From the NCBI GenBank assembly GCA_963666345.1, contig OY762721.1, positions 3,328,001-3,392,000 of the forward strand: a stretch of 64,000 nt of DNA, in the 5' to 3' direction. Within the stretch, counting starts at the first letter, position 1. Each line of letters begins with the position of its first letter. This document shows positions 1 through 64,000 of this stretch, in pieces. Both the position numbers and the translations under genes were made by a program. Origin of the DNA: Desulfatiglandales bacterium. Its GTDB lineage: Bacteria; Desulfobacterota; DSM-4660; Desulfatiglandales; Desulfatiglandaceae. The notes beneath the pieces are model-generated. The model saw only the letters and a program-made list of their open reading frames with translations. It was not told the DNA's origin and made no database searches.

Positions 1-78
1 AAATTTTCTGCTGACAGACCTCGTGTTTCATGCGGGTTCCATAAGTCACCGGGGTCGTAAAACCACAAGGAGATTATT

Positions 79-1749
79 GTGAAAAGTCAAGACAAACATG
101 ATTACCCGGTCATTAATGCCGATGTCCTGATAATCGGCGGCGGAAGCGCCGGTGCAATGGCGGCCATACGCGCCAAAGAGGTCGCTCCTGATCAGGAAGT
201 CGTTGTTTTTGAAAAAGGGGAGTTCAAATATTCAGGTTGCATTGCCCGGGGCATGGACGCCCTTAATATCGTGGCGATCCCGGGAAAGGAAAGCCCGGAT
301 CTTTATGTGGAGTCAAATGCCATGGCCTGCCAGGGGATTATGGATGAATCCCCCTCATATATAATGGCCAAGCGCAGCTGGGAGATGATGCAGAAGCTCA
401 TAGATCTGGGCGTCTATTTTCCTCAGGATGAAAATGGAGAGTATGAAAGGCTTCAGGTGCATCCAAAGGGAAGGTTCTGCGTTACCATGAAAGAGCCTGA
501 ACTCAAGTCAATCCTTTCCACCAGGGCTGTCGATCTGGGTGCCAGGGTGGTAAACCGGATCGTAACACTCCGCCTGCTCAAGGATGACGGAAGGATCAGC
601 GGGGCGGTCGGGATGGATGTGCGGACCGGGGAGATTATCGTCTGCCATGCCAGGTCCGTAATCCTGTGCGCGGGTGGAACAGCCAGATTCGGCCTGCCGG
701 AAAACGGGTATCTCTACGGAGGGTATGATTTTCCCGGCAACACGGGAGACGGCTATATCCTCGCCTACCGGGCCGGCGCAAAGCTGAGCGGTTTCGAATA
801 CACGCTTGTATATTACATTATCAAGGATATAAACGCCCCCCTTCTCTACATTACCCTTACCAGGGGAGCGCATTTACTGAATGCCTTTAACGATACCTTT
901 CATGAAAACCACCCCGGCATCCTTCTTATGCATGATGAGCATGGGGCCGGCAGAGGCCCGATGCGCATCGATATGCGGCATATGCCCGAAGAAAAGATCA
1001 AAGAGGTGGAAGATATCCTTTTTACAACGGAGCGGCCCGTGCAGGAACGCTTTTTCAAGGGAAGAGGCGTTGATTTCCGCTCCGGAGAAATTGAACTGTG
1101 GCCCACCGACTGCTATCTGTGCGGCGGGCACGGGCTTACAGGGGTGATGGTCAACGACAGGGCGGAGACAAACGTTCCGGGGCTTTATGCGGCAGGTGAC
1201 ACATCCCTTGTCGCCAGAGGACATCTGAGCGGGGCGCTTGTATTCGGAATGATAGCAGCTGAAAGGGCAAGCGAATATTCCAGAGACCTCTCCGGGCCGA
1301 CATTGGATTTCGGTCAGGTGGATTCAGTTATCAAAGACAGGGCCGAAAGGATGTCTCAAACCGGGAACCCGGTTTCCATCGAAGAATTCGAATTCAAGGT
1401 GCGGCGCATTATTAACGATTATATCAAGCCGCCGAAAAACGAATACAAACTGAACCGGGCCTTGTGGTGGATGAACCGGTTCCGTGAAGAGCTGAAAACG
1501 ATGGTCAGGGTAAAAGGCGCACATGACCTGTTCAAGGTCTATGAAGTGGAAAACATAATTCAGTGTGCGCATATGAGCGCGATTGCATCCAAGACCCGCA
1601 CGGAAAGCAGGTGGGGCCTTTGGCATCATCGTTCCGACTACCCTGAGCGAAACGACGGTGAATGGTTGAAGCATATAGTGCTTACAATGGGAGACGGCCT
1701 CGAAGATGCCAGGGTCTCCTTCCAGGAAATAGAAAAAATGAAGCACTGA
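79..1749 (+). CDS. FAD-dependent oxidoreductase flavoprotein of the succinate dehydrogenase/fumarate reductase/APS reductase alpha superfamily (AprA/AsfA-like)
   Basis: GTG start after AGGAG. N-terminal IIGGGSAG FAD fold, EKG..YSGCIARGMDALN segment, GLYAAGD and RTESRWG..H.R.DYPE C-terminal motif. At 556 aa it is shorter than typical dissimilatory AprA. Confidence 0.8.
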   Translation: MKSQDKHDYPVINADVLIIGGGSAGAMAAIRAKEVAPDQEVVVFEKGEFKYSGCIARGMDALNIVAIPGKESPDLYVESNAMACQGIMDESPSYIMAKRSWEMMQKLIDLGVYFPQDENGEYERLQVHPKGRFCVTMKEPELKSILSTRAVDLGARVVNRIVTLRLLKDDGRISGAVGMDVRTGEIIVCHARSVILCAGGTARFGLPENGYLYGGYDFPGNTGDGYILAYRAGAKLSGFEYTLVYYIIKDINAPLLYITLTRGAHLLNAFNDTFHENHPGILLMHDEHGAGRGPMRIDMRHMPEEKIKEVEDILFTTERPVQERFFKGRGVDFRSGEIELWPTDCYLCGGHGLTGVMVNDRAETNVPGLYAAGDTSLVARGHLSGALVFGMIAAERASEYSRDLSGPTLDFGQVDSVIKDRAERMSQTGNPVSIEEFEFKVRRIINDYIKPPKNEYKLNRALWWMNRFREELKTMVRVKGAHDLFKVYEVENIIQCAHMSAIASKTRTESRWGLWHHRSDYPERNDGEWLKHIVLTMGDGLEDARVSFQEIEKMKH

Positions 1750-1821
1750 TTCAAGTGAAAACGATTTTACCGGAAAAGAGGTTTTCGTAAAATATCATCG
1801 CCAATCATGGAGTAAAAGGAA

Positions 1822-3429
1822 ATGATGAACAGTTCAAATATTCTTGAAGCGCTCAGTGACAACATCAAGATTGATAAGGATAAATGCATCTTTTGCGGAA
1901 AATGTGTGGATCACTGTATCCTTGATAATCTGCGAATGAAGCTGGCCCCCTGCCGCCAGGCCTGCCCCCTTGGAGTAAACGTCCAGGGATATGTGCAGCT
2001 CATAAATCGGGGGGAAGAAGAAAAGGCAAGGGAGGCGGTACGGGAAACGCTTCCTTTTCCGGAAATCCTCGCGCATATCTGCGATGCACCCTGCGAACGG
2101 GCCTGCCACCGCAAGGTGGTTACAGGGCAGGCTGTGGGGATCAGATCTCTCAAGCACTATCTTTTTAATCCAGAAACCTGTAATAAAGGCATTTCCCTGC
2201 CGGAGAAGAAACCTGCCTCAGGGAAAAGCTCGGCAATAGTGGGATCCGGTCCGGCCGGCATGCTGGCGGCCTATGATCTTGCCGTGGCCGGCCACGGTGT
2301 GACGATTTTTGAAGCCGATGAAAAACCTGGAGGACTTTTGAACAGGGTCATACCCTCTTTCAGGCTTCCCTCCGATGTTCTGGATCGGGAAGTTGAAGTG
2401 CTTCACAGGCTGGGGGTGATTTTCCGGTTCAGCGTCAGGGTGGGGCGGGACATAACCATGAATGAGCTGGAGGCTCAATTCGATTCCATAGTCTTATCGA
2501 CCGGCCTCGGGGGGCAGTTGGAATTGAATGCCCCGGGTGAGGAACTTGAAGGGGTCATAAAGGGCCTGGAACTGATGGAAGAGGTAAAACAGGGAAGGGC
2601 AAAGGAACTGAGCGGAAAAACCGTTGTAATCGGAGGCGGTAATGCCGCGGTGGATGCAGCCCAGGTTGCCCTGCGTCTCGGCGCGAAGGAAGTGACTATA
2701 ATAAGCCTTGAGAAAGAAGATGATCTGCCTGCAAGCGAAGAAGAACTGCTGCGGGCGGTTGAAAACGGAATCAAACTGAAATGCGGCTGGGGAGTAGACG
2801 CGATTACCGGGACACAGGGCAGGGTAGCCGGTATCAGTCTGAAGAGCTGCGTTTCCCTGTTTGATGAAAAAGGATGCTTTAATCCCTATTTCGACTGTGG
2901 TGTCACGGAAGCGATTGAGGCGGATTATGTTGTTGTATCGATAGGCCAAAAAGACGATACTCTGAGCTGGATGCCGGTCGGGGATCTTGAGGCCGACCCC
3001 ATCACCCTTCAGTGCCGCAGGGAAAGAGTCTTCCTGGCGGGAGACTGTGAGTCAGGCCCTTCATCCGTGGTTCAGGCGATGGCTTCAGGCAGAAGGGCCG
3101 CTGAATCAGTCGACAGGTTCCTGAGGGGAGAGCATCTCATGTTCAATCGCTCCTATGCAGGGCCGGTGGAGACCGAGTTCGATATCGACACGAGCAGGGG
3201 GAGCGATCTTGACAGGGTTTTTCCTGAAATTCATGGATGTAGAGGCAAGGGCGACTTCGATGCGGTAGAGCAGCCCTTTACCGCGGGGCAGGCAGGTATG
3301 GAGTCCGGGCGATGTTACTCATGCGGCGGTCCTTTCGGGCGATATCGCAACTGCTGGTTCTGCCTTCCCTGCGAGGTGGAGTGTCCTGAAGAGGCGCTGT
3401 GGGTCGAGGTACCCTATCTACTCCGGTAG
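1822..3429 (+). CDS. 4Fe-4S/FAD NAD(P)H oxidoreductase (GltD/NfnB/DsrL-like core) with ferredoxin half-motifs at both termini
   Basis: CIFCGKCVDHC at the N-terminus; PCRQACP and ICDAPCERAC clusters; VGSGPAG and VIGGGNAA Rossmann motifs; RCYSCG and CWFCLPCEVECP..PYLLR at the C-terminus. Confidence 0.85.
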   Translation: MMNSSNILEALSDNIKIDKDKCIFCGKCVDHCILDNLRMKLAPCRQACPLGVNVQGYVQLINRGEEEKAREAVRETLPFPEILAHICDAPCERACHRKVVTGQAVGIRSLKHYLFNPETCNKGISLPEKKPASGKSSAIVGSGPAGMLAAYDLAVAGHGVTIFEADEKPGGLLNRVIPSFRLPSDVLDREVEVLHRLGVIFRFSVRVGRDITMNELEAQFDSIVLSTGLGGQLELNAPGEELEGVIKGLELMEEVKQGRAKELSGKTVVIGGGNAAVDAAQVALRLGAKEVTIISLEKEDDLPASEEELLRAVENGIKLKCGWGVDAITGTQGRVAGISLKSCVSLFDEKGCFNPYFDCGVTEAIEADYVVVSIGQKDDTLSWMPVGDLEADPITLQCRRERVFLAGDCESGPSSVVQAMASGRRAAESVDRFLRGEHLMFNRSYAGPVETEFDIDTSRGSDLDRVFPEIHGCRGKGDFDAVEQPFTAGQAGMESGRCYSCGGPFGRYRNCWFCLPCEVECPEEALWVEVPYLLR

Positions 3430-3529
3430 TAAGGGAGATTACCGGTTGGCAGGATAAAACAAAATGTACCGGAATTTCAGTTTGTTTTTGGAAAGGCATA
3501 AACAAAAACCATTAACAGAGGAGACCTAA

Positions 3530-4495
3530 ATGAAAAAGATTTTTTTTACACTCATTATGTTTGTATTAATGGTTGGACTTTGTGGTAACGCCTATTCGGC
3601 GGATAACTATCCTAACAAGCCTATCACGATTATCGTTCCTTGGGGTGCGGGAGGAATGTCCAATGTCAGTACCAGAATGCTGGGGGAGAGGATGAAATCG
3701 ATCCTGGGTCAGCCGATAGTCTACATTAACAAGCCTGGAGCAAGCGGAATCATAGGACTTAACACCCTGAAGAAGGCAAAACCGGACGGGTACACCATTG
3801 CCTCCGGAGGATTGACGCTCGGTTTTACGGCCCCCTTCTTCCTGGATGCCGAACCCTTCAGTGTCAAGGACTTCTCCCTTATAGGCAGTTACATGCCTCA
3901 GGAACGCGTGCTTTTCACAACCCCCGACAAACCCTACAAGACCTGGGAAGAATTCATCGCCTACAGCAAGGCCAACCCCGGTGAGGTTTCAGTGGGTTCC
4001 GGAGGCGCACAGTGGGCGCTGGAGGTTATGAAGAGCATTGCCAAAAAGGAAAATATCAAATGGAAATATGTCATGTTCAAAAGCGGCGGGGCTGCGTCAT
4101 CGGCCATCCTGGGCGGGCATGTCGACGTCTGTGAAACAGGAACGGGAACGCCCGCATATCAGTCCGCCCGTAAGGGTAAGCTGATAGCGCTGGTGGATCT
4201 GGGCTCGGACAGCGTCCCGTTTTTTCCGGATGTGAAAAACATGAAGCATTACGGATACAAATTCTCCACCATGCTGGAATACGGCATGGTGCTGCCCAAG
4301 GGAGTTCCCGAAGAGATAAGGGCAAAACTGGAAAATGCGCTGAAGACGGTTATGCAGGACAAGGACCTGATGAAAAAGATGGGTGAAACAGGTTTCACGC
4401 CCAGGTTTGTCTCGGGGCAGGGCTATGAAAAAATCGTGAAAGAGGCCATAGAAAGCACTCCCGCTCTGCAGGAGTATGTGAAAGACGTCAAGTAG
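3530..4495 (+). CDS. tctC: Tripartite tricarboxylate transporter substrate-binding protein (TctC/Bug family)
   Basis: Signal peptide, then YPNKPITIIVPWGAGG and NKPGASG..G...AKPDGYT Bug-family motifs. Confidence 0.92.
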   Translation: MKKIFFTLIMFVLMVGLCGNAYSADNYPNKPITIIVPWGAGGMSNVSTRMLGERMKSILGQPIVYINKPGASGIIGLNTLKKAKPDGYTIASGGLTLGFTAPFFLDAEPFSVKDFSLIGSYMPQERVLFTTPDKPYKTWEEFIAYSKANPGEVSVGSGGAQWALEVMKSIAKKENIKWKYVMFKSGGAASSAILGGHVDVCETGTGTPAYQSARKGKLIALVDLGSDSVPFFPDVKNMKHYGYKFSTMLEYGMVLPKGVPEEIRAKLENALKTVMQDKDLMKKMGETGFTPRFVSGQGYEKIVKEAIESTPALQEYVKDVK

Positions 4496-4574
4496 TATAT
4501 CGGAAACCGGCTAATGCGGGCGCCCTGAATTATAGTGCCCATGGGGCGCCCGTTTCGTACAAAAGGGGGCTTAG

Positions 4575-5021
4575 GTGAAAGAGGATTTAAGGCTTGGTTC
4601 AATCATCCTTGTTTTCTGCGGGTTTCTCTGGTTTTACGCCATCCCTTATCATATAAAGGGATTTTTGCCTGCGCTTTTTCCAAGGTGTTTGACCGTTGCA
4701 ATGCTGATTCCCTGTGTGCTTCTTTTTATCAAAGGGTTAAGAGCCCGCAGGGCCGGAGAAATACAGCAGGCGGCTGTAGTGCCTGCGGCAGTGACCTTCA
4801 GGGCGCTCCTTGTGGTTCCCATTATGGTGGTCTATATCTTTTTGATCGATATAATAGGGTTTTACGTGACCACAGGCCTGTTCATTCTGATTTTTCTGCT
4901 CTTTTTCGGGGCTCGAAAGCCGTTGATTCTGATAATTTTCCCTATCGCAATGCCTTTGGTGGTTTATGCCGTGATAGGAAAGATCCTACATTTTCCTTTC
5001 CCGGAAGGGATGCTTTTTTAA
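4575..5021 (+). CDS. tctB: Tripartite tricarboxylate transporter small permease (TctB family)
   Basis: About four hydrophobic segments ending in FPFPEG; lies between tctC and tctA. Confidence 0.85.
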   Translation: MKEDLRLGSIILVFCGFLWFYAIPYHIKGFLPALFPRCLTVAMLIPCVLLFIKGLRARRAGEIQQAAVVPAAVTFRALLVVPIMVVYIFLIDIIGFYVTTGLFILIFLLFFGARKPLILIIFPIAMPLVVYAVIGKILHFPFPEGMLF

Positions 5022-5043
5022 ATTCCTTTGAGGAGTGCAGTTT

Positions 5044-6588
5044 ATGATCGAACAGATCTTAAGCGGGTTGAGCATGGTTCTGGTTCCCCAGAATCTGCTC
5101 TGGGCGTTTGCCGGTGTGGCGTTCGGCATGATTCTCGGTTCCATCCCGGGATTGACCGATAACATGGGGATTGTCCTGTTTCTTCCCTTTACCTTTTACC
5201 TCAGCCCGATTGCGGGTATTGCCATGCTCATGGGACTTACAAAGGGAGGCAACTTCGGAGGTTCCATCCCCGCTGTACTCTTCAATATCCCGGGGACACC
5301 CCAGGCAATGGTTACATGTATGGACGGGTATCCCCTGGCGCAACAGGGAAAGAGCGGCAAGGCCCTGAAGCAGGCACTTTATTCATCGGTCGTGGCGGAT
5401 GCCTGCAGTGATCTGATATTGATCTTCCTGGCTGCGCCGGTTGCGATGGTGGCTCTCAAGATAGGCCCCCCCGAGTATACTTCCATCATAATCTTCTCCC
5501 TGATCGTCATAAGTGTCGCCGCGTCGGAATATCCAATTCAGGGGGTCTTTGCCGTTATCCTGGGCCTGTTTCTAGGCACGGTGGGGACGGATCCTGAATT
5601 CGGCACAACGCGGCTCATATTTCATACCCTGGACCTGGCCGACGGGTTCCACATAATGCCGATGGTCATTGGGATGCTGGCCTTCTCAGAGGTCCTGCTT
5701 CAGCTGGAAAAGGAACTGCTGAAGCGTCTGGAAAAGAGATTTTCCAAAGCAAATGCCGCGGGCGCGGGAGGGGCGGGTAATTCAGCAGTCAAGGCCCTGG
5801 CTGAGGATCACAGCCTGAGCTGGAGGGAATTCAGAGAAACCCTGCCGACCGTGTTTCGCTCAACCGGCATTGGTGCCGCCATAGGCATCATACCGGGAAT
5901 CGGGACAACTGTAGGCTCCTACCTCAGCTATATTATGGCCAAACAGGCATCCAAGAATCCTGATAAGTTCGGAAAGGGCGCCCTTGAAGGGATCGCCGCC
6001 GCCGAGGCGGGAAACAATGCGGTGAACGGTCCCAACCTTATCCCTCTGGTGACCCTTGGTATCCCTGGAAATCTTGCGGCCGCTCTTATCCTGGGCGGTT
6101 TTATGATCAAGGGCCTGATCCCGGGTCCAACCTTCATGCAGACGAACGGGGACATGCTTTACGCGCTTTTTATAGTGCTTTTTTTGAGCAATATATTCAC
6201 GCTCGGTATCGGTTACTTTTACATAAAACATGTAAAAAATGTGGCATCCATATCAAAACCTTATCTGTTTACCGGGATCATTGTCTTCAGCGTCATAGGA
6301 AGTTATGTGAATTATGCCAGCGTATTCGACGTATTCGTCATGCTGGCCTTTGCGGTTCTCGGATATGTGCTGACAAAATTCAGGGTCAACCTGCCTACGG
6401 TGATAGTCGCCTTTTTCCTGGGGCCGATGCTTGAATCAAAATTCCGTCAGGCCCTCAAGATTTCCGGAGACGATCTGACCGTCTTTTTTACCAAACCCAT
6501 TTCTCTGGCATTCCTTGTCTTTACGGTAGTTGCGGTCATATTCCTGCTGCGGAAAAAGAATGCCATGGCCAGGAACAAAGTCAAATAA
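5044..6588 (+). CDS. tctA: Tripartite tricarboxylate transporter large permease (TctA family)
   Basis: GSIPGL, FGGSIPAVLFNIPGTP and AAEAGNNA..PLVTLGIPG motifs. ATG at 5044 follows GAGGAG (the ORF track starts at GTG 5035). Confidence 0.93.
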   Translation: MIEQILSGLSMVLVPQNLLWAFAGVAFGMILGSIPGLTDNMGIVLFLPFTFYLSPIAGIAMLMGLTKGGNFGGSIPAVLFNIPGTPQAMVTCMDGYPLAQQGKSGKALKQALYSSVVADACSDLILIFLAAPVAMVALKIGPPEYTSIIIFSLIVISVAASEYPIQGVFAVILGLFLGTVGTDPEFGTTRLIFHTLDLADGFHIMPMVIGMLAFSEVLLQLEKELLKRLEKRFSKANAAGAGGAGNSAVKALAEDHSLSWREFRETLPTVFRSTGIGAAIGIIPGIGTTVGSYLSYIMAKQASKNPDKFGKGALEGIAAAEAGNNAVNGPNLIPLVTLGIPGNLAAALILGGFMIKGLIPGPTFMQTNGDMLYALFIVLFLSNIFTLGIGYFYIKHVKNVASISKPYLFTGIIVFSVIGSYVNYASVFDVFVMLAFAVLGYVLTKFRVNLPTVIVAFFLGPMLESKFRQALKISGDDLTVFFTKPISLAFLVFTVVAVIFLLRKKNAMARNKVK

Positions 6589-6686
6589 GGTATTCCGCAT
6601 TACGGTGAAGGGTATCGAGGTAAATGCGAATGAACCGGGAAAGAAAAACAGTGCCTGAGTGGCCAAGAAAATAGAGGACAACGACG

Positions 6687-8096
6687 ATGAACGATTCCAT
6701 TTATCCACTGGTTGAATATGCCGCGGCAATGCGTGATGAGGACATCCCGGACCAGGTCATAAGAAAAACGGAAGATCTCTTTCAGGACACGATCGGGTGC
6801 ATCCTTTCAGGCAGCAGCGCCACAGGGATGAAGGAACTAAAAGAGATAACGGACCTTTGGGGCGGGGCCGGACACGCCACGGTTCTTCCTTTCGGTGAGC
6901 GGACAAGCGCTCCGTCAGCGGCATTTCTGAATGCGGCCATGGCGCATGCAAATGATTACGATGACACCCATGACAGTGCCGTGAATCATGGCTGCGTCAC
7001 CCTGGTACCGGCGCTTCTTGCCACCTGCGAGGCCTTGAGTGAGGATGAAGGTCGGAGCTTTTCAGGCGCTATTCCATTCAGACGGATTTCAGGACGGGAG
7101 ATCATCTCAGCCCTTGCCATAGGTCTTGATATATCAAACAGGATGGGTTTGGCCTTTATCCCCTACCTTCATGTGGGCTGGCTTCCCACAACCCTCTGGG
7201 GTCCCTTCGCGTGCGCTGCGGCATGCGGGAGACTGCTGCGGCTTGATACCGAAAGGATGTACAATGCCTTCGGTCTTGCCTATTCGCAGATTCATGCAAA
7301 CAGGCAGGGCCTTCTGGATGGTGTCCTCACCAAAAGGATTCAACCCGCATTCAGCGCTTCCGCCGGTGTAAACTCCGCCTTTTTTGCGGCCGATAACATA
7401 ACGGGGGCCAGGAACATAGTTGACGGTGATTTCGGGATCAGGGCGCTTTATACCTCAGGGCGGATCGACAAGGGGCATATCCGTGACGGTTTGGGGACCT
7501 TTTTTGAGACTGTAAACGTAAGCATCAAGCCTTATCCCTGCTGCCGCTGCACCCACCCGGTGATCGATGCGGCGCTTACTCTTAAAAAGGAGCATTCCAT
7601 TGACTGGAATAATATCAGCAGAGGCATCATATATCTGCCTCCCCAGGCAATGGGGCAGATAGGAAACGAATTCGAGATCCGTGATAACCCGACCGTGGAT
7701 GCCCAGTTCAGCGCGCAATATACGGCCGCGCTTTCATTTATAAGGGGATGGCCCGTGATAGATGACTTTGAAAAGGAAAATGTCATCTCCCGCGAGGATA
7801 TTAAAACGCTTGCAAAAAGGTTCAGCACTGTTGAATTCGAAAAGAATCAATCCGGCCTTGTTCCTGTTGAAATGGATCTGATCTTAAAGGACGGAAGAAA
7901 TTTCCATGCGAGGATTCCGGCTGCAAAAGGAAGCAGGGAAAATCCCCTTACCAAAGATGAACTCGTTCTGAAATTCAACAATTGTCTGGATAATTCGGCA
8001 AAGAAATACCCGCGGGATGCAAGGGAGAAAATACTCAAGGGAATGGAAGAATTTGTCAACTTTGAGGATATGAGGGAATTTATGAGGTTGTTTTAG
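6687..8096 (+). CDS. MmgE/PrpD family protein
   Basis: AAFLNAAMAHANDYDDTH, KPYPCCRCTHP, AQFS and KGS.ENPL motifs. Confidence 0.9.
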   Translation: MNDSIYPLVEYAAAMRDEDIPDQVIRKTEDLFQDTIGCILSGSSATGMKELKEITDLWGGAGHATVLPFGERTSAPSAAFLNAAMAHANDYDDTHDSAVNHGCVTLVPALLATCEALSEDEGRSFSGAIPFRRISGREIISALAIGLDISNRMGLAFIPYLHVGWLPTTLWGPFACAAACGRLLRLDTERMYNAFGLAYSQIHANRQGLLDGVLTKRIQPAFSASAGVNSAFFAADNITGARNIVDGDFGIRALYTSGRIDKGHIRDGLGTFFETVNVSIKPYPCCRCTHPVIDAALTLKKEHSIDWNNISRGIIYLPPQAMGQIGNEFEIRDNPTVDAQFSAQYTAALSFIRGWPVIDDFEKENVISREDIKTLAKRFSTVEFEKNQSGLVPVEMDLILKDGRNFHARIPAAKGSRENPLTKDELVLKFNNCLDNSAKKYPRDAREKILKGMEEFVNFEDMREFMRLF

Positions 8097-8098
8097 AT

Positions 8099-8836
8099 TC
8101 AGAATTCCCTGCAGATATTCCTTGACCCGGTAAGACAGTAGCTTATTCGGTATTCATAGGGCCTTTTTTTGTAGGTGAAGGCAATCATCTCGATAGACAG
8201 GACCGGAGAGCCTTCAGGTATTTTTAGTATGCCAGCGATGTCTTTTTCGGCGGGAACGGCACTTATAAGCTCCTTGTTGGAGATGGTAGGCATTCCAAAT
8301 TTATTTTCCAGCACTAGGAACAGAGGCACTCTCTCAAAGTTTCTCGGGGAGATCGTTTCAATGTCTTTGAATTTGTCATGCGGCAGATAGGACACGGTAT
8401 AAATTATCGGTTTTTTATCCGACGAGATGAAGATCCTCTTTATCTCAAAGAGGTCGTCTTTTTGCCCGATCTTCAGATTTCGATTGATTGTGTCGACGGC
8501 ACTTGTCTTTTTAAGGTCAAGGAATCTGATCCTCAGGCTGGCTTCTTTGCTCCTGAAGTCTTTGAGATAGCGGTAGTAGCGCATGCTCTCTCTTTTTATG
8601 GAAGTTCCCGCTATAAAAGTCCCCTTTCCTCGCACCCTGTAAAGAAAACCTCCGTTTACAAGGTTCAGAATTGCCTTTTTCACGGTCCCCGGACTGACGT
8701 TATGGACCCTGGCAAGGTCCTTTTCAGGGCTGATCATGTCACCCGGTCCCAAGTGCCCGTTTTCTATTTCCCTCTGAATCTGCATCTGCAGTTTGTAATA
8801 AAGCGGTGTAGGGTTTCCTGAATCTCTGTTAAGCAT
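8099..8836 (-). CDS. GntR family (HutC/UTRA-type) transcriptional regulator
   Basis: PLYYKL..I, E..LA....VS..TVKKA and RGKGTF wHTH, followed by a UTRA-like C-terminal domain. Convergent on the MmgE/PrpD gene. Confidence 0.9.
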   Translation of the reverse strand: MLNRDSGNPTPLYYKLQMQIQREIENGHLGPGDMISPEKDLARVHNVSPGTVKKAILNLVNGGFLYRVRGKGTFIAGTSIKRESMRYYRYLKDFRSKEASLRIRFLDLKKTSAVDTINRNLKIGQKDDLFEIKRIFISSDKKPIIYTVSYLPHDKFKDIETISPRNFERVPLFLVLENKFGMPTISNKELISAVPAEKDIAGILKIPEGSPVLSIEMIAFTYKKRPYEYRISYCLTGSRNICREF

Positions 8837-9461
8837 CTAAATGATTCCACGTATGTTAATATTTAAAATTTACCGCTTGATGCGAAGTTGAAATAACCCC
8901 TTTCACACGATTGCCATATATCGACGGGGGAAGGTGGGGTGTTTCAACCCGGGAAAACGGGCAGGGGCCTGTTCCGGAAAGCGCCGGCGCCGAAAGAACA
9001 ATCGCATGGGGTTTTGTCCGGTAATGCCCCCGTTCTCTTCTGCATCTCATCGTCTATTGAAAGAGTCATCCTCGTGTTTCCATCATATCGTCATCGTAAA
9101 TGATGTCAAGAGATCATTTGAGTGATAACCCATCCATAACTGATTGAATAACCTCCGAAACAGGTGATAAGGTCCTCTTTACGGCCGTTGCGTACACGGT
9201 TGACCGGCAGATGCGGGGTAGACAACATGTGCTCCCAGGTGGTATAAGTTTTTTGTCGGAAAGGTAAGATATACGCCCGATCCGGAGATTTTTAAAAATG
9301 ATAAAGGCAAAAAAAGGTAAACTATGCCGACGATCAGGAGATCTTAAACCCGTCCCCTGAGAACTCACAATCCCGTTATGAACAGTAACCGGTAGCACTG
9401 GGTTGATCGAGGAGATTGCGTAGGCACCAGGGAGTCGAAATCTTAAAAGAAAGGAAAAAAC

Positions 9462-10766
9462 ATGGCGGTCTTCGATCATATGCCGATGGGAGAGCAGGGC
9501 CTTAAGGAGATCTATTCTTGGCTGGATGAGTTTGTGAAAAAGAACAGCGCAATTGCGGAAAAGAAGATCCTTGGCAGATCTGAAAATGATAGATATGAAA
9601 TCCCGGCCGTCATCATAACCAACAGGTCCGTTCCGGATGTTGAAAAGCAGATCGCCTTCGTTACCCTTGCAAGACACGGACAGGAAAGAGGCGCGAGAGT
9701 CGTTGGCCCTGAGATCCTGAGTTATCTGGCAAGCGATGAGGCGTGTGAGACAAGAGACAACCAGACCGTTGTCGTTGTCCCTGTTGTGAACCCGGAAGGG
9801 GTTGTTCAGGACAAATTCAATTCCACCATGTACGGAATAACAGATCTTGAAAAAAGGATATTCGGCAATCTCTGCTCGCAGTTTACCCCGGATATGATGA
9901 TAGACTATCACAGCCTCGGCAAATCAGGCGCCACAAAATACGACCGGGGCGATATGGAAGTGATCATCCCCGCGAACAGCACCAGGTGGGGAATGGATGA
10001 GCAGATCTATCAGTATGTGGCAGGAAAAATGCTGGAGGCTGCCGAGGAAAAAGGCTGGCCTTATGAAATCCATACCTTGGAGGATCTCAGCTTCTACTAT
10101 TTCGGAGAACCGACCGGAAGGCTTCCCCATCGATACATGCAGGAAAAGGTGTTTCTGCTCCATATCCAGAATGCCTATGAGCATTACGATTTTACCGGAA
10201 ATCTGCCAGGCTATAGCAACTACACCTGCGGGCCGGCATATATGAGATGGCACACGCTTGTCTTTGGAATGGAGACGAATCACTGGGCCATAAAACCTGA
10301 GGACGGCCTGGGCGAAAGCGGCATGATACCGTGTAAGGCCCTGTTGGAAATGGGAAACAAGAGGTTCCCCTGGGAAAAAGACGCAGGTTATCCCACAAAC
10401 ATCCTGTGCGGGGATTTCAGGATTTCCATAAGACCGACAGGTAAAAACCCCGGTGAGAGAAGAATATCCAGGGAGAAGATATGGAAGGAAAGGGTCAACT
10501 TCGACATCCTCAAAAGAGAGATGCTCGATGATCCTGAAACTACCCTTGCTGAGGTGGGATATATAGGAGAAAATCTTCCGCTTGAATTTAAACTCTGTCT
10601 TCGCATGAGGCAGGACGAAATCAAGAAGGTGATGGTCGAAGGTAAGGAAGTGGAGTTTGAGACCTTTAAGGACAAATGCTCGACCTTCGTCTCCATCCCG
10701 ATGTCCCTGGGAACAGCGGGATTGACGAAACTCAGGATTACACATGAGGCCTTTAAAAAGGCCTAA
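9462..10766 (+). CDS. M14 family zinc carboxypeptidase-like protein
   Basis: LGRS, RHGQE (HxxE), VNPEG and DYHS zinc-ligand pattern; AAGGA upstream. Confidence 0.7.
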   Translation: MAVFDHMPMGEQGLKEIYSWLDEFVKKNSAIAEKKILGRSENDRYEIPAVIITNRSVPDVEKQIAFVTLARHGQERGARVVGPEILSYLASDEACETRDNQTVVVVPVVNPEGVVQDKFNSTMYGITDLEKRIFGNLCSQFTPDMMIDYHSLGKSGATKYDRGDMEVIIPANSTRWGMDEQIYQYVAGKMLEAAEEKGWPYEIHTLEDLSFYYFGEPTGRLPHRYMQEKVFLLHIQNAYEHYDFTGNLPGYSNYTCGPAYMRWHTLVFGMETNHWAIKPEDGLGESGMIPCKALLEMGNKRFPWEKDAGYPTNILCGDFRISIRPTGKNPGERRISREKIWKERVNFDILKREMLDDPETTLAEVGYIGENLPLEFKLCLRMRQDEIKKVMVEGKEVEFETFKDKCSTFVSIPMSLGTAGLTKLRITHEAFKKA

Positions 10767-10831
10767 TAGAGATCGTCCTGATTGAGGTTATGCAGGGATC
10801 AGAGCGGAAGTATCTTAAATCCCAATGCCTT

Positions 10832-10862
10832 GATACCCCGCTTGGAAAAGCGGGGTATCTTT
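10832..10862 (+). terminator. Intrinsic terminator / REP-like hairpin between convergent genes
   Basis: 12-bp perfect stem GATACCCCGCTT-ggaa-AAGCGGGGTATC followed by TTT. Confidence 0.6.
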
Positions 10863-10998
10863 ACGGCAAGATCCGATTTTTCTATCCTGCCTTGTCAAAA
10901 TCGGCAAGTTACGCACGGAGAACAAGGTGAATTTGTCTGTATATAACAGCTTCATCTTTTCGGCGGAATATATGTTTTTTCATGGACCTTGATAAGTA

Positions 10999-12147
10999 CT
11001 ACAGGTCCGGCCCGCTCAGTTTAACCTCGTAAAAGAGTTTGTAGTTACCTGAAATGCCGGGGTTGGATGCAGTTGCAACTATAAGCTGATCCTGCCCTTT
11101 CATGAATATCATGTGCCCTTCAGCGCCCTGGATGTGTTTCCCGCCGCTTTTCCACCCTTCAGCCTTAAGGCGATTTTCATAAAAGGAAAAGACCTGGACC
11201 AGGGAGGCCTTTGTCGCCATAACGGCATTGATGACATGCGGGGTCTTTATTCCATCCGTGACTTTGTCCCCAGGTCTTCTGGGAACGATCTTCCAGAGGC
11301 CGCTTACCGCTTCCTCCCCGGTTTCCGTCTGCCTTGCGCGGCTTAAGGCCTCCTGCATCTGCTCCATCATCTCGGGAGACGCGTTTTCGCCCATTGCCTT
11401 TTTCATGGCGGCCATCATTTCTTCCATATCCATGTTCTGCATGTCCTGCTGTTCCGGAGTCTGTTCTTCCTCGGATTGTTCTTTCTCCATTTCCTCAAAA
11501 TTCATTCCAAAGACCTCCATCATATTTGAAACCTTCTTGTAACCCTTTGGAAGTCTGAAATGTTTACCGGAAGGCGAGCCCTTTTTGATATTTCTCAGCT
11601 CGGTTATGCCGCCGTCCTCTGTCTTGGTCTTAAGGGGTATCTCAAGCCTGTCACTTTGCCATACCAGCATGGTGTGGGTCGATTTTATGCCCATGACATC
11701 GAATGACGTTGTAATCTGTTTTTTTGTGCATTTGAATCCGCTTATTTTTTCCCTGCCAAGGGTTTTTTCCTGTTGCACGTCTTTAAAGCTTCTAAGCTGC
11801 TGCTCCAGCTGATCTTCATCCGATAAGGTCTGGAAATATAACTTCTTGTCATGATTGATAAAATATTGCTGCTTCTGCTTTTTCAGGATGAGCATGGAGA
11901 TGTTTCGGGAATTGTCTCCTCCGGCACCGGGCATGCCGTCAATTTTGATTTTGTCGGGAGTTATGTAAATATTTGATGTGTTTACGACTCTGCCCTGGGG
12001 AGAAATCTCCACCTGCTCGGCTGAAAAACTGGTTATCTTTCTTCCGGCTAGGGCAGTGGAAAAGTGTGAATTGAAAAGAAATATAATAAGAGCGAAAATG
12101 AGGACCCCTATAAGTTTTTCCTTCCTAAAAGACAGACCAGATGCCAT
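10999..12147 (-). CDS. Exported DUF4412-like protein with Met/Glu/Gln-rich linker and extra C-terminal domain
   Basis: Signal-peptide-like N-terminus; LGREKISGFKCTK and F.LPKGYKKV pattern typical of DUF4412 proteins; AGGAGG RBS. Confidence 0.6.
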   Translation of the reverse strand: MASGLSFRKEKLIGVLIFALIIFLFNSHFSTALAGRKITSFSAEQVEISPQGRVVNTSNIYITPDKIKIDGMPGAGGDNSRNISMLILKKQKQQYFINHDKKLYFQTLSDEDQLEQQLRSFKDVQQEKTLGREKISGFKCTKKQITTSFDVMGIKSTHTMLVWQSDRLEIPLKTKTEDGGITELRNIKKGSPSGKHFRLPKGYKKVSNMMEVFGMNFEEMEKEQSEEEQTPEQQDMQNMDMEEMMAAMKKAMGENASPEMMEQMQEALSRARQTETGEEAVSGLWKIVPRRPGDKVTDGIKTPHVINAVMATKASLVQVFSFYENRLKAEGWKSGGKHIQGAEGHMIFMKGQDQLIVATASNPGISGNYKLFYEVKLSGPDL

Positions 12148-12451
12148 ATCAACCTCCTGAAAAATAGTTTGAAAGTTTGTTAATAGATAGACTCCTCGGC
12201 CATGGTTGATCGCAATTCCCCGATTTATTCCTTATCTATCCGGTTATATAACCTATTTAACCTTTTCCATCAACTCCCTGAGGGGAAAGACTTTTTCATT
12301 TTGTGCCACAGGGTGATCAACGGGCGTTGTTTTTGGTTGACCAGCCCTTTAATGTGTAGGCGCTTTTATTTTGAAGCCATCGTCCTGATAAGACAAAATC
12401 AACCGTGAACCGGAACGGCAATATCTTCTACTAAGTGAGGCACGATAATAT

Positions 12452-12692
12452 ATGAAAGCACAGATTCTCAAAGGTATTCGCGGCATGGAGATGACGGATC
12501 TTCCGGACCCTGCCATCAAAAAAGGCACCGGTATTATTGTAAGGATGAAATCTGTGGGCATATGCGGTTCCGATGTCCATCATTACCGGACGGGCAGGAT
12601 CGGGAACCAGGTGATTCAATAGCCCTTTGTGTTGGCCACGAGGGGGCAGGGTCATAAAGGCGATGATAGATTTTCCCGGAAAGGTAAATTAA
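12452..12692 (+). pseudogene. Collapsed relic of a zinc-binding (MDR, sorbitol/threonine dehydrogenase-like) dehydrogenase
   Basis: MKAQILKG..VRMKSVGICGSDVH, in-frame TAG at 12620, a frameshifted GHEGAG, then immediately the C-terminal-like VIKAMIDF in another frame. Confidence 0.8.
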
Positions 12693-12864
12693 TAATCTCT
12701 TCTGCCATGCATGCTTTTGAACTTCAGATGTTTGAATCAAAAGCCGGGGAGGCCTGAGCAGTCAGTTCGTATCGGCCCTCCTTATATCGTGACCCTATGC
12801 CGGATTCATGGTACCATATTATTCCCCGCTTTCCGGGATCTGTGGGATTCCGTGGGCATCGGGG

Positions 12865-14706
12865 CTAGCCTTTAGAGGGCCGTTTTTCTTCCCAGGCGCG
12901 AATCGCAGCCAGGAACCGACCCCCGAACCGTTGGGCCTTTTTTTCTCCGACACCGGGAATCCGGAGGAAATCCTCGCCGGTGGAAGGCCGGGAGACCGCC
13001 ATGTCTTTCAGTGTTCTGTCGTGAAATATCTGGTAGGCCGGAAGTCCCAGTTCCCGCGCAATAAGGAGACGCAGCCGTCGAAGTTCCTCCCACAGATTAA
13101 TAGAGCCGCTGTCCGTCAGATCAGGATGCAGCGTCGGCTTTTTATGGTGAACAACGGCGGCCCCGGCAGGCCGGATATCTTTTCGGAAAAAGATGGTCTT
13201 GTCCCCCCTGAGGACCGTCAAACCCTTTTCCGTCAATTGGAACCCGGCCCGTTGAGACAGGTCCACCGTGAGATAGCCCGCAGCCATCAACTGCCTGAAC
13301 ACCGAACGCCACTGACGCACGGACAGGTCCCTGCCCACGCCGAAGGTCCTGATCCGGTCATGGCCGAAACGCAGTATGCGCCCGTCGGCCTTGCCCGTGA
13401 GCAGATCGGTCAGGTACCGGACTCCGAAGCGTTGACCTGTCCTGTATACTGCGGACAGGGCCTTTTGAGAGGCTATGGTTCCGTCCCAGGAGTCGACCCC
13501 TTCCTTACATGTGCCGCAATTTCCGCACGGCTCGTCCCTGGTCTCCCCGAAATAGCGCAGCAGCACCTGTCGACGGCACTCAATCGTCTCGCAGTAGCCC
13601 AGAAGCGCCTCAAGTTTTCGCTGCTGAATGAGTTTGAAGGATTCCGGACCTTCGGAACGGCCAAGCATCCGGCGAGCCGCCACCACGTCGGCAAGTGAAT
13701 AGAGCATCCAGGCGTCGGCAGGCTCACCATCTCGACCAGCCCGCCCTGTCTCCTGGTAGTAGGCTTCCATGCTCATCGGCACATCGAAGTGCACCACAAA
13801 ACGCACGTCCGGCCGGTCGATCCCAAGGCCGAAGGCGATGGTGGCCACCACGACGATAGATTCCTCTCTGGAGAAGCGCTGCTGCCGGGCCGTTCGTTCC
13901 CCGGTCGGCAGTCCGGCATGATATGATATGACGGGGCTGATGCCTTTTTCCGACAACCAGGCTGCAGTGTCGTCCACACGCTTGCGGCTGCGGCAGTAGA
14001 CAATACCGGTTTCGGACGCATGCTCCGTTCCTATGAAGTTGAGCAGCTGTTGTTTGCCGTTTTCCTTGAGATTGACCCTGTAGCAGATATTGGGCCGGTC
14101 GAAACTTGAAACAAACGACTCGGACCCTGTCATTTCCAGCTTGTCGAGGATCTCCTCGCGGGTGACCTCATCGGCCGTCGCGGTAAGGGCGATCCGCGGC
14201 ACATCCGGGTAGAGCCGGGTGATTTGGGCTATCCTGAGGTATTCGGGCCGGAAATCGTGTCCCCACTGTGAAACGCAGTGTGCCTCATCAATGGCAAACA
14301 GGGAGATGGGAAACCGGGTGAGAAGACGCTGAAACCCTTCGGTCAGAAGCCGTTCCGGCGCCACGTAAAGGAGGTCGGTTTCACCGGACAGGATGCGTGC
14401 CTCAACCCGTGCGGCGGCACCGGCATCAAGGCTGGAATTGAGAAAGTCCGCATTTACCCCGTTTTGGCGCAGCCCCTCGACCTGGTCCTGCATCAGGGCG
14501 ATCAGAGGTGAAATCACCACCCCGACCCCTGTCCTGATGATAGCGGGGATCTGAAAACAGATCGATTTGCCGCTGCCCGTGGGCATGAGGACAAAGACGT
14601 CCCTGCCGTCCAGCAGATGTTCAATGATCTCTAGCTGATTTTCTCTAAAAGAGCCGTAGCCGAAGCATTGATTCAGAATTTGTTCCGGCTTCGCGGAATG
14701 TTTCAT
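12865..14706 (-). CDS. recQ: ATP-dependent DNA helicase RecQ
   Basis: MPTGSGKS, DEAHCVSQWGHDFRPEY, YYQETGRAGRDG, Zn-binding CRR..CGNC, RQC and HRDC domains. Confidence 0.97.
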   Translation of the reverse strand: MKHSAKPEQILNQCFGYGSFRENQLEIIEHLLDGRDVFVLMPTGSGKSICFQIPAIIRTGVGVVISPLIALMQDQVEGLRQNGVNADFLNSSLDAGAAARVEARILSGETDLLYVAPERLLTEGFQRLLTRFPISLFAIDEAHCVSQWGHDFRPEYLRIAQITRLYPDVPRIALTATADEVTREEILDKLEMTGSESFVSSFDRPNICYRVNLKENGKQQLLNFIGTEHASETGIVYCRSRKRVDDTAAWLSEKGISPVISYHAGLPTGERTARQQRFSREESIVVVATIAFGLGIDRPDVRFVVHFDVPMSMEAYYQETGRAGRDGEPADAWMLYSLADVVAARRMLGRSEGPESFKLIQQRKLEALLGYCETIECRRQVLLRYFGETRDEPCGNCGTCKEGVDSWDGTIASQKALSAVYRTGQRFGVRYLTDLLTGKADGRILRFGHDRIRTFGVGRDLSVRQWRSVFRQLMAAGYLTVDLSQRAGFQLTEKGLTVLRGDKTIFFRKDIRPAGAAVVHHKKPTLHPDLTDSGSINLWEELRRLRLLIARELGLPAYQIFHDRTLKDMAVSRPSTGEDFLRIPGVGEKKAQRFGGRFLAAIRAWEEKRPSKG

Positions 14707-14735
14707 GGAAGGCCTTTGGTTCCTCCGTTCTCCCT

Positions 14736-16352
14736 TTACTTTCCCGTGCCCTGCCTTGCGAAACTGGCGTGAATTGTTCGTCCGCTGAAGCTGGCCCCTT
14801 TAAGTGCCTTGAGTACCTTTTGGGCAGCTCCCTTTTCTACCTCGAAAAAGGAAAATTCTCTTTTAAGCGCGATTCCGCCAAGTTTATTCGAATTGATACC
14901 CGCCTTTTCACATATAAGTTTGACAAATGAGTTTTCTTTCAGCTTGTCGAGCCGACCGATGTTGATAAAAAAGCGCTGGGTCTTCCCTGCACGGCCCGGG
15001 AGGGTAGGTTGTTTGGCGCGATGCCGGACCTTGGCATTGATGTCTACTGTGTCGCGATAATAATCGAGAAATCGGTTGAATTCGGTTGAGACAAACCTCC
15101 GGATCAGCTCCTCTTTGCTCAAGCCGCTCAGGGCCTCATAGACCGGCGGCAGGTATTTTTCGATCTCCTGACCGTTTACATCCACACCTACCATCTTATC
15201 CACCAGGGCGAAGAGCTGCTTTTCACAGATGGAGTGCCCTGAAGGTATTTTCCCGAATTGAAATTGGACACCGCTCTGGGTTTCAAGGTCCCTGATACGG
15301 CCCGTTTCCTTTGTGTTGATCAGGACCAGGGATGCGCCCGATTTTCCGGCCCTGGCTGTTCTGCCGCTTCGATGGGTATACCTGTCAGGGTCATCTGGCA
15401 GATTGTAGTTGATCACATGGGTGATATCCTTTACATCCAGTCCCCTTGCCGCGACATCGGTGGCTACCAGTATCTGGATGGTTTTTTCCCTGAATTTGGC
15501 CATGACGTGGGTGCGCTGGGCCTGTGACAGATCCCCGTGCAGGGCCTCGGCATTATAGCCGTCCTTTATAAGTTTATCGGCCACTGTACCGGTCTCGCTC
15601 TTGGTACGGCAGAATATCAAACCGAAGATATCAGGTACGTAATCAATGATGCGTTTTAGTGCCGCGTAACGGTCTTTTTCTTTGATAACATAGCAGGTGT
15701 GAGCGATATTTTCAGCTCCCTTGTTCCGTCCCCCCACTGTGACCTCGACGGGGGCGGTCATGTAGGCCGAGGCGATCCTTTCGGCAGCCTTCGGCATTGT
15801 TGCGGAGAAAAGCCATGTACGCTTGTGAGAGGGTGTCTGGCTCAGTATGTCGTCTATATCCTCCTTGAATCCCATGTCGAGCATTTCATCCGCCTCGTCC
15901 AGGACCGCGTATTTGATGCCTGTAAGCCGGAGGGCCTTTCGATGCATCAGGTCGCGCAACCTTCCGGGCGTGGCCACCACAATCTGGGCCCCCTTACGAA
16001 GCTCCCTGACCTGATCGCTGATACTGGCACCGCCGTATACGGCCACAATGCGTGAACCCTTTACGTAGCGGGCATATAGTTTGAGATCATTGATTATCTG
16101 GAGGCACAGTTCGCGTGTGGGGCAGAGTACCAGGCCCTGCGGTTCCTTTAATTCAAAATCGATCAGGTGGATCATGGGCAGGCCGAAGGCGGCGGTTTTG
16201 CCGGTGCCGGTCTGAGCCAGGCCGATCAGATCGGCCTCTCCGTTCATGATCTCAGGAATGACCTTCTCCTGGATCGCGGTAGGGTATTCAAACCCAAGGT
16301 CCTCAACGGCCCTGAGGATCTCCGGTTTCAATTCAAGTTTATGAAATTCCAT
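14736..16352 (-). CDS. DEAD-box RNA helicase with DbpA-type C-terminal RNA-binding domain (DeaD/CshA-like)
   Basis: AQTGTGKT, PTRELC, DEADEM, SAT, TDVAARGLD and HRSGRTARAG motifs. Confidence 0.95.
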   Translation of the reverse strand: MEFHKLELKPEILRAVEDLGFEYPTAIQEKVIPEIMNGEADLIGLAQTGTGKTAAFGLPMIHLIDFELKEPQGLVLCPTRELCLQIINDLKLYARYVKGSRIVAVYGGASISDQVRELRKGAQIVVATPGRLRDLMHRKALRLTGIKYAVLDEADEMLDMGFKEDIDDILSQTPSHKRTWLFSATMPKAAERIASAYMTAPVEVTVGGRNKGAENIAHTCYVIKEKDRYAALKRIIDYVPDIFGLIFCRTKSETGTVADKLIKDGYNAEALHGDLSQAQRTHVMAKFREKTIQILVATDVAARGLDVKDITHVINYNLPDDPDRYTHRSGRTARAGKSGASLVLINTKETGRIRDLETQSGVQFQFGKIPSGHSICEKQLFALVDKMVGVDVNGQEIEKYLPPVYEALSGLSKEELIRRFVSTEFNRFLDYYRDTVDINAKVRHRAKQPTLPGRAGKTQRFFINIGRLDKLKENSFVKLICEKAGINSNKLGGIALKREFSFFEVEKGAAQKVLKALKGASFSGRTIHASFARQGTGK

Positions 16353-16926
16353 TGATTCTTCTTCCTAAAATGGGGTTACGGCCCTTTGTGCCTGAAGCGA
16401 CTCATTACACGGCCTTTAGACAGGGTCCATTTGAAAAAATGGGCATAAAAAAAACCGCTCCGGCGGTTTACCGGACGGCTTGTGTGCGGTACGGTGGTGA
16501 CACCCTGTGGGGTATTTTCAGACGTACGGCCCGTCGCTTGAGCCGCGTATGACAAAATTATCTATTACATTAATCATTGCGGTCTGTTTTATCAACCCTT
16601 TTGTCATAAGAAGAAACAAACGGCATGTCTGAAATCGTGATAATCACCCTGTCTTGCCTTGGATCAGTCACAGTGTCCGGCATGTTTTTTGTCCCTCCCT
16701 ATAAATATTTTGCATATTATAAACATCCTAACAAAATTTTTGACTGTAACAAAGAGTTAAGATCTCAATGCCATAATGAAACCTGATTGAAAATACCGGT
16801 TGACTCGCATATGAAATGCTTGTATATGCAACCAAACTGACTTGGGCCGTTCATTTAAAACAAGGTTTTGTTGATCTGCATGCACGATATTTTACCGGGG
16901 GACAAAACGAAAAAGGGGCTTATCTT

Positions 16927-17370
16927 ATGGAACATGTACCTTGCGAATCATTGGGTTATCTGCTGTCCCATGCTTCAAGAAGTCTCAATGCCTGTCTTAA
17001 TGCCATGTTTGTGCGTGGCGGCCACCGGGTTACCGCGGAGCAGTGGAAAATACTTCAGCATCTCTGGACAAAGGACGGGGTTCCCCAGAAGGAGCTTGCT
17101 TCAATGATCGGCAGGGATGAGACCATGACGACCCGCTTTATAGACGGCCTTGAAAAAGGGGACTACGTGGTGAGGATCCCCGATCAAAAGGACAGAAGAA
17201 GAAAGAGGATCTATCTCACGCGCAAAGGCAGGAGTTCAAAAGAGGTGCTCAATAGGCTTGCCCGCGAAAATCTGGAAGAGGCGTGTCTCGGGCTGTCGGA
17301 AAGAGAGGTGGAACGATTAAAGGCCGGGCTGCGATCAATTATGCAGAATCTGAAGAATAAAAAGGCATGA
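16927..17370 (+). CDS. MarR family transcriptional regulator
   Basis: T.EQW.IL, QKELA and DQKDRRRKRIYLT.KG wing motif. ATG at 16927 after AAGGGG is preferred over 16816. Confidence 0.92.
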   Translation: MEHVPCESLGYLLSHASRSLNACLNAMFVRGGHRVTAEQWKILQHLWTKDGVPQKELASMIGRDETMTTRFIDGLEKGDYVVRIPDQKDRRRKRIYLTRKGRSSKEVLNRLARENLEEACLGLSEREVERLKAGLRSIMQNLKNKKA

Positions 17371-17430
17371 ATTTATTAGCATATAACTTGCAATTACAAT
17401 AAATAAATTCAAGAGAAACCATCCTGATAT

Positions 17431-18816
17431 ATGAAAACCGAAGAAAAACAAAAACGGATCAAACGATCAACATTGATTGTGTCGACAATCGCATGTTTTC
17501 TTTCCCCATATCTTGGCTCGGCGGTAAATGTATGCCTGCCGGCAATGCAGCAGGACCTTTCCATAGATGCGGTGCTTTTGAGCTGGATTACGACTTCCTA
17601 TGTCCTGACAAATGCCATGTTCGCGCTTCCGCTCGGCAAGGTCTCGGATATCTGGGGAAGAAAGAAAAGCCTTGCAACAGGGATCGGACTCATAATGATT
17701 TCCTCTTTTTTATGCCCCTTTGCCGGAACAGCCGGGGTCATGATTGCCCTGCGTGTATTTCAGGGGATAGGCGGGGGGCTTGTTTCGGTTGCCGGCCTTG
17801 CCATTGTTTCATCTGTCTTTTCCCCGAAGGAAAGGGGAAAGGTGCTGGGAATAGTGATCGCATCGGTTTACGCGGGCCTGTCTGTCGGCCCTTTTGCAGG
17901 AGGGTTTCTTACCCAGACATTCGGCTGGAAGAGCGTATTTCTGTCTGCCGCGCTGATGGGATTTATCGCCCTTTTATTCATAGTTTTCGGGTTGAAGGGT
18001 GAATGGGCGGACGCGGCAGGGGAGAGGCTTGATTTTTCAGGATGTTTTCTCTATTCCCTTTCCATCTTTCTTGTCACCTACGGGGCTACCATGCTTCCAT
18101 CCCTTGATGCAGGTTTTTTTATCGCAGCAGGAACGGTCTGCCTCTTTTTTTTCGTGGTTCATCAGATGCGTTCTTCCACGCCCCTTTTCGATGTACGCCT
18201 TTTTGTGAGCAACAGGGTCTTTACGTTTTCAAGCCTTGCAGCGCTTATTCATTATTCGGCAATCTTTGCCGTAACCTTTCTGATGAGTCTCTATCTCCAG
18301 TATGTGCTGGGGCTTTCTCCCCAGACCGCAGGCCTCGTTCTGCTTGCCCAGCCCCTTATGCAGACCGTTTTTACACCTGTCGCAGGGAAGCTCTCCGACA
18401 TGAAGGACCCTGGTCGTGTAGCATCCCTGGGCATGGCGGTAACAGGACTGGGTCTGCTTCTGCTTATCTTTCTTAAAACCGATTCATCCCCTGCCTTTAT
18501 CATTATAAGCCTGATGCTTCTGGGGCTTGGGTATGCATTTTTTTCATCCCCCAATATGAATGCGATAATGGGATCGGTTGAAAAGCGCCATTACGGGATC
18601 GCATCAAGTGTTACCGCGACCATGAGGAGCCTCGGCATGACCGCGAGCATGGCCGTGGCAACGGTTACCATTTCCATCTGCATAGGAAGAAACGAGATCG
18701 CAGCGGAGACTTTTCCGGCACTCCTTGAAACAATGAGGATATGCTTTACGATTTCCATCGTGCTCTGCTGCTTCGGTATCGTGGCTTCCCTTTCACGCGG
18801 AAAGGTAAATAAGTGA
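17431..18816 (+). CDS. MFS transporter, DHA2 (EmrB/QacA-like) drug efflux family
   Basis: GKVSDIWGRKK motif A, RVFQGIGG and GPFAGG motif C; about 14 hydrophobic segments. Confidence 0.9.
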   Translation: MKTEEKQKRIKRSTLIVSTIACFLSPYLGSAVNVCLPAMQQDLSIDAVLLSWITTSYVLTNAMFALPLGKVSDIWGRKKSLATGIGLIMISSFLCPFAGTAGVMIALRVFQGIGGGLVSVAGLAIVSSVFSPKERGKVLGIVIASVYAGLSVGPFAGGFLTQTFGWKSVFLSAALMGFIALLFIVFGLKGEWADAAGERLDFSGCFLYSLSIFLVTYGATMLPSLDAGFFIAAGTVCLFFFVVHQMRSSTPLFDVRLFVSNRVFTFSSLAALIHYSAIFAVTFLMSLYLQYVLGLSPQTAGLVLLAQPLMQTVFTPVAGKLSDMKDPGRVASLGMAVTGLGLLLLIFLKTDSSPAFIIISLMLLGLGYAFFSSPNMNAIMGSVEKRHYGIASSVTATMRSLGMTASMAVATVTISICIGRNEIAAETFPALLETMRICFTISIVLCCFGIVASLSRGKVNK

Positions 18817-18974
18817 AGATACGGCAAGGTCTAAGACGGGGAGCGGGTCCTGCCGCGAATAGCCAGGCGAATCAAGGCAAAGACCATGAGCGGCTGCTAA
18901 CGGATTCCGGAACATTTTCATTGAAAAAATGAAAACAATTGAGTCCATGCTATGGATTTGCTATATATAAATTT

Positions 18975-19457
18975 GGATCATCTCCAAAAGAGTTGGTCTA
19001 AATGAAGGATTGGAGGGGTCAAGGGGCCGCGGGTTCGAGTGAAAAGCTTAAAGATCATAGGAAGTTAAACGTTCGGTAAAAAAAATTGTATACACCTTGT
19101 TTGCATATGTATAAAGAAACGAAATGTTTTTTTAAAGATGAGCAATACTGTTTTACCTCCCGAATCAGAAGATCCGCTGTTTTCGTATCAAGGGATACCG
19201 CCTAAGGGTATGGGAGAAAAACGGCTATAGAGTATATGCAATTTTTCTTTATTGCATATGGTTTAGCCTGTGAATTGGAAACCCGGGACATGATATCAGT
19301 TGGCCTGGGTTATTTGAAAGAAGTAAGCTTCAGAGATTAAGAAGGGAAATAAGGGATGTCGGGGCAATGTCCAAAGCGATGATCAAATCCCTGGAAAGAA
19401 AACCCTTGAATCCTTGGACCCTTGGACCCTCTTCGACAACTAAGTTGGAGAAGAACC
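18975..19457 (+). mobile_element. Non-autonomous TIR element (copy 1) carrying a decayed four-helix-bundle gene
   Basis: Ends are GGATCATCTCCAAAAGAGTTGG and CAACTAAGTTGGAGAAGAACC (imperfect inverted repeat). ATAAATTT is directly repeated at 18967-18974 and 19458-19465. Confidence 0.88.
19045..19430 (+). pseudogene. Four-helix bundle protein (23S rRNA IVP / Avd-like family) pseudogene
   Basis: Reads LKDHRKLNVR*..CLHMYKETKCFFKDEQYCFTSRIRRSAVFVSRDTA*GYGRKTAIEYMQFFFIAYGLACELET..LGYL, then after a frameshift MIKSLERKPLNP. This matches the family pattern FPxxExYGLTSQIRRSAVSxPSNIAEGYGR..F.IAYGS..ELETQ. Confidence 0.85.
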
Positions 19458-19689
19458 ATAAATTTAAATGTCGGCTTTTTCCCCGATCTTCTTACCTTAA
19501 ACCGAAATCGATTTTTGCGATTTACATTTTTTTCGCTCAATGTGAAAGCACTTAATCTTTTTCTCAAAATTTTTTGGCTGTCTGTTAGTGATCCCTGTTC
19601 CATTTAAAGATACAAGATTCTCCAACACAGATCCTGTAGGCCGTTTTAATCGAGGACTTTTTTTTAACCTTAGCGTTAAGGAGGTTGCT

Positions 19690-21138
19690 ATGAGTGCAAA
19701 AAAATTGACGACATCGGCCGGGGCACCGGTTACAGACAACCAGAACTCGCTTACCGCCGGTCCGCGAGGGCCTCTTCTGGTGCAGGACTATCCGCTTATG
19801 GAAAAGCTCGCACACCAGAACCGGGAGCGGATACCTGAGCGTGTCGTGCATGCAAAGGGGTGGGGCGCGCACGGCATATTCACGGTCACCCACGACATTA
19901 CGAAGTACACAAAGGCCGCGGTATTCTCCGAGGTGGGAAAGAAGACCGAAATGATAGCCCGTTTTTCCACCGTGGCTGGCGAGCTTGGCGCGGCCGATGC
20001 CGAGCGGGACGTGCGAGGCTTTGCTCTAAAGTTCTATACGGAAGAGGGCAACTGGGACATGGTGGGAAACAACACGCCTGTATTTTTCGTAAGGGACCCT
20101 TACAAGTTTCCTGACTTTATCCATACCCAGAAGAGACATCCCAGGACCAATATGCGATCACCGAAGGCGATGTGGGATTTCTGGTCACTTTCACCCGAAT
20201 CGCTACACCAGGTAACGATCCTTTTCTCCGACCGGGGTCTTCCCGTCGGGGTTCGTAACATAAACGGGTACAGCAGTCACACATACAGCTTCATCAATGA
20301 CGAAAATGAACGTTTCTGGGTCAAGTTTCATTTCAAGACCATGCAGGGTCACAAACACTGGACTAATGCCGAGGCAGCCGAGGTAGTGGGAAGGACCAGG
20401 GAATCGACGCAGGAGGACCTGTATAACGCCATTGAAAGGGGGGATTTCCCCAAGTGGAGCTTCCAGATCCAGGTCATGCCTGAAAAAGATGCTGAAAAGA
20501 CCCCATATAACCCGTTTGATCTCACCAAGGTGTGGCCGCACGGGGATTACCCGATGATCGATGCCGGGATCATGGAATTGAACCGTAATCCGGATAACTA
20601 TTTTACGGAAGTGGAGCTTGCAGCCTTTTCACCCTCGAATATAGTTCCCGGCATAAGCTTTTCACCCGATAAGATGCTGCAGGCAAGGGTGTTTTCCTAT
20701 GCGGATGCGCACCGCTACAGGCTGGGGACCCATTACGAAGCCCTGCCGATAAATGCTCCCAGATGCCCGGTGAATCACTACCACAAGGACGGGAAGATGA
20801 GGTTCTCTCCCAACTTCCCCAACCCTGACGCATATTATGAGCCGAACTCATTTAGCGGACCAGTTGAGAGCCCTGAATTCAAGGAGCCGCCTCTCAAGAT
20901 AAGCGGTGATGCGGACCGATACAACCACAGAGAGGGAAATGACGACTACGGACAGCCCAGAGCCCTGTTCAATCTCTTTGACGAGGGGCAGAAGGCCCGG
21001 CTTTTCTCGAACATTGCCGAGGCCATGCAGGGAGTGCCGGAGGAGATCATCGAGCGCCAGCTCGGGCACTTTGAAAAGGTGCACCCTGATTACGGCGCAG
21101 GAGTTCGTGCGGCATTGGATGAGTTGGCAAAGAAGTAG
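19690..21138 (+). CDS. katA: Monofunctional small-subunit heme catalase
   Basis: [22 protein letters not shown] and [14 protein letters not shown] (proximal Tyr). ATG at 19690 after AAGGAGG. Confidence 0.95.
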
Positions 21139-21200
21139 GAAAAAAGGCCTGCTGACAAGTGAGTCCCGGTTGTTACCCAAGTGATAATTGAAGTAAAACA

Positions 21201-21240
21201 AAGGCCGTTTCTTCTTAATGGGAAACGGCCTTATATTTTC
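21201..21240 (+). terminator. Probable intrinsic terminator after catalase
   Basis: 11-bp stem AAGGCCGTTTC/GAAACGGCCTT followed by a T-rich tract. Confidence 0.6.
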
Positions 21241-21579
21241 TCCAGGCCTATACCGATCAAGGCAAAGGAGAGGATTCTGCTATCGCCTTGTTCCCAGGAC
21301 CCGGGTATGATCCAAACCGATTACCCTGGCCGGGATTCCTGATCTTGGCCTTAAAGGGGCCGTTGTTTTTGTAAATGCACGGGCAAACGCATGGGGCTTT
21401 TACCTTCGTGCCCGGATCGCATCACACCAATGAATGTAGATGCAAGACCTATCCTGATATCAGACTGTGGCTGACCAGGGGGTAAATGCCTGCTTGACAA
21501 CAGGGTCAATGCCGGTTATCTGAATTATAGTTGCGGTTTTCCTGTTACTCTCAACGATCTATGGAGGTAGGTATCTGAT

Positions 21580-22668
21580 ATGGAAGAGGTAATTGAGCTG
21601 ACAAAGGACCTTGTTCGATTCAGGACCATGCACTCGAACCCTGATGAAATCGGAAGGTGCGCTGAGTTCATTCAGGATTACCTGGAAGGGCGTGGCATCA
21701 AATACCGGCGTATCGAGCACAATGGCGTCCCGTCCGTTTTGGCGCTTCCAAAGGAGGGTTATGCCCCGGTGCTTCTGATGTCACACATTGATGTGGTGGA
21801 CGCGGATAAGGATATGTTCACGCCCAGGCAGGAAGGGGGCGCCCTTTACGGCCGGGGGAGTCTCGACGACAAGTATGCCGCGGCCCTGTCCCTGGTGTTG
21901 CTCAAAAACTTTTTTGAGGACTTCAGGGAAAGGGGATTGGGCCAGCAGGACCTGCCCTTCGGAGTCCTTATCACAGGCGATGAGGAGGTCGGGGGTTACA
22001 ACGGCGCCAAATACTCCTTGAACCGGGTCGGCGCGGATTTCTGTATCGCCCTGGATGGTGGCTCTTTGAGCAAGATAGTGGTCAAGGAAAAAGGGCTTAT
22101 TAAACTGAAATTGATCTCCAGAGGCATGACCGCCCATGGGGCCAGGCCCTGGCTGGGTGAAAACGCGATCGAGAAACTGATTGACGATTACCGGAAAATA
22201 AGCTCCTTTTTTGAGGAGTCAGCCCCGGATCACTGGCACCGGACCCTTAATTTCAGTATCGTGCATGCGGGAAAATCTGTCAATCAGGTCCCTGATTACG
22301 CAGAGGCATTCTTTGACATCCGTTACACGGAAAATGACGACATGGATGCCCTTGTCGGGGAAATCCAGAGTCGGATCAAGGGTGAACTCGTGGTAGAGAC
22401 GAAAGAACCCCTTTTTACAGGTGGCGAATCCCCTTATCTGGATCTGCTTTTAAAGATTTCCGGGGATACCGAGGTGGGGTTCGAACATGGGGCAAGTGAT
22501 GCCCGCTTCCTTTCAGACCACGGCATAAGGGGTATCGTGTGGGGAGCCGATGGGGATGTGAGTCAGCACTCTGAAAACGAGCACGTGAACCTGGATAGTG
22601 TTGCCGGCCTGTATGAGCGCCTTGAAGGTTTCATGAAGGCGGTTTACGAAAAGGAGATGACAGCCTAG
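21580..22668 (+). CDS. M20 family metallopeptidase (ArgE/DapE-like)
   Basis: SHIDVV, LYGRGSLDDK, GDEEVGG, AHGARPWLGENAI and H..NE motifs. Confidence 0.92.
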   Translation: MEEVIELTKDLVRFRTMHSNPDEIGRCAEFIQDYLEGRGIKYRRIEHNGVPSVLALPKEGYAPVLLMSHIDVVDADKDMFTPRQEGGALYGRGSLDDKYAAALSLVLLKNFFEDFRERGLGQQDLPFGVLITGDEEVGGYNGAKYSLNRVGADFCIALDGGSLSKIVVKEKGLIKLKLISRGMTAHGARPWLGENAIEKLIDDYRKISSFFEESAPDHWHRTLNFSIVHAGKSVNQVPDYAEAFFDIRYTENDDMDALVGEIQSRIKGELVVETKEPLFTGGESPYLDLLLKISGDTEVGFEHGASDARFLSDHGIRGIVWGADGDVSQHSENEHVNLDSVAGLYERLEGFMKAVYEKEMTA

Positions 22669-23070
22669 TATTTTTCGGCCCGGTGCCCGGATGAGGCGAT
22701 GCCGTCATTCGAACCGGCAAAGGCATTATCCGGAAACCGTTTGAAACAGGTTTTTCCCGATTCAGATTGGAGAAAAGGGTCCAAGGGCTCACCCCTTTTC
22801 ACTCAATCAGGATATCCTTATCCGGCCCTTTTTGAGATTAACTGATCGGGAGGTGATCTCCAAAATATAATTGACATTGAGTAACCTTGCTGTTAGTTAA
22901 AAAAGCAAAACAATAGATGTCTCTGTTCGATATGGCGATGTTGCGGATTCCATCCACTTAATATCTAAACTTGAAGCCGACAGAATGGGTTTCAGGTCGT
23001 TTCTTTAAAAAAATTACAGCCCTAACTGAAAATTCACCTGAAGTTTACGTGGACAATCCGGATTGCCGCA

Positions 23071-24066
23071 ATGAGCAAAAGCTCAAATCTTCTCCAGGTC
23101 GAAGGATTGAAGACCTATTTCCATACCTTTGAGGGCACAGCCAGGGCCGTCGATGATGTCTCCTTTTATCTCAATAAAGGAGAGGTCCTCGGTATAGTGG
23201 GAGAGTCCGGCTGCGGCAAAAGCGTTACAGCCCAGTCCATCATGCGTCTTATCCCTGTGCCGCCCGGTCGAATCGTTCACGGCAAAATCCTGTTTGATGA
23301 CATTGATGTAGTGGGCCTGAACATGGAGGCGATGCGAAGAATTCGCGGCAATCGTATCTCCATGATCTTCCAGGAGCCCATGACCTCCCTCAACCCGGTC
23401 TATACCATCGGTAACCAGATCTCGGAAATGTTTGTGCTTCATGAGAACAGTTCCAGGTCGGAGGCCTGGGAACGCTCGGTCGAGATGCTCAAGAGGGTAC
23501 AGATTCCCGCACCTGAGAAAAGGGTGCATGAGTACCCCCATCAGCTGTCAGGGGGGATGAGGCAGAGGGCCATGATCGCCATGGCCCTGTCGTGTAATCC
23601 TGAAATTCTCATAGCGGACGAGCCCACCACCGCACTGGATGTGACGATTCAGGCCCAGATCCTTGACCTGATGATGAAACTCAGACAGGACTATGAAACC
23701 GCCGTTATGATGATTACCCACGATCTGGGCGTGATTGCGGAGATCGCCGAGCGCATAGTGGTCATGTATGCAGGTAAGGTGGTTGAGGAGGGAAGGACCG
23801 ATGTGATCTTCGAGCAGCCTGATCACCCGTATACCAGGGGGCTCCTCCGTTCCATTCCCAAACTGGGGGAAAGGGCGCTGCATGGGCGGGAGCGGCTCAA
23901 AGAGATCTCAGGAGTCGTCCCCAGCCTATATGAACTGAGTCCCGGGTGCAGCTTTTCCCCCAGGTGCCCCGATGTCATGGACATATGCAGAAAGAGGTTG
24001 CCTGAGATCAGGGACATGGGGGAGGGACACCGTGTGCGCTGCTGGCTCTATGAGAATGGGAAGTGA
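23071..24066 (+). CDS. Peptide ABC transporter ATP-binding subunit (DppD/OppD)
   Basis: GESGCGKS, LSGGMRQR, ADEPTTALD, HPYT and C-terminal CxFxPRC motif. Confidence 0.95.
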   Translation: MSKSSNLLQVEGLKTYFHTFEGTARAVDDVSFYLNKGEVLGIVGESGCGKSVTAQSIMRLIPVPPGRIVHGKILFDDIDVVGLNMEAMRRIRGNRISMIFQEPMTSLNPVYTIGNQISEMFVLHENSSRSEAWERSVEMLKRVQIPAPEKRVHEYPHQLSGGMRQRAMIAMALSCNPEILIADEPTTALDVTIQAQILDLMMKLRQDYETAVMMITHDLGVIAEIAERIVVMYAGKVVEEGRTDVIFEQPDHPYTRGLLRSIPKLGERALHGRERLKEISGVVPSLYELSPGCSFSPRCPDVMDICRKRLPEIRDMGEGHRVRCWLYENGK

Positions 24067-24180
24067 TGAAAAAGCCTGTTCCCGGCGTTCATTTATATAG
24101 AGGATTTATAAACGTGGCCGAGGAATCCCGGGGCCTTCCAATCTGAGGGAATTTGATAACCCAATCTTTTTCATGGCGGA

Positions 24181-25155
24181 TTGAGGATTTTGGAAGATCT
24201 TCTCACAGTTAAAGACTTGAGAGTCCATTTCCCGATCAAAAAGGGCCTTCTGGGGAAGACCGTGGATTACGTCTATGCGGTGGACGGCGTATCCTTTGAC
24301 CTGGCAAAAGGTGAAACCATCGGCCTGGTCGGGGAGAGCGGATGCGGCAAGACCACTACCGGGCTTGCGGTGCTTCGGCTGATCGAGCCTACGGCCGGCA
24401 GGGTGACCTTTCAGGGAAGGGATATGTCTGGTTCGAGCAAGGCCGAGCTGAGGGCCATGAAAAGGCAGATGCAGATCATCTTTCAGGACCCCTACTCATC
24501 CCTGAATCCCCGCATGACGGTGAATCATATCCTGAACGACCCGATGGAGATTCATCATGTGTATCCAGGCAGGCAGAGAAAGGACCGAATCGCCTATCTG
24601 CTGGAGAAAGTGGGGCTTTCCCCGGAGCAGGCCCGCCGGTACCCGCATGAGTTTTCAGGCGGTCAGCGCCAGAGGATCGGGATCGCCCGGGCCCTGGCCC
24701 TTAATCCCAGCCTGATTATAGGAGACGAACCGGTATCAGCACTGGACGTCTCGATTCAGGCACAGATCATCAATCTTCTCATCGATCTGCAGACCGAGTT
24801 CGACCTGTCCTACATCATCATCGCGCATGATCTTGCCGTTGTTGAACATATCTGTGACCGGATCGCGGTCATGTACCTCGGGAAAATAGTGGAACTTGCC
24901 ACCTACAGGGATCTCTATTCGAACCCGAGACATCCCTACACCGAGGCGCTTCTTTCAGCCATCCCGGCGCCTGACCCGAAAAAGAAAAAGGACAGGATCA
25001 TCCTTAAGGGGGATGTCCCAAGCCCCATCAATCCCCCTGCCGGGTGCCATTTTCATCCCCGCTGCCCGAGGAGGATGGATATCTGCGATAAAGAACCCCC
25101 CGGGCTGAAGGAGGTTTCAAACGGTCATTTTGTCAATTGCTTTTTGTATGAATGA
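24181..25155 (+). CDS. Peptide ABC transporter ATP-binding subunit (DppF/OppF)
   Basis: [28 protein letters not shown] and [10 protein letters not shown] motifs; start codon uncertain. Confidence 0.95.
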
Positions 25156-25234
25156 ATTCCAGATCTTTTTATCTGAGGAACGGTCTTTGTTGTTAACACT
25201 TTTTCTGAACCGGTGAAAAGGAAAGGGGGTAATT

Positions 25235-26767
25235 ATGAGAAAGTCAATCTTTATCTTTTTGAGTTTTCTGCTTATTGGGGCAATGGTTGCGACAGGGTCG
25301 GCCCTTGCGGCCTCCTCCATCGTTGTAGCGCAGGACACGCCTCCCAGGATGATGAATCCTCACGGAGACGATTCCGACGCTGGTCTGCAGTATATGGCAA
25401 ATTTTTTCGACGGGCTCCTCCAGAGGACGGGTCCCGGGGGAAAGCTGGGACCGGCGCTTGCGACCAGGTGGGAGCATCCCGATCTTCTGACATGGAAGTT
25501 TTACCTCAGAAAGGGTGTCAAGTTTCATAACGGAAACCCTTTTACCGCAGCCGATGTGAAGTTCTCCTTTGAAAGGCTGAGCAATCCCGAGGTCTCCGAG
25601 TTCCTGAACACGGGGAAATCAATCGAATCGATCAATATCATCGACGACTATACCGTGGAGATAAAGACCAAGAAGCCGATCCCATGGTTTGCGAACAACA
25701 TGCACCAGGTCTTTATCATGGACAAGGAGTCAACCGAGGCGAGAGACCAGGGAGATGTGATGGTCAAGCCTGTCGGGACAGGCGCCTATAAGCTGGAGGA
25801 ATGGGTCAAGGGCTCCTATGTCCGCATGTCTGCAAATGAGGAATACTGGGAGGGCGCGCCTTCTCTGAAGAAGGTGGAAGTACGTCCCATAAAGGAATCA
25901 TCGACCCGATTCGCGGCGCTTGTGTCCGGACAGGTGGGGATTGTCACAGGTATCCCGGTGGAACTCTTTGACAAGGTGAAAAAGAACCCCAAGCTTGAAA
26001 TAATAAGCCGCGCAGCAAGAAGATCCATCTTCCTGGCCCTAGGCAATAAGCCAGGTTCTCCCATGGCGGACATTCGGGTGAGAAAGGCCATGTACATGGC
26101 CATCAATGAAGATGAAATAATCGAAAAGATCATGCGGGGGCACGCAACACCTGCGGCACAGATCCCGGATCCCCCGACGATAGGTTACAACGGGGATATA
26201 AAAAGGCTGAAATATGATCCTGAAGAGGCCAAAAAACTCCTCAAGGAGGCTGGCTATGAAAAAGGCTTTGAGGTAACCCTTTCAGGTCCCAACGACCGTT
26301 ATGTCCAGGATGCCAAGATCGCCGAGGCCGTGGCCCGCTACTTGGCCAAGGTGGGCATAAAGGCCAAGCTGGATGTGAAACCCAAATCAATCTTTTTCCC
26401 TGACGTGGCCGAGGGAAAACTGGAGTTTTATCTGATAGGCTGGTTCGACGGCACATTCGACATGGGAAGGACCTATTTCAAGCTCGCCCACAGCCGGGAT
26501 CGGGACAAGGGTTACGGCGGTCTGAACGGCGCGGCCTACGGCGATCCCGCTATAGACAAACTGCTGGAATCAACCGCCGACATCGTTGATCCTCCGAAGA
26601 GAAAAGAGACCCTTGAAAAGCTGAATGCCATGGCCATGACAGACAAGATAATCTGGATCCCGCTTCACTATCAGGAAGACCTTTATGCCGTCAATAAGGG
26701 CAGGGGCATTACATTCAACCCTCGTCCCGACCGCTGGATGGTATACAAGGAAATTTCGAAAAAATAA
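25235..26767 (+). CDS. Peptide/nickel ABC transporter substrate-binding protein (family 5)
   Basis: Signal peptide; F.LRKGVKFHNG.PFTAADVKFS and PVGTGAYK motifs. Confidence 0.93.
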   Translation: MRKSIFIFLSFLLIGAMVATGSALAASSIVVAQDTPPRMMNPHGDDSDAGLQYMANFFDGLLQRTGPGGKLGPALATRWEHPDLLTWKFYLRKGVKFHNGNPFTAADVKFSFERLSNPEVSEFLNTGKSIESINIIDDYTVEIKTKKPIPWFANNMHQVFIMDKESTEARDQGDVMVKPVGTGAYKLEEWVKGSYVRMSANEEYWEGAPSLKKVEVRPIKESSTRFAALVSGQVGIVTGIPVELFDKVKKNPKLEIISRAARRSIFLALGNKPGSPMADIRVRKAMYMAINEDEIIEKIMRGHATPAAQIPDPPTIGYNGDIKRLKYDPEEAKKLLKEAGYEKGFEVTLSGPNDRYVQDAKIAEAVARYLAKVGIKAKLDVKPKSIFFPDVAEGKLEFYLIGWFDGTFDMGRTYFKLAHSRDRDKGYGGLNGAAYGDPAIDKLLESTADIVDPPKRKETLEKLNAMAMTDKIIWIPLHYQEDLYAVNKGRGITFNPRPDRWMVYKEISKK

Positions 26768-26848
26768 AACTGACAGGCGCCGGGGCAGGTTCACAGCTGG
26801 CCCGGCGCCGCTACTTAAGGGTCCTTTTGTGACCCTTGTTGAGATTAT

Positions 26849-27814
26849 ATGGCCGCATACATTGCAAGAAGAATGATCCAGGGCCTGATAGTCCTACTGG
26901 CCGTTTCCATGATCTGTTTTGTTATCTTCCGGTACATGGGGGACCCGGTCGTCACCATGGCGGGCAGATACGCGACCTTTGACGAGAGGGAAGAGGTCCG
27001 GCATATGCTGGGACTGGATCAGCCCATATATGTTCAGTACTGGCGGTTCATCTCTAATGCGGCCCATGGTAACTTCGGCAAATCCTATGTGAGCCGGGTC
27101 CCGGCCCTGGGACTCATACTGGAAAGATTTCCCGCAACCTTCGAGCTTGCATGCACGGCCGTTATCATGGCCTTTGCCATAGGGGTGGTCCTGGGCGTGG
27201 TGGTCGCCTTAAAACCGTATGCCATGAGAAACCGTCTGATCATGACTGCGTCTTTAGGGGGTATCTCCATCCCGACGTTTCTCATGGGGATACTTCTGAT
27301 CATGGTCTTTTCCGTATACCTGGGCATGCTTCCTCCCTTCGGCCGGGGTGATACGGTGCAGGTGGGCGCGTGGAGAACGGGGTTTCTCACCCTGAGCGGC
27401 ATCAAACACCTTATACTTCCCGCCGCGACCCTTGCCATGTATCAGCTCGCAGTGCTTCTCAGGCTTACCAGGGCGGGCATGCGGGAGGTGCTGACCGAGG
27501 AATACATCAAGACGGCATGGGCCAAGGGTCTTTCCCCCATGAAGGTGATCTTCAAGCATGCCCTGAGAAATGTCCTGATCCCGGTAGTGACGATTACCGG
27601 TCTCCAGTTCGGGGAGGTCATCGCCTTTTCCATAGTAACCGAGACCATTTTCCAGTGGCCTGGCATGGGCAACCTCCTGCTCACGTCCATGTATGAGTCG
27701 GACCGGCCGGTGGTGGTTACCTATATCATGATGGTCGCGGTGATCATTATTACTCTTAACATCGTTGTGGACATACTTTACGCATTGATAAATCCGAAGA
27801 TCCGCTATGAATAA
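26849..27814 (+). CDS. Peptide ABC transporter permease (DppB/OppB)
   Basis: GLDQP..VQY, YIKTAWAKGL..HALRN and ETIFQWPGMG motifs. Confidence 0.95.
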   Translation: MAAYIARRMIQGLIVLLAVSMICFVIFRYMGDPVVTMAGRYATFDEREEVRHMLGLDQPIYVQYWRFISNAAHGNFGKSYVSRVPALGLILERFPATFELACTAVIMAFAIGVVLGVVVALKPYAMRNRLIMTASLGGISIPTFLMGILLIMVFSVYLGMLPPFGRGDTVQVGAWRTGFLTLSGIKHLILPAATLAMYQLAVLLRLTRAGMREVLTEEYIKTAWAKGLSPMKVIFKHALRNVLIPVVTITGLQFGEVIAFSIVTETIFQWPGMGNLLLTSMYESDRPVVVTYIMMVAVIIITLNIVVDILYALINPKIRYE

Positions 27815-28694
27815 TCACCTGATAAAATCGAGGATGCTGTACAGCTATCTGCATGATCCATCCGCCATTATAGGCAGCCTTATCCTGGTGGTGTTCATCA
27901 CGGCCGCGATTCTGGCACCCTGGATCACCTCACATGACCCGTATGACCTGGAAAAAGTGTCTCTCGAGCATTTTCTGACCCCTCCGGTCTGGATGGAAGA
28001 AGGGATGGCGCAGTTTCCCCTGGGGACCGATGATCAGGGCCGCGGGATACTGAGCACCATAGTCTACGGGTGCAGGACATCCCTCATCGTGGGGTTCGGG
28101 GTGGTGCTCATCGCCGGCACATTCGGGATCTTCATGGGTCTGCTCGCAGGGTATTACGGGGGCTGGCTCGATTCCGTTACCATGCGGCTTGCCGACACCT
28201 TTTTTTCCTTTTCCACTACCCTGATGGCCTTTCTTCTCCTGGGCGTGTTTGGTCCCAAGGGAATCATGATAGTAATTATCGCCATTTGCATGGCGGACTG
28301 GGTTCGCTATGCCAGGACCATGCGAGGTAGCGTCCTTGAGGTCAAGGAAGAGGCATATGTCATGGCGGCCAGGGCAACCGGGGCAAAAGATCTGCGGATA
28401 CTACTGAGGCATATCCTGCCGAACGCCATTGCGCCCATCTTCGTGGTTATGGCGGTGGATCTGGCCGTGGTTATAATGCTTGAGGCAACGCTCAGTTTTC
28501 TGGGCGTGGGCGTGCCTCTTACAAAACCGTCTCTCGGCATGATGATAGCAATCGGCAAGAACTATATCTATGCGGGAATGTGGTGGATGATAGTCTTTCC
28601 CGGGGCCGCCCTCATTTTTCTGGTAGTGGGGATCAATCTCTTTGCCGACTGGCTGAGGGAGGAACTTAATCCCAAGATAGAACGCAAGGCCTGA
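27807..28694 (+). CDS. Peptide ABC transporter permease (DppC/OppC)
   Basis: LGTDDQGR, YVMAARATGA..RHILPN and EATLSFLGVG motifs. Confidence 0.95.
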   Translation: MNNHLIKSRMLYSYLHDPSAIIGSLILVVFITAAILAPWITSHDPYDLEKVSLEHFLTPPVWMEEGMAQFPLGTDDQGRGILSTIVYGCRTSLIVGFGVVLIAGTFGIFMGLLAGYYGGWLDSVTMRLADTFFSFSTTLMAFLLLGVFGPKGIMIVIIAICMADWVRYARTMRGSVLEVKEEAYVMAARATGAKDLRILLRHILPNAIAPIFVVMAVDLAVVIMLEATLSFLGVGVPLTKPSLGMMIAIGKNYIYAGMWWMIVFPGAALIFLVVGINLFADWLREELNPKIERKA

Positions 28695-28787
28695 AAGTGC
28701 CTAAAGTTTTGGCGCCGTTCCTGTGTATTTAGAAACGGCCCAATCCCTAAGACAGCCGATTGGATCTGATAGAAGGAAATAACCCTG

Positions 28788-30014
28788 ATGGATGATACCT
28801 TTATCTTTAAAAACGCCTTTATGATAGACGGAACCGGCGCAGACCCGGTACCGAATGCGGCCCTTGTCGTATCAGGCGGGACCATAAGGGAGATCCATCG
28901 GGCGGGGGAGAGAGGAAGTCTCCCTTCAGGAAGGGTCATTGACCTGAAGGGTCGGACGCTCATGCCGGGGTTGATTGATGCCCATGTCCATCCGGGCAAT
29001 GTGGAGTGGCGCCTTCCCGAGACGGTCCTGCTTCCCCCAGCCGTCTATGTCCATCGAGTCACAAGGACACTCAAGGCCGATCTCGCTTTAGGTTTTACCA
29101 CTCTCAGGGATGCGGCAGGCCTGGACCGCGGCTTCAGGGACGCAATCGATCAGGGGCTTATTGCGGGGCCTGATCTTCTTTTGAGCGTAACGCCCATATC
29201 TGAGGCAAAAGGAGTTGGAAAAGGGCCAAGTCCCAGAAACAGCATCGGTATCGGTAATGAGGTATGTGAAGGCCCCGACGAGGTGAAAGCGGCTGTTCGC
29301 AGGACCCTTAAACGGGGGGCGGATCATATCAAGGTCTTTGCGGACGGAGAGGTGGTATCCCAGTCGAAAACAGACAGGGCAAGGCCGGGTGAGCCAAAAT
29401 TTTCAGTTGAAGAACTTAAGGCGGCGGTAACCGAGGCGGAAGCCGCGGGCGCCTATGTCATGGCCCATACCTACGGCCCAAGGGCCATTCAAAACTGCCT
29501 TGAGGCGGGGGTTCGAAGCATCGAGCATGGCAATCTTATGGATTCTGAGACAGCCGAGATGATGCGGGCTAAGGGGGCCTTCTATGTCCCCACCCTGACC
29601 GTCTTTGACCTGGCTGTAAGGGAAGGCAGGGAAAATCTCGATTCATTCACCCTGGAGAAACTCGCAACAGTGGGGCACAGGGGGCTTGAGGCACTGGAAC
29701 TGGCTTACAGGGCGGGTGTGAAAATCGCGTCAGGCTCAGACATCATAGGACCCCTGCAACATCTTAAAGGAAGGGAACCGGCAATAAAGGGGGAAGTAAT
29801 GACCCCCATGGAGGTGATCGTTTCCGCCACCAGGACCAATTCTGAACTCATGGGCCTGTCCGATGTCACTGGGACCCTCGAGCCTGGAAAACTGGCCGAT
29901 CTGATCGTTATTGACGGAGATCCCCTCAGGGATCTTTCCCTTTTTGAGAAGGGCCTTGAAAAGGTCCTTCTTGTTATGAAAAAAGGACGGATCGAAAAAC
30001 AGATCCCGTTTTAG
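28788..30014 (+). CDS. Metal-dependent amidohydrolase (Xaa-Pro dipeptidase/imidazolonepropionase-like)
   Basis: MPGLIDAHVH, GADHIK, AHTYG, SIEHG, GSD and GTLEPGKLADL motifs. Confidence 0.9.
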   Translation: MDDTFIFKNAFMIDGTGADPVPNAALVVSGGTIREIHRAGERGSLPSGRVIDLKGRTLMPGLIDAHVHPGNVEWRLPETVLLPPAVYVHRVTRTLKADLALGFTTLRDAAGLDRGFRDAIDQGLIAGPDLLLSVTPISEAKGVGKGPSPRNSIGIGNEVCEGPDEVKAAVRRTLKRGADHIKVFADGEVVSQSKTDRARPGEPKFSVEELKAAVTEAEAAGAYVMAHTYGPRAIQNCLEAGVRSIEHGNLMDSETAEMMRAKGAFYVPTLTVFDLAVREGRENLDSFTLEKLATVGHRGLEALELAYRAGVKIASGSDIIGPLQHLKGREPAIKGEVMTPMEVIVSATRTNSELMGLSDVTGTLEPGKLADLIVIDGDPLRDLSLFEKGLEKVLLVMKKGRIEKQIPF

Positions 30015-30063
30015 ATCGCCATGGGCAGGGGCGCATTTTCCGCGCGTTTTTGTCCGGCCGCGA

Positions 30064-30531
30064 TCAGGCTGAATCCTCCTGATGCCTGCGACGGATCGAC
30101 TGGATCATCTCATCCAGCTGTTGAAGAAAACGTGACCGGTCACGCTTTTTTAACGGCGGGGGGCCGCCCGTTATCTCCCCCGCATCACGAAGCCCTGACA
30201 ACAGTTCCCTAGTCGCCAGGGCCTGACCGATGTTGTCTTCTGTGAACGGTTTTCCGGTTGTACCGATTACACCCGCGCCTTTTTCAAGGCATCGGCCCGC
30301 AAGCGGGATATCGGCTGTAACGACTATGTCGTGAGGTTGCACATGTTCGACAATCCAGTCATCGGCTTCGTCCGGCCCGGCCCCCACGACTTCAAGCGCG
30401 ATCCCCCTTTGATCAGGAATCCGCATCCATGAGTTGGCCACCAGTGTTACATCGAGGCGGCACCTGCCCGCCACCCGGTACACCTCCTGTTTGACCGGGC
30501 ACGCGTCCGCATCAATAAAGATATGAAGCAA
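30064..30531 (-). CDS. YaiI/YqxD (DUF188, PIN-like) family protein
   Basis: IFIDADACPVK and DIVVTADIPLA motifs. Confidence 0.92.
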   Translation of the reverse strand: MLHIFIDADACPVKQEVYRVAGRCRLDVTLVANSWMRIPDQRGIALEVVGAGPDEADDWIVEHVQPHDIVVTADIPLAGRCLEKGAGVIGTTGKPFTEDNIGQALATRELLSGLRDAGEITGGPPPLKKRDRSRFLQQLDEMIQSIRRRHQEDSA

Positions 30532-30546
30532 ACGAAGATCCTCCTG

Positions 30547-31158
30547 TCAGCCCGGACCCGGTCCGGTTTTTATACTATTTAATTGCCTGTCGTGCAGTCT
30601 TGATAAAAGCATCAGTGCCAGAACCGCACCCAGAAGTGCCAGGCCCATATCCGACTGGGTGTCCCACACATAACCCTGCGTGCCTAAAAAGGCTTCAGCT
30701 GATTCATCCGTAAATATCGCAACCCACCATTCAATAAGTTCATAAAACGCGCTCAAGGCAAGGCAGCAGCATACAACGATAAAATTCCGCCACGCAATGC
30801 CGTTTATAACCGTTTTTCTGATAAATATTTCACGCGCTATAACAGCGGGAACAAAGCCCTGTGCGAAGTGCCCGACCTTGTCGTAATTGTTCCTTTCAAG
30901 CTCAAGACAGTCCCGTATCCAGTCAAACAGAGGGACCTCCGCATAGGTATAATGTCCGCCGACCATCAGAATAACGCAGTGAATCAGTATCAGGACGTAC
31001 GTAAGGTTTGTAAGGCGGAACCTCTTGTATGTCAAGGTCACTAAAATCAAACCTATAAGGGCGGGGGCCACTTCCAGAAACCAGATAAAATAGTCGTTGG
31101 GATCTATTGCCGACCATATCAGGACAATTAAAAATGTCGAAACCCAGGCTGTTTTCAT
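30547..31158 (-). CDS. DUF2238 (YjdF-like) inner membrane protein
   Basis: W.LEV.P, GGHYTYAEVP, RNNYDKVGH, YELIEWW and FLGTQG..WDTQSDM motifs. Confidence 0.88.
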   Translation of the reverse strand: MKTAWVSTFLIVLIWSAIDPNDYFIWFLEVAPALIGLILVTLTYKRFRLTNLTYVLILIHCVILMVGGHYTYAEVPLFDWIRDCLELERNNYDKVGHFAQGFVPAVIAREIFIRKTVINGIAWRNFIVVCCCLALSAFYELIEWWVAIFTDESAEAFLGTQGYVWDTQSDMGLALLGAVLALMLLSRLHDRQLNSIKTGPGPG

Positions 31159-31460
31159 CTGTTTATCCGCTGGAATTTAACCATGCTGCCTGCGGGCGGC
31201 AAGGATGCGATCAATCCTTCTGTAACCGCCCGGTCTGCCACAAAATAACGGCTAAGGCCCAGAATGAAACAAGAATAATTAATGGGGCCTGAGGTCCTTC
31301 AACTCATGCGATTTTTTTTCACAGTTTTGTCCATCTGCCGCTCTGTATCCGGAACTGTTGATGTGCCGCCGTGCGGCCCTTTCCGGGGTGGGGATTTCCT
31401 TTAATGGGTTAGGCTCACTCCCCTTACCAGCGGGTCAAGGCAAAAGCTGAACGGAGACTT

Positions 31461-32252
31461 TTATCCTTTTGGTTGTAAAAACCTTATCAGATTGTCGTTA
31501 AAATGCCGAGCCTGCTCGATATTGGAAAGATGGGCCGCATCAGGGATCACCACAAGACTCGAGCCTTTGATTTGCGCGTGCATGGCCTCGGATGCCGCCA
31601 CCGGTGTGCCCGGGTCATCGGCACCGACCATAATCAGGGTGGGAGCCTCAATGGCCGACAACCGGTTCAAATAATTGAGACGCCGTATGGCTTCACTGCA
31701 CCCAAGATAACCAGCCACAGGGGTGTCCAGGATCTGTTGCCTGACCTGCTTGATCCCGGGAGGGTTTTCTTTAAGATAATCGGGGGTAAACCAGCGCTCT
31801 AAAGTTGCCTCCGCAACCGCCTGCATGCCCCCCTTTTGCACGTCATCGCTACGTTTTTGCCAGAGGGGTTGGGCTTCATCGGGAATGATGGCGGCCGTAT
31901 CCGCTAAAACCAGACGCTCTATGCGCTGCGGGTGATCTAATGCCAGGCCCTGTCCGATCATGCCGCCCATAGACAGGCCGACCCAGTAGACCCTGTTTAA
32001 ATTCAGTTCATCCAGAATAGCCGCGGCATCGTCAACCAGTTGCTCCATGGTGTAAGGCCCCGGCGGCGGGTCACTTCCTCCGTGACCGCGCGTATCATAT
32101 CTGAGGACCTGGAAGCGGGATTCCAGCAAATCAAGCTGAGGGTGCCACATCACCATGCTGCAGGCCAGGGAGTGACTCAACACCACCACGGGTGCCTGCT
32201 TTTTACCGGACAATTCACAATTGACGCGGATACCGTTTGCTTCGATTATCAT
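31461..32252 (-). CDS. Alpha/beta hydrolase, 3-oxoadipate enol-lactonase (PcaD/CatD)-like
   Basis: RYDTRGHG, GLSMGG nucleophile elbow, RWFT and AAHLSNIEQ motifs. Confidence 0.85.
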   Translation of the reverse strand: MIIEANGIRVNCELSGKKQAPVVVLSHSLACSMVMWHPQLDLLESRFQVLRYDTRGHGGSDPPPGPYTMEQLVDDAAAILDELNLNRVYWVGLSMGGMIGQGLALDHPQRIERLVLADTAAIIPDEAQPLWQKRSDDVQKGGMQAVAEATLERWFTPDYLKENPPGIKQVRQQILDTPVAGYLGCSEAIRRLNYLNRLSAIEAPTLIMVGADDPGTPVAASEAMHAQIKGSSLVVIPDAAHLSNIEQARHFNDNLIRFLQPKG

Positions 32253-32427
32253 GATTTAGACTCCTTTCTTCAATATTTCATAAATCGCTTGGCCTTGATC
32301 CCGACGCATAACTGGTAAGAATAAGTAAAAATTTATTGTAAAACAGAGAAAAAGAAGCAATAGCCGGCGAGTTCACTTTTTATCGAAAGTGAAGAATGAG
32401 GCTCTGATCTATTGGCCTGGTGATTCA

Positions 32428-32961
32428 TTATTCCAGTTTGTTGACCTGCCGGCTTTCAGGTACCTTAGATGTTTTTTGCAATGTATCGGTGGAATAAAGC
32501 TGATTATATTTGTTTATTAGCAACTGAAGCCTCAGCATCTCCTCCTGGCTCAACTGCCCGTCTTTTTCTAACTTCTCAATTAGCGCGTTTATCGGGAACC
32601 ATAGCTCATCGGCTGACTGCAATCGTTTTTCCATTATCTGATGAGACTCCGGTTCAGGGGCGATCGTGATCGTGATCTCTTCTGAAAAGGGGCTTTCAAC
32701 AGAGGCTTGATTAACGGAAGTGACCGCAAAGTAGTAGGTCTTTCCGGCAACCAGATCCGTAAAGGTATGGCTTGTATTTTTCCCGGCCGAAACAGGCGGG
32801 CCATATACCCTGGAAGCCGTTCCGCAATATACGTTGTAATGGTCAAGCTCGCCGGCCCCCGTGGACTGCCAGTCAAGTGTGTATGATCCGGCAGATGCAT
32901 ACACGGGCAGTAGAAACAGGACACAAACAGCTATTAGATACAGCCTGATTTTTTTGCGCAC
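32428..32961 (-). CDS. Secreted protein with one fibronectin type III domain and a helical C-terminal tail
   Basis: Signal peptide; TLDW..Y.VY.GT..Y and L..GKTYYFAVT..ES.FSEE pattern; GAGGTG RBS. Confidence 0.75.
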   Translation of the reverse strand: MRKKIRLYLIAVCVLFLLPVYASAGSYTLDWQSTGAGELDHYNVYCGTASRVYGPPVSAGKNTSHTFTDLVAGKTYYFAVTSVNQASVESPFSEEITITIAPEPESHQIMEKRLQSADELWFPINALIEKLEKDGQLSQEEMLRLQLLINKYNQLYSTDTLQKTSKVPESRQVNKLE

Positions 32962-33260
32962 GACTCACCTCGCGGAATAGGATTACCCCCAAAAAAGAAG
33001 AAAACGGAACTTCCTCAATGAGAAAGGGTGCCCGATCATTAACATGGATGCCTACGGATATCTATCTAACACATACCGGCGTAGATAGATAAGTATGTCA
33101 GATTATTATTTTTATGTTTATTTTTGTCAAGATTTCAAGAAGCTTAAGGGCAAACCTGGCTTGTCCCTTACAACCCTGTCTTCACTCAAATTAGATAAAG
33201 AAAATGGAGGTGGTCTCATCTTTACCGAGTGAGCCGGCAGGGCTAAAGAAAAGCATGAAA

Positions 33261-33398
33261 TCATGGGCGTCCCCCTTGTCCACTTGTGGTAATGACATGA
33301 ATGCCGTCGACTTTTCTGTTGTTCTGGTGCAAAGCGTACAGGGTTTCAGTGATGACCTGGGGGCTCAAGCCTGTCACTGCCAGCAGCGTGTTTTTCAT
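33261..33398 (-). pseudogene. Truncated CRISPR-associated CARF-domain gene (NE0113/Csm6-type N-terminus)
   Basis: ATG overlaps the cas6 stop (ATGA). Translates MKNTLLAVTGLSPQVITETLYALHQNNRKVDGIHVITTSGQGGRP* (45 aa), matching the G.SPQV.TET..AL and ITT CARF motifs. Confidence 0.8.
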
Positions 33399-34335
33399 TC
33401 CACTATCTCCGCCTGTATCTTTCCCGGGCCAAAGGAGGTCTGTTTACCAAGATGAACTTTGGAGCAGAACTCGATCAGCGGCATATACTCACCCATATCG
33501 CCTTCATATGTGACGGATCCGACCATGCCGCCCATGAGCATTGCCTTGTCCTGGCGAAAGGAATAACGCCTCCAGTCAAACCAGTTGAGATCTTCGTCCA
33601 CGATTTTGACGTCCATGGCCTTTTTGACAAGGCCCCGGTAATCCAGCGAAGGTTCACCCTCTCCGTAGAAATTATAAAGAGAAGACATCCTTCTCAGCAT
33701 GGCCCTTACAAGGACATGGAACGGCAGATCGGCCTTGAGGCGGTTTTCAAACTTGAGGCGAAGGGGCGTTATCATGCTCAGCCTGAGTCTGAACGTTCTT
33801 TTCTGGAACTCTCCGTTATCCTTAAGTGAAAGAATGGGCGGATTTTCAGTCTTGAGTGTCTGGTCGGCACTTGAATAAATGGGTTTTTCACCGGCCTTGA
33901 CCTGTTCAAGGGAAAAATGTCCCCGCTTCCCGTTGACGCGTTTTCCGATCCCGATCTTTCCCATCTGTTCAAAGGCATAGATAAAATAGGGGAGGTTGCG
34001 GTTGGCTTCACCAAAGAGCAATAACCGAAAATCAAAGGAGGATCCTTCTGAAAAACGGGTTTCCATGGTAAGCGGAGGTTCGATAACAAAGGGATGAGGG
34101 GCTGCGGCAATTCTCGAACCCTCAGGCGTATCCATGGTGTCCTGGGTCTCAAAGACCATTGCATAGACGCATCTTTTTTTCAGCAGGCACTGGTCGCACT
34201 CCTGTCGTTTGAGGGCACAGACTACTCGTTTCAGGGCACGGCCGAATACCCCCCCCTGAAAGTGGAGCCCTTATAGCAGGGGAGCATGGCCTCATCAGTC
34301 AAACGGCATAGAAACTGATAATTTTCGTAAAGCAT
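33395..34335 (-). pseudogene. cas6: Cas6 pre-crRNA endoribonuclease, frameshifted in a G8 run
   Basis: 5' part MLYENYQF..LPCYKGSTFRG joins VFGRALKRVVC..C..C....C.Y..VFE across a run of 8 G (34249-34256). The 3' part has APHPFVIEPP, TPLRLK and the C-terminal G-loop HLGKQTSFG.G. Confidence 0.88.
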
Positions 34336-34652
34336 ATTATCTTCCCGGTTATGTAAGCTAATAAATCGAATGCTCTAATTCTTTTCAGGTAACATTAAAG
34401 GAAATCAGAAAGCCCGCAAACTACTGCAACATTGCAAAAAAGAAAGCGCCGCCTCTTTTTGTGAGAAACGGGATTTTTTGGCGATCATTAAACATTTCCA
34501 GGCCTCATTGAGGTTGGATCGTGATTTCTCCTGCCAGTGCAATCAATGCCTGTCAGGATGTGGGAAGTGGATATACATAATTTGATGTGTTCCCGCATGA
34601 TGAGCCCTTTTGTTTGAAAGGGGTTAAGATAAGAAACATAAATGCAATTAGA

Positions 34653-34680
34653 ACCATAAAATAAAACAGGGTTATGTCAA
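34653..34680 (-). promoter_or_regulatory. Candidate sigma70 promoter reading toward cas6
   Basis: TTGACA-16 bp-TATGGT on the minus strand. Confidence 0.4.
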
Positions 34681-34723
34681 GTGAAAATAAAATTTATAGC
34701 TGATTTTAAACCTAATTTTTCTA

Positions 34724-34817
34724 AATGCACATAAACATGTGCATTGTTAAAATGTAATTGGCAGGAATGCACAGAAACATGTGCATGATAACCAGCGTGC
34801 ACATATTTCTGTGCACG
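34724..34817. repeat. Three clustered TGCACA-N6-TGTGCA palindromes
   Basis: AATGCACATAAACATGTGCATT (34724-34745), AATGCACAGAAACATGTGCATG (34766-34787) and CGTGCACATATTTCTGTGCACG (34796-34817). Confidence 0.9.
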
Positions 34818-34940
34818 CGGCAGGGAAGGGTGGCGGAGGGATTTTTTTGATGCATGAATTTAAAGCGATTAAATTGGAATTAGATCAATGATATAGGAGG
34901 TTTCTACAAAATTTGTAGGTGATAGAGCAGGGGCAACAGC

Positions 34941-36275
34941 TCAGACGGCCGCTGAAAATTGGGGTAGAAGCGATATGGCATATAATGGAAGATTGTAGAT
35001 TTTTCCGTCCTTTTTGAGGTTAAGGAGGTTTATCCGCAGAAGCCGGTCCGGTTTGAACTGTAAGTCATAAGACTTCAGGCTCTTGCTCTTTAGATTAATA
35101 CCGGCTTTAACTTCAAGCGGGCAGATATTCCCTTCAAAATCAAAAAGAAAGTCAAGTTCGGCCTTTCCGCCTTTACTTCGCCAGTAGTAAAGCCCTTGGT
35201 TAAAATGAGAAACCAGCTGCTGGGCAACATAATTCTCCACCAGGGCTCCTTCATATTCGTTGAAGAGCCGTTCTCCCTGTGCCGATAGCTCGACAGGCAC
35301 CTTGGCCATGGCTCCCAGCAAACCTACATCAAGGGCATATACCTTGAAACAATCGGTATTTGCATAATGTTTCAAGGGATGTCTGACTGTTTCAATCGCA
35401 TTTGCCTGATAAATCAAACCTGTATCTTCAAGCCATCTCAGGCTATCTTCATAGGCCCTCGCTCTAGCCCCTTTCTTGACAGCGGAGAAAACGAACTTTT
35501 TGTTTTCCCTTGCAAGATGCCTGGGTATTGAATCCCAAATCATTGTGAGCTTTGGTATGTCGGGCGCCGGGGCATGCTTGGCAAAATCCATGACATAAGA
35601 TTTGATGATTTCTTCCTGAATCTCTCTGATTTCCCTGCCATTACCTTCCCCGGCATGGTGCTTTACCGCTTCCGGCATGCCTCCGACAAAATAATAACGG
35701 CGAAGCATATCTATCAAATGTGAATGAAAGGCTTCAGGGAGGGGAGTTGGTCGACTGATCTCTTTGAGCAGCTTTCTGTACCTGGACTCACCCATGGCAT
35801 CTAGGAATTCCTGAAACGTCATGGGATAAAGATTTAGAAAGTTTACCTTTCCAACGGGGAAGGATCCCGGACCGGAAAGTTTCAACCCAAGTAAAGAACC
35901 AGCAGCGGCTATGTGGATATCGCTTTGCTCTTCAGCAAAGTATTTCAGCGCATTCAGGGCACGGTTTGAAACCTGGATTTCATCGAAGATAATAAGGCAT
36001 GCCCCTGGTTGGATGTCCAGATCCCTATAAATGGAGAGTTCTTTTCGTATTCGGTCAGGATTCAGGTCCTTTTTGAAGAATTGGTCGAGTCCGGGGTCTT
36101 CCTCGAAATTGAAGTATGCAACATTTTCGTATTCGTTGCGGCCGAATTCCTTCAGGATAAATGTCTTTCCTGTTTGTCTGGCACCTTGCAAAAGGAGCGG
36201 TTTTCTTCTGGAGGACGTCTTCCATTCCAATAATTTATTATAGATATCTCTTTTCATGGCATTGTATTTTGCCAT
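34941..36275 (-). CDS. AAA_14 family ATPase with DUF4143 domain
   Basis: GARQTGKT, IIFDEIQ, AAGSLLG, GGMPE, D.GLL, ENYVAQQL and YYW...AELDF...PLEVKAG (PD-(D/E)xK-like) motifs. Confidence 0.92.
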   Translation of the reverse strand: MAKYNAMKRDIYNKLLEWKTSSRRKPLLLQGARQTGKTFILKEFGRNEYENVAYFNFEEDPGLDQFFKKDLNPDRIRKELSIYRDLDIQPGACLIIFDEIQVSNRALNALKYFAEEQSDIHIAAAGSLLGLKLSGPGSFPVGKVNFLNLYPMTFQEFLDAMGESRYRKLLKEISRPTPLPEAFHSHLIDMLRRYYFVGGMPEAVKHHAGEGNGREIREIQEEIIKSYVMDFAKHAPAPDIPKLTMIWDSIPRHLARENKKFVFSAVKKGARARAYEDSLRWLEDTGLIYQANAIETVRHPLKHYANTDCFKVYALDVGLLGAMAKVPVELSAQGERLFNEYEGALVENYVAQQLVSHFNQGLYYWRSKGGKAELDFLFDFEGNICPLEVKAGINLKSKSLKSYDLQFKPDRLLRINLLNLKKDGKIYNLPLYAISLLPQFSAAV

Positions 36276-36436
36276 GATCGGGGTGTGGGGTCAAGGGTAT
36301 TCGGGCGGAAAATGTGATTTTATGCACATTATTCAGACGAAAAATGTGCATTTGCGCACAAAATACTCCCCAAAGTCATTATATTCTGTGCCTTGAACCT
36401 CACTTTTTGATAAGGATAATAAAGCAAAAGTGTAAC

Positions 36437-38182
36437 CTAATGGGATAGGTCCCTTCTATCCCAGAGTGTCTTCCGGTTAATAATGTCAAACACTCCTGCG
36501 TAGTTTATTCTTACTTCCGGAAGAAAGTCATTCGGAAGAAAGACCAGGGTGTAAAAGGGGTCATGAAAGGGGTAGCCCTTTTTGGAAAGGAATGCCTTGA
36601 ATTCGTTTTCCCTTTTAGAAAGCTCGCGCATCGGCACATGAGACATCATCCCTCCAAGGGGAAGGGGCCATTCATAGGCAACGCGGCCGTTATCGAGAGC
36701 CACGGTGCCGCCTCCCAGCTCGATGAGACGGTTTACCGCATCTGTCATGGATTGAAGGTTTCCGCCTATTACAAGGATCTGGTTTGCCGTGTTAAAGGTG
36801 GAGGCAAGGGCCTCGATATCATCTGCAAAACCCTTCAGTATCCCGTTGGAAACCCATTTTCCATCCCTGTCTATAAGGGAGATAAAAGAAAAACCTGCCC
36901 TGTCTTCAAGGTCGATAAGGCCGTGTTTAACGGGAAACAAGACCTGTTCCATGCGGGTGATGACGGCCGAGATAAGCCTTATGACCGGAAAGGATACCTC
37001 CTTTTGTTTGCTTCTTATCTCGAAATAATCCCTTTTTGCCCTCCAGCGCTTTTTTATAAAAGAGGAGCCGGGCAGAAATTTCTTCCAGTTCGGATGAGGC
37101 CAATCCCCTGAAAGCCTCCCCTCTTTTGCGACCAATAGACCCTTTGAAAAGACCATCTCGGGCACGGGATCGAGCAGGTCGTCTAAGACCAGGATATCCG
37201 CGTATCTGCCGGGTGCGATTCCTCCTATGTCGCGCTCCATTCCGAAATAAAGCGCCGGGTTTATAGTGACCATCCTGTAGGCGGACACAGGATCTATACC
37301 CTGTTTAAAGGCTGTTTTAAGGAGATGATCAGTAATTCCATTTTCCCTGTAAAAGGCGGGGCTTGATGAGTCGGTGGTAAGCATCATCCTGTCAGTTAAT
37401 GCACCCCCTTCTGTCACCGCCTTTAAAAGGCCATTCAGGTCCTGCCTTAAGGAACTTTGCCTCAGCATGACCCAGAGACCTGCCCTAAGCCTCTCCATCA
37501 CCTCAAGCGCGTTTATGCTCTCATGGCACGATTCGATTCCGCACCGGGCAAGGGCCTGTATCTTTTCATGTTTTGCTCCCGCGGTGTGTCCGTCCACCCT
37601 TTTCCCGAGACTTTTTGCGATATCGATCAGCTCAAGGATATCCGGATCACCTGAAAGAAGATCCTGCCACCGGGTGATTTCTCCCAGGGAGGCGGCAGCC
37701 GGGTGCATGAGCAACCTTTCCACATTTTCGACGGAAAAGAGTTCCTTTTCATCTTTCATGGGTGTCTGGGGATTCGACCGGCAGAACCAGAAAAATTTTA
37801 CCGGAAAATCTGCAAGCCGGTCCATGAAGGCCTCAAAGAGATCGACCCCCATAAGAGAGAAAAATACCAGATTGTCGCAGACAAAGGTGGTCGTGCCGAG
37901 GGTGCATGCCTCCTGGGCCAGTGTCACGGGATTGTAGAGGAACCAGGGGTGACAGTGGGGCTCGATGTATCCCGGGACAAGGGCCTTTCCCTTAACGTCC
38001 ACGATCTGCGTGTCTTTTTCCTGCGGGACCGGAAGGGTGCCCACATGATCGAATCTTTCACCCTTTATCGCGACGTTTGTCTTAAGGAGTTCCCCTGAAT
38101 AGACATTCAGGACCGTGCCACCGGTCAGACAGATGTCGGGGCCGTCGGTTGAATGGCTGTTTGCGCCCCGGGAGTTATTCAT
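36437..38182 (-). CDS. Adenine deaminase-like amidohydrolase (Ade/YerA family)
   Basis: PGYIEPHCH, VDGH, SCHES, LTTD, GGIAPGRYAD and LPLGGMMS motifs. ATG at 38182 overlaps the dch stop. Confidence 0.85.
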   Translation of the reverse strand: MNNSRGANSHSTDGPDICLTGGTVLNVYSGELLKTNVAIKGERFDHVGTLPVPQEKDTQIVDVKGKALVPGYIEPHCHPWFLYNPVTLAQEACTLGTTTFVCDNLVFFSLMGVDLFEAFMDRLADFPVKFFWFCRSNPQTPMKDEKELFSVENVERLLMHPAAASLGEITRWQDLLSGDPDILELIDIAKSLGKRVDGHTAGAKHEKIQALARCGIESCHESINALEVMERLRAGLWVMLRQSSLRQDLNGLLKAVTEGGALTDRMMLTTDSSSPAFYRENGITDHLLKTAFKQGIDPVSAYRMVTINPALYFGMERDIGGIAPGRYADILVLDDLLDPVPEMVFSKGLLVAKEGRLSGDWPHPNWKKFLPGSSFIKKRWRAKRDYFEIRSKQKEVSFPVIRLISAVITRMEQVLFPVKHGLIDLEDRAGFSFISLIDRDGKWVSNGILKGFADDIEALASTFNTANQILVIGGNLQSMTDAVNRLIELGGGTVALDNGRVAYEWPLPLGGMMSHVPMRELSKRENEFKAFLSKKGYPFHDPFYTLVFLPNDFLPEVRINYAGVFDIINRKTLWDRRDLSH

Positions 38183-38942
38183 TTTTCCATTCGGGCCTTC
38201 TTTTTTCAAGAAACGCATTAAGCCCTTCCTGGGCGTCTGCCGTGGGCATGAGTTCATCAAGATAGATCTTTTCTATTACCTGCAAAGAGGCCTCAAGGTC
38301 GTCTCCAAGACCGGCCATGACCGCCTTTCTGGTCTTTCTAAGGACCTCCGCGCTCATCCTGAGATAGGGCTTTAGGAACTTTTCGGTTTCAGCCTCAAGC
38401 TCGCCTTGTTCGACCACCATGTTGACAAGCCCCATTCCTGCCGCCTCCTGAGCCGATATGATCTTACCGGAGAATATCAGCTCGGAGGCGGCCTTTCTAC
38501 CCATAATCCTAGGCATGATAAGGGCTGCGATAGGAGGAAACACCCCCACCTGTATCTCCGGCTGGCCGAATTTGGCGTCCTGAGAGGCGATTACAAGGTC
38601 GCAGAATACGGCAAGCTCGCATCCCCCGCCGAGGCAGGAGCCGTAGACCGAGGCGACGGTAGGAATCCCCAGCGCTTCCATCTTCCTGAACATGCCGTGA
38701 AAGGCCTCTATCATCTTAGGGGCAAGATCCCCCATATGCTCTCCCACGTCCACTCCGGCTGAAAAACACTTTCCCTTTGCGTCGAAAAGCACGGCCTTTA
38801 GATCCTTTTTGCCTTTCCAGGAATCGAGCCGGTTGTTTATCTCCTCCATCATGGCAATGTTCAAGATATTTACAGGGGGCCTGTTCAAGGTGATGGTGCC
38901 CAGGCCGCCGTCAAAAACCGATTCAATATATTGATAGGCCAT
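38175..38942 (-). CDS. dch: Cyclohexa-1,5-diene-1-carbonyl-CoA hydratase (Dch/BamR), crotonase family
   Basis: FSAGVDVGEH, CLGGGCEL, GQPEI.VGVFPP and YL.ELM.T.DA.EG motifs; directly downstream of oah. Confidence 0.85.
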   Translation of the reverse strand: MAYQYIESVFDGGLGTITLNRPPVNILNIAMMEEINNRLDSWKGKKDLKAVLFDAKGKCFSAGVDVGEHMGDLAPKMIEAFHGMFRKMEALGIPTVASVYGSCLGGGCELAVFCDLVIASQDAKFGQPEIQVGVFPPIAALIMPRIMGRKAASELIFSGKIISAQEAAGMGLVNMVVEQGELEAETEKFLKPYLRMSAEVLRKTRKAVMAGLGDDLEASLQVIEKIYLDELMPTADAQEGLNAFLEKRRPEWKNE

Positions 38943-38981
38943 TTTGTGCTCCTTCCGGACGGTGCCACAAGTTTAAAAAAA

Positions 38982-39023
38982 GGGTTCAAGGGGCCAAGGG
39001 TTCAAGGGTTATAAAGGTTATAA
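38982..39023. repeat. Orphan octamer tandem array (GGGTTCAA-type)
   Basis: GGGTTCAA GGGGCCAA GGGTTCAA GGGTTATA AAGGTTATA; same unit as the sub-terminal arrays of the two TIR elements. Confidence 0.75.
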
Positions 39024-39100
39024 AAAGAAGCGGCAGGCAGGTCAATGTTTCCGATCGTCCTGGCTGCCGCATGAAAGACCTTCCATTTCGGATAATTGGA

Positions 39101-40243
39101 CTATTCTTTCGGTTTCCCCATTACCTCTGCGTACATGTCCATGTCCCAGGTTCTGCATTCGGCTATGTTCTGGCGGAACTTGAGGAAGTCCACGGTGTCC
39201 TTGCCCGTTATCTTCTTCGTGTTAAAGGCGCCGAAGCCCAAAAACGCCTCGCCCGACATGTTGGCGGCCAGCCAGTGCCTGTTGTAGTTCTTGGAGTAAT
39301 CCCAGAAGAATTTTTTCTTTGCGCGCACGCTGTCGATCGATTTGATCAGGCAGGCGGGAAAGAGGTTGGCGAACGTCCATACGATCTTGTCCACCTCTTT
39401 GTCCAGGAGTTCAAAGTCGGCATTCGGCTGATGCTCCTTTACAAATGCCCTGGCCTCTTTTAGTTCCTCACCCTTTTTGAATTCGCCGTAGACTATCTCG
39501 CCGTCTTCGACGTAGCGGTCGGTGACGATCTGGGGATTTCTCATCCATTTTCCGTCCACCTTGAGCACCGGCACACACTTGCTGATCAGGTTTTTCATCT
39601 TCATCTTGTAGGCGGACCACATCTCGCATGATACGCAGTTCCACATTGCATCCTCAATCCCGAGGTACCAGGGCAGGAAGTCGGATGAGCCGCCGTCGGG
39701 GGCCGACCCGTGTCGGGGGCCTGCCTGTCCGAAGATCGCAAGATCCGAGGAGATGGCGATATCGCAGGCCATGCCGATTTCCTGACCCCCTGCCACCCTC
39801 ATCCCGTTTACCCTGCAGATCACCGGCTTTTTACATGCCAGGATCGAGTCGACCATATGGTTGAAAAGCTCCATGTACTGGCCGTATTCGTCGCAGCGCA
39901 TGCTGTAGAACTCACTGTATTCCTTGGTGTTTCCTCCGGTGCAGAAGGCATATGGCCCTGTCGCCGTAAACACCGCTGCAACGACGCTTCTGTCCAGGGA
40001 GGCGTTCTCAAAACCTGCGATAACCCCCTTGACCATCTCGGTGGTGTATGAGTTAAACTGTCTCGGGTTGTTGAGGCGGATCCAGCTCACGAAAAGCCCG
40101 TCGATCACCTTTCCTTCAGGATCGGTAAGGGGTCTTTTTTCGTACACCACACATGGGGCGTCGGCATCCGTTCCCCAATGTACATCCGTGTGCAGCGCGT
40201 GATCCTTCTGTTCGTTGTCTCTCGGCATCCACTCTAATGACAT
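39101..40243 (-). CDS. oah: 6-oxocyclohex-1-ene-1-carbonyl-CoA hydrolase (Oah/BamA)
   Basis: NP.QFNSYTTEMVKGVI, FCTGGNTKEY, CRVNGMRVAGGQEIGMACD and FGQAGPRHGSAPDGGSSDFLP motifs. Confidence 0.95.
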   Translation of the reverse strand: MSLEWMPRDNEQKDHALHTDVHWGTDADAPCVVYEKRPLTDPEGKVIDGLFVSWIRLNNPRQFNSYTTEMVKGVIAGFENASLDRSVVAAVFTATGPYAFCTGGNTKEYSEFYSMRCDEYGQYMELFNHMVDSILACKKPVICRVNGMRVAGGQEIGMACDIAISSDLAIFGQAGPRHGSAPDGGSSDFLPWYLGIEDAMWNCVSCEMWSAYKMKMKNLISKCVPVLKVDGKWMRNPQIVTDRYVEDGEIVYGEFKKGEELKEARAFVKEHQPNADFELLDKEVDKIVWTFANLFPACLIKSIDSVRAKKKFFWDYSKNYNRHWLAANMSGEAFLGFGAFNTKKITGKDTVDFLKFRQNIAECRTWDMDMYAEVMGKPKE

Positions 40244-40350
40244 AATACGCTCCTCCTTTCCTTCCTTTGATCTAGCTCTTCAGCAGTTTATGGTTGCTCC
40301 GCATAGCGGATTGTTTTCGCCTGTTGCCTGATGAACCTGTTAAAATAAAG

Positions 40351-41457
40351 CTAGAAATCGGGGGTCAGCACGATCCTCTTCATCGGAGGCGTCTTGTGCG
40401 CCTCCGCGAACGTATCGGCGATGGTGCTCATAGGCCGGGTCTCAACGAACTGCTCCATATTGATCTTTCCTGAAAGCACCATATCGAGCACTACCGGATA
40501 GTATTCGGGAAGACATCCCCAGGTCCCTATGATCTCTGCGTCAAATGCCATTAGCCTGCCGATCGCATACTCGGTTCTTGCCAGACTGAATCCTACCACT
40601 ATCAGCTTTCCGACAAACCCGAGAAGGGTGAGTGCTATCTCCTGTCCCGCCTTTGAGCCCGTCACCTCGAAGATCTTCCAGCCGAAGTTTGGAAGGCCCT
40701 TTTCCTTGCAAAGTCCCCTGAATTCCTTGGACACCGCCTTTGCGTCCTTGTCCGTGGAATTGATCACATAGTCCGCGCCGAACTTGAGAGCCCTGTCCAG
40801 CTTGTCCTGGTTCCTGGCGATTCCTACCACGGTCCTTGCTCCCAGGGCCTTTGCGACCTGGCCCATGTACTGCCCCACCCCTCCGGTGATGCCAAGGACC
40901 ACCACGTTGTCTCCGGGCTGCAGGGCCGCCCTTTTGGCGGCCTGGTAAGGCGTTGTCGCCGCATCGGCCACTACCGCGAAATGTGAAAGAGGGGTGTCAC
41001 CTCTTTGCTTTATCTCGCACAGATCGATGGTGGGTACCGGGATATGGCTTGAAAATCCGCCATAGATACCGAGGCTGTTTCCGGGCATCTTCTGGTTAAG
41101 GCACCTGTTTCCGCGTCCGGTCTTGCACAGGATGCACTTGCGGCAGGGCATCACGGCCGGGATGATAACCTCTTTGCCGACCCATGCCTCATCACCCGCC
41201 ACCACGGTGCCGGATATCTCGTGTCCCAGGGTAAGCGGGGGCTTTGAGACATTGGGCACTCCGTCATAAAAAAAACCGAGGTCAGTGTGGCAGACTCCGC
41301 AGCCGGCGATTTCCACAAGGGCCTCGTCCGGTGCAAGCCCCGGAACGGGTATCTCGGTTTTTTCCAGTTTACCGGGGGTAACCTCCCCTGTGTCCCTGTC
41401 CTTTGTCGTAGGCTGTACCATCTGCCATGTCTGAATTTTGTCAGGTACTGCTGCCAT
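40351..41457 (-). CDS. had: 6-hydroxycyclohex-1-ene-1-carbonyl-CoA dehydrogenase (Had/BamQ)
   Basis: GCGVCHTDL, LGHEISG, QKMPGN, VVADA.TTPYQA and RLMAFDA..GTWGC.PEYYP motifs; adjacent to oah. Confidence 0.92.
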   Translation of the reverse strand: MAAVPDKIQTWQMVQPTTKDRDTGEVTPGKLEKTEIPVPGLAPDEALVEIAGCGVCHTDLGFFYDGVPNVSKPPLTLGHEISGTVVAGDEAWVGKEVIIPAVMPCRKCILCKTGRGNRCLNQKMPGNSLGIYGGFSSHIPVPTIDLCEIKQRGDTPLSHFAVVADAATTPYQAAKRAALQPGDNVVVLGITGGVGQYMGQVAKALGARTVVGIARNQDKLDRALKFGADYVINSTDKDAKAVSKEFRGLCKEKGLPNFGWKIFEVTGSKAGQEIALTLLGFVGKLIVVGFSLARTEYAIGRLMAFDAEIIGTWGCLPEYYPVVLDMVLSGKINMEQFVETRPMSTIADTFAEAHKTPPMKRIVLTPDF

Positions 41458-41625
41458 TTTTTGCCTCCTTTCAAAATGTTTGACTGGAGATCACTTGAAA
41501 AAATAAACTCATACAGGATAAACAGCACTGCTTCTATCTGCGTGATAAATCAGTCCTCAACCGCATATGTGCCCTGAGGCCCGCTTTGACCGGTACCTGG
41601 CTGCCTTTCAGACACTTCCCCGAAA

Positions 41626-42378
41626 CTACACCATCCCGTAGCCGCCGTCCACGCAGAGGAGCTGGCCCGTGATATAGCTGCTCTCATCGGATGCAAGAAA
41701 GACGAATGCCGGGGCTATATCCTCGGGCTCGGCAAAGCGCCTGAGCAGTATGCGGTTCATATATATCTCCCTCAGTTTTTCATCCGTTCTGATTTTTTCG
41801 GTCATATCGGTGGCCACGATTCCAAGAGAGATGACATTGGCGCATATGCCGTATCGGGCAAGCTCACGGGCGATCGACTTGGTCATGCTCAGTATGCCCC
41901 CCTTTGCCGCGCTGTAGTTTATCTGGCCGACCGTGCCCACCAGTCCGGCAACCGAGGTAACGTTTATTATCTTGCCGCTTTTTTGCTCTTTCATATGAAG
42001 GGCTGCCGCCTGTGAGCAGAGAAACGCGCCCTTAAGATGTATGTCCACCACCTGGTCCCACTGCTCCTCGGTCATCTTGACCATCAGGGCGGGGCGGGTA
42101 AAACCTGCGTTGTTTACCAGTATGTCGAGCCTGCCGAAACGGTCGATGGCGGCATTTACAAGCCCCTGCGCCTCGGATTTTTGAGCCACGTCCGCCTTGA
42201 CTGCAAAGGCATTGCGGCCCATGGCCTTTATGGCGTCGACCACCTCGTCAGCGGCCTTTTCATTTGAGGTGTAATTTACGATCAGGTCCGCTCCATCCTT
42301 TGCAAAACCGAGGGCCACGGATCTGCCCACACCTCTACTGCTTCCCGTTACAAGAGCTATTTTATTTTTTAGCCTCAT
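41626..42378 (-). CDS. Short-chain dehydrogenase/reductase (FabG-like)
   Basis: TGSSRGVG, NNAG and YSAAK motifs. Confidence 0.9.
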   Translation of the reverse strand: MRLKNKIALVTGSSRGVGRSVALGFAKDGADLIVNYTSNEKAADEVVDAIKAMGRNAFAVKADVAQKSEAQGLVNAAIDRFGRLDILVNNAGFTRPALMVKMTEEQWDQVVDIHLKGAFLCSQAAALHMKEQKSGKIINVTSVAGLVGTVGQINYSAAKGGILSMTKSIARELARYGICANVISLGIVATDMTEKIRTDEKLREIYMNRILLRRFAEPEDIAPAFVFLASDESSYITGQLLCVDGGYGMV

Positions 42379-42500
42379 TATGTTATACCTTTCTTGAAAA
42401 TCACGCTTTGAGGTTTCCGATTGTTTTTCGTCAAGATTGATACGGCAAACAAAAAAAGCCCTCCCGCAGGGCGGGGAAGTTGAATGAGATCGGCAGAAAT

Positions 42501-42557
42501 AACTACAATATAGTTACAATATAGTTATAATTTAGGAAAAAGCACATTTGTTGTCAA
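42501..42557 (-). promoter_or_regulatory. Candidate sigma70 promoter of the SDR-had-oah-dch-ade unit, overlapped by 11-bp tandem repeats
   Basis: TTGACA (42557-42552)-17 bp-TAAATT (42534-42529); TACAATATAGT twice at 42504-42525. Confidence 0.55.
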
Positions 42558-42809
42558 GGAAAATTGAAGTATCTCTTTTAAGGAAAAAATGGTTTTTGAA
42601 AGGCCGAAATCATTAAAATCGATCGGTAACAGAGAAGGTCGAATAAATTATCTTCTCTGACAAGATTTATTTCAATAAAGAAGATCCGGTTCCGACGGCC
42701 ATGTCGGGAAAAGGGGCACGATTACGTCTTTGATCGGCAGGAAAGGCAAAAGAAGGGCAACGTTATTGTTTATACGGGAAAGGCGGGAAAAGGGAGAAGG
42801 GGTTAAGGG

Positions 42810-43958
42810 ATGAGGTACACATTTGTGCAACTCAGGAAGGAGAGGTTTTTCAATATACTTCTCGGTACCATCTCGGTTATCCTCTTCGGGGCGGTTACCG
42901 TCTTTTTCGCGGACAACTATTACAGCGAAAGGGGCCTCACAGGTATTTTCGACGCGGTATGGTGGGCGGTGGTAACGATCGCAACGGTCGGTTACGGGGA
43001 TATAGTGCCCACCAGCACCGTAGGGAAGATAGCCGGTCTTATAGTAATCATAAGCGGTCCGGTGCTTCTCTCTCTTGTAACCGCCTCTGTGGCATCCGTG
43101 CTGGTTGAAAAGAAGATAATGGAGGGAAAGGGTTTGGAGGCCGTAAGAGATAAGGATCACGTAATTGTATGCGGCTGGAACGAAAACGGTGATGCCGTTA
43201 TAGGGGGCATATCGGACCAGTCAGAGGGATCTGTTATCGTGCTCGTAAACGAGCTTGACAGAGACGACTTTCAGACCATTCAGTACAGGCACAAAGAGCA
43301 GGAGCTTCGTTTTGTAAGGGGAAATTTCGTCAAGGAGGATGTGCTTGCCAGGGCCAATCTTGCCAGGGCCAGAGCCGCCATAGTTCTGGCCGATACCTCG
43401 GGCGGCCACGCCATCGAAAAGGCGGACGAGCGGACCATCTTCGGGACCATGGCGATAAAGGCGATGGCCTCCAAGGTGAGGACCTGTGCCGAGTTGATCC
43501 ATTCGGAAAACAGGGAACACCTGAGAAGGGCCAATGTGGACGAGATCCTGGTGAGGGGTGAGTCGGCCGGTTCCATGCTGGCAAAGGCCGCGACCGCCCC
43601 CGGTATAACCGACGCGCTCAGGCTTCTGATTAACGACAGGGACGAAAACAAGTTGTGGCGCTTACCAGCGACCAGATATGAAGGCAGGGCAGTGGCCGAA
43701 ATGGCCTCTGCCATGCGCGAAAGACATGGGGCGATGATCGTCGCGGTGATAAAAGAGAAACAGCGCATGTCCATCAATGATATACTCTCTGATGACCTCA
43801 CTCTTGTGGACCAGTTCATAAAGAGAAAGTTTGAGGAGTCAGGCAAGGATTTTTTCGGTGAAAAAAAGGACGTATCGGTCATACTCAATCCTGATTATGA
43901 TTACGAATTAAACCCCGGTGACTGGGTGCTCGTGCTTTCAAAGGAAAGACCCTATTAG
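42810..43958 (+). CDS. Two-TM potassium channel with RCK (TrkA-N) domain
   Basis: WWAVVTIATVGYGD selectivity filter followed by the HVIVCGW Rossmann-like RCK domain. Confidence 0.93.
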   Translation: MRYTFVQLRKERFFNILLGTISVILFGAVTVFFADNYYSERGLTGIFDAVWWAVVTIATVGYGDIVPTSTVGKIAGLIVIISGPVLLSLVTASVASVLVEKKIMEGKGLEAVRDKDHVIVCGWNENGDAVIGGISDQSEGSVIVLVNELDRDDFQTIQYRHKEQELRFVRGNFVKEDVLARANLARARAAIVLADTSGGHAIEKADERTIFGTMAIKAMASKVRTCAELIHSENREHLRRANVDEILVRGESAGSMLAKAATAPGITDALRLLINDRDENKLWRLPATRYEGRAVAEMASAMRERHGAMIVAVIKEKQRMSINDILSDDLTLVDQFIKRKFEESGKDFFGEKKDVSVILNPDYDYELNPGDWVLVLSKERPY

Positions 43959-43967
43959 GGGAGCGCC

Positions 43968-44498
43968 TTGGTAAATCCGATTTCAAAGGGTGCCCGTACG
44001 ATGGATAGGACTTTTAGAGATATCCCGATTTTCAGTTCACTTGATGAGTCTGAAATCTCGGATGTGATGAAGATCACAAGGGAGAAAAGATTCACTCAAG
44101 GCGATGTGATAATGAGGGAAGGGGACGACGGGGACACCATGTATCTGGTGCTTGAGGGAGAGCTGGAGGTGTCAAAGACACTTACCATGAAATTTGAAGA
44201 GGACGATTACAGGGAGGGCGAGAAGATCCTTACGAGATACCGGCCAGATGATCACGCGGTTTTCGGGGAGATGGCGCTGATCGGAAGATACCCCAGGTCG
44301 GCCACCATATCCGCCATGAGCGACTGCAGGCTGCTTGAGATAAACAGGGAAGATTTCATGAAATTACTGGAAGAAAACCCGGCGGTGGGTGCAAGGGTTC
44401 TAATCAAGATCTCAGAATCGCTCATAGCCAGACTCAGGCAATCAAGCAGAGACATAACAAGGCTTTCGACCGCCCTTTCGGTTGCCCTCGGCAAATAG
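43968..44498 (+). CDS. Stand-alone cyclic nucleotide-binding domain protein
   Basis: IMREGDDGDTMYLVLEGELEV and FGEMALI...PRSATI motifs; no HTH. Alternative ATG at 44001. Confidence 0.9.
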   Translation: MVNPISKGARTMDRTFRDIPIFSSLDESEISDVMKITREKRFTQGDVIMREGDDGDTMYLVLEGELEVSKTLTMKFEEDDYREGEKILTRYRPDDHAVFGEMALIGRYPRSATISAMSDCRLLEINREDFMKLLEENPAVGARVLIKISESLIARLRQSSRDITRLSTALSVALGK

Positions 44499-44516
44499 AC
44501 GACAAAAGGGATTATA

Positions 44517-45320
44517 ATGCTGCCAAATAAACCGTATGATACGACAAGAGTCTTTCTGACCGTGATAATTGTGCTCTGCCTTTCGGGATGTGCAAGGGAA
44601 AGGCATGTGGTGAAATCGATCCCTCAGCCCATAAAAAAGCTTGTAATTCCGGATAAGATCACAGATCCCTCGTTCAGGCCCTATGATATAAACGGGGAAA
44701 AATATTATCCACTTCCCAGCGCGGACGGTTTTGTTCAATATGGCAAGGTATCCTGGTACGGAAAAAAATTTCACGGCCGTCCTACAGCAAGCGGTGAGAT
44801 CTACAATATGTACAAGAAGAGCGCCGCGCACAAGACCCTTCCCCTGGGGACGATCGTGAAGGTTATCAACCTCGACAACAACAGAGAGACGGTCGTCAGG
44901 ATCAATGACCGTGGGCCTTTTGTGAAAGGCAGGATCATAGATCTGTCATATGCAACCGCAAAGGAGGTCGGACTGGTTCGACAGGGCGTTGCCCGGGCCA
45001 AGATTATTGCACTGGGCAAAGAGGTCGGAAGGCTCAAGTCGCCTCAGGGTCTTAAACCGGTTCTTGAGGTGGGAAGCCTGACAAAGGGTGAATTCGTGGT
45101 TCAGATAGGGGCCTTCAAGAAAAAGGAAAATGCCTTGAGGCTTGCTGACAGACTTGGTGTTATTTTCAATTATGTGGACATTACCATCTTCGATGATGCC
45201 TACAGGGGAATCCTTTACCGGCTGCGCGTCTCCAAGTCCAAGACCCTGGAAGAGGCGGGCAGGGCCGAAAGGAAACTGGAGGATATGGGGTTCAAGGAGG
45301 CCTTCGTGGTCAGCCTTTAA
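44517..45320 (+). CDS. rlpA: Septal ring lytic transglycosylase RlpA family lipoprotein with SPOR domain
   Basis: Lipobox LSGC; SWYG..FHGRPTASGE, AAHKTLP, RINDRGPF..GRIIDLS and VQIGAF motifs. Confidence 0.95.
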   Translation: MLPNKPYDTTRVFLTVIIVLCLSGCARERHVVKSIPQPIKKLVIPDKITDPSFRPYDINGEKYYPLPSADGFVQYGKVSWYGKKFHGRPTASGEIYNMYKKSAAHKTLPLGTIVKVINLDNNRETVVRINDRGPFVKGRIIDLSYATAKEVGLVRQGVARAKIIALGKEVGRLKSPQGLKPVLEVGSLTKGEFVVQIGAFKKKENALRLADRLGVIFNYVDITIFDDAYRGILYRLRVSKSKTLEEAGRAERKLEDMGFKEAFVVSL

Positions 45321-45603
45321 CGTCCTGGTTTACCTTGTTTCTGAGCACGCCTGAAGTCTTGAAAACGACCACACGTCTGGCCCTCAACTGAAGGTCTTTC
45401 GTGGTCTGGGGATTTCTTCCGCGTCTTGCCGCCTTGCCCTTTACTATGAATTTTCCGAATCCGCTTATGAGGACATCCTCCTGTTCAGCGAGAGATCCTT
45501 TGATCAGCTCCAGAAGTTTTTCCACAACAGAACGGGAGTTGCTCTTGCTGAGTCCTACCTGGTGGTAGATATCATCGATTATCTTTTCTTTGGTAAGGGC
45601 CAC
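45310..45603 (-). CDS. ihfA: Integration host factor subunit alpha
   Basis: GTG start after AGGAGGAGG; ALTK, ISGFGKF, RRGRNPQT and ARRVVVFK motifs. Confidence 0.85.
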   Translation of the reverse strand: MALTKEKIIDDIYHQVGLSKSNSRSVVEKLLELIKGSLAEQEDVLISGFGKFIVKGKAARRGRNPQTTKDLQLRARRVVVFKTSGVLRNKVNQDVKG

Positions 45604-45695
45604 CTTTCCTCCTCCTGGTATAAGTGCGGTTTGAGGCGACAAGTAAAGATCTACGGAAAATACATCAAATAATATGAATTATGCCTTAAATGGTG

Positions 45696-46196
45696 TCAAG
45701 TGTTTTTTATTTGCCGGAATTTCTCTTTTAGCTTATGATTTACCACACTTGGCACCAGTGAACTGACATCGCCGCCCAGGCTGGCGGCCTCTTTTATTAT
45801 GGTTGAACTGGTGTAGAACCACTTATATTCGGTCATCAGGAAAATTGACTGGACATTCCTGTTCAGCTTTCGATTCATGAGCGCCATCTGAAACTCGTTT
45901 TCAAAATCGGAAAGTGCCCTAAGGCCCCTTAATATGACATTTGAGCCTTTTCTTACGGCATAGTCCACAAGCAGGCCGTCAAAGGAGTCGACCTCGACAT
46001 GGTCCCCTTCTCTGCTTAGGGCCTCCTTTATCATGCATATCCTTTCCCCCAGAGTAAAAAGCGGCCTTTTTTGAGGATTGATCAGTATGGCAACCACCAG
46101 TTTGTCAAATATCTTAAGGCCCCTCCTTACGATACTCAGATGTCCGTTTGTAATGGGGTCAAAAGACCCGGGATAAATTGCCAGCCTTCCATTCAT
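45696..46196 (-). CDS. coaD: Pantetheine-phosphate adenylyltransferase
   Basis: YPGSFDPITNGH and RGLRALSDFENE motifs. Confidence 0.97.
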   Translation of the reverse strand: MNGRLAIYPGSFDPITNGHLSIVRRGLKIFDKLVVAILINPQKRPLFTLGERICMIKEALSREGDHVEVDSFDGLLVDYAVRKGSNVILRGLRALSDFENEFQMALMNRKLNRNVQSIFLMTEYKWFYTSSTIIKEAASLGGDVSSLVPSVVNHKLKEKFRQIKNT

Positions 46197-46762
46197 ATTT
46201 GGCTAACCTCACATCTGTAGAAAGTAATTTTTGTATCTCCGTACAATCTTTCATCTTCAAGTTCGAGGACTCCCGAAGGAGAGGAAACTTTTTCGTTTTT
46301 GTAGGACTCCGCCACCACACAGGCCCCCGGCGAGAGTATCTTCCCGTTTGAGATTTCTTCGAGAATCTTGGGAAGCAAGCCCTTACCATAGGGAGGATCA
46401 AGAAAAACAAGATCAAAAAGGCCCGTGGCAAACAATCGCGAGGACGGGATTCCTCTTGCAAGATCCCACCTGAATGTAAGGCCCGATTTTTCAAATCCGC
46501 ACAGGGCCAGGTTTTTTTGCAGGATACCGAGGGCCCGAGAAGATTTGTCTACAAACAGCGTTTCGAGCGCCCCTCTGCTGAGGGCCTCAATTCCAAGCGT
46601 TCCGGCTCCGGAAAAGAGATCCATGACCCGAAATCCCTTCACGTCCTGACCCAGGATGTTGAATATCGCCTCTCTGACGTTATCGGAGGTAGGCCTGATT
46701 TTGAGCCCTTTGAGCGTGGAAAGACTCCGGCCTTTGTGCTTACCGCCGGTGATTCTCATCAA
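46193..46762 (-). CDS. rsmD: 16S rRNA m2G966 methyltransferase
   Basis: MRITGG..KG, RPT..VREAIFN, DLFSG.G.LG.EALSRGA and DPPY motifs. Confidence 0.95.
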   Translation of the reverse strand: MMRITGGKHKGRSLSTLKGLKIRPTSDNVREAIFNILGQDVKGFRVMDLFSGAGTLGIEALSRGALETLFVDKSSRALGILQKNLALCGFEKSGLTFRWDLARGIPSSRLFATGLFDLVFLDPPYGKGLLPKILEEISNGKILSPGACVVAESYKNEKVSSPSGVLELEDERLYGDTKITFYRCEVSQI

Positions 46763-47549
46763 AGGCTACCTGATTGCCGGCGGCGGGTTCATCCGTCTCC
46801 TTCTTTTTTATTGCCGTCTCCACCCTTCTATGGCGGAAGAGGGCCTGGATCGGACCCGAAACCAGATAACTGGCTAACATTAGAAAGAGCAGTATTTTGG
46901 GCCTGTAGGTAATAACAATGCATATAAGAATGGTTCCGACCAGCACGCTGAAGGGTTTCTGCTTTTTCAATTCCAGTTCCTTGAAACTGGCATAATCTAT
47001 GGTACTCACCATGAGAAATGAGAGGACATACACGAGCGCGAAGACAAATATGTGAGGGGACTCGGGGATCCAGCCTATGGCGTCGGTAAAGAGTATAAGA
47101 GAAGCAATTGAGCCGGCGGCGGCCGGTATTGGAAGCCCTTTGAATCTGTTGGGCGCTACTATCTCCTTCTGTATGTTGAACCTTGCCAGACGAAGGGCCC
47201 CGCAGATCACGTAAGTAAAACATGCAAGCCACCCGAGTCTTCCGAGGGGCTCAAGCGCCCACTGAAACGCCAGCACCCCGGGGGCCACGCCAAAGGCCAC
47301 CAGGTCGGACAGTGAGTCATACTCCTTCCCGAAGTCGCTTTCCGTTCCGGTAAACCTGGCCACCTTGCCGTCCAGCAGGTCGAAGACGCAGGATATGAGA
47401 ATTGCAGTGGAGGCAGCTACAAAACGCCCCTGAATGGCGGCTATGATGGCGTAAAAACCACCGAAAAGGCTCGCCGAGGTGAACATGTTGGGGAGCACGT
47501 ATATGCCTTTTCTATCCCTTTTAACCATCTCTCTTTTTTTATGTCTCAT
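46740..47549 (-). CDS. pssA: CDP-diacylglycerol--serine O-phosphatidyltransferase
   Basis: LPN.FT, DLLDGKVAR...FG.EYDSLSD.VAFGVAP, ALRLARFN and F.GLP.PAAA motifs. Confidence 0.95.
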   Translation of the reverse strand: MRHKKREMVKRDRKGIYVLPNMFTSASLFGGFYAIIAAIQGRFVAASTAILISCVFDLLDGKVARFTGTESDFGKEYDSLSDLVAFGVAPGVLAFQWALEPLGRLGWLACFTYVICGALRLARFNIQKEIVAPNRFKGLPIPAAAGSIASLILFTDAIGWIPESPHIFVFALVYVLSFLMVSTIDYASFKELELKKQKPFSVLVGTILICIVITYRPKILLFLMLASYLVSGPIQALFRHRRVETAIKKKETDEPAAGNQVAFDENHRR

Positions 47550-48211
47550 GGCAGATTCGCTATGACGGTCATTCCCGCTTTTACCTTCTGACCCGGCACG
47601 GCCTTTATTTCGGAACCAACAGGAAGGTATACCTCAAGCCTTGAGCCGAAACGGATAAGACCGAAGCGCTGACCCCTGTCGACCTTGTCCCCTTCTTTTA
47701 CCCAGCATGCGATACGCCTTGCTATCAGACCGGCGATCTGTATAAAGACTATCGGCCTTGAGCCGGTGGTTTCAAGGGTAATGATATTCCTTTCATTAAG
47801 TTTTGAGGCCTTCTCCAGGCTGGCGGCAAAGAATTTGCCCGGCAGATAGGAGATCTTTTTTATTGTGCCTTCTGCCGGAACCCTGTTCACATGCACGTTA
47901 AAGACCGACATAAATATGCTGATCTTTAAAACGGCCTCACCTGAGGGGCTTTCATCTCCTGTTATCTCCTCAACCGCCAGGACCCTGCCGTCGGCTGGGG
48001 TAAGGATCTCTCCTTCTTTCGCGCTGTTGTTCCTTTCAGGATCCCTGAAAAAGAAACATATAAAAAGGCTGATCAACCCTGTGATAATTGCAATAAAAGA
48101 AAGTCCGAGTAATGCAAAAACAAGGGTAATTAACCAGCCTGCGCACATGAACGGGAGCCCTTCTTTCGCAAAGGGCCATTTATTGTAGATACGATTGTTG
48201 TTTGATTTCAA
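47546..48211 (-). CDS. psd: Phosphatidylserine decarboxylase (short type)
   Basis: FFRDPER, PADG, IFMSVFNVHVNR, QIAGLIARRI and RFGSR cleavage motif. Confidence 0.95.
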   Translation of the reverse strand: MKSNNNRIYNKWPFAKEGLPFMCAGWLITLVFALLGLSFIAIITGLISLFICFFFRDPERNNSAKEGEILTPADGRVLAVEEITGDESPSGEAVLKISIFMSVFNVHVNRVPAEGTIKKISYLPGKFFAASLEKASKLNERNIITLETTGSRPIVFIQIAGLIARRIACWVKEGDKVDRGQRFGLIRFGSRLEVYLPVGSEIKAVPGQKVKAGMTVIANLP

Positions 48212-48314
48212 AATTGAGTCTCTGATTGTGCCCCGAAAAGTCGGATTAATACGCCTACATTGCAGATAGCTAAAACCGCGCTTACCCGGGGCTTATGTAA
48301 AATAATAAAACTAC

Positions 48315-48342
48315 ATTATATTTCTAAATGTTACTTTGTCAA
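48315..48342 (-). promoter_or_regulatory. Consensus sigma70 promoter upstream of psd-pssA-rsmD-coaD
   Basis: TTGACA-16 bp-TATAAT on the minus strand, about 100 bp before psd. Confidence 0.75.
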
Positions 48343-48857
48343 TGTCCTTATCGGAAACCGTATGATTATCCGGGTGTTTGACGGCCTTTTGAGTCGCTTT
48401 GCCAGGCATGAGGGCGGATTCGAAGAGCCAGGGGCTCCAGTGGAGAGCATGCCTCCTGTTTTATTTTTTTTGGGGTATTTGTTTCCGGTACGCTCCGGCC
48501 CCGGCGCTATTTCTCCGGCCTTCTCCAGCCTTTACGGAGAAATGGCCGCATCTGCGGGCTTTTGCAGACGCTACCTTCTCTGACAGGGCACCGTGGAAAG
48601 AAAGCCCTGTCTGCGGCCGCTGTGACTCCCCGTGCTATCTTTTTATGAGATAAGACCGGGAAAAAGAGCCCCGGCGCCTGCGCTTGTGTGTAAGGCAGGC
48701 AGAGGTATTGAAAAAAGGGAGGCTTTTCCCTTTCCCGCATTTCCCGCCTTTCTCGCTTAATTATAACAAATAACGAATAACGCTGCACGTCCAGCCTGCT
48801 GGTGCTGCGGCCACGGACTCCTTTTTTGATCTGCTGCCTATCATGGGGTGGAGGCGC

Positions 48858-49556
48858 TCAGCTTCCGGGTGTGTAGTAGGGGTTGGGTCGTATGTCGGGG
48901 GGACGGAGGTAGACCGGCTTTAGGTCATGGGGGTCGTCCGGACCGCGCTCTTTAAGGGCCTTAAGACCCAGAGCACCTACTGATGATGCCTTGAGATTCC
49001 ACAGGTCAGGGGGTGCCAGGTGTGCCTTTGAGTCGAATATGCCTTTTAGGATTCCTGCCTGCAAAGCAAAATTGTTGCCTACAAAAAGAGTGTTTCCTTT
49101 AAAAATTTCGGGAAGATCCCTGAACTTGACCGTGATATCCTCTCCAATCCGTTTTATCAGGGTTTCCGATTCCATTACGAATCTGGCGGTGAAAACCTCA
49201 TCCTTCCTGGAATCTAAAAGAGGAGCCAGACAGAGAGCGGAATAGGGGAGTTGATTGGCAAGCGCCTCAAGGGTGGATACCCCGATGAGCGGTATGTCGA
49301 GCCCGTGAGCGAGGCCTTTGGCAAAGGATATGCCCACCCTTAGCCCGGTAAAGCTTCCGGGACCGTTGGCAACCGCTATTGCATTTATATCACCTGTTGA
49401 AGTAGCGGTTCCCTTTATCATGAAATCAAGGGCAGGCATGAGACCCCCGAAGTGTCGCGCCCCTTTTGATGCCGTGTATTCGCTCAGTATGGTTGCATCA
49501 TTTTCCATAAGGGCGACACTGAACTGGGTCGTGGATGTGTTGATCGCAAGAAGCAT
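48858..49556 (-). CDS. tsaB: tRNA t6A biosynthesis protein TsaB
   Basis: GPGSFTGLRVG, D.RK.EV and P.YLR motifs. Confidence 0.95.
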   Translation of the reverse strand: MLLAINTSTTQFSVALMENDATILSEYTASKGARHFGGLMPALDFMIKGTATSTGDINAIAVANGPGSFTGLRVGISFAKGLAHGLDIPLIGVSTLEALANQLPYSALCLAPLLDSRKDEVFTARFVMESETLIKRIGEDITVKFRDLPEIFKGNTLFVGNNFALQAGILKGIFDSKAHLAPPDLWNLKASSVGALGLKALKERGPDDPHDLKPVYLRPPDIRPNPYYTPGS

Positions 49557-49593
49557 GTTTATCGGACCTGTTTTCTTAGGGGTATCCCACGGG

Positions 49594-50679
49594 CTATTTA
49601 ATGAGTCTTGTAACGTCGTTATAGATTACAAGCACCATGAGGCTTATGAGCAGGAAGAGCCCGATTTTTTGCGCCCATTCTCTTTTTCTGGTGCTCATCG
49701 GTTTTCCAGTTATCAGCTCGAACAGTAAAAACAGTATCATCCCACCATCAAGGATAGGCACGGGAAGCAGATTAAGTATGCCCAGATTTATGCTGATAAC
49801 CGCCATAAAGGGAAAGAGGTATATGATGCCCTCTTTGGCTATCTGACCAGTGAGCTGCCCTATGAGTATCGGCCCGCCCAGCGTCTTTATCGGCACCACC
49901 CTCTGGAACAGTTTCACTATGGTAAGAAGGGTCAGCTCCGTGATCTCCCATGTCTTTATAAAACCCTCTTTTACAGAGTCGATAGGGCCCAGGTTTATTA
50001 ACCGGCTTTTTCCGGAAGCAACCACCCCTATTAGCGGGATCTTTATCTGCTCTCCGAAGATATTTTTTACGACGGAGATCTCAGGCTCAAGGGATACGGA
50101 CAAAAGGGATTTATCCCTTTTCACGGTTATGAGCAGTTCTTCGGACCCGCCCTTTTTTACCGCCCGTTTTATGCCGGGCCAGTTTCCGACCTCGATACCG
50201 TCGATCGCGACTATTATGTCTCCTTTGATAAGGCCGGCTTGATGGGCCGGGGAGCCCTCGGTTACCTGCCCGATTTCAGAGGTCATTACCTCCTTGCCGG
50301 TGGTCATGAAAAAGAGACAGAAGACCAAAAGTGCGAGAAAGAGATTGAAAAAGGGACCGGCCGCCACAATAGCGATACGTTTCATCACGGACTGATTGTT
50401 GAACGATCTTTTTTCTTCCTCCGGGCTTGAAGGGGCCTCATCCTCATCATCGCCGCTTTCCCCCAGCATCTTCACGTAGCCGCCCAGCGGGACCGCGGAG
50501 ACCAGGTACTCGGTCTCTCCGAAGGTACGTCCGAAGATCTTCGGGCCGAAGCCCAGAGAAAACTTAAGGACCTTTACATTGAAGTACTTGGCAACCAGAA
50601 AGTGTCCAAGTTCATGGAAAAAAATCAGAATACCCAATACGAATACAAACGGCAATATATAGTAAATCAAAAAATCCAT
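49594..50679 (-). CDS. rseP: RIP metalloprotease RseP
   Basis: HELGH, PLGGYVKM, one PDZ domain and NLLPVPILDGG. Confidence 0.96.
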   Translation of the reverse strand: MDFLIYYILPFVFVLGILIFFHELGHFLVAKYFNVKVLKFSLGFGPKIFGRTFGETEYLVSAVPLGGYVKMLGESGDDEDEAPSSPEEEKRSFNNQSVMKRIAIVAAGPFFNLFLALLVFCLFFMTTGKEVMTSEIGQVTEGSPAHQAGLIKGDIIVAIDGIEVGNWPGIKRAVKKGGSEELLITVKRDKSLLSVSLEPEISVVKNIFGEQIKIPLIGVVASGKSRLINLGPIDSVKEGFIKTWEITELTLLTIVKLFQRVVPIKTLGGPILIGQLTGQIAKEGIIYLFPFMAVISINLGILNLLPVPILDGGMILFLLFELITGKPMSTRKREWAQKIGLFLLISLMVLVIYNDVTRLIK

Positions 50680-50692
50680 TTTTCAGTCCTGT

Positions 50693-51853
50693 TTACCGAT
50701 ATCTTGAAACCAGTTCTCCGGCCTTTTCTCTGGCCCATCTGTCCGCCTCGATCACCATTTCCACATCTTCCAGTCTATGTGTGACGTGTGAGTCCATGGC
50801 CTTTTCTATAACCGCCGGTATATCGAGGAATCCTATCCGATTTTTTAAAAATGCGTCAACCGCGATTTCGTTTGCGCCGTTCAAGACGGTCTGCATGCTC
50901 CGGCCTTCGGCCGCGGCCTTCAAGGCCAGGTCAAGGCATCTGAATCTGTTCAGGTCAGGTTTTTCAAAACTGAGTGTGCCTATCTCTTCAAGATCCAGGT
51001 GGGGAAGGCCGTTGCCGTTATGGTGCGGAAAAGAAAGGGAATAAGAGATAGGGATCAACATGTCGGGAACCCCCATCTGGGCGATTATTGAACCGTCCTT
51101 GTATTCCGCCATTGAGTGTACGATGCTCTGCGGATGTATGAGTATTTCTATCTGATCCATTTTCAGGTCAAAAAGCCATTTGGCCTCGATGGTCTCAAGG
51201 CCCTTGTTCATCATTGTGGCGGAGTCTATGCTTATCTTGCGCCCCATGATCCAGTTGGGATGGTTGAGGGCCTGCTCCGGGGTAACACTTGCCATCCGTT
51301 CCAGGCTGAAGTCCCTGAAAGGGCCTCCCGAAGCGGTCAGAATTATACGAAGGAGGTCTTCTTTCGGATGACCCTGAAGTGATTGGAGTATGGCGCTGTG
51401 CTCACTGTCTATGGGGAGAACCGACACCCCCGTTTTTGCCGCCATGGCCATGACCAGATCTCCCGCCATGACCATGGTCTCTTTGTTGGCAAGGGCTATC
51501 TGCTTTCCGGCCTTTATAGCCTCGTATGTCGGCAGGAGTCCGGCTGCGCCGGTTATGGCTGATATTACGGTGTCCGCCTCATCCAGGGTGGCAAGCCTGA
51601 CAGCACCGTCACTGCCGAAATAGATGGCCGGCATTTCCTGTGTCGGGACACTCCTTTTGAGCTCCTCGGCAAGGGATTCATCCTGAACGGAGACGGCGGC
51701 AGGTCTGAATTCCCTGATCTGTCGCAAGAGCAGGTCTATATTTTTTCCCGCGGCAAGGGCCACCGCCCTGTATCTATCAGGATTATGCGCTATAATCTTA
51801 AGGGCATTTACACCGATCGAGCCGGTGGAACCCAGTAAGGTTATGTTTTTCAT
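50693..51853 (-). CDS. dxr: 1-deoxy-D-xylulose-5-phosphate reductoisomerase
   Basis: LGSTGSIG, LANKE, PIDSEH, TASGGPF and HPNW.MG.KISIDSATMMNKGLE motifs. Confidence 0.98.
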   Translation of the reverse strand: MKNITLLGSTGSIGVNALKIIAHNPDRYRAVALAAGKNIDLLLRQIREFRPAAVSVQDESLAEELKRSVPTQEMPAIYFGSDGAVRLATLDEADTVISAITGAAGLLPTYEAIKAGKQIALANKETMVMAGDLVMAMAAKTGVSVLPIDSEHSAILQSLQGHPKEDLLRIILTASGGPFRDFSLERMASVTPEQALNHPNWIMGRKISIDSATMMNKGLETIEAKWLFDLKMDQIEILIHPQSIVHSMAEYKDGSIIAQMGVPDMLIPISYSLSFPHHNGNGLPHLDLEEIGTLSFEKPDLNRFRCLDLALKAAAEGRSMQTVLNGANEIAVDAFLKNRIGFLDIPAVIEKAMDSHVTHRLEDVEMVIEADRWAREKAGELVSRYR

Positions 51854-52026
51854 TTCCTATTCTCAGTAAGGGTCCTGTAAGGGGCCCCGTGTTCAATCGG
51901 TAAAATTGATGTGTCCATAAAAAGTTATTGAGGCACAAATAGTAAGTTAATAACAGACTTCATATCCTACAAGTAAATTTGTTGCCTTTTTTTACGCCTG
52001 ATCAACCCCGGTAGGTTTCGTGTCTT

Positions 52027-52851
52027 TCACAAGAGGAAAATAATCAGGTAAAGATAAAGGATCGGGATAGAAAAAAGAAGGCCGTCGATTCTGTCCAGTA
52101 TCCCTCCATGTCCGGGAAGAATGCTGCCTGAATCCTTGAATCCGTGATTTCGCTTTATCATCGATTCGGCAAGATCACCGATCTGGGCTGAAACGGAAAG
52201 AAGTAGTATCAAAACCACCAGTGTCCAGTCTCTTCTTCCGATTGAAAACAGATGAAGGAACACAAGCCCCGCCAAAATGGAGCTTAATGTTCCGCCTATT
52301 GCGCCTGCCCAGGTTTTGCCCGGGCTTACGGCCGGATAAAGCTTCCGTTTTCCAAAGCTCCTTCCAAAATAGAACGCCCCTGTGTCGGTTGTGAAAACAA
52401 CGACAAGAAGAAAGAGTATCCACAGGTTACCCTTCGGCATAAGATCTATCAGCAACAGAAGCGAAAGTGGCAGGGCCGCATAGACAGGCCCGGTAACGAT
52501 CTTGCCCACGGCCTGAGTTCCTCCCTTATCTCCGTCCGGAGAAACAAACATGTAATAGGCAAGAGGCAGGAAGCAGATGATCGCGATAATCGCGGGAGTA
52601 ATATGGATTTGATGAATAAAATGGGAAAAGAAGAGAAGAGTCAGTAGGAAGTATACCGGCCATCTGACAAACCTTGAGTCGTCCGCAGCGGTAATCGTGT
52701 AGTACTCAGCAGTACCGATAATTGAAACGGCACATACAAGGGCGTAAAACAGCCATCTGGGTCCTGCCGTCAAAAGAAGGACCAGAACCGGTACGGCCAC
52801 AATGCCGGTAAGCCATCTTTTTATGTGAGCGGTCCTGCTATCTGATGACAT
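52027..52851 (-). CDS. cdsA: Phosphatidate cytidylyltransferase
   Basis: SPGKTW.G and GDLAES.IKR..G.KDSG.ILPGHGGILDRID motifs. Confidence 0.96.
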   Translation of the reverse strand: MSSDSRTAHIKRWLTGIVAVPVLVLLLTAGPRWLFYALVCAVSIIGTAEYYTITAADDSRFVRWPVYFLLTLLFFSHFIHQIHITPAIIAIICFLPLAYYMFVSPDGDKGGTQAVGKIVTGPVYAALPLSLLLLIDLMPKGNLWILFLLVVVFTTDTGAFYFGRSFGKRKLYPAVSPGKTWAGAIGGTLSSILAGLVFLHLFSIGRRDWTLVVLILLLSVSAQIGDLAESMIKRNHGFKDSGSILPGHGGILDRIDGLLFSIPILYLYLIIFLL

Positions 52852-52888
52852 AGAGTGCTTTGGTACTGGATTTCAGATCAAAATATAA

Positions 52889-53296
52889 GGTTCTTCTCCA
52901 ACTTAGTTGGCGAAGAGGGTTCAAGGATCCAAGGCGTCAAGGGTTCAAGGGTTTGTTTTCTAGAGACTTTATCAGTATTTTTAACAATTTATTGATCTCT
53001 GTCTGCCTTATGTTATTTGAGGATTTTTCATTTATTCTATACCTAAAAAAAGTTTGTAGAACTTCTGCAACAGCTTTAGATTTTTGTAATGCATTAGCGG
53101 TGTTATCCGCCGTTTCAATGGAGCACTGGAATCCTTGAAACTGGGAACCCTCCCTGAGCTGGCCGAAGGGTGGGACTGAGCGAAGCGTTAGTGGAGCAAA
53201 GAATCCTCGACCCCTTCCTACGAACTCTCAGCCGCTTAAATAAGAAGGGTTTCATCGTTTAGTCCTGTTTAACACCAGCTAATCGGGAGATGATCC
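52889..53296 (-). mobile_element. Non-autonomous TIR element (copy 2, inverted, internally deleted) between uppS and cdsA
   Basis: Ends are GGTTCTTCTCCAACTTAGTTGG (52889) and CCAGCTAATCGGGAGATGATCC (53296). AAATATAA is directly repeated at 52881-52888 and 53297-53304. The minus strand retains MHYKNLKLLQKFYKLFL and EINKLLKILIKSLENKPLNP* fragments. Confidence 0.88.
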
Positions 53297-53351
53297 AAAT
53301 ATAAAAGGTTGAGACTGATATGGGGACTATACGCCTTCGCCCCGATTCCCA

Positions 53352-54077
53352 TTACTCCTCTTTTGTCGCCCCGAATCTTCTCTCCCTGTTTTGAAAGTCA
53401 CTGACCGCATCCAGCAGAGACTGCCTTCCGAATTCGGGCCACAGGCTCGGGGTGATATATATCTCAGTGTATGCTATCTGCCAAAGTAGAAAGTTGCTGA
53501 TCCTGAATTCTCCGCTCGATCGTATGAGAAGATCCGGATCGGGCATATCAGCGTTATACAGGTACCTCGAAAATGTATCCTTAGAGATATCGTCAATAAC
53601 GAGGGTCTGATTTTTCAGATCCCGGCCAATTGCCCTAACCGCGTCGATAATCTCCTGCCTTCCACCGTAACTGAGTGCCAGGGTCAGTAACAGGTCATTA
53701 TTTGAGGCGGTCTTTTCCATGGTATCATATAGGACCTGTCTGGTGTCTTCCGGGAGTTTTTCAATCCTCCCGATAGCCTGAAGTCGTATCCCATTTTCCT
53801 GCATCTCCTTGAGTTCATTTTTAAGGAAGCGCTTAAGCAGGCCCATGAGCGCCTTTATTTCCTTTGCGGGCCTTTTCCAGTTTTCCTCGGAGAAGGCATA
53901 CAGGGTCAGCCACTTGATGCCTATTTCACGACTGGTCCTGACAACTTCGCGTACCGCATCCGCGCCCTTTTGATGACCGAATATGCGATTCATCTTTTTC
54001 TTTTTTGCCCATCTACCGTTGCCGTCCATGATTATAGCGACATGCCGCGGCAGATTCTTGAGATCTATTGGGGTCAT
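53352..54077 (-). CDS. uppS: Undecaprenyl diphosphate synthase
   Basis: HVAIIMDGNGRWA, YAFSEENWKRP and DPDLLIR.SGE.RISNFLLWQ motifs. Confidence 0.98.
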   Translation of the reverse strand: MTPIDLKNLPRHVAIIMDGNGRWAKKKKMNRIFGHQKGADAVREVVRTSREIGIKWLTLYAFSEENWKRPAKEIKALMGLLKRFLKNELKEMQENGIRLQAIGRIEKLPEDTRQVLYDTMEKTASNNDLLLTLALSYGGRQEIIDAVRAIGRDLKNQTLVIDDISKDTFSRYLYNADMPDPDLLIRSSGEFRISNFLLWQIAYTEIYITPSLWPEFGRQSLLDAVSDFQNRERRFGATKEE

Positions 54078-54167
54078 AGTGTACTGTTTATAAATAGTGG
54101 TCAGCCACTTTGCCCAGAGGAAAATGGGCCGGTGGATAGATTTAACTCTGTTTTCGGCAGGGGAGAG

Positions 54168-54725
54168 TTAGAACTCAATGATCTCCTTTTCCTTCTCTGA
54201 AGTAATTTCGTCGATTTTCTTGATAAAATCGTTCGTTATTTCCTGTACCTCGTCAAAAGCCCTGTGCAGGTCGTCTTCCGACAATAACTTCTCGTTTTTC
54301 ATCTCCTTGAGGTTGTCATTGGCTTCCCGCCTGTGATTTCTTATCGTGATCTTGTTTTCCTCTGCCATCCTTTTTGCCATCTTTGCAAGTTCCTTGCGCC
54401 GCTCTTCAGTCAGAGGCGGTATGGAGATCCTCAGGATCTTTCCGTCATTCATGGGAGTCAGACCAAGCTCGGATTTCAGAATGCTTTTTTCTATCTCACC
54501 GATTATGCTCAGATCCCAGGGCTGGATGGTGATGAGCCGGCTCTCGGGAACGGAAACGGAAGCTACCTGTTCGAGAGGCATCTGCGTATCATAGCAGGTC
54601 ACCTTGATTCCATCCAAGAGCGAGGTCGACGCACGTCCCGTCCTTATCCTCATGAAATCTCTCTTAAGGGCCTCTACTGTATTGTTCATCTTTGCGCGGG
54701 ATTCAGCCAGCACTTCATCCTTCAT
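54168..54725 (-). CDS. frr: Ribosome recycling factor
   Basis: IRTGRA and PPLTEERRKEL motifs. Confidence 0.98.
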   Translation of the reverse strand: MKDEVLAESRAKMNNTVEALKRDFMRIRTGRASTSLLDGIKVTCYDTQMPLEQVASVSVPESRLITIQPWDLSIIGEIEKSILKSELGLTPMNDGKILRISIPPLTEERRKELAKMAKRMAEENKITIRNHRREANDNLKEMKNEKLLSEDDLHRAFDEVQEITNDFIKKIDEITSEKEKEIIEF

Positions 54726-55453
54726 TATTTTTCTCCTCCAATTGTAGTGCCTATCGGTTGTCCTGAAACCACCCTTTGTATATTTCCCTGAGCGAGCAGG
54801 TTAAAGACTACTATTGGCATTTCCTGATCCATTGCAAGAGAAACCGCCGTTATATCCATCACTTGCAGGTTTTTCCTGAGAACTTCCTCATAGCTCAGAG
54901 TTGAAAAGAATTTTGCAGATGGCTCCAGCTCAGGGTCGGAATCATAGACCCCGTCGACCTTTGTGGCCTTAAGCAGGACTTCGGCGCCCATTTCCATGGC
55001 CCGCAGTGCCGCCGCCGTGTCCGTGGTAAAATAGGGGTTGCCTGTGCCTGCACCGACCAGCACGATACGTGATTTTTCAAGGTGCCTGATGGCCTTCATC
55101 CTTATATAGGGTTCGGCAATCTTGATCATGTCAATTGCGGTCATGATCCTTGATTCGCAACCCAGCCTGTCAAGCGCTTCCCCAAGTGCAAGGGCGTTGA
55201 TTATGGTGGCAAGCATCCCCATGTTATCGGCCGCCGCACGGCCGACTCCGTAGGAATCGGCCTGCAGACCCCTGAAGATGTTCCCCCCGCCGATAACGAT
55301 CGCGATCTGTACTCCCATCTTGTGTACGGCGGATATCTCGGCTGCCACACGCTTGAGAACCGAGGGGTCGATCCCGTATTCGCCTTCACCCATAAGGGCC
55401 TCGCCGCTCAGCTTCAGAAGTATCCGTTGATAACGGGGGGTGAAATCACTCAT
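54725..55453 (-). CDS. pyrH: Uridylate kinase
   Basis: [17 protein letters not shown] and [15 protein letters not shown] motifs; ATG at 55453 just after the tsf stop. Confidence 0.98.
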
Positions 55454-55454
55454 C

Positions 55455-56048
55455 TTATTCTCCAAGCTGATATCTTACAAATCGCCTTATCACCATCTTT
55501 TCGCCTGTCTTGGCGATCATTTCGTTCAAGAGATCCTGGATGCTGATGTCGGGATTTTTTACAAAGGCCTGTTCAAGAAGACATGACTCGGAATAGAACT
55601 TGTTGAGCTTCCCTTCCACGATCTTGTCGATGATCTTCTCCGGTTTTCCGGTTTCCCTGGCCTGGGTCGCGTAGATGTCTTTTTCCTTTTCAAGCAGTTC
55701 TGACGGTACGCCTTCCCTGTCTATGGAAACAGGATTGGTCGCCGCCACATGCATGGCAAGGTCTTTGACAAAGATGGTGAAGTCCTCTGTCTTTCCCGTG
55801 AAATCCGTTTCACAGTTTACCTCCACCATTACCCCGATCTTGCCTCCGGCATGAATATAGGACTGGATCTGTCCCTGGGAGGTAATTCTGTCATTTCTTT
55901 TCTGCGCGGTGGCTATACCCTTTTTTCTGAGATATTCAACCGATTTGTCTATGTCGCCGTCACATTCCTTTAGGGCGGTTTTGCAGTCCATTATGCCTAC
56001 GCCTGTCTTTTCTCTCAATTTCTTTATAAGCTCAGTGGTAATCGTCAC
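55455..56048 (-). CDS. tsf: Elongation factor Ts (short form)
   Basis: LREKTG.G.MDCK.AL and EVNCETDF motifs; 197 aa. Confidence 0.97.
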
Positions 56049-56120
56049 CTTTGATCTCCTTCCGTTGTTAAGACGCCTTAACGATTTTTCGTATTTTCGT
56101 TATGTCTTTATTCCATTATA

Positions 56121-56145
56121 AAAACCTGGCCCTCTGAGCCAGGTT
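56121..56145 (-). terminator. Probable attenuating terminator between rpsB and tsf
   Basis: Stem AACCTGGC/GCCAGGTT ending in a T run on the minus strand, just after the rpsB stop. Confidence 0.55.
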
Positions 56146-56151
56146 CCATTC

Positions 56152-57015
56152 TTATTCTTCCGCCTTGTCCGATTCGTCCGGTTTTTGCTCTTCAGCGGTG
56201 TTCTTCTCCTCTTTGGGAAGGATTATCACCTCCGGGCCTTCTTCCGTCGCCTCCTCTTGATCGACTTGATCGGCCTGCTGCGCGGCTTCCTGCTCCTCCC
56301 TCAGTTTCGCCTCCTGCTTCAGCCTCTCTTCGGCAAGGTTGTGACCTTCTATGCAGGCATCGGCAATCTTGGAGCAGATGAGCCTTATCGCCCTTATGGC
56401 GTCGTCATTACCGGGGATAATGTAGTCTATCTCGTCGGGGTCGCAATTGGAATCCGCGATTGCAACCACAGGGATACCAAGTTTCCTTGCCTCCCTGACG
56501 GCAATTTTTTCCTTCTTGGGGTCGACCACGAAAACCGCTCCAGGCTGCTCATCCATGTCCTTGATTCCGCCCAGGTTCCTCTCCAGTTTGAAGAGCTCCT
56601 TTTCCATCTTCAGGACCTCTTTTTTGGTGTAGCGGTTTATTGATCCGTCCTCTTTCATTTTTTCAAGTTCCTTGAGGCGGTTGATGCTCTTCTTGATTGT
56701 CTGAAAATTGGTAAGTGTCCCGCCTAGCCAGCGATTGACCACATAGAACATTCCGCATCTTTCGCTTTCTTCGACTATAGAGTCGTGACCCTGCTTTTTT
56801 GTTCCCACGAAAAGAACGGAATAACCATCTGCCACGGTCTTTGTTATGAAGTCGTAGGTTATCTTGAAAAGCCTTACCGTTTTCTGCAGGTCTATGATAT
56901 GGATTCCGTTCCTGGCCCCGAATATATAGGGTTTCATCTTCGGATTCCAGCGCCTCGTCTGATGTCCGAAATGCACACCTGATTCCAAAAGTTCCTTCAT
57001 GTTGATTACTGCCAT
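56152..57015 (-). CDS. rpsB: 30S ribosomal protein S2
   Basis: [24 protein letters not shown] and [10 protein letters not shown] motifs. True start is ATG 57015 after AAGGAG; acidic C-terminal tail. Confidence 0.98.
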
Positions 57016-57029
57016 AATTCTCTCCTTTT

Positions 57030-57105
57030 GCCTCGGTTTTTTCTTAACGCGGGATCTTGTGGACCCTGAGGGCGACAGGGCACCGGGCATTATCCCGAGT
57101 CTGAT
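57030..57105 (-). promoter_or_regulatory. Probable S2 (rpsB) leader autoregulatory RNA structure
   Basis: The 5' UTR reads CGGGAT..CCCGGTGCCCTG..CAGGG..ATCCCG, a nested stem carrying the GGUGC motif seen in rpsB leaders. Confidence 0.5.
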
Positions 57106-57441
57106 TTGGCAGGATGAAAATAGGGCCTTGAGATCATTGATTACGATTGCTATAATAACCAAGACCGTGATATTTATCATCCTGAAGGTTTAACAGCCTT
57201 CCATGACCTCTCAATAATCGGAATCGCCCTTTGAGAAGCCAAAAAACATAAGCGTATAATATAAACAATATTGTTTTGTTTTTGCAAGTAAAAAAGCTCC
57301 TTCATCTTTGTTGACAGGCCTGATGATTTAATGATTCTTCCGGTCGTTCGTCGCCGGCATATGGTTCCGTCACGGCGTGCTTTTTGGCTGCCGGGGCAAT
57401 AACGGGGCCTATTTTGAAATCAGGTCAGGGAAAAATTTGAT

Positions 57442-57696
57442 ATGAAAAATGATGTCAAAAAAGATTTGAAAAAAATGGCTAAGGAGACCCAGACAAGTAT
57501 CGTACGCTCCCTGCTGAGCTGGAAATATAAGAGGGATGGGCGGCCTGTCCCGGATGATGAAACGCTGCAAATGCAGTCCAGACAGATATCCAGGCAGGCC
57601 AACGATTTTATTCTTGGGAGGGGAAAAGGCGTCTGGAATGAGGTAAAAAAGGCATATAATGAAGGCAGAAACAGTAGCAAGGGTTCGGATAAGTGA
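57442..57696 (+). CDS. Small basic hypothetical protein
   Basis: 84-aa ORF whose stop overlaps the start of the next gene; no family recognised. Confidence 0.6.
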   Translation: MKNDVKKDLKKMAKETQTSIVRSLLSWKYKRDGRPVPDDETLQMQSRQISRQANDFILGRGKGVWNEVKKAYNEGRNSSKGSDK

Positions 57697-58862
57697 AGGC
57701 TCCTGAATCCTTGATTAAGATAAGAAATGAGCTCGATTCAAGGGAGCGTGACATCCTTTCACCCTTTGCATGTCTGAGCAGTGAAGCCGTAAGGGAAACA
57801 GGGGATGATAAAAACCTGAAGGGCCACAGACAGGGCTTTTCGGTAGATGGTGACAGGATCCTTCATTCCCTTTCATACTCACGCTATATTGACAAGACTC
57901 AGGTCTTTTATCTCGTCAAAAACGACCACATTACCCACCGGGTGCTTCACGTCCAATTCGTATCCAAGATAGCCAGAACAATAGGCCGTCTTTTGAGGCT
58001 GAACGAAGACCTGATCGAGGCGATCGCGCTGGGGCATGATATCGGCCATACCCCTTTCGGACATGACGGCGAGAAGATATTGTCGTCTCTTTGCATTGAC
58101 CATGGTATCGGATTTTTTCTTCACAATATTCAGAGTGTCAGGTTTCTGCAGGATATAGAAAGAAAGGGGAAGGGATGGAACCTCACCCTTCAGGTGCTTG
58201 ACGGGATACTGTCCCATGACGGGGAGATCTATTCGCAGGCGCTGGAGCCCCAGAGGCCGAAGGATTTCAGATCGTTAAAGCACGAAATGAGGCGTAAGGG
58301 AGAGGATAAGGACTATGCAATAAGGCCCATGACCCTTGAGGGATGCGTGGTCAGGATGTCCGATACCATAAGTTACATCGGAAGAGATATCGAAGACGCC
58401 ATAAGACTGGGTGTAATTAAGAGGGAGGATATCCCGGATGAATGCTCAAGGGTCCTGGGAAATACAAACGGAACGATCGTATACACGCTTGTGGAGGATC
58501 TCGTGACCAGCAGTCTTGATGTGCCCTATGTCAGTTTCAGCAGCAAGGTGGGCGATTCCCTAAAACAGCTGAAAGAGTTCAATGAAGAGAGAATATACAA
58601 AAACCATAAGGTAAAGGAGCAGATAGGCAAGATTACCCTTATGTTTAACCTCCTTTTTGAAAAATATTTTCAGGACCTTGAGCAGGGAAATGAGAATTCC
58701 GGCATATATACGGATTTTCTTGAAGGTATGAGCGACAGTTACCTTGAAGGAAGAAGATCACCTGAAATAGTTCGTGACTTTATTGCCGGAATGACAGATG
58801 AGTATTTCCTGAAACAGTGCTACAAACACCTTGTCCCGCAAATTAAACAAAACCTTTTCTAG
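57693..58862 (+). CDS. dgt: HD-domain dNTP triphosphohydrolase (Dgt-like)
   Basis: D.DRILHS, KTQVF, R..H, GHDIGHTPFGH.GE and DFIAGMTD motifs. Confidence 0.88.
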   Translation: MKAPESLIKIRNELDSRERDILSPFACLSSEAVRETGDDKNLKGHRQGFSVDGDRILHSLSYSRYIDKTQVFYLVKNDHITHRVLHVQFVSKIARTIGRLLRLNEDLIEAIALGHDIGHTPFGHDGEKILSSLCIDHGIGFFLHNIQSVRFLQDIERKGKGWNLTLQVLDGILSHDGEIYSQALEPQRPKDFRSLKHEMRRKGEDKDYAIRPMTLEGCVVRMSDTISYIGRDIEDAIRLGVIKREDIPDECSRVLGNTNGTIVYTLVEDLVTSSLDVPYVSFSSKVGDSLKQLKEFNEERIYKNHKVKEQIGKITLMFNLLFEKYFQDLEQGNENSGIYTDFLEGMSDSYLEGRRSPEIVRDFIAGMTDEYFLKQCYKHLVPQIKQNLF

Positions 58863-58919
58863 CTTAAAATCAACGGCTTAATATCTATAGAGACAATTAG
58901 CGTCAGTTATAATGCTATT

Positions 58920-58952
58920 TTGTGAAGCAGTGCTTTACAAAACTATTTGACA
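58920..58952 (+). promoter_or_regulatory. 21-bp near-perfect palindrome immediately upstream of a TTGACA box (candidate operator of the liv/ligase operon)
   Basis: TTGTGAAGCA-G-TGCTTTACAA (58920-58940, one mismatch) followed by TTGACA at 58947. Confidence 0.45.
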
Positions 58953-59430
58953 AACAGTATTCAAGCGAGTAAATGTATAGGCGCTAAATAGAAGTTAATA
59001 ATGATATCCAAATAACCATCCAAATCCCTTTCATATCAATAGAGATATTTGCGCCGGGTTCTATAGAAGTTTTAGTATATTTTGCAGAATTAGATCGGCG
59101 AACAGCTTTAAAAAAACGGGGTTAGGCCGCATTTTTCCCATTCCATATTCTGGACAGGCCGTAAAATTCATTACCCTTTTACATGATTCAAGATTCTTGA
59201 TCGGCGGTTTTCTAGTTGCGTTCCCAGGTTATGCCGCCTGACCTGCTCTCATCCGGGTTCGTTCAAAATCCCATACGTATATTTTCCCAAAAGGGATAAG
59301 AATATTTAGAAACCAGAAGATGGCTTTTCAACAAACGCTATTGTCTGGATAGTATCCCTTTCGGGCTGATTGGTTTTTTCCTTATTGATCGCTGATTTTG
59401 TAAGAAAAGCTGAGCAATGGAGGCAGTTAT

Positions 59431-60243
59431 ATGGCAGATCTAAAAGAAGGCGACACAATACTTGAGCTTGAAGATGTCCACATGTTTTTCGGAAAAGTGG
59501 CGGCTCTTGCCGGGGTCAGCCTTGAGGTAAAAAAGGGAGAGATCCATTCAATCATCGGTCCGAACGGGGCGGGCAAGACCGTAATGATGAATTGCATAAA
59601 CGGCCTTTACAGACCTCAGAAAGGAAGCATCTATTACAAGGGTGAAAAAATAAACGATCTGAAGCCGCACCGCAGGGCCGCGATGGGGATATCGAGGACC
59701 TTTCAGAAGATAGAATTGTTCGGCGGCATGACGGTGCTGGACAATATCAGACTCGGCAGACATGTCCATCTTAAAACCGGGATCGTAAGCGGTTCAATCT
59801 ATGTGGGAAAGACAAAGAGGGAAGAACTGGAGAGCAGAAAATTTATCGAGGAGGAGATCATAGATCTTTTGGAGATAGAGAGCATAAGAGACAAGACCGT
59901 TCATATGCTTCCCTATGGAATGCAGAAAAGGGTTGAACTGGGAAGGGCCCTGGCATTGAATCCGGAATTGCTGCTGCTTGATGAACCGCTGGCAGGACTC
60001 AACCTGGAGGAGGTCGAGGATATGGCCCGATTCATACTTGATCTCAACGAGGAGAAGAGGTGGAAGGTTACCTGTATCCTTGTTGAACATGATATGGGAG
60101 TCGTAATGGACATCTCCCACAATGTTTTTGTCCTGAATTTCGGAAATAAGATTATGGACGGGAAACCTGAGGATGTCCAGAGAAACCCGGAGGTGATCAA
60201 GGCCTACCTGGGTGAAGAGGATTTGTACTCTACAAGGAGGTAA
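59431..60243 (+). CDS. Branched-chain amino acid-type ABC transporter ATP-binding protein (LivG-like)
   Basis: IGPNGAGKT, RTFQ, LPYG.QKRVELGRALA, LDEP and VIKAYLG motifs. Confidence 0.95.
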   Translation: MADLKEGDTILELEDVHMFFGKVAALAGVSLEVKKGEIHSIIGPNGAGKTVMMNCINGLYRPQKGSIYYKGEKINDLKPHRRAAMGISRTFQKIELFGGMTVLDNIRLGRHVHLKTGIVSGSIYVGKTKREELESRKFIEEEIIDLLEIESIRDKTVHMLPYGMQKRVELGRALALNPELLLLDEPLAGLNLEEVEDMARFILDLNEEKRWKVTCILVEHDMGVVMDISHNVFVLNFGNKIMDGKPEDVQRNPEVIKAYLGEEDLYSTRR

Positions 60244-60251
60244 AGGCGGAA

Positions 60252-62186
60252 ATGACTGAATCCGGGATAGAGATCAACAAGGACCTCACTATTCCCAAAT
60301 TATTTGCCAAGCAGTGTGAGAAATACGGCAAAGACAAGGTCGCCATGAGGGAAAAGGAGTTTGGAATCTGGATTCCTTTTACCTGGAAAGACTACTACGA
60401 CAATGTGAAATATCTTTGCCTGGGGATGGTCAGCCTCGGCCTGAAGCGCGGAGACAAGGTCTCGATGATAGGGGACAACCGTCCCGAGGGTCTTTGGGCT
60501 GAGATGGCGGCGATGTGCGCCGGAGGCGTAGGCGTCTGGTTATTCCAGGACTGCATGATGGAGGAGGTGAAGTACATTGTCGACCATTCAGACACGAAAT
60601 TTTTCGTGGGTGAGACGCAGGAGGAGGTTGACAAGGCCCTGTCCATAATGGATCAGTGCCCCAAACTTGAATGGATCATCTGGGATGATCCGAAGGGCAT
60701 GCGGAATTATCACCAGGACCATCTCATAAGCATAAAGAAGGTTCAGGAACTTGGAAGGGAAGCTGACAAGAAGGAGCCGGGCCTTTTCGAAGAGATGATA
60801 AGTCTGGGCCATGGGGACGACATATGCCTTCTTTTCTATACATCAGGCACCACCGCCCTGCCGAAGGGGGCCCTTTTGAGCCACTGGAATATGCTCACTA
60901 TGGGTAAGAACCTGATGGCGGTCGACCCCTGCTATGATACCGACGACTTCGTATCGTATCTGCCTTTTGCCTGGATTGGTGAGCAGATGATGTCCATATC
61001 ATGTGGTCTTCAGATCGGATATACCATCAACTTCCCTGAAGAACCCGATACGGCCCAGGAAAATATCAGGGAAATCGGGCCTCATGTCATGTTTGCCCCT
61101 CCCAGGCTCTATGAAGGAATGACAAGAAGCGTCCAGGTAAAGCATATAGATTCCAGCTGGAGTAAGAGGCATCTATATCAATTCGCAACAAAGGTAGGAT
61201 ACAAAGTCGCGAATCTCAAATTTGAAAAAAAGCCTGTCCCGCTGCAGTGGAAGATCCTGAACTGGATAACATACGCCCTTGTGCAGAAGAAACTGAAAGA
61301 TCACCTGGGGATGTCGAGACTAAGGCACTGCTACACGGGAGGGGCTGCAATGGGGCCCGATCATTTCCGCTTCTTCCACGCCCTTGGAGTGAACCTCAAG
61401 CAGATATACGGTCAGACCGAGATAGCGGGTATTTCCATTGTGCACAGGGACGGAGACGTCAAGTTCGATACCGTGGGTACGCCGATTCCGGAAACTGAGA
61501 TCAAGATCACCGAAGAAGGCGAGATCATAGCCAAGAGTCCATCGGTATTCCTGGGGTATTACAAAAATGACGAGGCAACCGCCAAGACCCTGGTGGACGG
61601 CTGGCTATATTCGGGGGACAGGGGTTTTATAGATGAAGAAGGACACCTTGTGGTCTTTGATCGATCAAAGGATGTCATGACACTTAAGGACGGACGGCCC
61701 TTCGCACCTCAGTACCTGGAAACGAGACTCAAATTCAGCCCCTTTATACAGGAGGTATGGGTAATAGGTGACAGGCGGGATTACATAGTATCGGTAATGT
61801 GTATTGATTATTCGGTTGTCGGAAAATGGGCCGACGACAAGAAGCTCAACTATACCAGCTATCATGAACTGTCCCAGAAAACCGAAGTCTACGACCTGGT
61901 TCAAGAACAGATCGAGGAAGCCAATAAGGATCTGCCGGAACCGGCCAAGATCAGAAAATTCGTCAACCTTTACAAGGTGTTTGACGCTGACGACGAAGAG
62001 CTTACCAGAACGAGCAAGCTTAGAAGGGCATTTGTGGAAGAGAGATATAAGGATATAGTCGATGCACTTTATTCCGACACCGGCACGGTGCACATGGATA
62101 CAACGATAACCTATGAAGACGGCAGGGAACAGCGAATAAAGACGGATCTGGGGATACGGGAAATCAAGGTCCAGGGAGGTGATTGA
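60252..62186 (+). CDS. AMP-dependent acyl-CoA ligase (long-chain fatty acid-CoA ligase-like)
   Basis: YTSGTT..PKG, YGQTE and SGDRG..DR.KD motifs. Confidence 0.93.
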   Translation: MTESGIEINKDLTIPKLFAKQCEKYGKDKVAMREKEFGIWIPFTWKDYYDNVKYLCLGMVSLGLKRGDKVSMIGDNRPEGLWAEMAAMCAGGVGVWLFQDCMMEEVKYIVDHSDTKFFVGETQEEVDKALSIMDQCPKLEWIIWDDPKGMRNYHQDHLISIKKVQELGREADKKEPGLFEEMISLGHGDDICLLFYTSGTTALPKGALLSHWNMLTMGKNLMAVDPCYDTDDFVSYLPFAWIGEQMMSISCGLQIGYTINFPEEPDTAQENIREIGPHVMFAPPRLYEGMTRSVQVKHIDSSWSKRHLYQFATKVGYKVANLKFEKKPVPLQWKILNWITYALVQKKLKDHLGMSRLRHCYTGGAAMGPDHFRFFHALGVNLKQIYGQTEIAGISIVHRDGDVKFDTVGTPIPETEIKITEEGEIIAKSPSVFLGYYKNDEATAKTLVDGWLYSGDRGFIDEEGHLVVFDRSKDVMTLKDGRPFAPQYLETRLKFSPFIQEVWVIGDRRDYIVSVMCIDYSVVGKWADDKKLNYTSYHELSQKTEVYDLVQEQIEEANKDLPEPAKIRKFVNLYKVFDADDEELTRTSKLRRAFVEERYKDIVDALYSDTGTVHMDTTITYEDGREQRIKTDLGIREIKVQGGD

Positions 62187-63070
62187 TGGAGCTTTTTTTG
62201 ATGGCTTTGACAACGGGTATTATGGTGGGGGGCATCTACGCCCTGGTGGCCCTCGGCTGGGTGCTCATATACAAGTGCTCCGGCGTTTTGAATCTGGCCA
62301 TGGGTGAGTTGACCATTATCGGCGCCTACGTGACCCTTACCTTCTATCAGATGGGAATACCCTTTATCCTTTCCGTCGTATTTACCCTGATTGTCGGAAT
62401 TGTCCTGGGGTATCTGACGGAACGGATCTTTCTGGACAAGCTTATAGGAGAGCCGATACTGGCCGTCATAATGGTCACCGTGGGGCTTTCCTTCTTCTTC
62501 AAGGGGCTTGTGGAATTCATCTGGGGAACCGACACAAGGGTCTTTGAGCCGGCGGTTTTCCCCCTAAAGCCGATCAGTATAGGCATGTTAAAGATATCGC
62601 CTGTATATCTGTGGTCATTCATACTCTCGATCGTGCTTCTAATTGTGTTCGTATGCTTTTTCAAATACACCAAATGGGGGCTTTCCATGCAGGCCACGGC
62701 CGATGATGAGACTGCGGCCCTGTCGCTGGGGGTAAGCGCTCGTTTTGTGTACGCGGCTGCGTGGGCAATAGCTTTTATGAGCGCGGGAGTAGGCGGTGCG
62801 CTTCTGGGAAATATAAATGGGATAAACATATCAGTAGGATACCTGGGCCTGCTGGTGTTGCCCGCGGTTGTGCTGGGAGGGCTTAATTCGGTTCCCGGTG
62901 CCATAGTGGGGGGGATAATGATAGGCCTGCTTCAGAATTTTTCAGGCACCTATCTTGACGGATATTTCCCGGGCGGTGTCAAGGAAATCGTTCCCTTCGC
63001 CTTTATGGCCGTCTTTCTTCTCTTCAAACCTTACGGCCTATGGGGCTGGGAGCGTATAGAAAGGGTATAG
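62186..63070 (+). CDS. Branched-chain amino acid-type ABC permease (LivH-like)
   Basis: GGIYALVALG..LIYK.SGVLN.A.GE, LGGL.S.PGAIVGG and KPYGL.G motifs. Confidence 0.95.
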   Translation: MELFLMALTTGIMVGGIYALVALGWVLIYKCSGVLNLAMGELTIIGAYVTLTFYQMGIPFILSVVFTLIVGIVLGYLTERIFLDKLIGEPILAVIMVTVGLSFFFKGLVEFIWGTDTRVFEPAVFPLKPISIGMLKISPVYLWSFILSIVLLIVFVCFFKYTKWGLSMQATADDETAALSLGVSARFVYAAAWAIAFMSAGVGGALLGNINGINISVGYLGLLVLPAVVLGGLNSVPGAIVGGIMIGLLQNFSGTYLDGYFPGGVKEIVPFAFMAVFLLFKPYGLWGWERIERV

Positions 63071-63238
63071 AGGACGGTTTTCTCTAGGCCGACATGTAAA
63101 ACCCCTGTTTCGGATAAGAACCTTGCCTGGTTGTTCATTAGGGTAAGGGACGTTTCCGGATGAAAACCGGGTAATTTGAATGATTTTTCAAGAGCATAAA
63201 CCTTGATTCAGAAACTATAGATTCGGAGGGGTCGCTTT

Positions 63239-64000
63239 ATGTCCAATGTGTGGTTACCCTGTGGTGATTACCATCAGAACTACGGAGAGGATCAGGGCTG
63301 GTGGCAGACGAAGTTTCTTAAAGGCAAGATGCTTCTCTTATTGCTGGTAGTCTTTGTGCTGATTCCCCTTGCCCCCAAGACCTGGATGTTTGATGTCGTC
63401 GGCGTGAGCAATATGATCGGTTACACGGCAATGGGGGCGCTGGGCGTACAGCTGCTGATCGGATATACCGGCCTCATTACCCTGGGTCACGCAGCATTTA
63501 TAGCCGTGGGATCTTATACGAGCACAATGCTTGTGCTGCAGTTTCCCTGGCCTCAGTTTATAATCGACTGGGGGATTGCCTACCCGATAAGCATCCTTGT
63601 GGCCGGTGTTGTAGCAGGCATCTGGAGTGTGCTTTTCGGACTTCCATCGGCAAAGGTAAAGGGCTTTTACCTTATCCTGACGACCATGGCGGCTCAGTTT
63701 ATCACAGTGGATTTTATCCTTACCCAGTATGTGAGTCAGATCGGCGGGAGGGGACAGGCATTTTCTCTGCCCCCCGGCACAATAAAGATCGGGCCCTGGG
63801 TCATCGACAGCGATATCAAAATATATTACCTGATGGTGGTGCTTCTTACCCTCATGGTCATAATTATGGCCAACCTGCTGCGTTCCAAGCCGGGAAGGGC
63901 GTGGGTCGCCATAAGGGATAACGATATCGCGGCCGAGGCGCTTGGTATAAATATAGTATGGTACAAGTTGCTCGCCTTTTTTGTCGCGGGGTTTATGGCG
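63239..64000 (+). CDS. Branched-chain amino acid-type ABC permease (LivM-like), truncated by the window end
   Basis: Not in the ORF track. ATG after GGAGG gives MSNVWLPCGDYHQNY..GYTGLITLGHAAF..KVKGFYL.LTTMA..GRAWVAIRDNDIAAEALGI, open to the window edge. Confidence 0.92.
   Translation, partial: MSNVWLPCGDYHQNYGEDQGWWQTKFLKGKMLLLLLVVFVLIPLAPKTWMFDVVGVSNMIGYTAMGALGVQLLIGYTGLITLGHAAFIAVGSYTSTMLVLQFPWPQFIIDWGIAYPISILVAGVVAGIWSVLFGLPSAKVKGFYLILTTMAAQFITVDFILTQYVSQIGGRGQAFSLPPGTIKIGPWVIDSDIKIYYLMVVLLTLMVIIMANLLRSKPGRAWVAIRDNDIAAEALGINIVWYKLLAFFVAGFMA

Follow-up and report, generated by a model that had tools for sequence, protein, structure and literature searches.

The 483-bp segment at 18975-19457 of the window is best explained, at a probability that we put at about 0.88, as a defunct copy of a non-autonomous transposon of the ISL3 family, in other words of a mobile insertion cassette decaying into miniature inverted-repeat elements (MITEs). 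The window is the whole 64,000-nt stretch analysed here, bases 3328001-3392000 of a 4.16-Mb single-contig genome with 48% G+C. In its full form of about 480 bp, the cassette consists of the two slightly different ends (GGATCATCTCC... and GGTTCTTCTCC...) of a 1.34-kb ISL3 insertion sequence (the cognate IS), with the transposase gene replaced, in the same orientation, by the gene for a 120-aa four-helix-bundle protein that is enclosed in its own inverted arms of 8-nt units. An ISL3 DDE transposase supplied in trans would bind these ends and would insert the cassette at AT-rich sites through 8-bp staggered cuts.

Structure and multiplicity of the elements

The boundaries, inverted ends and flanking duplication that had been proposed from the letters of the window are all borne out by direct reading: the element is 483 bp long, its 21-nt terminal inverted repeats are identical at 16/21 positions (GGATCATCTCCAAAAGAGTTG versus the reverse complement of GGTTCTTCTCCAACTTAGTTG), and ATAAATTT forms a perfect 8-bp target-site duplication. 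The features are as follows.

18967..18974, no strand: left copy of the target-site duplication, ATAAATTT, read directly
18975..18995, + strand: left terminal inverted repeat, GGATCATCTCCAAAAGAGTTG, 20/24 against the left end of the cognate IS at locus L149
19007..19043, + strand: upstream arm of about four 8-nt units (TTCAAGGG type), GAGTGAA last, complementary to the downstream arm
19044..19402, + strand: decayed 23S_rRNA_IVP four-helix-bundle gene, PF05635 match at 19089-19343
19403..19429, + strand: downstream arm, an array of 8-nt units (CCCTTGAA / TCCTTGGA / CCCTTGGA)
19437..19457, - strand: right terminal inverted repeat (reverse complement GGTTCTTCTCCAACTTAGTTG), 21/24 against the right end of the cognate IS at locus L153
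19458..19465, no strand: right copy of the target-site duplication, ATAAATTT, read directly
52881..53304, - strand: second element, 408 bp (52889-53296) in the opposite orientation, with its duplications included

The first element lies outside the 23S rRNA gene and is flanked by an MFS transporter ORF (17431-18816) and by a catalase ORF that extends to 21138; its longest open frame is 61 aa, and it contains no transposase gene. The GGATCATCTCCAAAAGAGTTG end is of the type that is found upstream of the transposase in the cognate IS, and the end on the GGTTCTTCTCCAACTTAGTTG side is of the type that contains the transposase stop codon there. In intact copies, the first unit of the downstream arm codes for the last residues of the protein.

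The second element, which the sequence-only reading took for another copy of the gene-bearing cassette, is flanked on both sides by its own duplication, AAATATAA (52881-52888 and 53297-53304), and matches the first at both ends, in the downstream arm and over about 100 bp on the 3' side; it also contains one copy of the nested repeat of about 60 bp. Its longest frame gives no match to PF05635 at E <= 1, and it is missing from the 39 genome-wide PF05635 matches; thus, it is a member of the same end family that holds no recognisable second copy of the gene.

Genome-wide, the 11-mer ends GGWTCWTCTCC occur 59 times in forward and 49 times in reverse orientation, far above the roughly 3.8 per strand expected by chance. 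Pairing of exact ends at a spacing of 150-3000 bp, with no condition on the flanks, yielded 23 pairs, among which the duplication is perfect in 17, has one mismatch in five and four mismatches in one. A relaxed search (at most one mismatch per end, at most one flank mismatch, spacing up to 12 kb) yielded 37 elements of 105-603 bp, and addition of the intact copy described below gives a strict set of 38, so that the genome holds at least 38 elements, 25 of them with perfect 8-bp duplications. When the right flank was slid by 9-59 bp as a control, no perfect match was obtained at any of the 51 offsets. The duplicated 8-mers are 83% A+T, compared with 52% for the genome. The cassette ends read GGTTCTTCT or GGATCATCT and show the ISL3-like start GG(C/T)TCTTC, and one copy starts GGCTCTTCTCC; left and right end subtypes are found in mixed combinations among the elements. 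The proposal that the copies are independent insertions is upheld by many copies at unrelated AT-rich sites.

Additional support comes from two marine-sediment metagenome runs, in which the flanks of the window element were recovered without differences. Contigs cross from these flanks 28 and 25 bp into the element, many contigs with other, unrelated flanks break exactly at 18975 and 19457/19458, and the summed depth of the element exceeds that of the flanks by a factor in the tens, which confirms both the boundaries and the multi-copy nature of the element. Among the sequencing runs listed as containing this stretch, none was of RNA. The search for empty sites that the same reading had proposed came out negative: no empty allele was found for any copy in two other genera, the sequencing runs or the metagenome transporter loci. 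The genome collection holds no other species of the genus of the window organism; within two other genera, the comparisons led to an orthologous copy that lacks the ORF and to flanks without synteny. Contigs of the sequencing runs reach into the element on either side, with none spanning an empty site, and among the metagenome loci of the adjacent transporter, the one at 100% identity stops inside the element and the one at 91% loses synteny 53 bp past the gene.

The four-helix-bundle cargo and its hairpin

The relic in the window passes the cut-off of PF05635 (23S_rRNA_IVP; E 1.1e-11, 46.7 bits against a cut-off of 33.8, at 19089-19343), in agreement with the family assignment made from the letters, and is 58% identical to an intact copy over 19047-19343. 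It had been described as carrying two stops and a frameshift; the decay and the frameshift, a 1-nt deletion near codon 100, stand, whereas comparison with the intact copy reveals three in-frame TAA stops, two of them within the HMM match, and a start codon changed from ATG to AAG. The intact copy, the only one among the end-bounded loci of this genome, lies on the minus strand at genome positions 3089063-3089543, has the same type of ends with TAAAGTAG on both sides, and contains a 120-aa ORF that matches PF05635 at 4.9e-40 (136.5 bits), TIGR02436 at 4.8e-40, NF008911 at 152 bits and PDB 2gsc (Xanthomonas XCC0516) at 4e-28.

A PF05635 profile search of the genome returned 39 matches at about 36 loci: 20 loci fall within the strict end-bounded set, seven have both ends at a relaxed threshold, two have a single end and eight have no ISL3-type ends. 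Only one of the approximately 29 end-bounded loci is intact, and none of the eight loci without ISL3-type ends contains an internal stop. The intact cargo genes in other genera are under purifying selection, with dN/dS of 0.08-0.18 in the 16 of 55 pairs for which dS could be estimated (dS is below 1 in seven of these 16); L180, L181 and L182, where the ends are missing or degenerate, are part of this set.

Inverted 8-nt arrays flank the ORF in every gene-bearing copy, with the TTCAAGGG type upstream and the CCCTTGAA type downstream. In the predicted fold of the intact element, the arms are paired around the ORF and a small separate hairpin forms at each ISL3 end; the fold reaches -149.5 kcal/mol (z -5.17), and none of 100 shuffled sequences folds as well. 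Moreover, the distant PF05635 genes without ISL3 ends, both in this genome and in relatives, are bracketed by inverted arrays of other short units, such as GGCACAGAG, CAGCTGTCAGC, GGACCATGGACAAT, GGAACGCG and TTGATTGA. In most of 29 loci, pairing between cognate arms is far better than the average over non-cognate pairs, with a noisy control because arms are common to the members of one clade. Given that the ORF-in-stem design is common to the cassette and the 23S intervening sequence (IVS) of Coxiella, the cargo is an IVS-like module enclosed by a hairpin, to which the ISL3 ends are external.

The transposase and the movement of the cassettes

The mobile-element inventory of the genome (self-comparison combined with Pfam) comprises an IS21 element (2453 bp, about 16 copies), an IS4/Tn5-like element (1888 bp, three copies), an IS200 element (622 bp, six copies) and an ISL3 element (1349 bp, three copies that are 99.9-100% identical). 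The ends of the resident ISL3 are perfect over 24 bp, GGTTCATCCGGCAAATGCCGGGGT, and its 8-bp duplications, TCTTTTAT, ATTAAAAA and AAGATTTT, are AT-rich.

The likely source of the cassette ends was traced through a related genus. At locus L026, a remnant of the C-terminus of an ISL3 transposase ends within GGTTCTTCTCCGAATTAGTTG, with the stop codon inside the repeat. With the 55-aa transposase tail from this locus as a query against 209 genomes of the order, near-identical tails (87-98% identity) were detected in eight genomes, mostly at contig ends. Two full-length copies of the cognate IS were recovered, one at L153 (1484-2826, 1343 bp, with ACAAAAAT on both sides) and one at L149 (297-1640, 1344 bp, with non-matching flanks). 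The GGATCATCTCC... end lies upstream of the transposase start and the GGTTCTTCTCC... end at the stop codon. The ends of the window copy match those of this IS at 20/24 (L149, left) and 21/24 (L153, right) with the same left/right asymmetry, and the target-site duplication is 8 bp in both the cassettes and the L153 IS. Furthermore, all 20 strict PF05635-bearing elements have the gene oriented with its start towards the GGATCATCTCC-type end and its stop towards the GGTTCTTCTCC-type end, which indicates that the cargo sits in the place and orientation of the transposase. Against NF033550, for which the cut-off of 180 applies to the whole protein, the two ORFs of the L153 IS (231 and 165 aa) reach 176.3 and 122.2 bits, and their identity to the ISL3 transposases of catalogued plasmids does not exceed about 40%. 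The transposase is split at an A8 run in both full-length copies, so its activity is putative.

Within this genome, end pairs were sought at spacings of up to 12 kb and none encloses more than 603 bp, so that no autonomous copy is seen, and tblastn with the two ORFs of the cognate IS finds the three resident ISL3 copies alone, at about 35% identity. The expectation of an autonomous partner with the same ends is therefore borne out in related genera and not here; likewise, of the proposed cassette family moved in trans, the non-autonomous family with PF05635 in its full form holds, and the same-end partner within the genome does not. Across the order, the eight genomes with the cognate-type tail (at >=87%) overlap little with the genomes that contain the close gene clade; most of these genomes are fragmented MAGs, and repeats assemble poorly in such data. 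The copies in this genome may have been moved by a cognate IS that has since been lost, by one on an unassembled replicon or through cross-mobilisation by the resident ISL3. With the cognate IS absent and the resident ends as divergent as they are, an ISL3 transposase is a putative agent of the recent jumps in this lineage.

The alternatives to the trans-mobilised ISL3 cassette differ greatly in weight. The IS1595-type DDE transposase named in the sequence-only reading can hardly be the mover: AT-rich 8-bp duplications and inverted ends of about 20 bp are compatible with that family, but its transposase domain (PF12762) has no match in the genome (completeness 96.7%), the cassette ends agree at 20-21/24 with those of an ISL3 IS whose right end contains the transposase stop codon, and the ends of the IS21, IS4/Tn5-like and IS200 elements of this genome are unlike those of the cassette. 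An IS1595 origin is accordingly rejected. Cross-mobilisation by the resident 1349-bp ISL3, in a family still active in this genome, is unlikely, yet far from negligible. This is the sole ISL3 in the genome, its near-identical copies each have an AT-rich 8-bp duplication, GGTTCATC, its first 8 bases, is similar to the cassette ends, with a short palindrome next in both, and the cassette pairs that are 99-100% identical argue for recent movement. The resemblance, however, is confined to these 8 bases, the window copy matches the resident ends at 10-12/24, the resident transposase is about 35% identical to the cognate type, and no MITE family carries the resident ends (10 matches at <=4 mismatches, six of them the ends of the resident IS itself).

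That the cassette owes its mobility to the four-helix-bundle protein itself appears very improbable, even though this protein is encoded by the sole ORF of the full element, its gene is under purifying selection, hairpin-enclosed copies without ISL3 ends are also scattered in the genome, and an intact copy or paralogues may supply it in trans. Over 484 bp, the window copy and a copy at 2733376 are 99.2% identical, with in-frame stops in both members, and two 346-bp elements at 1465503 and 3006784 are 100% identical and without a PF05635 match in the genome-wide profile search; the flanks are unrelated within both pairs. Since broken or gene-less copies have thus spread, an intact gene in cis is unnecessary for movement. 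Moreover, hardly any end-bounded gene-bearing copy (1 of about 29) is intact, the duplications flank the ISL3 ends rather than the hairpin arms, and the 120-aa helical bundle has no similarity to the alpha-bundle tail of the ISL3 transposase (E 12). A further alternative concerns the origin of the cassette, not its present mechanism, and is a serious contender at somewhat below even odds: an independently mobile hairpin cassette could have entered an existing short ISL3 MITE instead of displacing the transposase of a complete IS. The gene-free MITEs with the same ends in several phyla, the stop-free hairpin cassettes without ISL3 ends (the eight loci here, and others in relatives) and the mixed combinations of end subtypes are all compatible with such a composite; the fixed orientation of the gene in 20/20 elements fits a single founding event of either kind and so favours neither origin. 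For the mechanism of present movement, we retain the ISL3 cassette mobilised in trans.

Distribution, significance and known systems

The end pattern GGWTCWTCTCCNNNNNAGTTG was scanned over a collection with one genome per prokaryote species, in which roughly a thousand matches are expected by chance; at least 120 stretches matched, 80 of which were examined, and the matches with G+C-rich flanks look like chance. Among the matches listed, at least 11 of the 80 loci have a second inverted end 123-489 bp away together with an 8-bp duplication; according to the record titles, they come from Desulfobacterales, Halanaerobiales, Acetothermia, Nitrospira and other MAGs, and most are short and gene-free, with such gene-free MITEs of 123-350 bp present in several phyla. 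The 39 inner ORFs (of 81 candidates) beside the 80 examined loci include no ISL3 transposase by Pfam, and a short ISL3 fragment at L038, detected by tblastn, is the sole find of this kind among these loci. A Desulfosarcina MAG (L034) contains a 489-bp element whose PF05635 frame is open, shares 85% identity with the intact copy and has ATA in place of the ATG start.

Within the order, the intact protein has matches in 93 of 209 genomes (E <= 1e-20), and the close clade (62-85% identity) is bounded by such ends in at least 10 further genera (loci L179, L183, L184, L185, L186, L188, L189, L190, L195 and L034). Perfect duplications are present at L179 (TTAAATTC) and L189 (AATATTTT); several cassette relatives have no matching 8-bp flanks, and in two species of one genus (L180 and L182) the gene is present without such ends. 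At one orthologous site in two species of a genus, the right-end junction is common to both and the ORF between the arms is lost in one, which shows a route by which ORF-less MITEs arise from the cassette.

Proteins of the PF05635 / TIGR02436 family are abundant, patchily distributed and of puzzling function. The family to which the window relic belongs provides DNA-level evidence that genes of the 23S rRNA intervening-sequence family travel on transposons. It defines a vehicle, namely ISL3 ends with 8-bp duplications at dozens of independent insertions, for which a partner IS can be identified in related genera; intact copies evolve under purifying selection, and a natural series leads from intact cassette through broken gene to ORF-less MITE, so that both mobility and the function of the PF05635 protein become directly testable. 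The mobility of rRNA intervening sequences has been a mere hypothesis since the early 1990s, according to PMC4990558, which attributes the proposal of movement through the element's own protein to Ralph and McClelland (1993). ISL3 cassettes offer a concrete possible route of such genes into rRNA genes.

Beyond this, we tentatively raise a broader reading, itself on the doubtful side: hairpin-enclosed four-helix-bundle genes might be widespread selfish modules that ride ISL3-type transposons, their insertion into rDNA might have given rise to the ORF-bearing 23S intervening sequences, and the protein might act on the hairpin RNA or DNA of its own cassette as Avd does with the RNA of diversity-generating retroelements (DGRs). 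The arms co-vary around every gene clade examined, and an ISL3 MITE is reported inside a 23S rRNA gene (PMC11448079); both observations fit such modules.

Mobile insertion cassettes, of which MIC231 of Bacillus cereus is an example, and MITEs are already well known, and the part that appears new is the PF05635 cargo on ISL3 ends. Like these elements, the one described here has IS-type ends, a duplication of the IS length, no transposase, many copies and, in its full form, a passenger ORF; it differs in that a hairpin-enclosed PF05635 passenger occupies exactly the position of the transposase and in that the passenger is decayed in nearly all copies of the genome. No published ISL3 cassette with PF05635 cargo was found in the literature searched, which left most subscription journals and ISfinder outside its scope, and within these bounds the claim that the cassette had not been described before holds.

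The closest parallel in transposon type is the 187-nt ISL3-derived MITE of Microcystis aeruginosa PCC 7806, which, according to PMC11448079, has GGCTCTTCG ends and 8-nt direct repeats and occurs in dozens of copies, one of them within a 23S rRNA gene, with the partner inferred from common ends. The cassette agrees with it in the ISL3-type ends (GGCTCTTCG there, GGTTCTTCT or GGATCATCT here), the 8-nt repeats, the dozens of copies and the manner in which the partner was identified; a PF05635-family gene is absent from the Microcystis element, whereas no insertion in 23S rRNA is seen here. With respect to the cargo, the closest parallel is the intervening sequence of Coxiella burnetii, in which, according to PMC4990558, an S23p ORF lies in an inverted-repeat stem that is cut by RNase III, with heptamers before the start codon. 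The protein family, the ORF within a stem loop and its tendency to decay are the same; the tandem repeats just upstream of the start are heptamers there and octamers here, and the present element lies outside rRNA and is bounded by ISL3 ends and 8-bp duplications.

The two remaining comparisons are more distant. With the Avd proteins of DGRs, the cargo has a distant four-helix-bundle similarity (bAvd PF22296, 26.1 bits; NF033474, 25.5 bits), with scores below the respective cut-offs of 40 and 80, and an element of 481-483 bp is too small for a reverse transcriptase or template repeats. With IS1595-family MITEs, it has in common the 8-bp duplication and the short inverted ends, but the genome encodes no IS1595 transposase, and the ends are those of an ISL3 IS.

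Position of the window copy and a nested repeat

The window copy, a 483-bp transposase-less cassette with ISL3-type ends and a decayed PF05635 (23S_rRNA_IVP) gene, begins 159 bp after the stop codon of a transporter gene and ends ~230 bp before the start codon of a catalase gene (window 19457-19690), and therefore fills most of the catalase upstream region.

Within the 8-nt arms, the inverted arrays that enclose the cassette gene inside the ISL3-type ends, a separate repeat of ~60 bp is frequently found; it is present in 56 copies in the genome, including 18 in the strict elements (the 38 end-bounded cassettes) as well as solitary copies. Its internal stem occurs in two variants, the differences between which are compensating changes.

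Window 53130-53200; genome e.g. 2066636, 2748445, 2900179: ~60-bp repeat (GAAACCGGGAACCCGC...GGGACTGAGCGAAGCG...GCAAAGAA)

Cassettes of relatives and PF05635 genes lacking ISL3 ends

Two congeneric species differ at an orthologous site (L184:1181-1960 versus L219, G127:C540:881-1130): one possesses a complete gene-bearing cassette, and the other lacks the ORF but retains the same right-end junction and the arms. A distinct 205-bp repeat adjoins this site in one species and is missing from the other. In four loci from other genomes (L179, L183, L184 and L075), a second end-like sequence of the GGTTATCTCCAATTGAG type lies upstream of the gene, ~60 bp inward of the outer left end, which suggests mosaic or nested end modules in some relatives' cassettes.

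The genome of the window also encodes eight PF05635 genes without ISL3 ends, none of which contains internal stops. Inverted arrays flank every one of these genes on both sides, built in each case from a short tandem unit particular to that gene, and four of the eight are clustered in less than 20 kb (1627755-1646064).

Genome 1627755, 1631805, 1633108, 1645777, 2066743, 2453592, 2953963, 2965270: PF05635 genes without ISL3 ends

Resident IS elements and the cognate ISL3 transposase

The ends of the resident ISL3 element are perfect over 24 bp, and its 8-bp duplications are AT-rich; a search of the genome for MITEs derived from it detected none. The IS21-family element is present in ~16 copies of 98.7-100% identity; the intact cassette lies ~1 kb from one of these.

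Genome 1172257-1173605, 3211806-3213154, 3541257-3542605: resident ISL3 IS, 1349 bp, three copies, 99.9-100% identity
Genome 411618-414070 and about 15 further places: IS21-family element, 2453 bp, IstA/IstB-type ORFs

In both full-length copies of the cognate ISL3, the IS of related genera whose ends match the cassette, the transposase is split at a shared point, a run of eight A (GTTAAAAAAAAC), into ORFs of 231 aa and 165 aa (or 108 aa).

L153:1995-2010 and L149:1100-1130 (related genera): A8 run in the cognate ISL3 transposase

Past this run, reading in the other frame recovers the usual ...IVFDMFHVV... motif. The split, common to copies from two genera, may reflect programmed slippage instead of decay.
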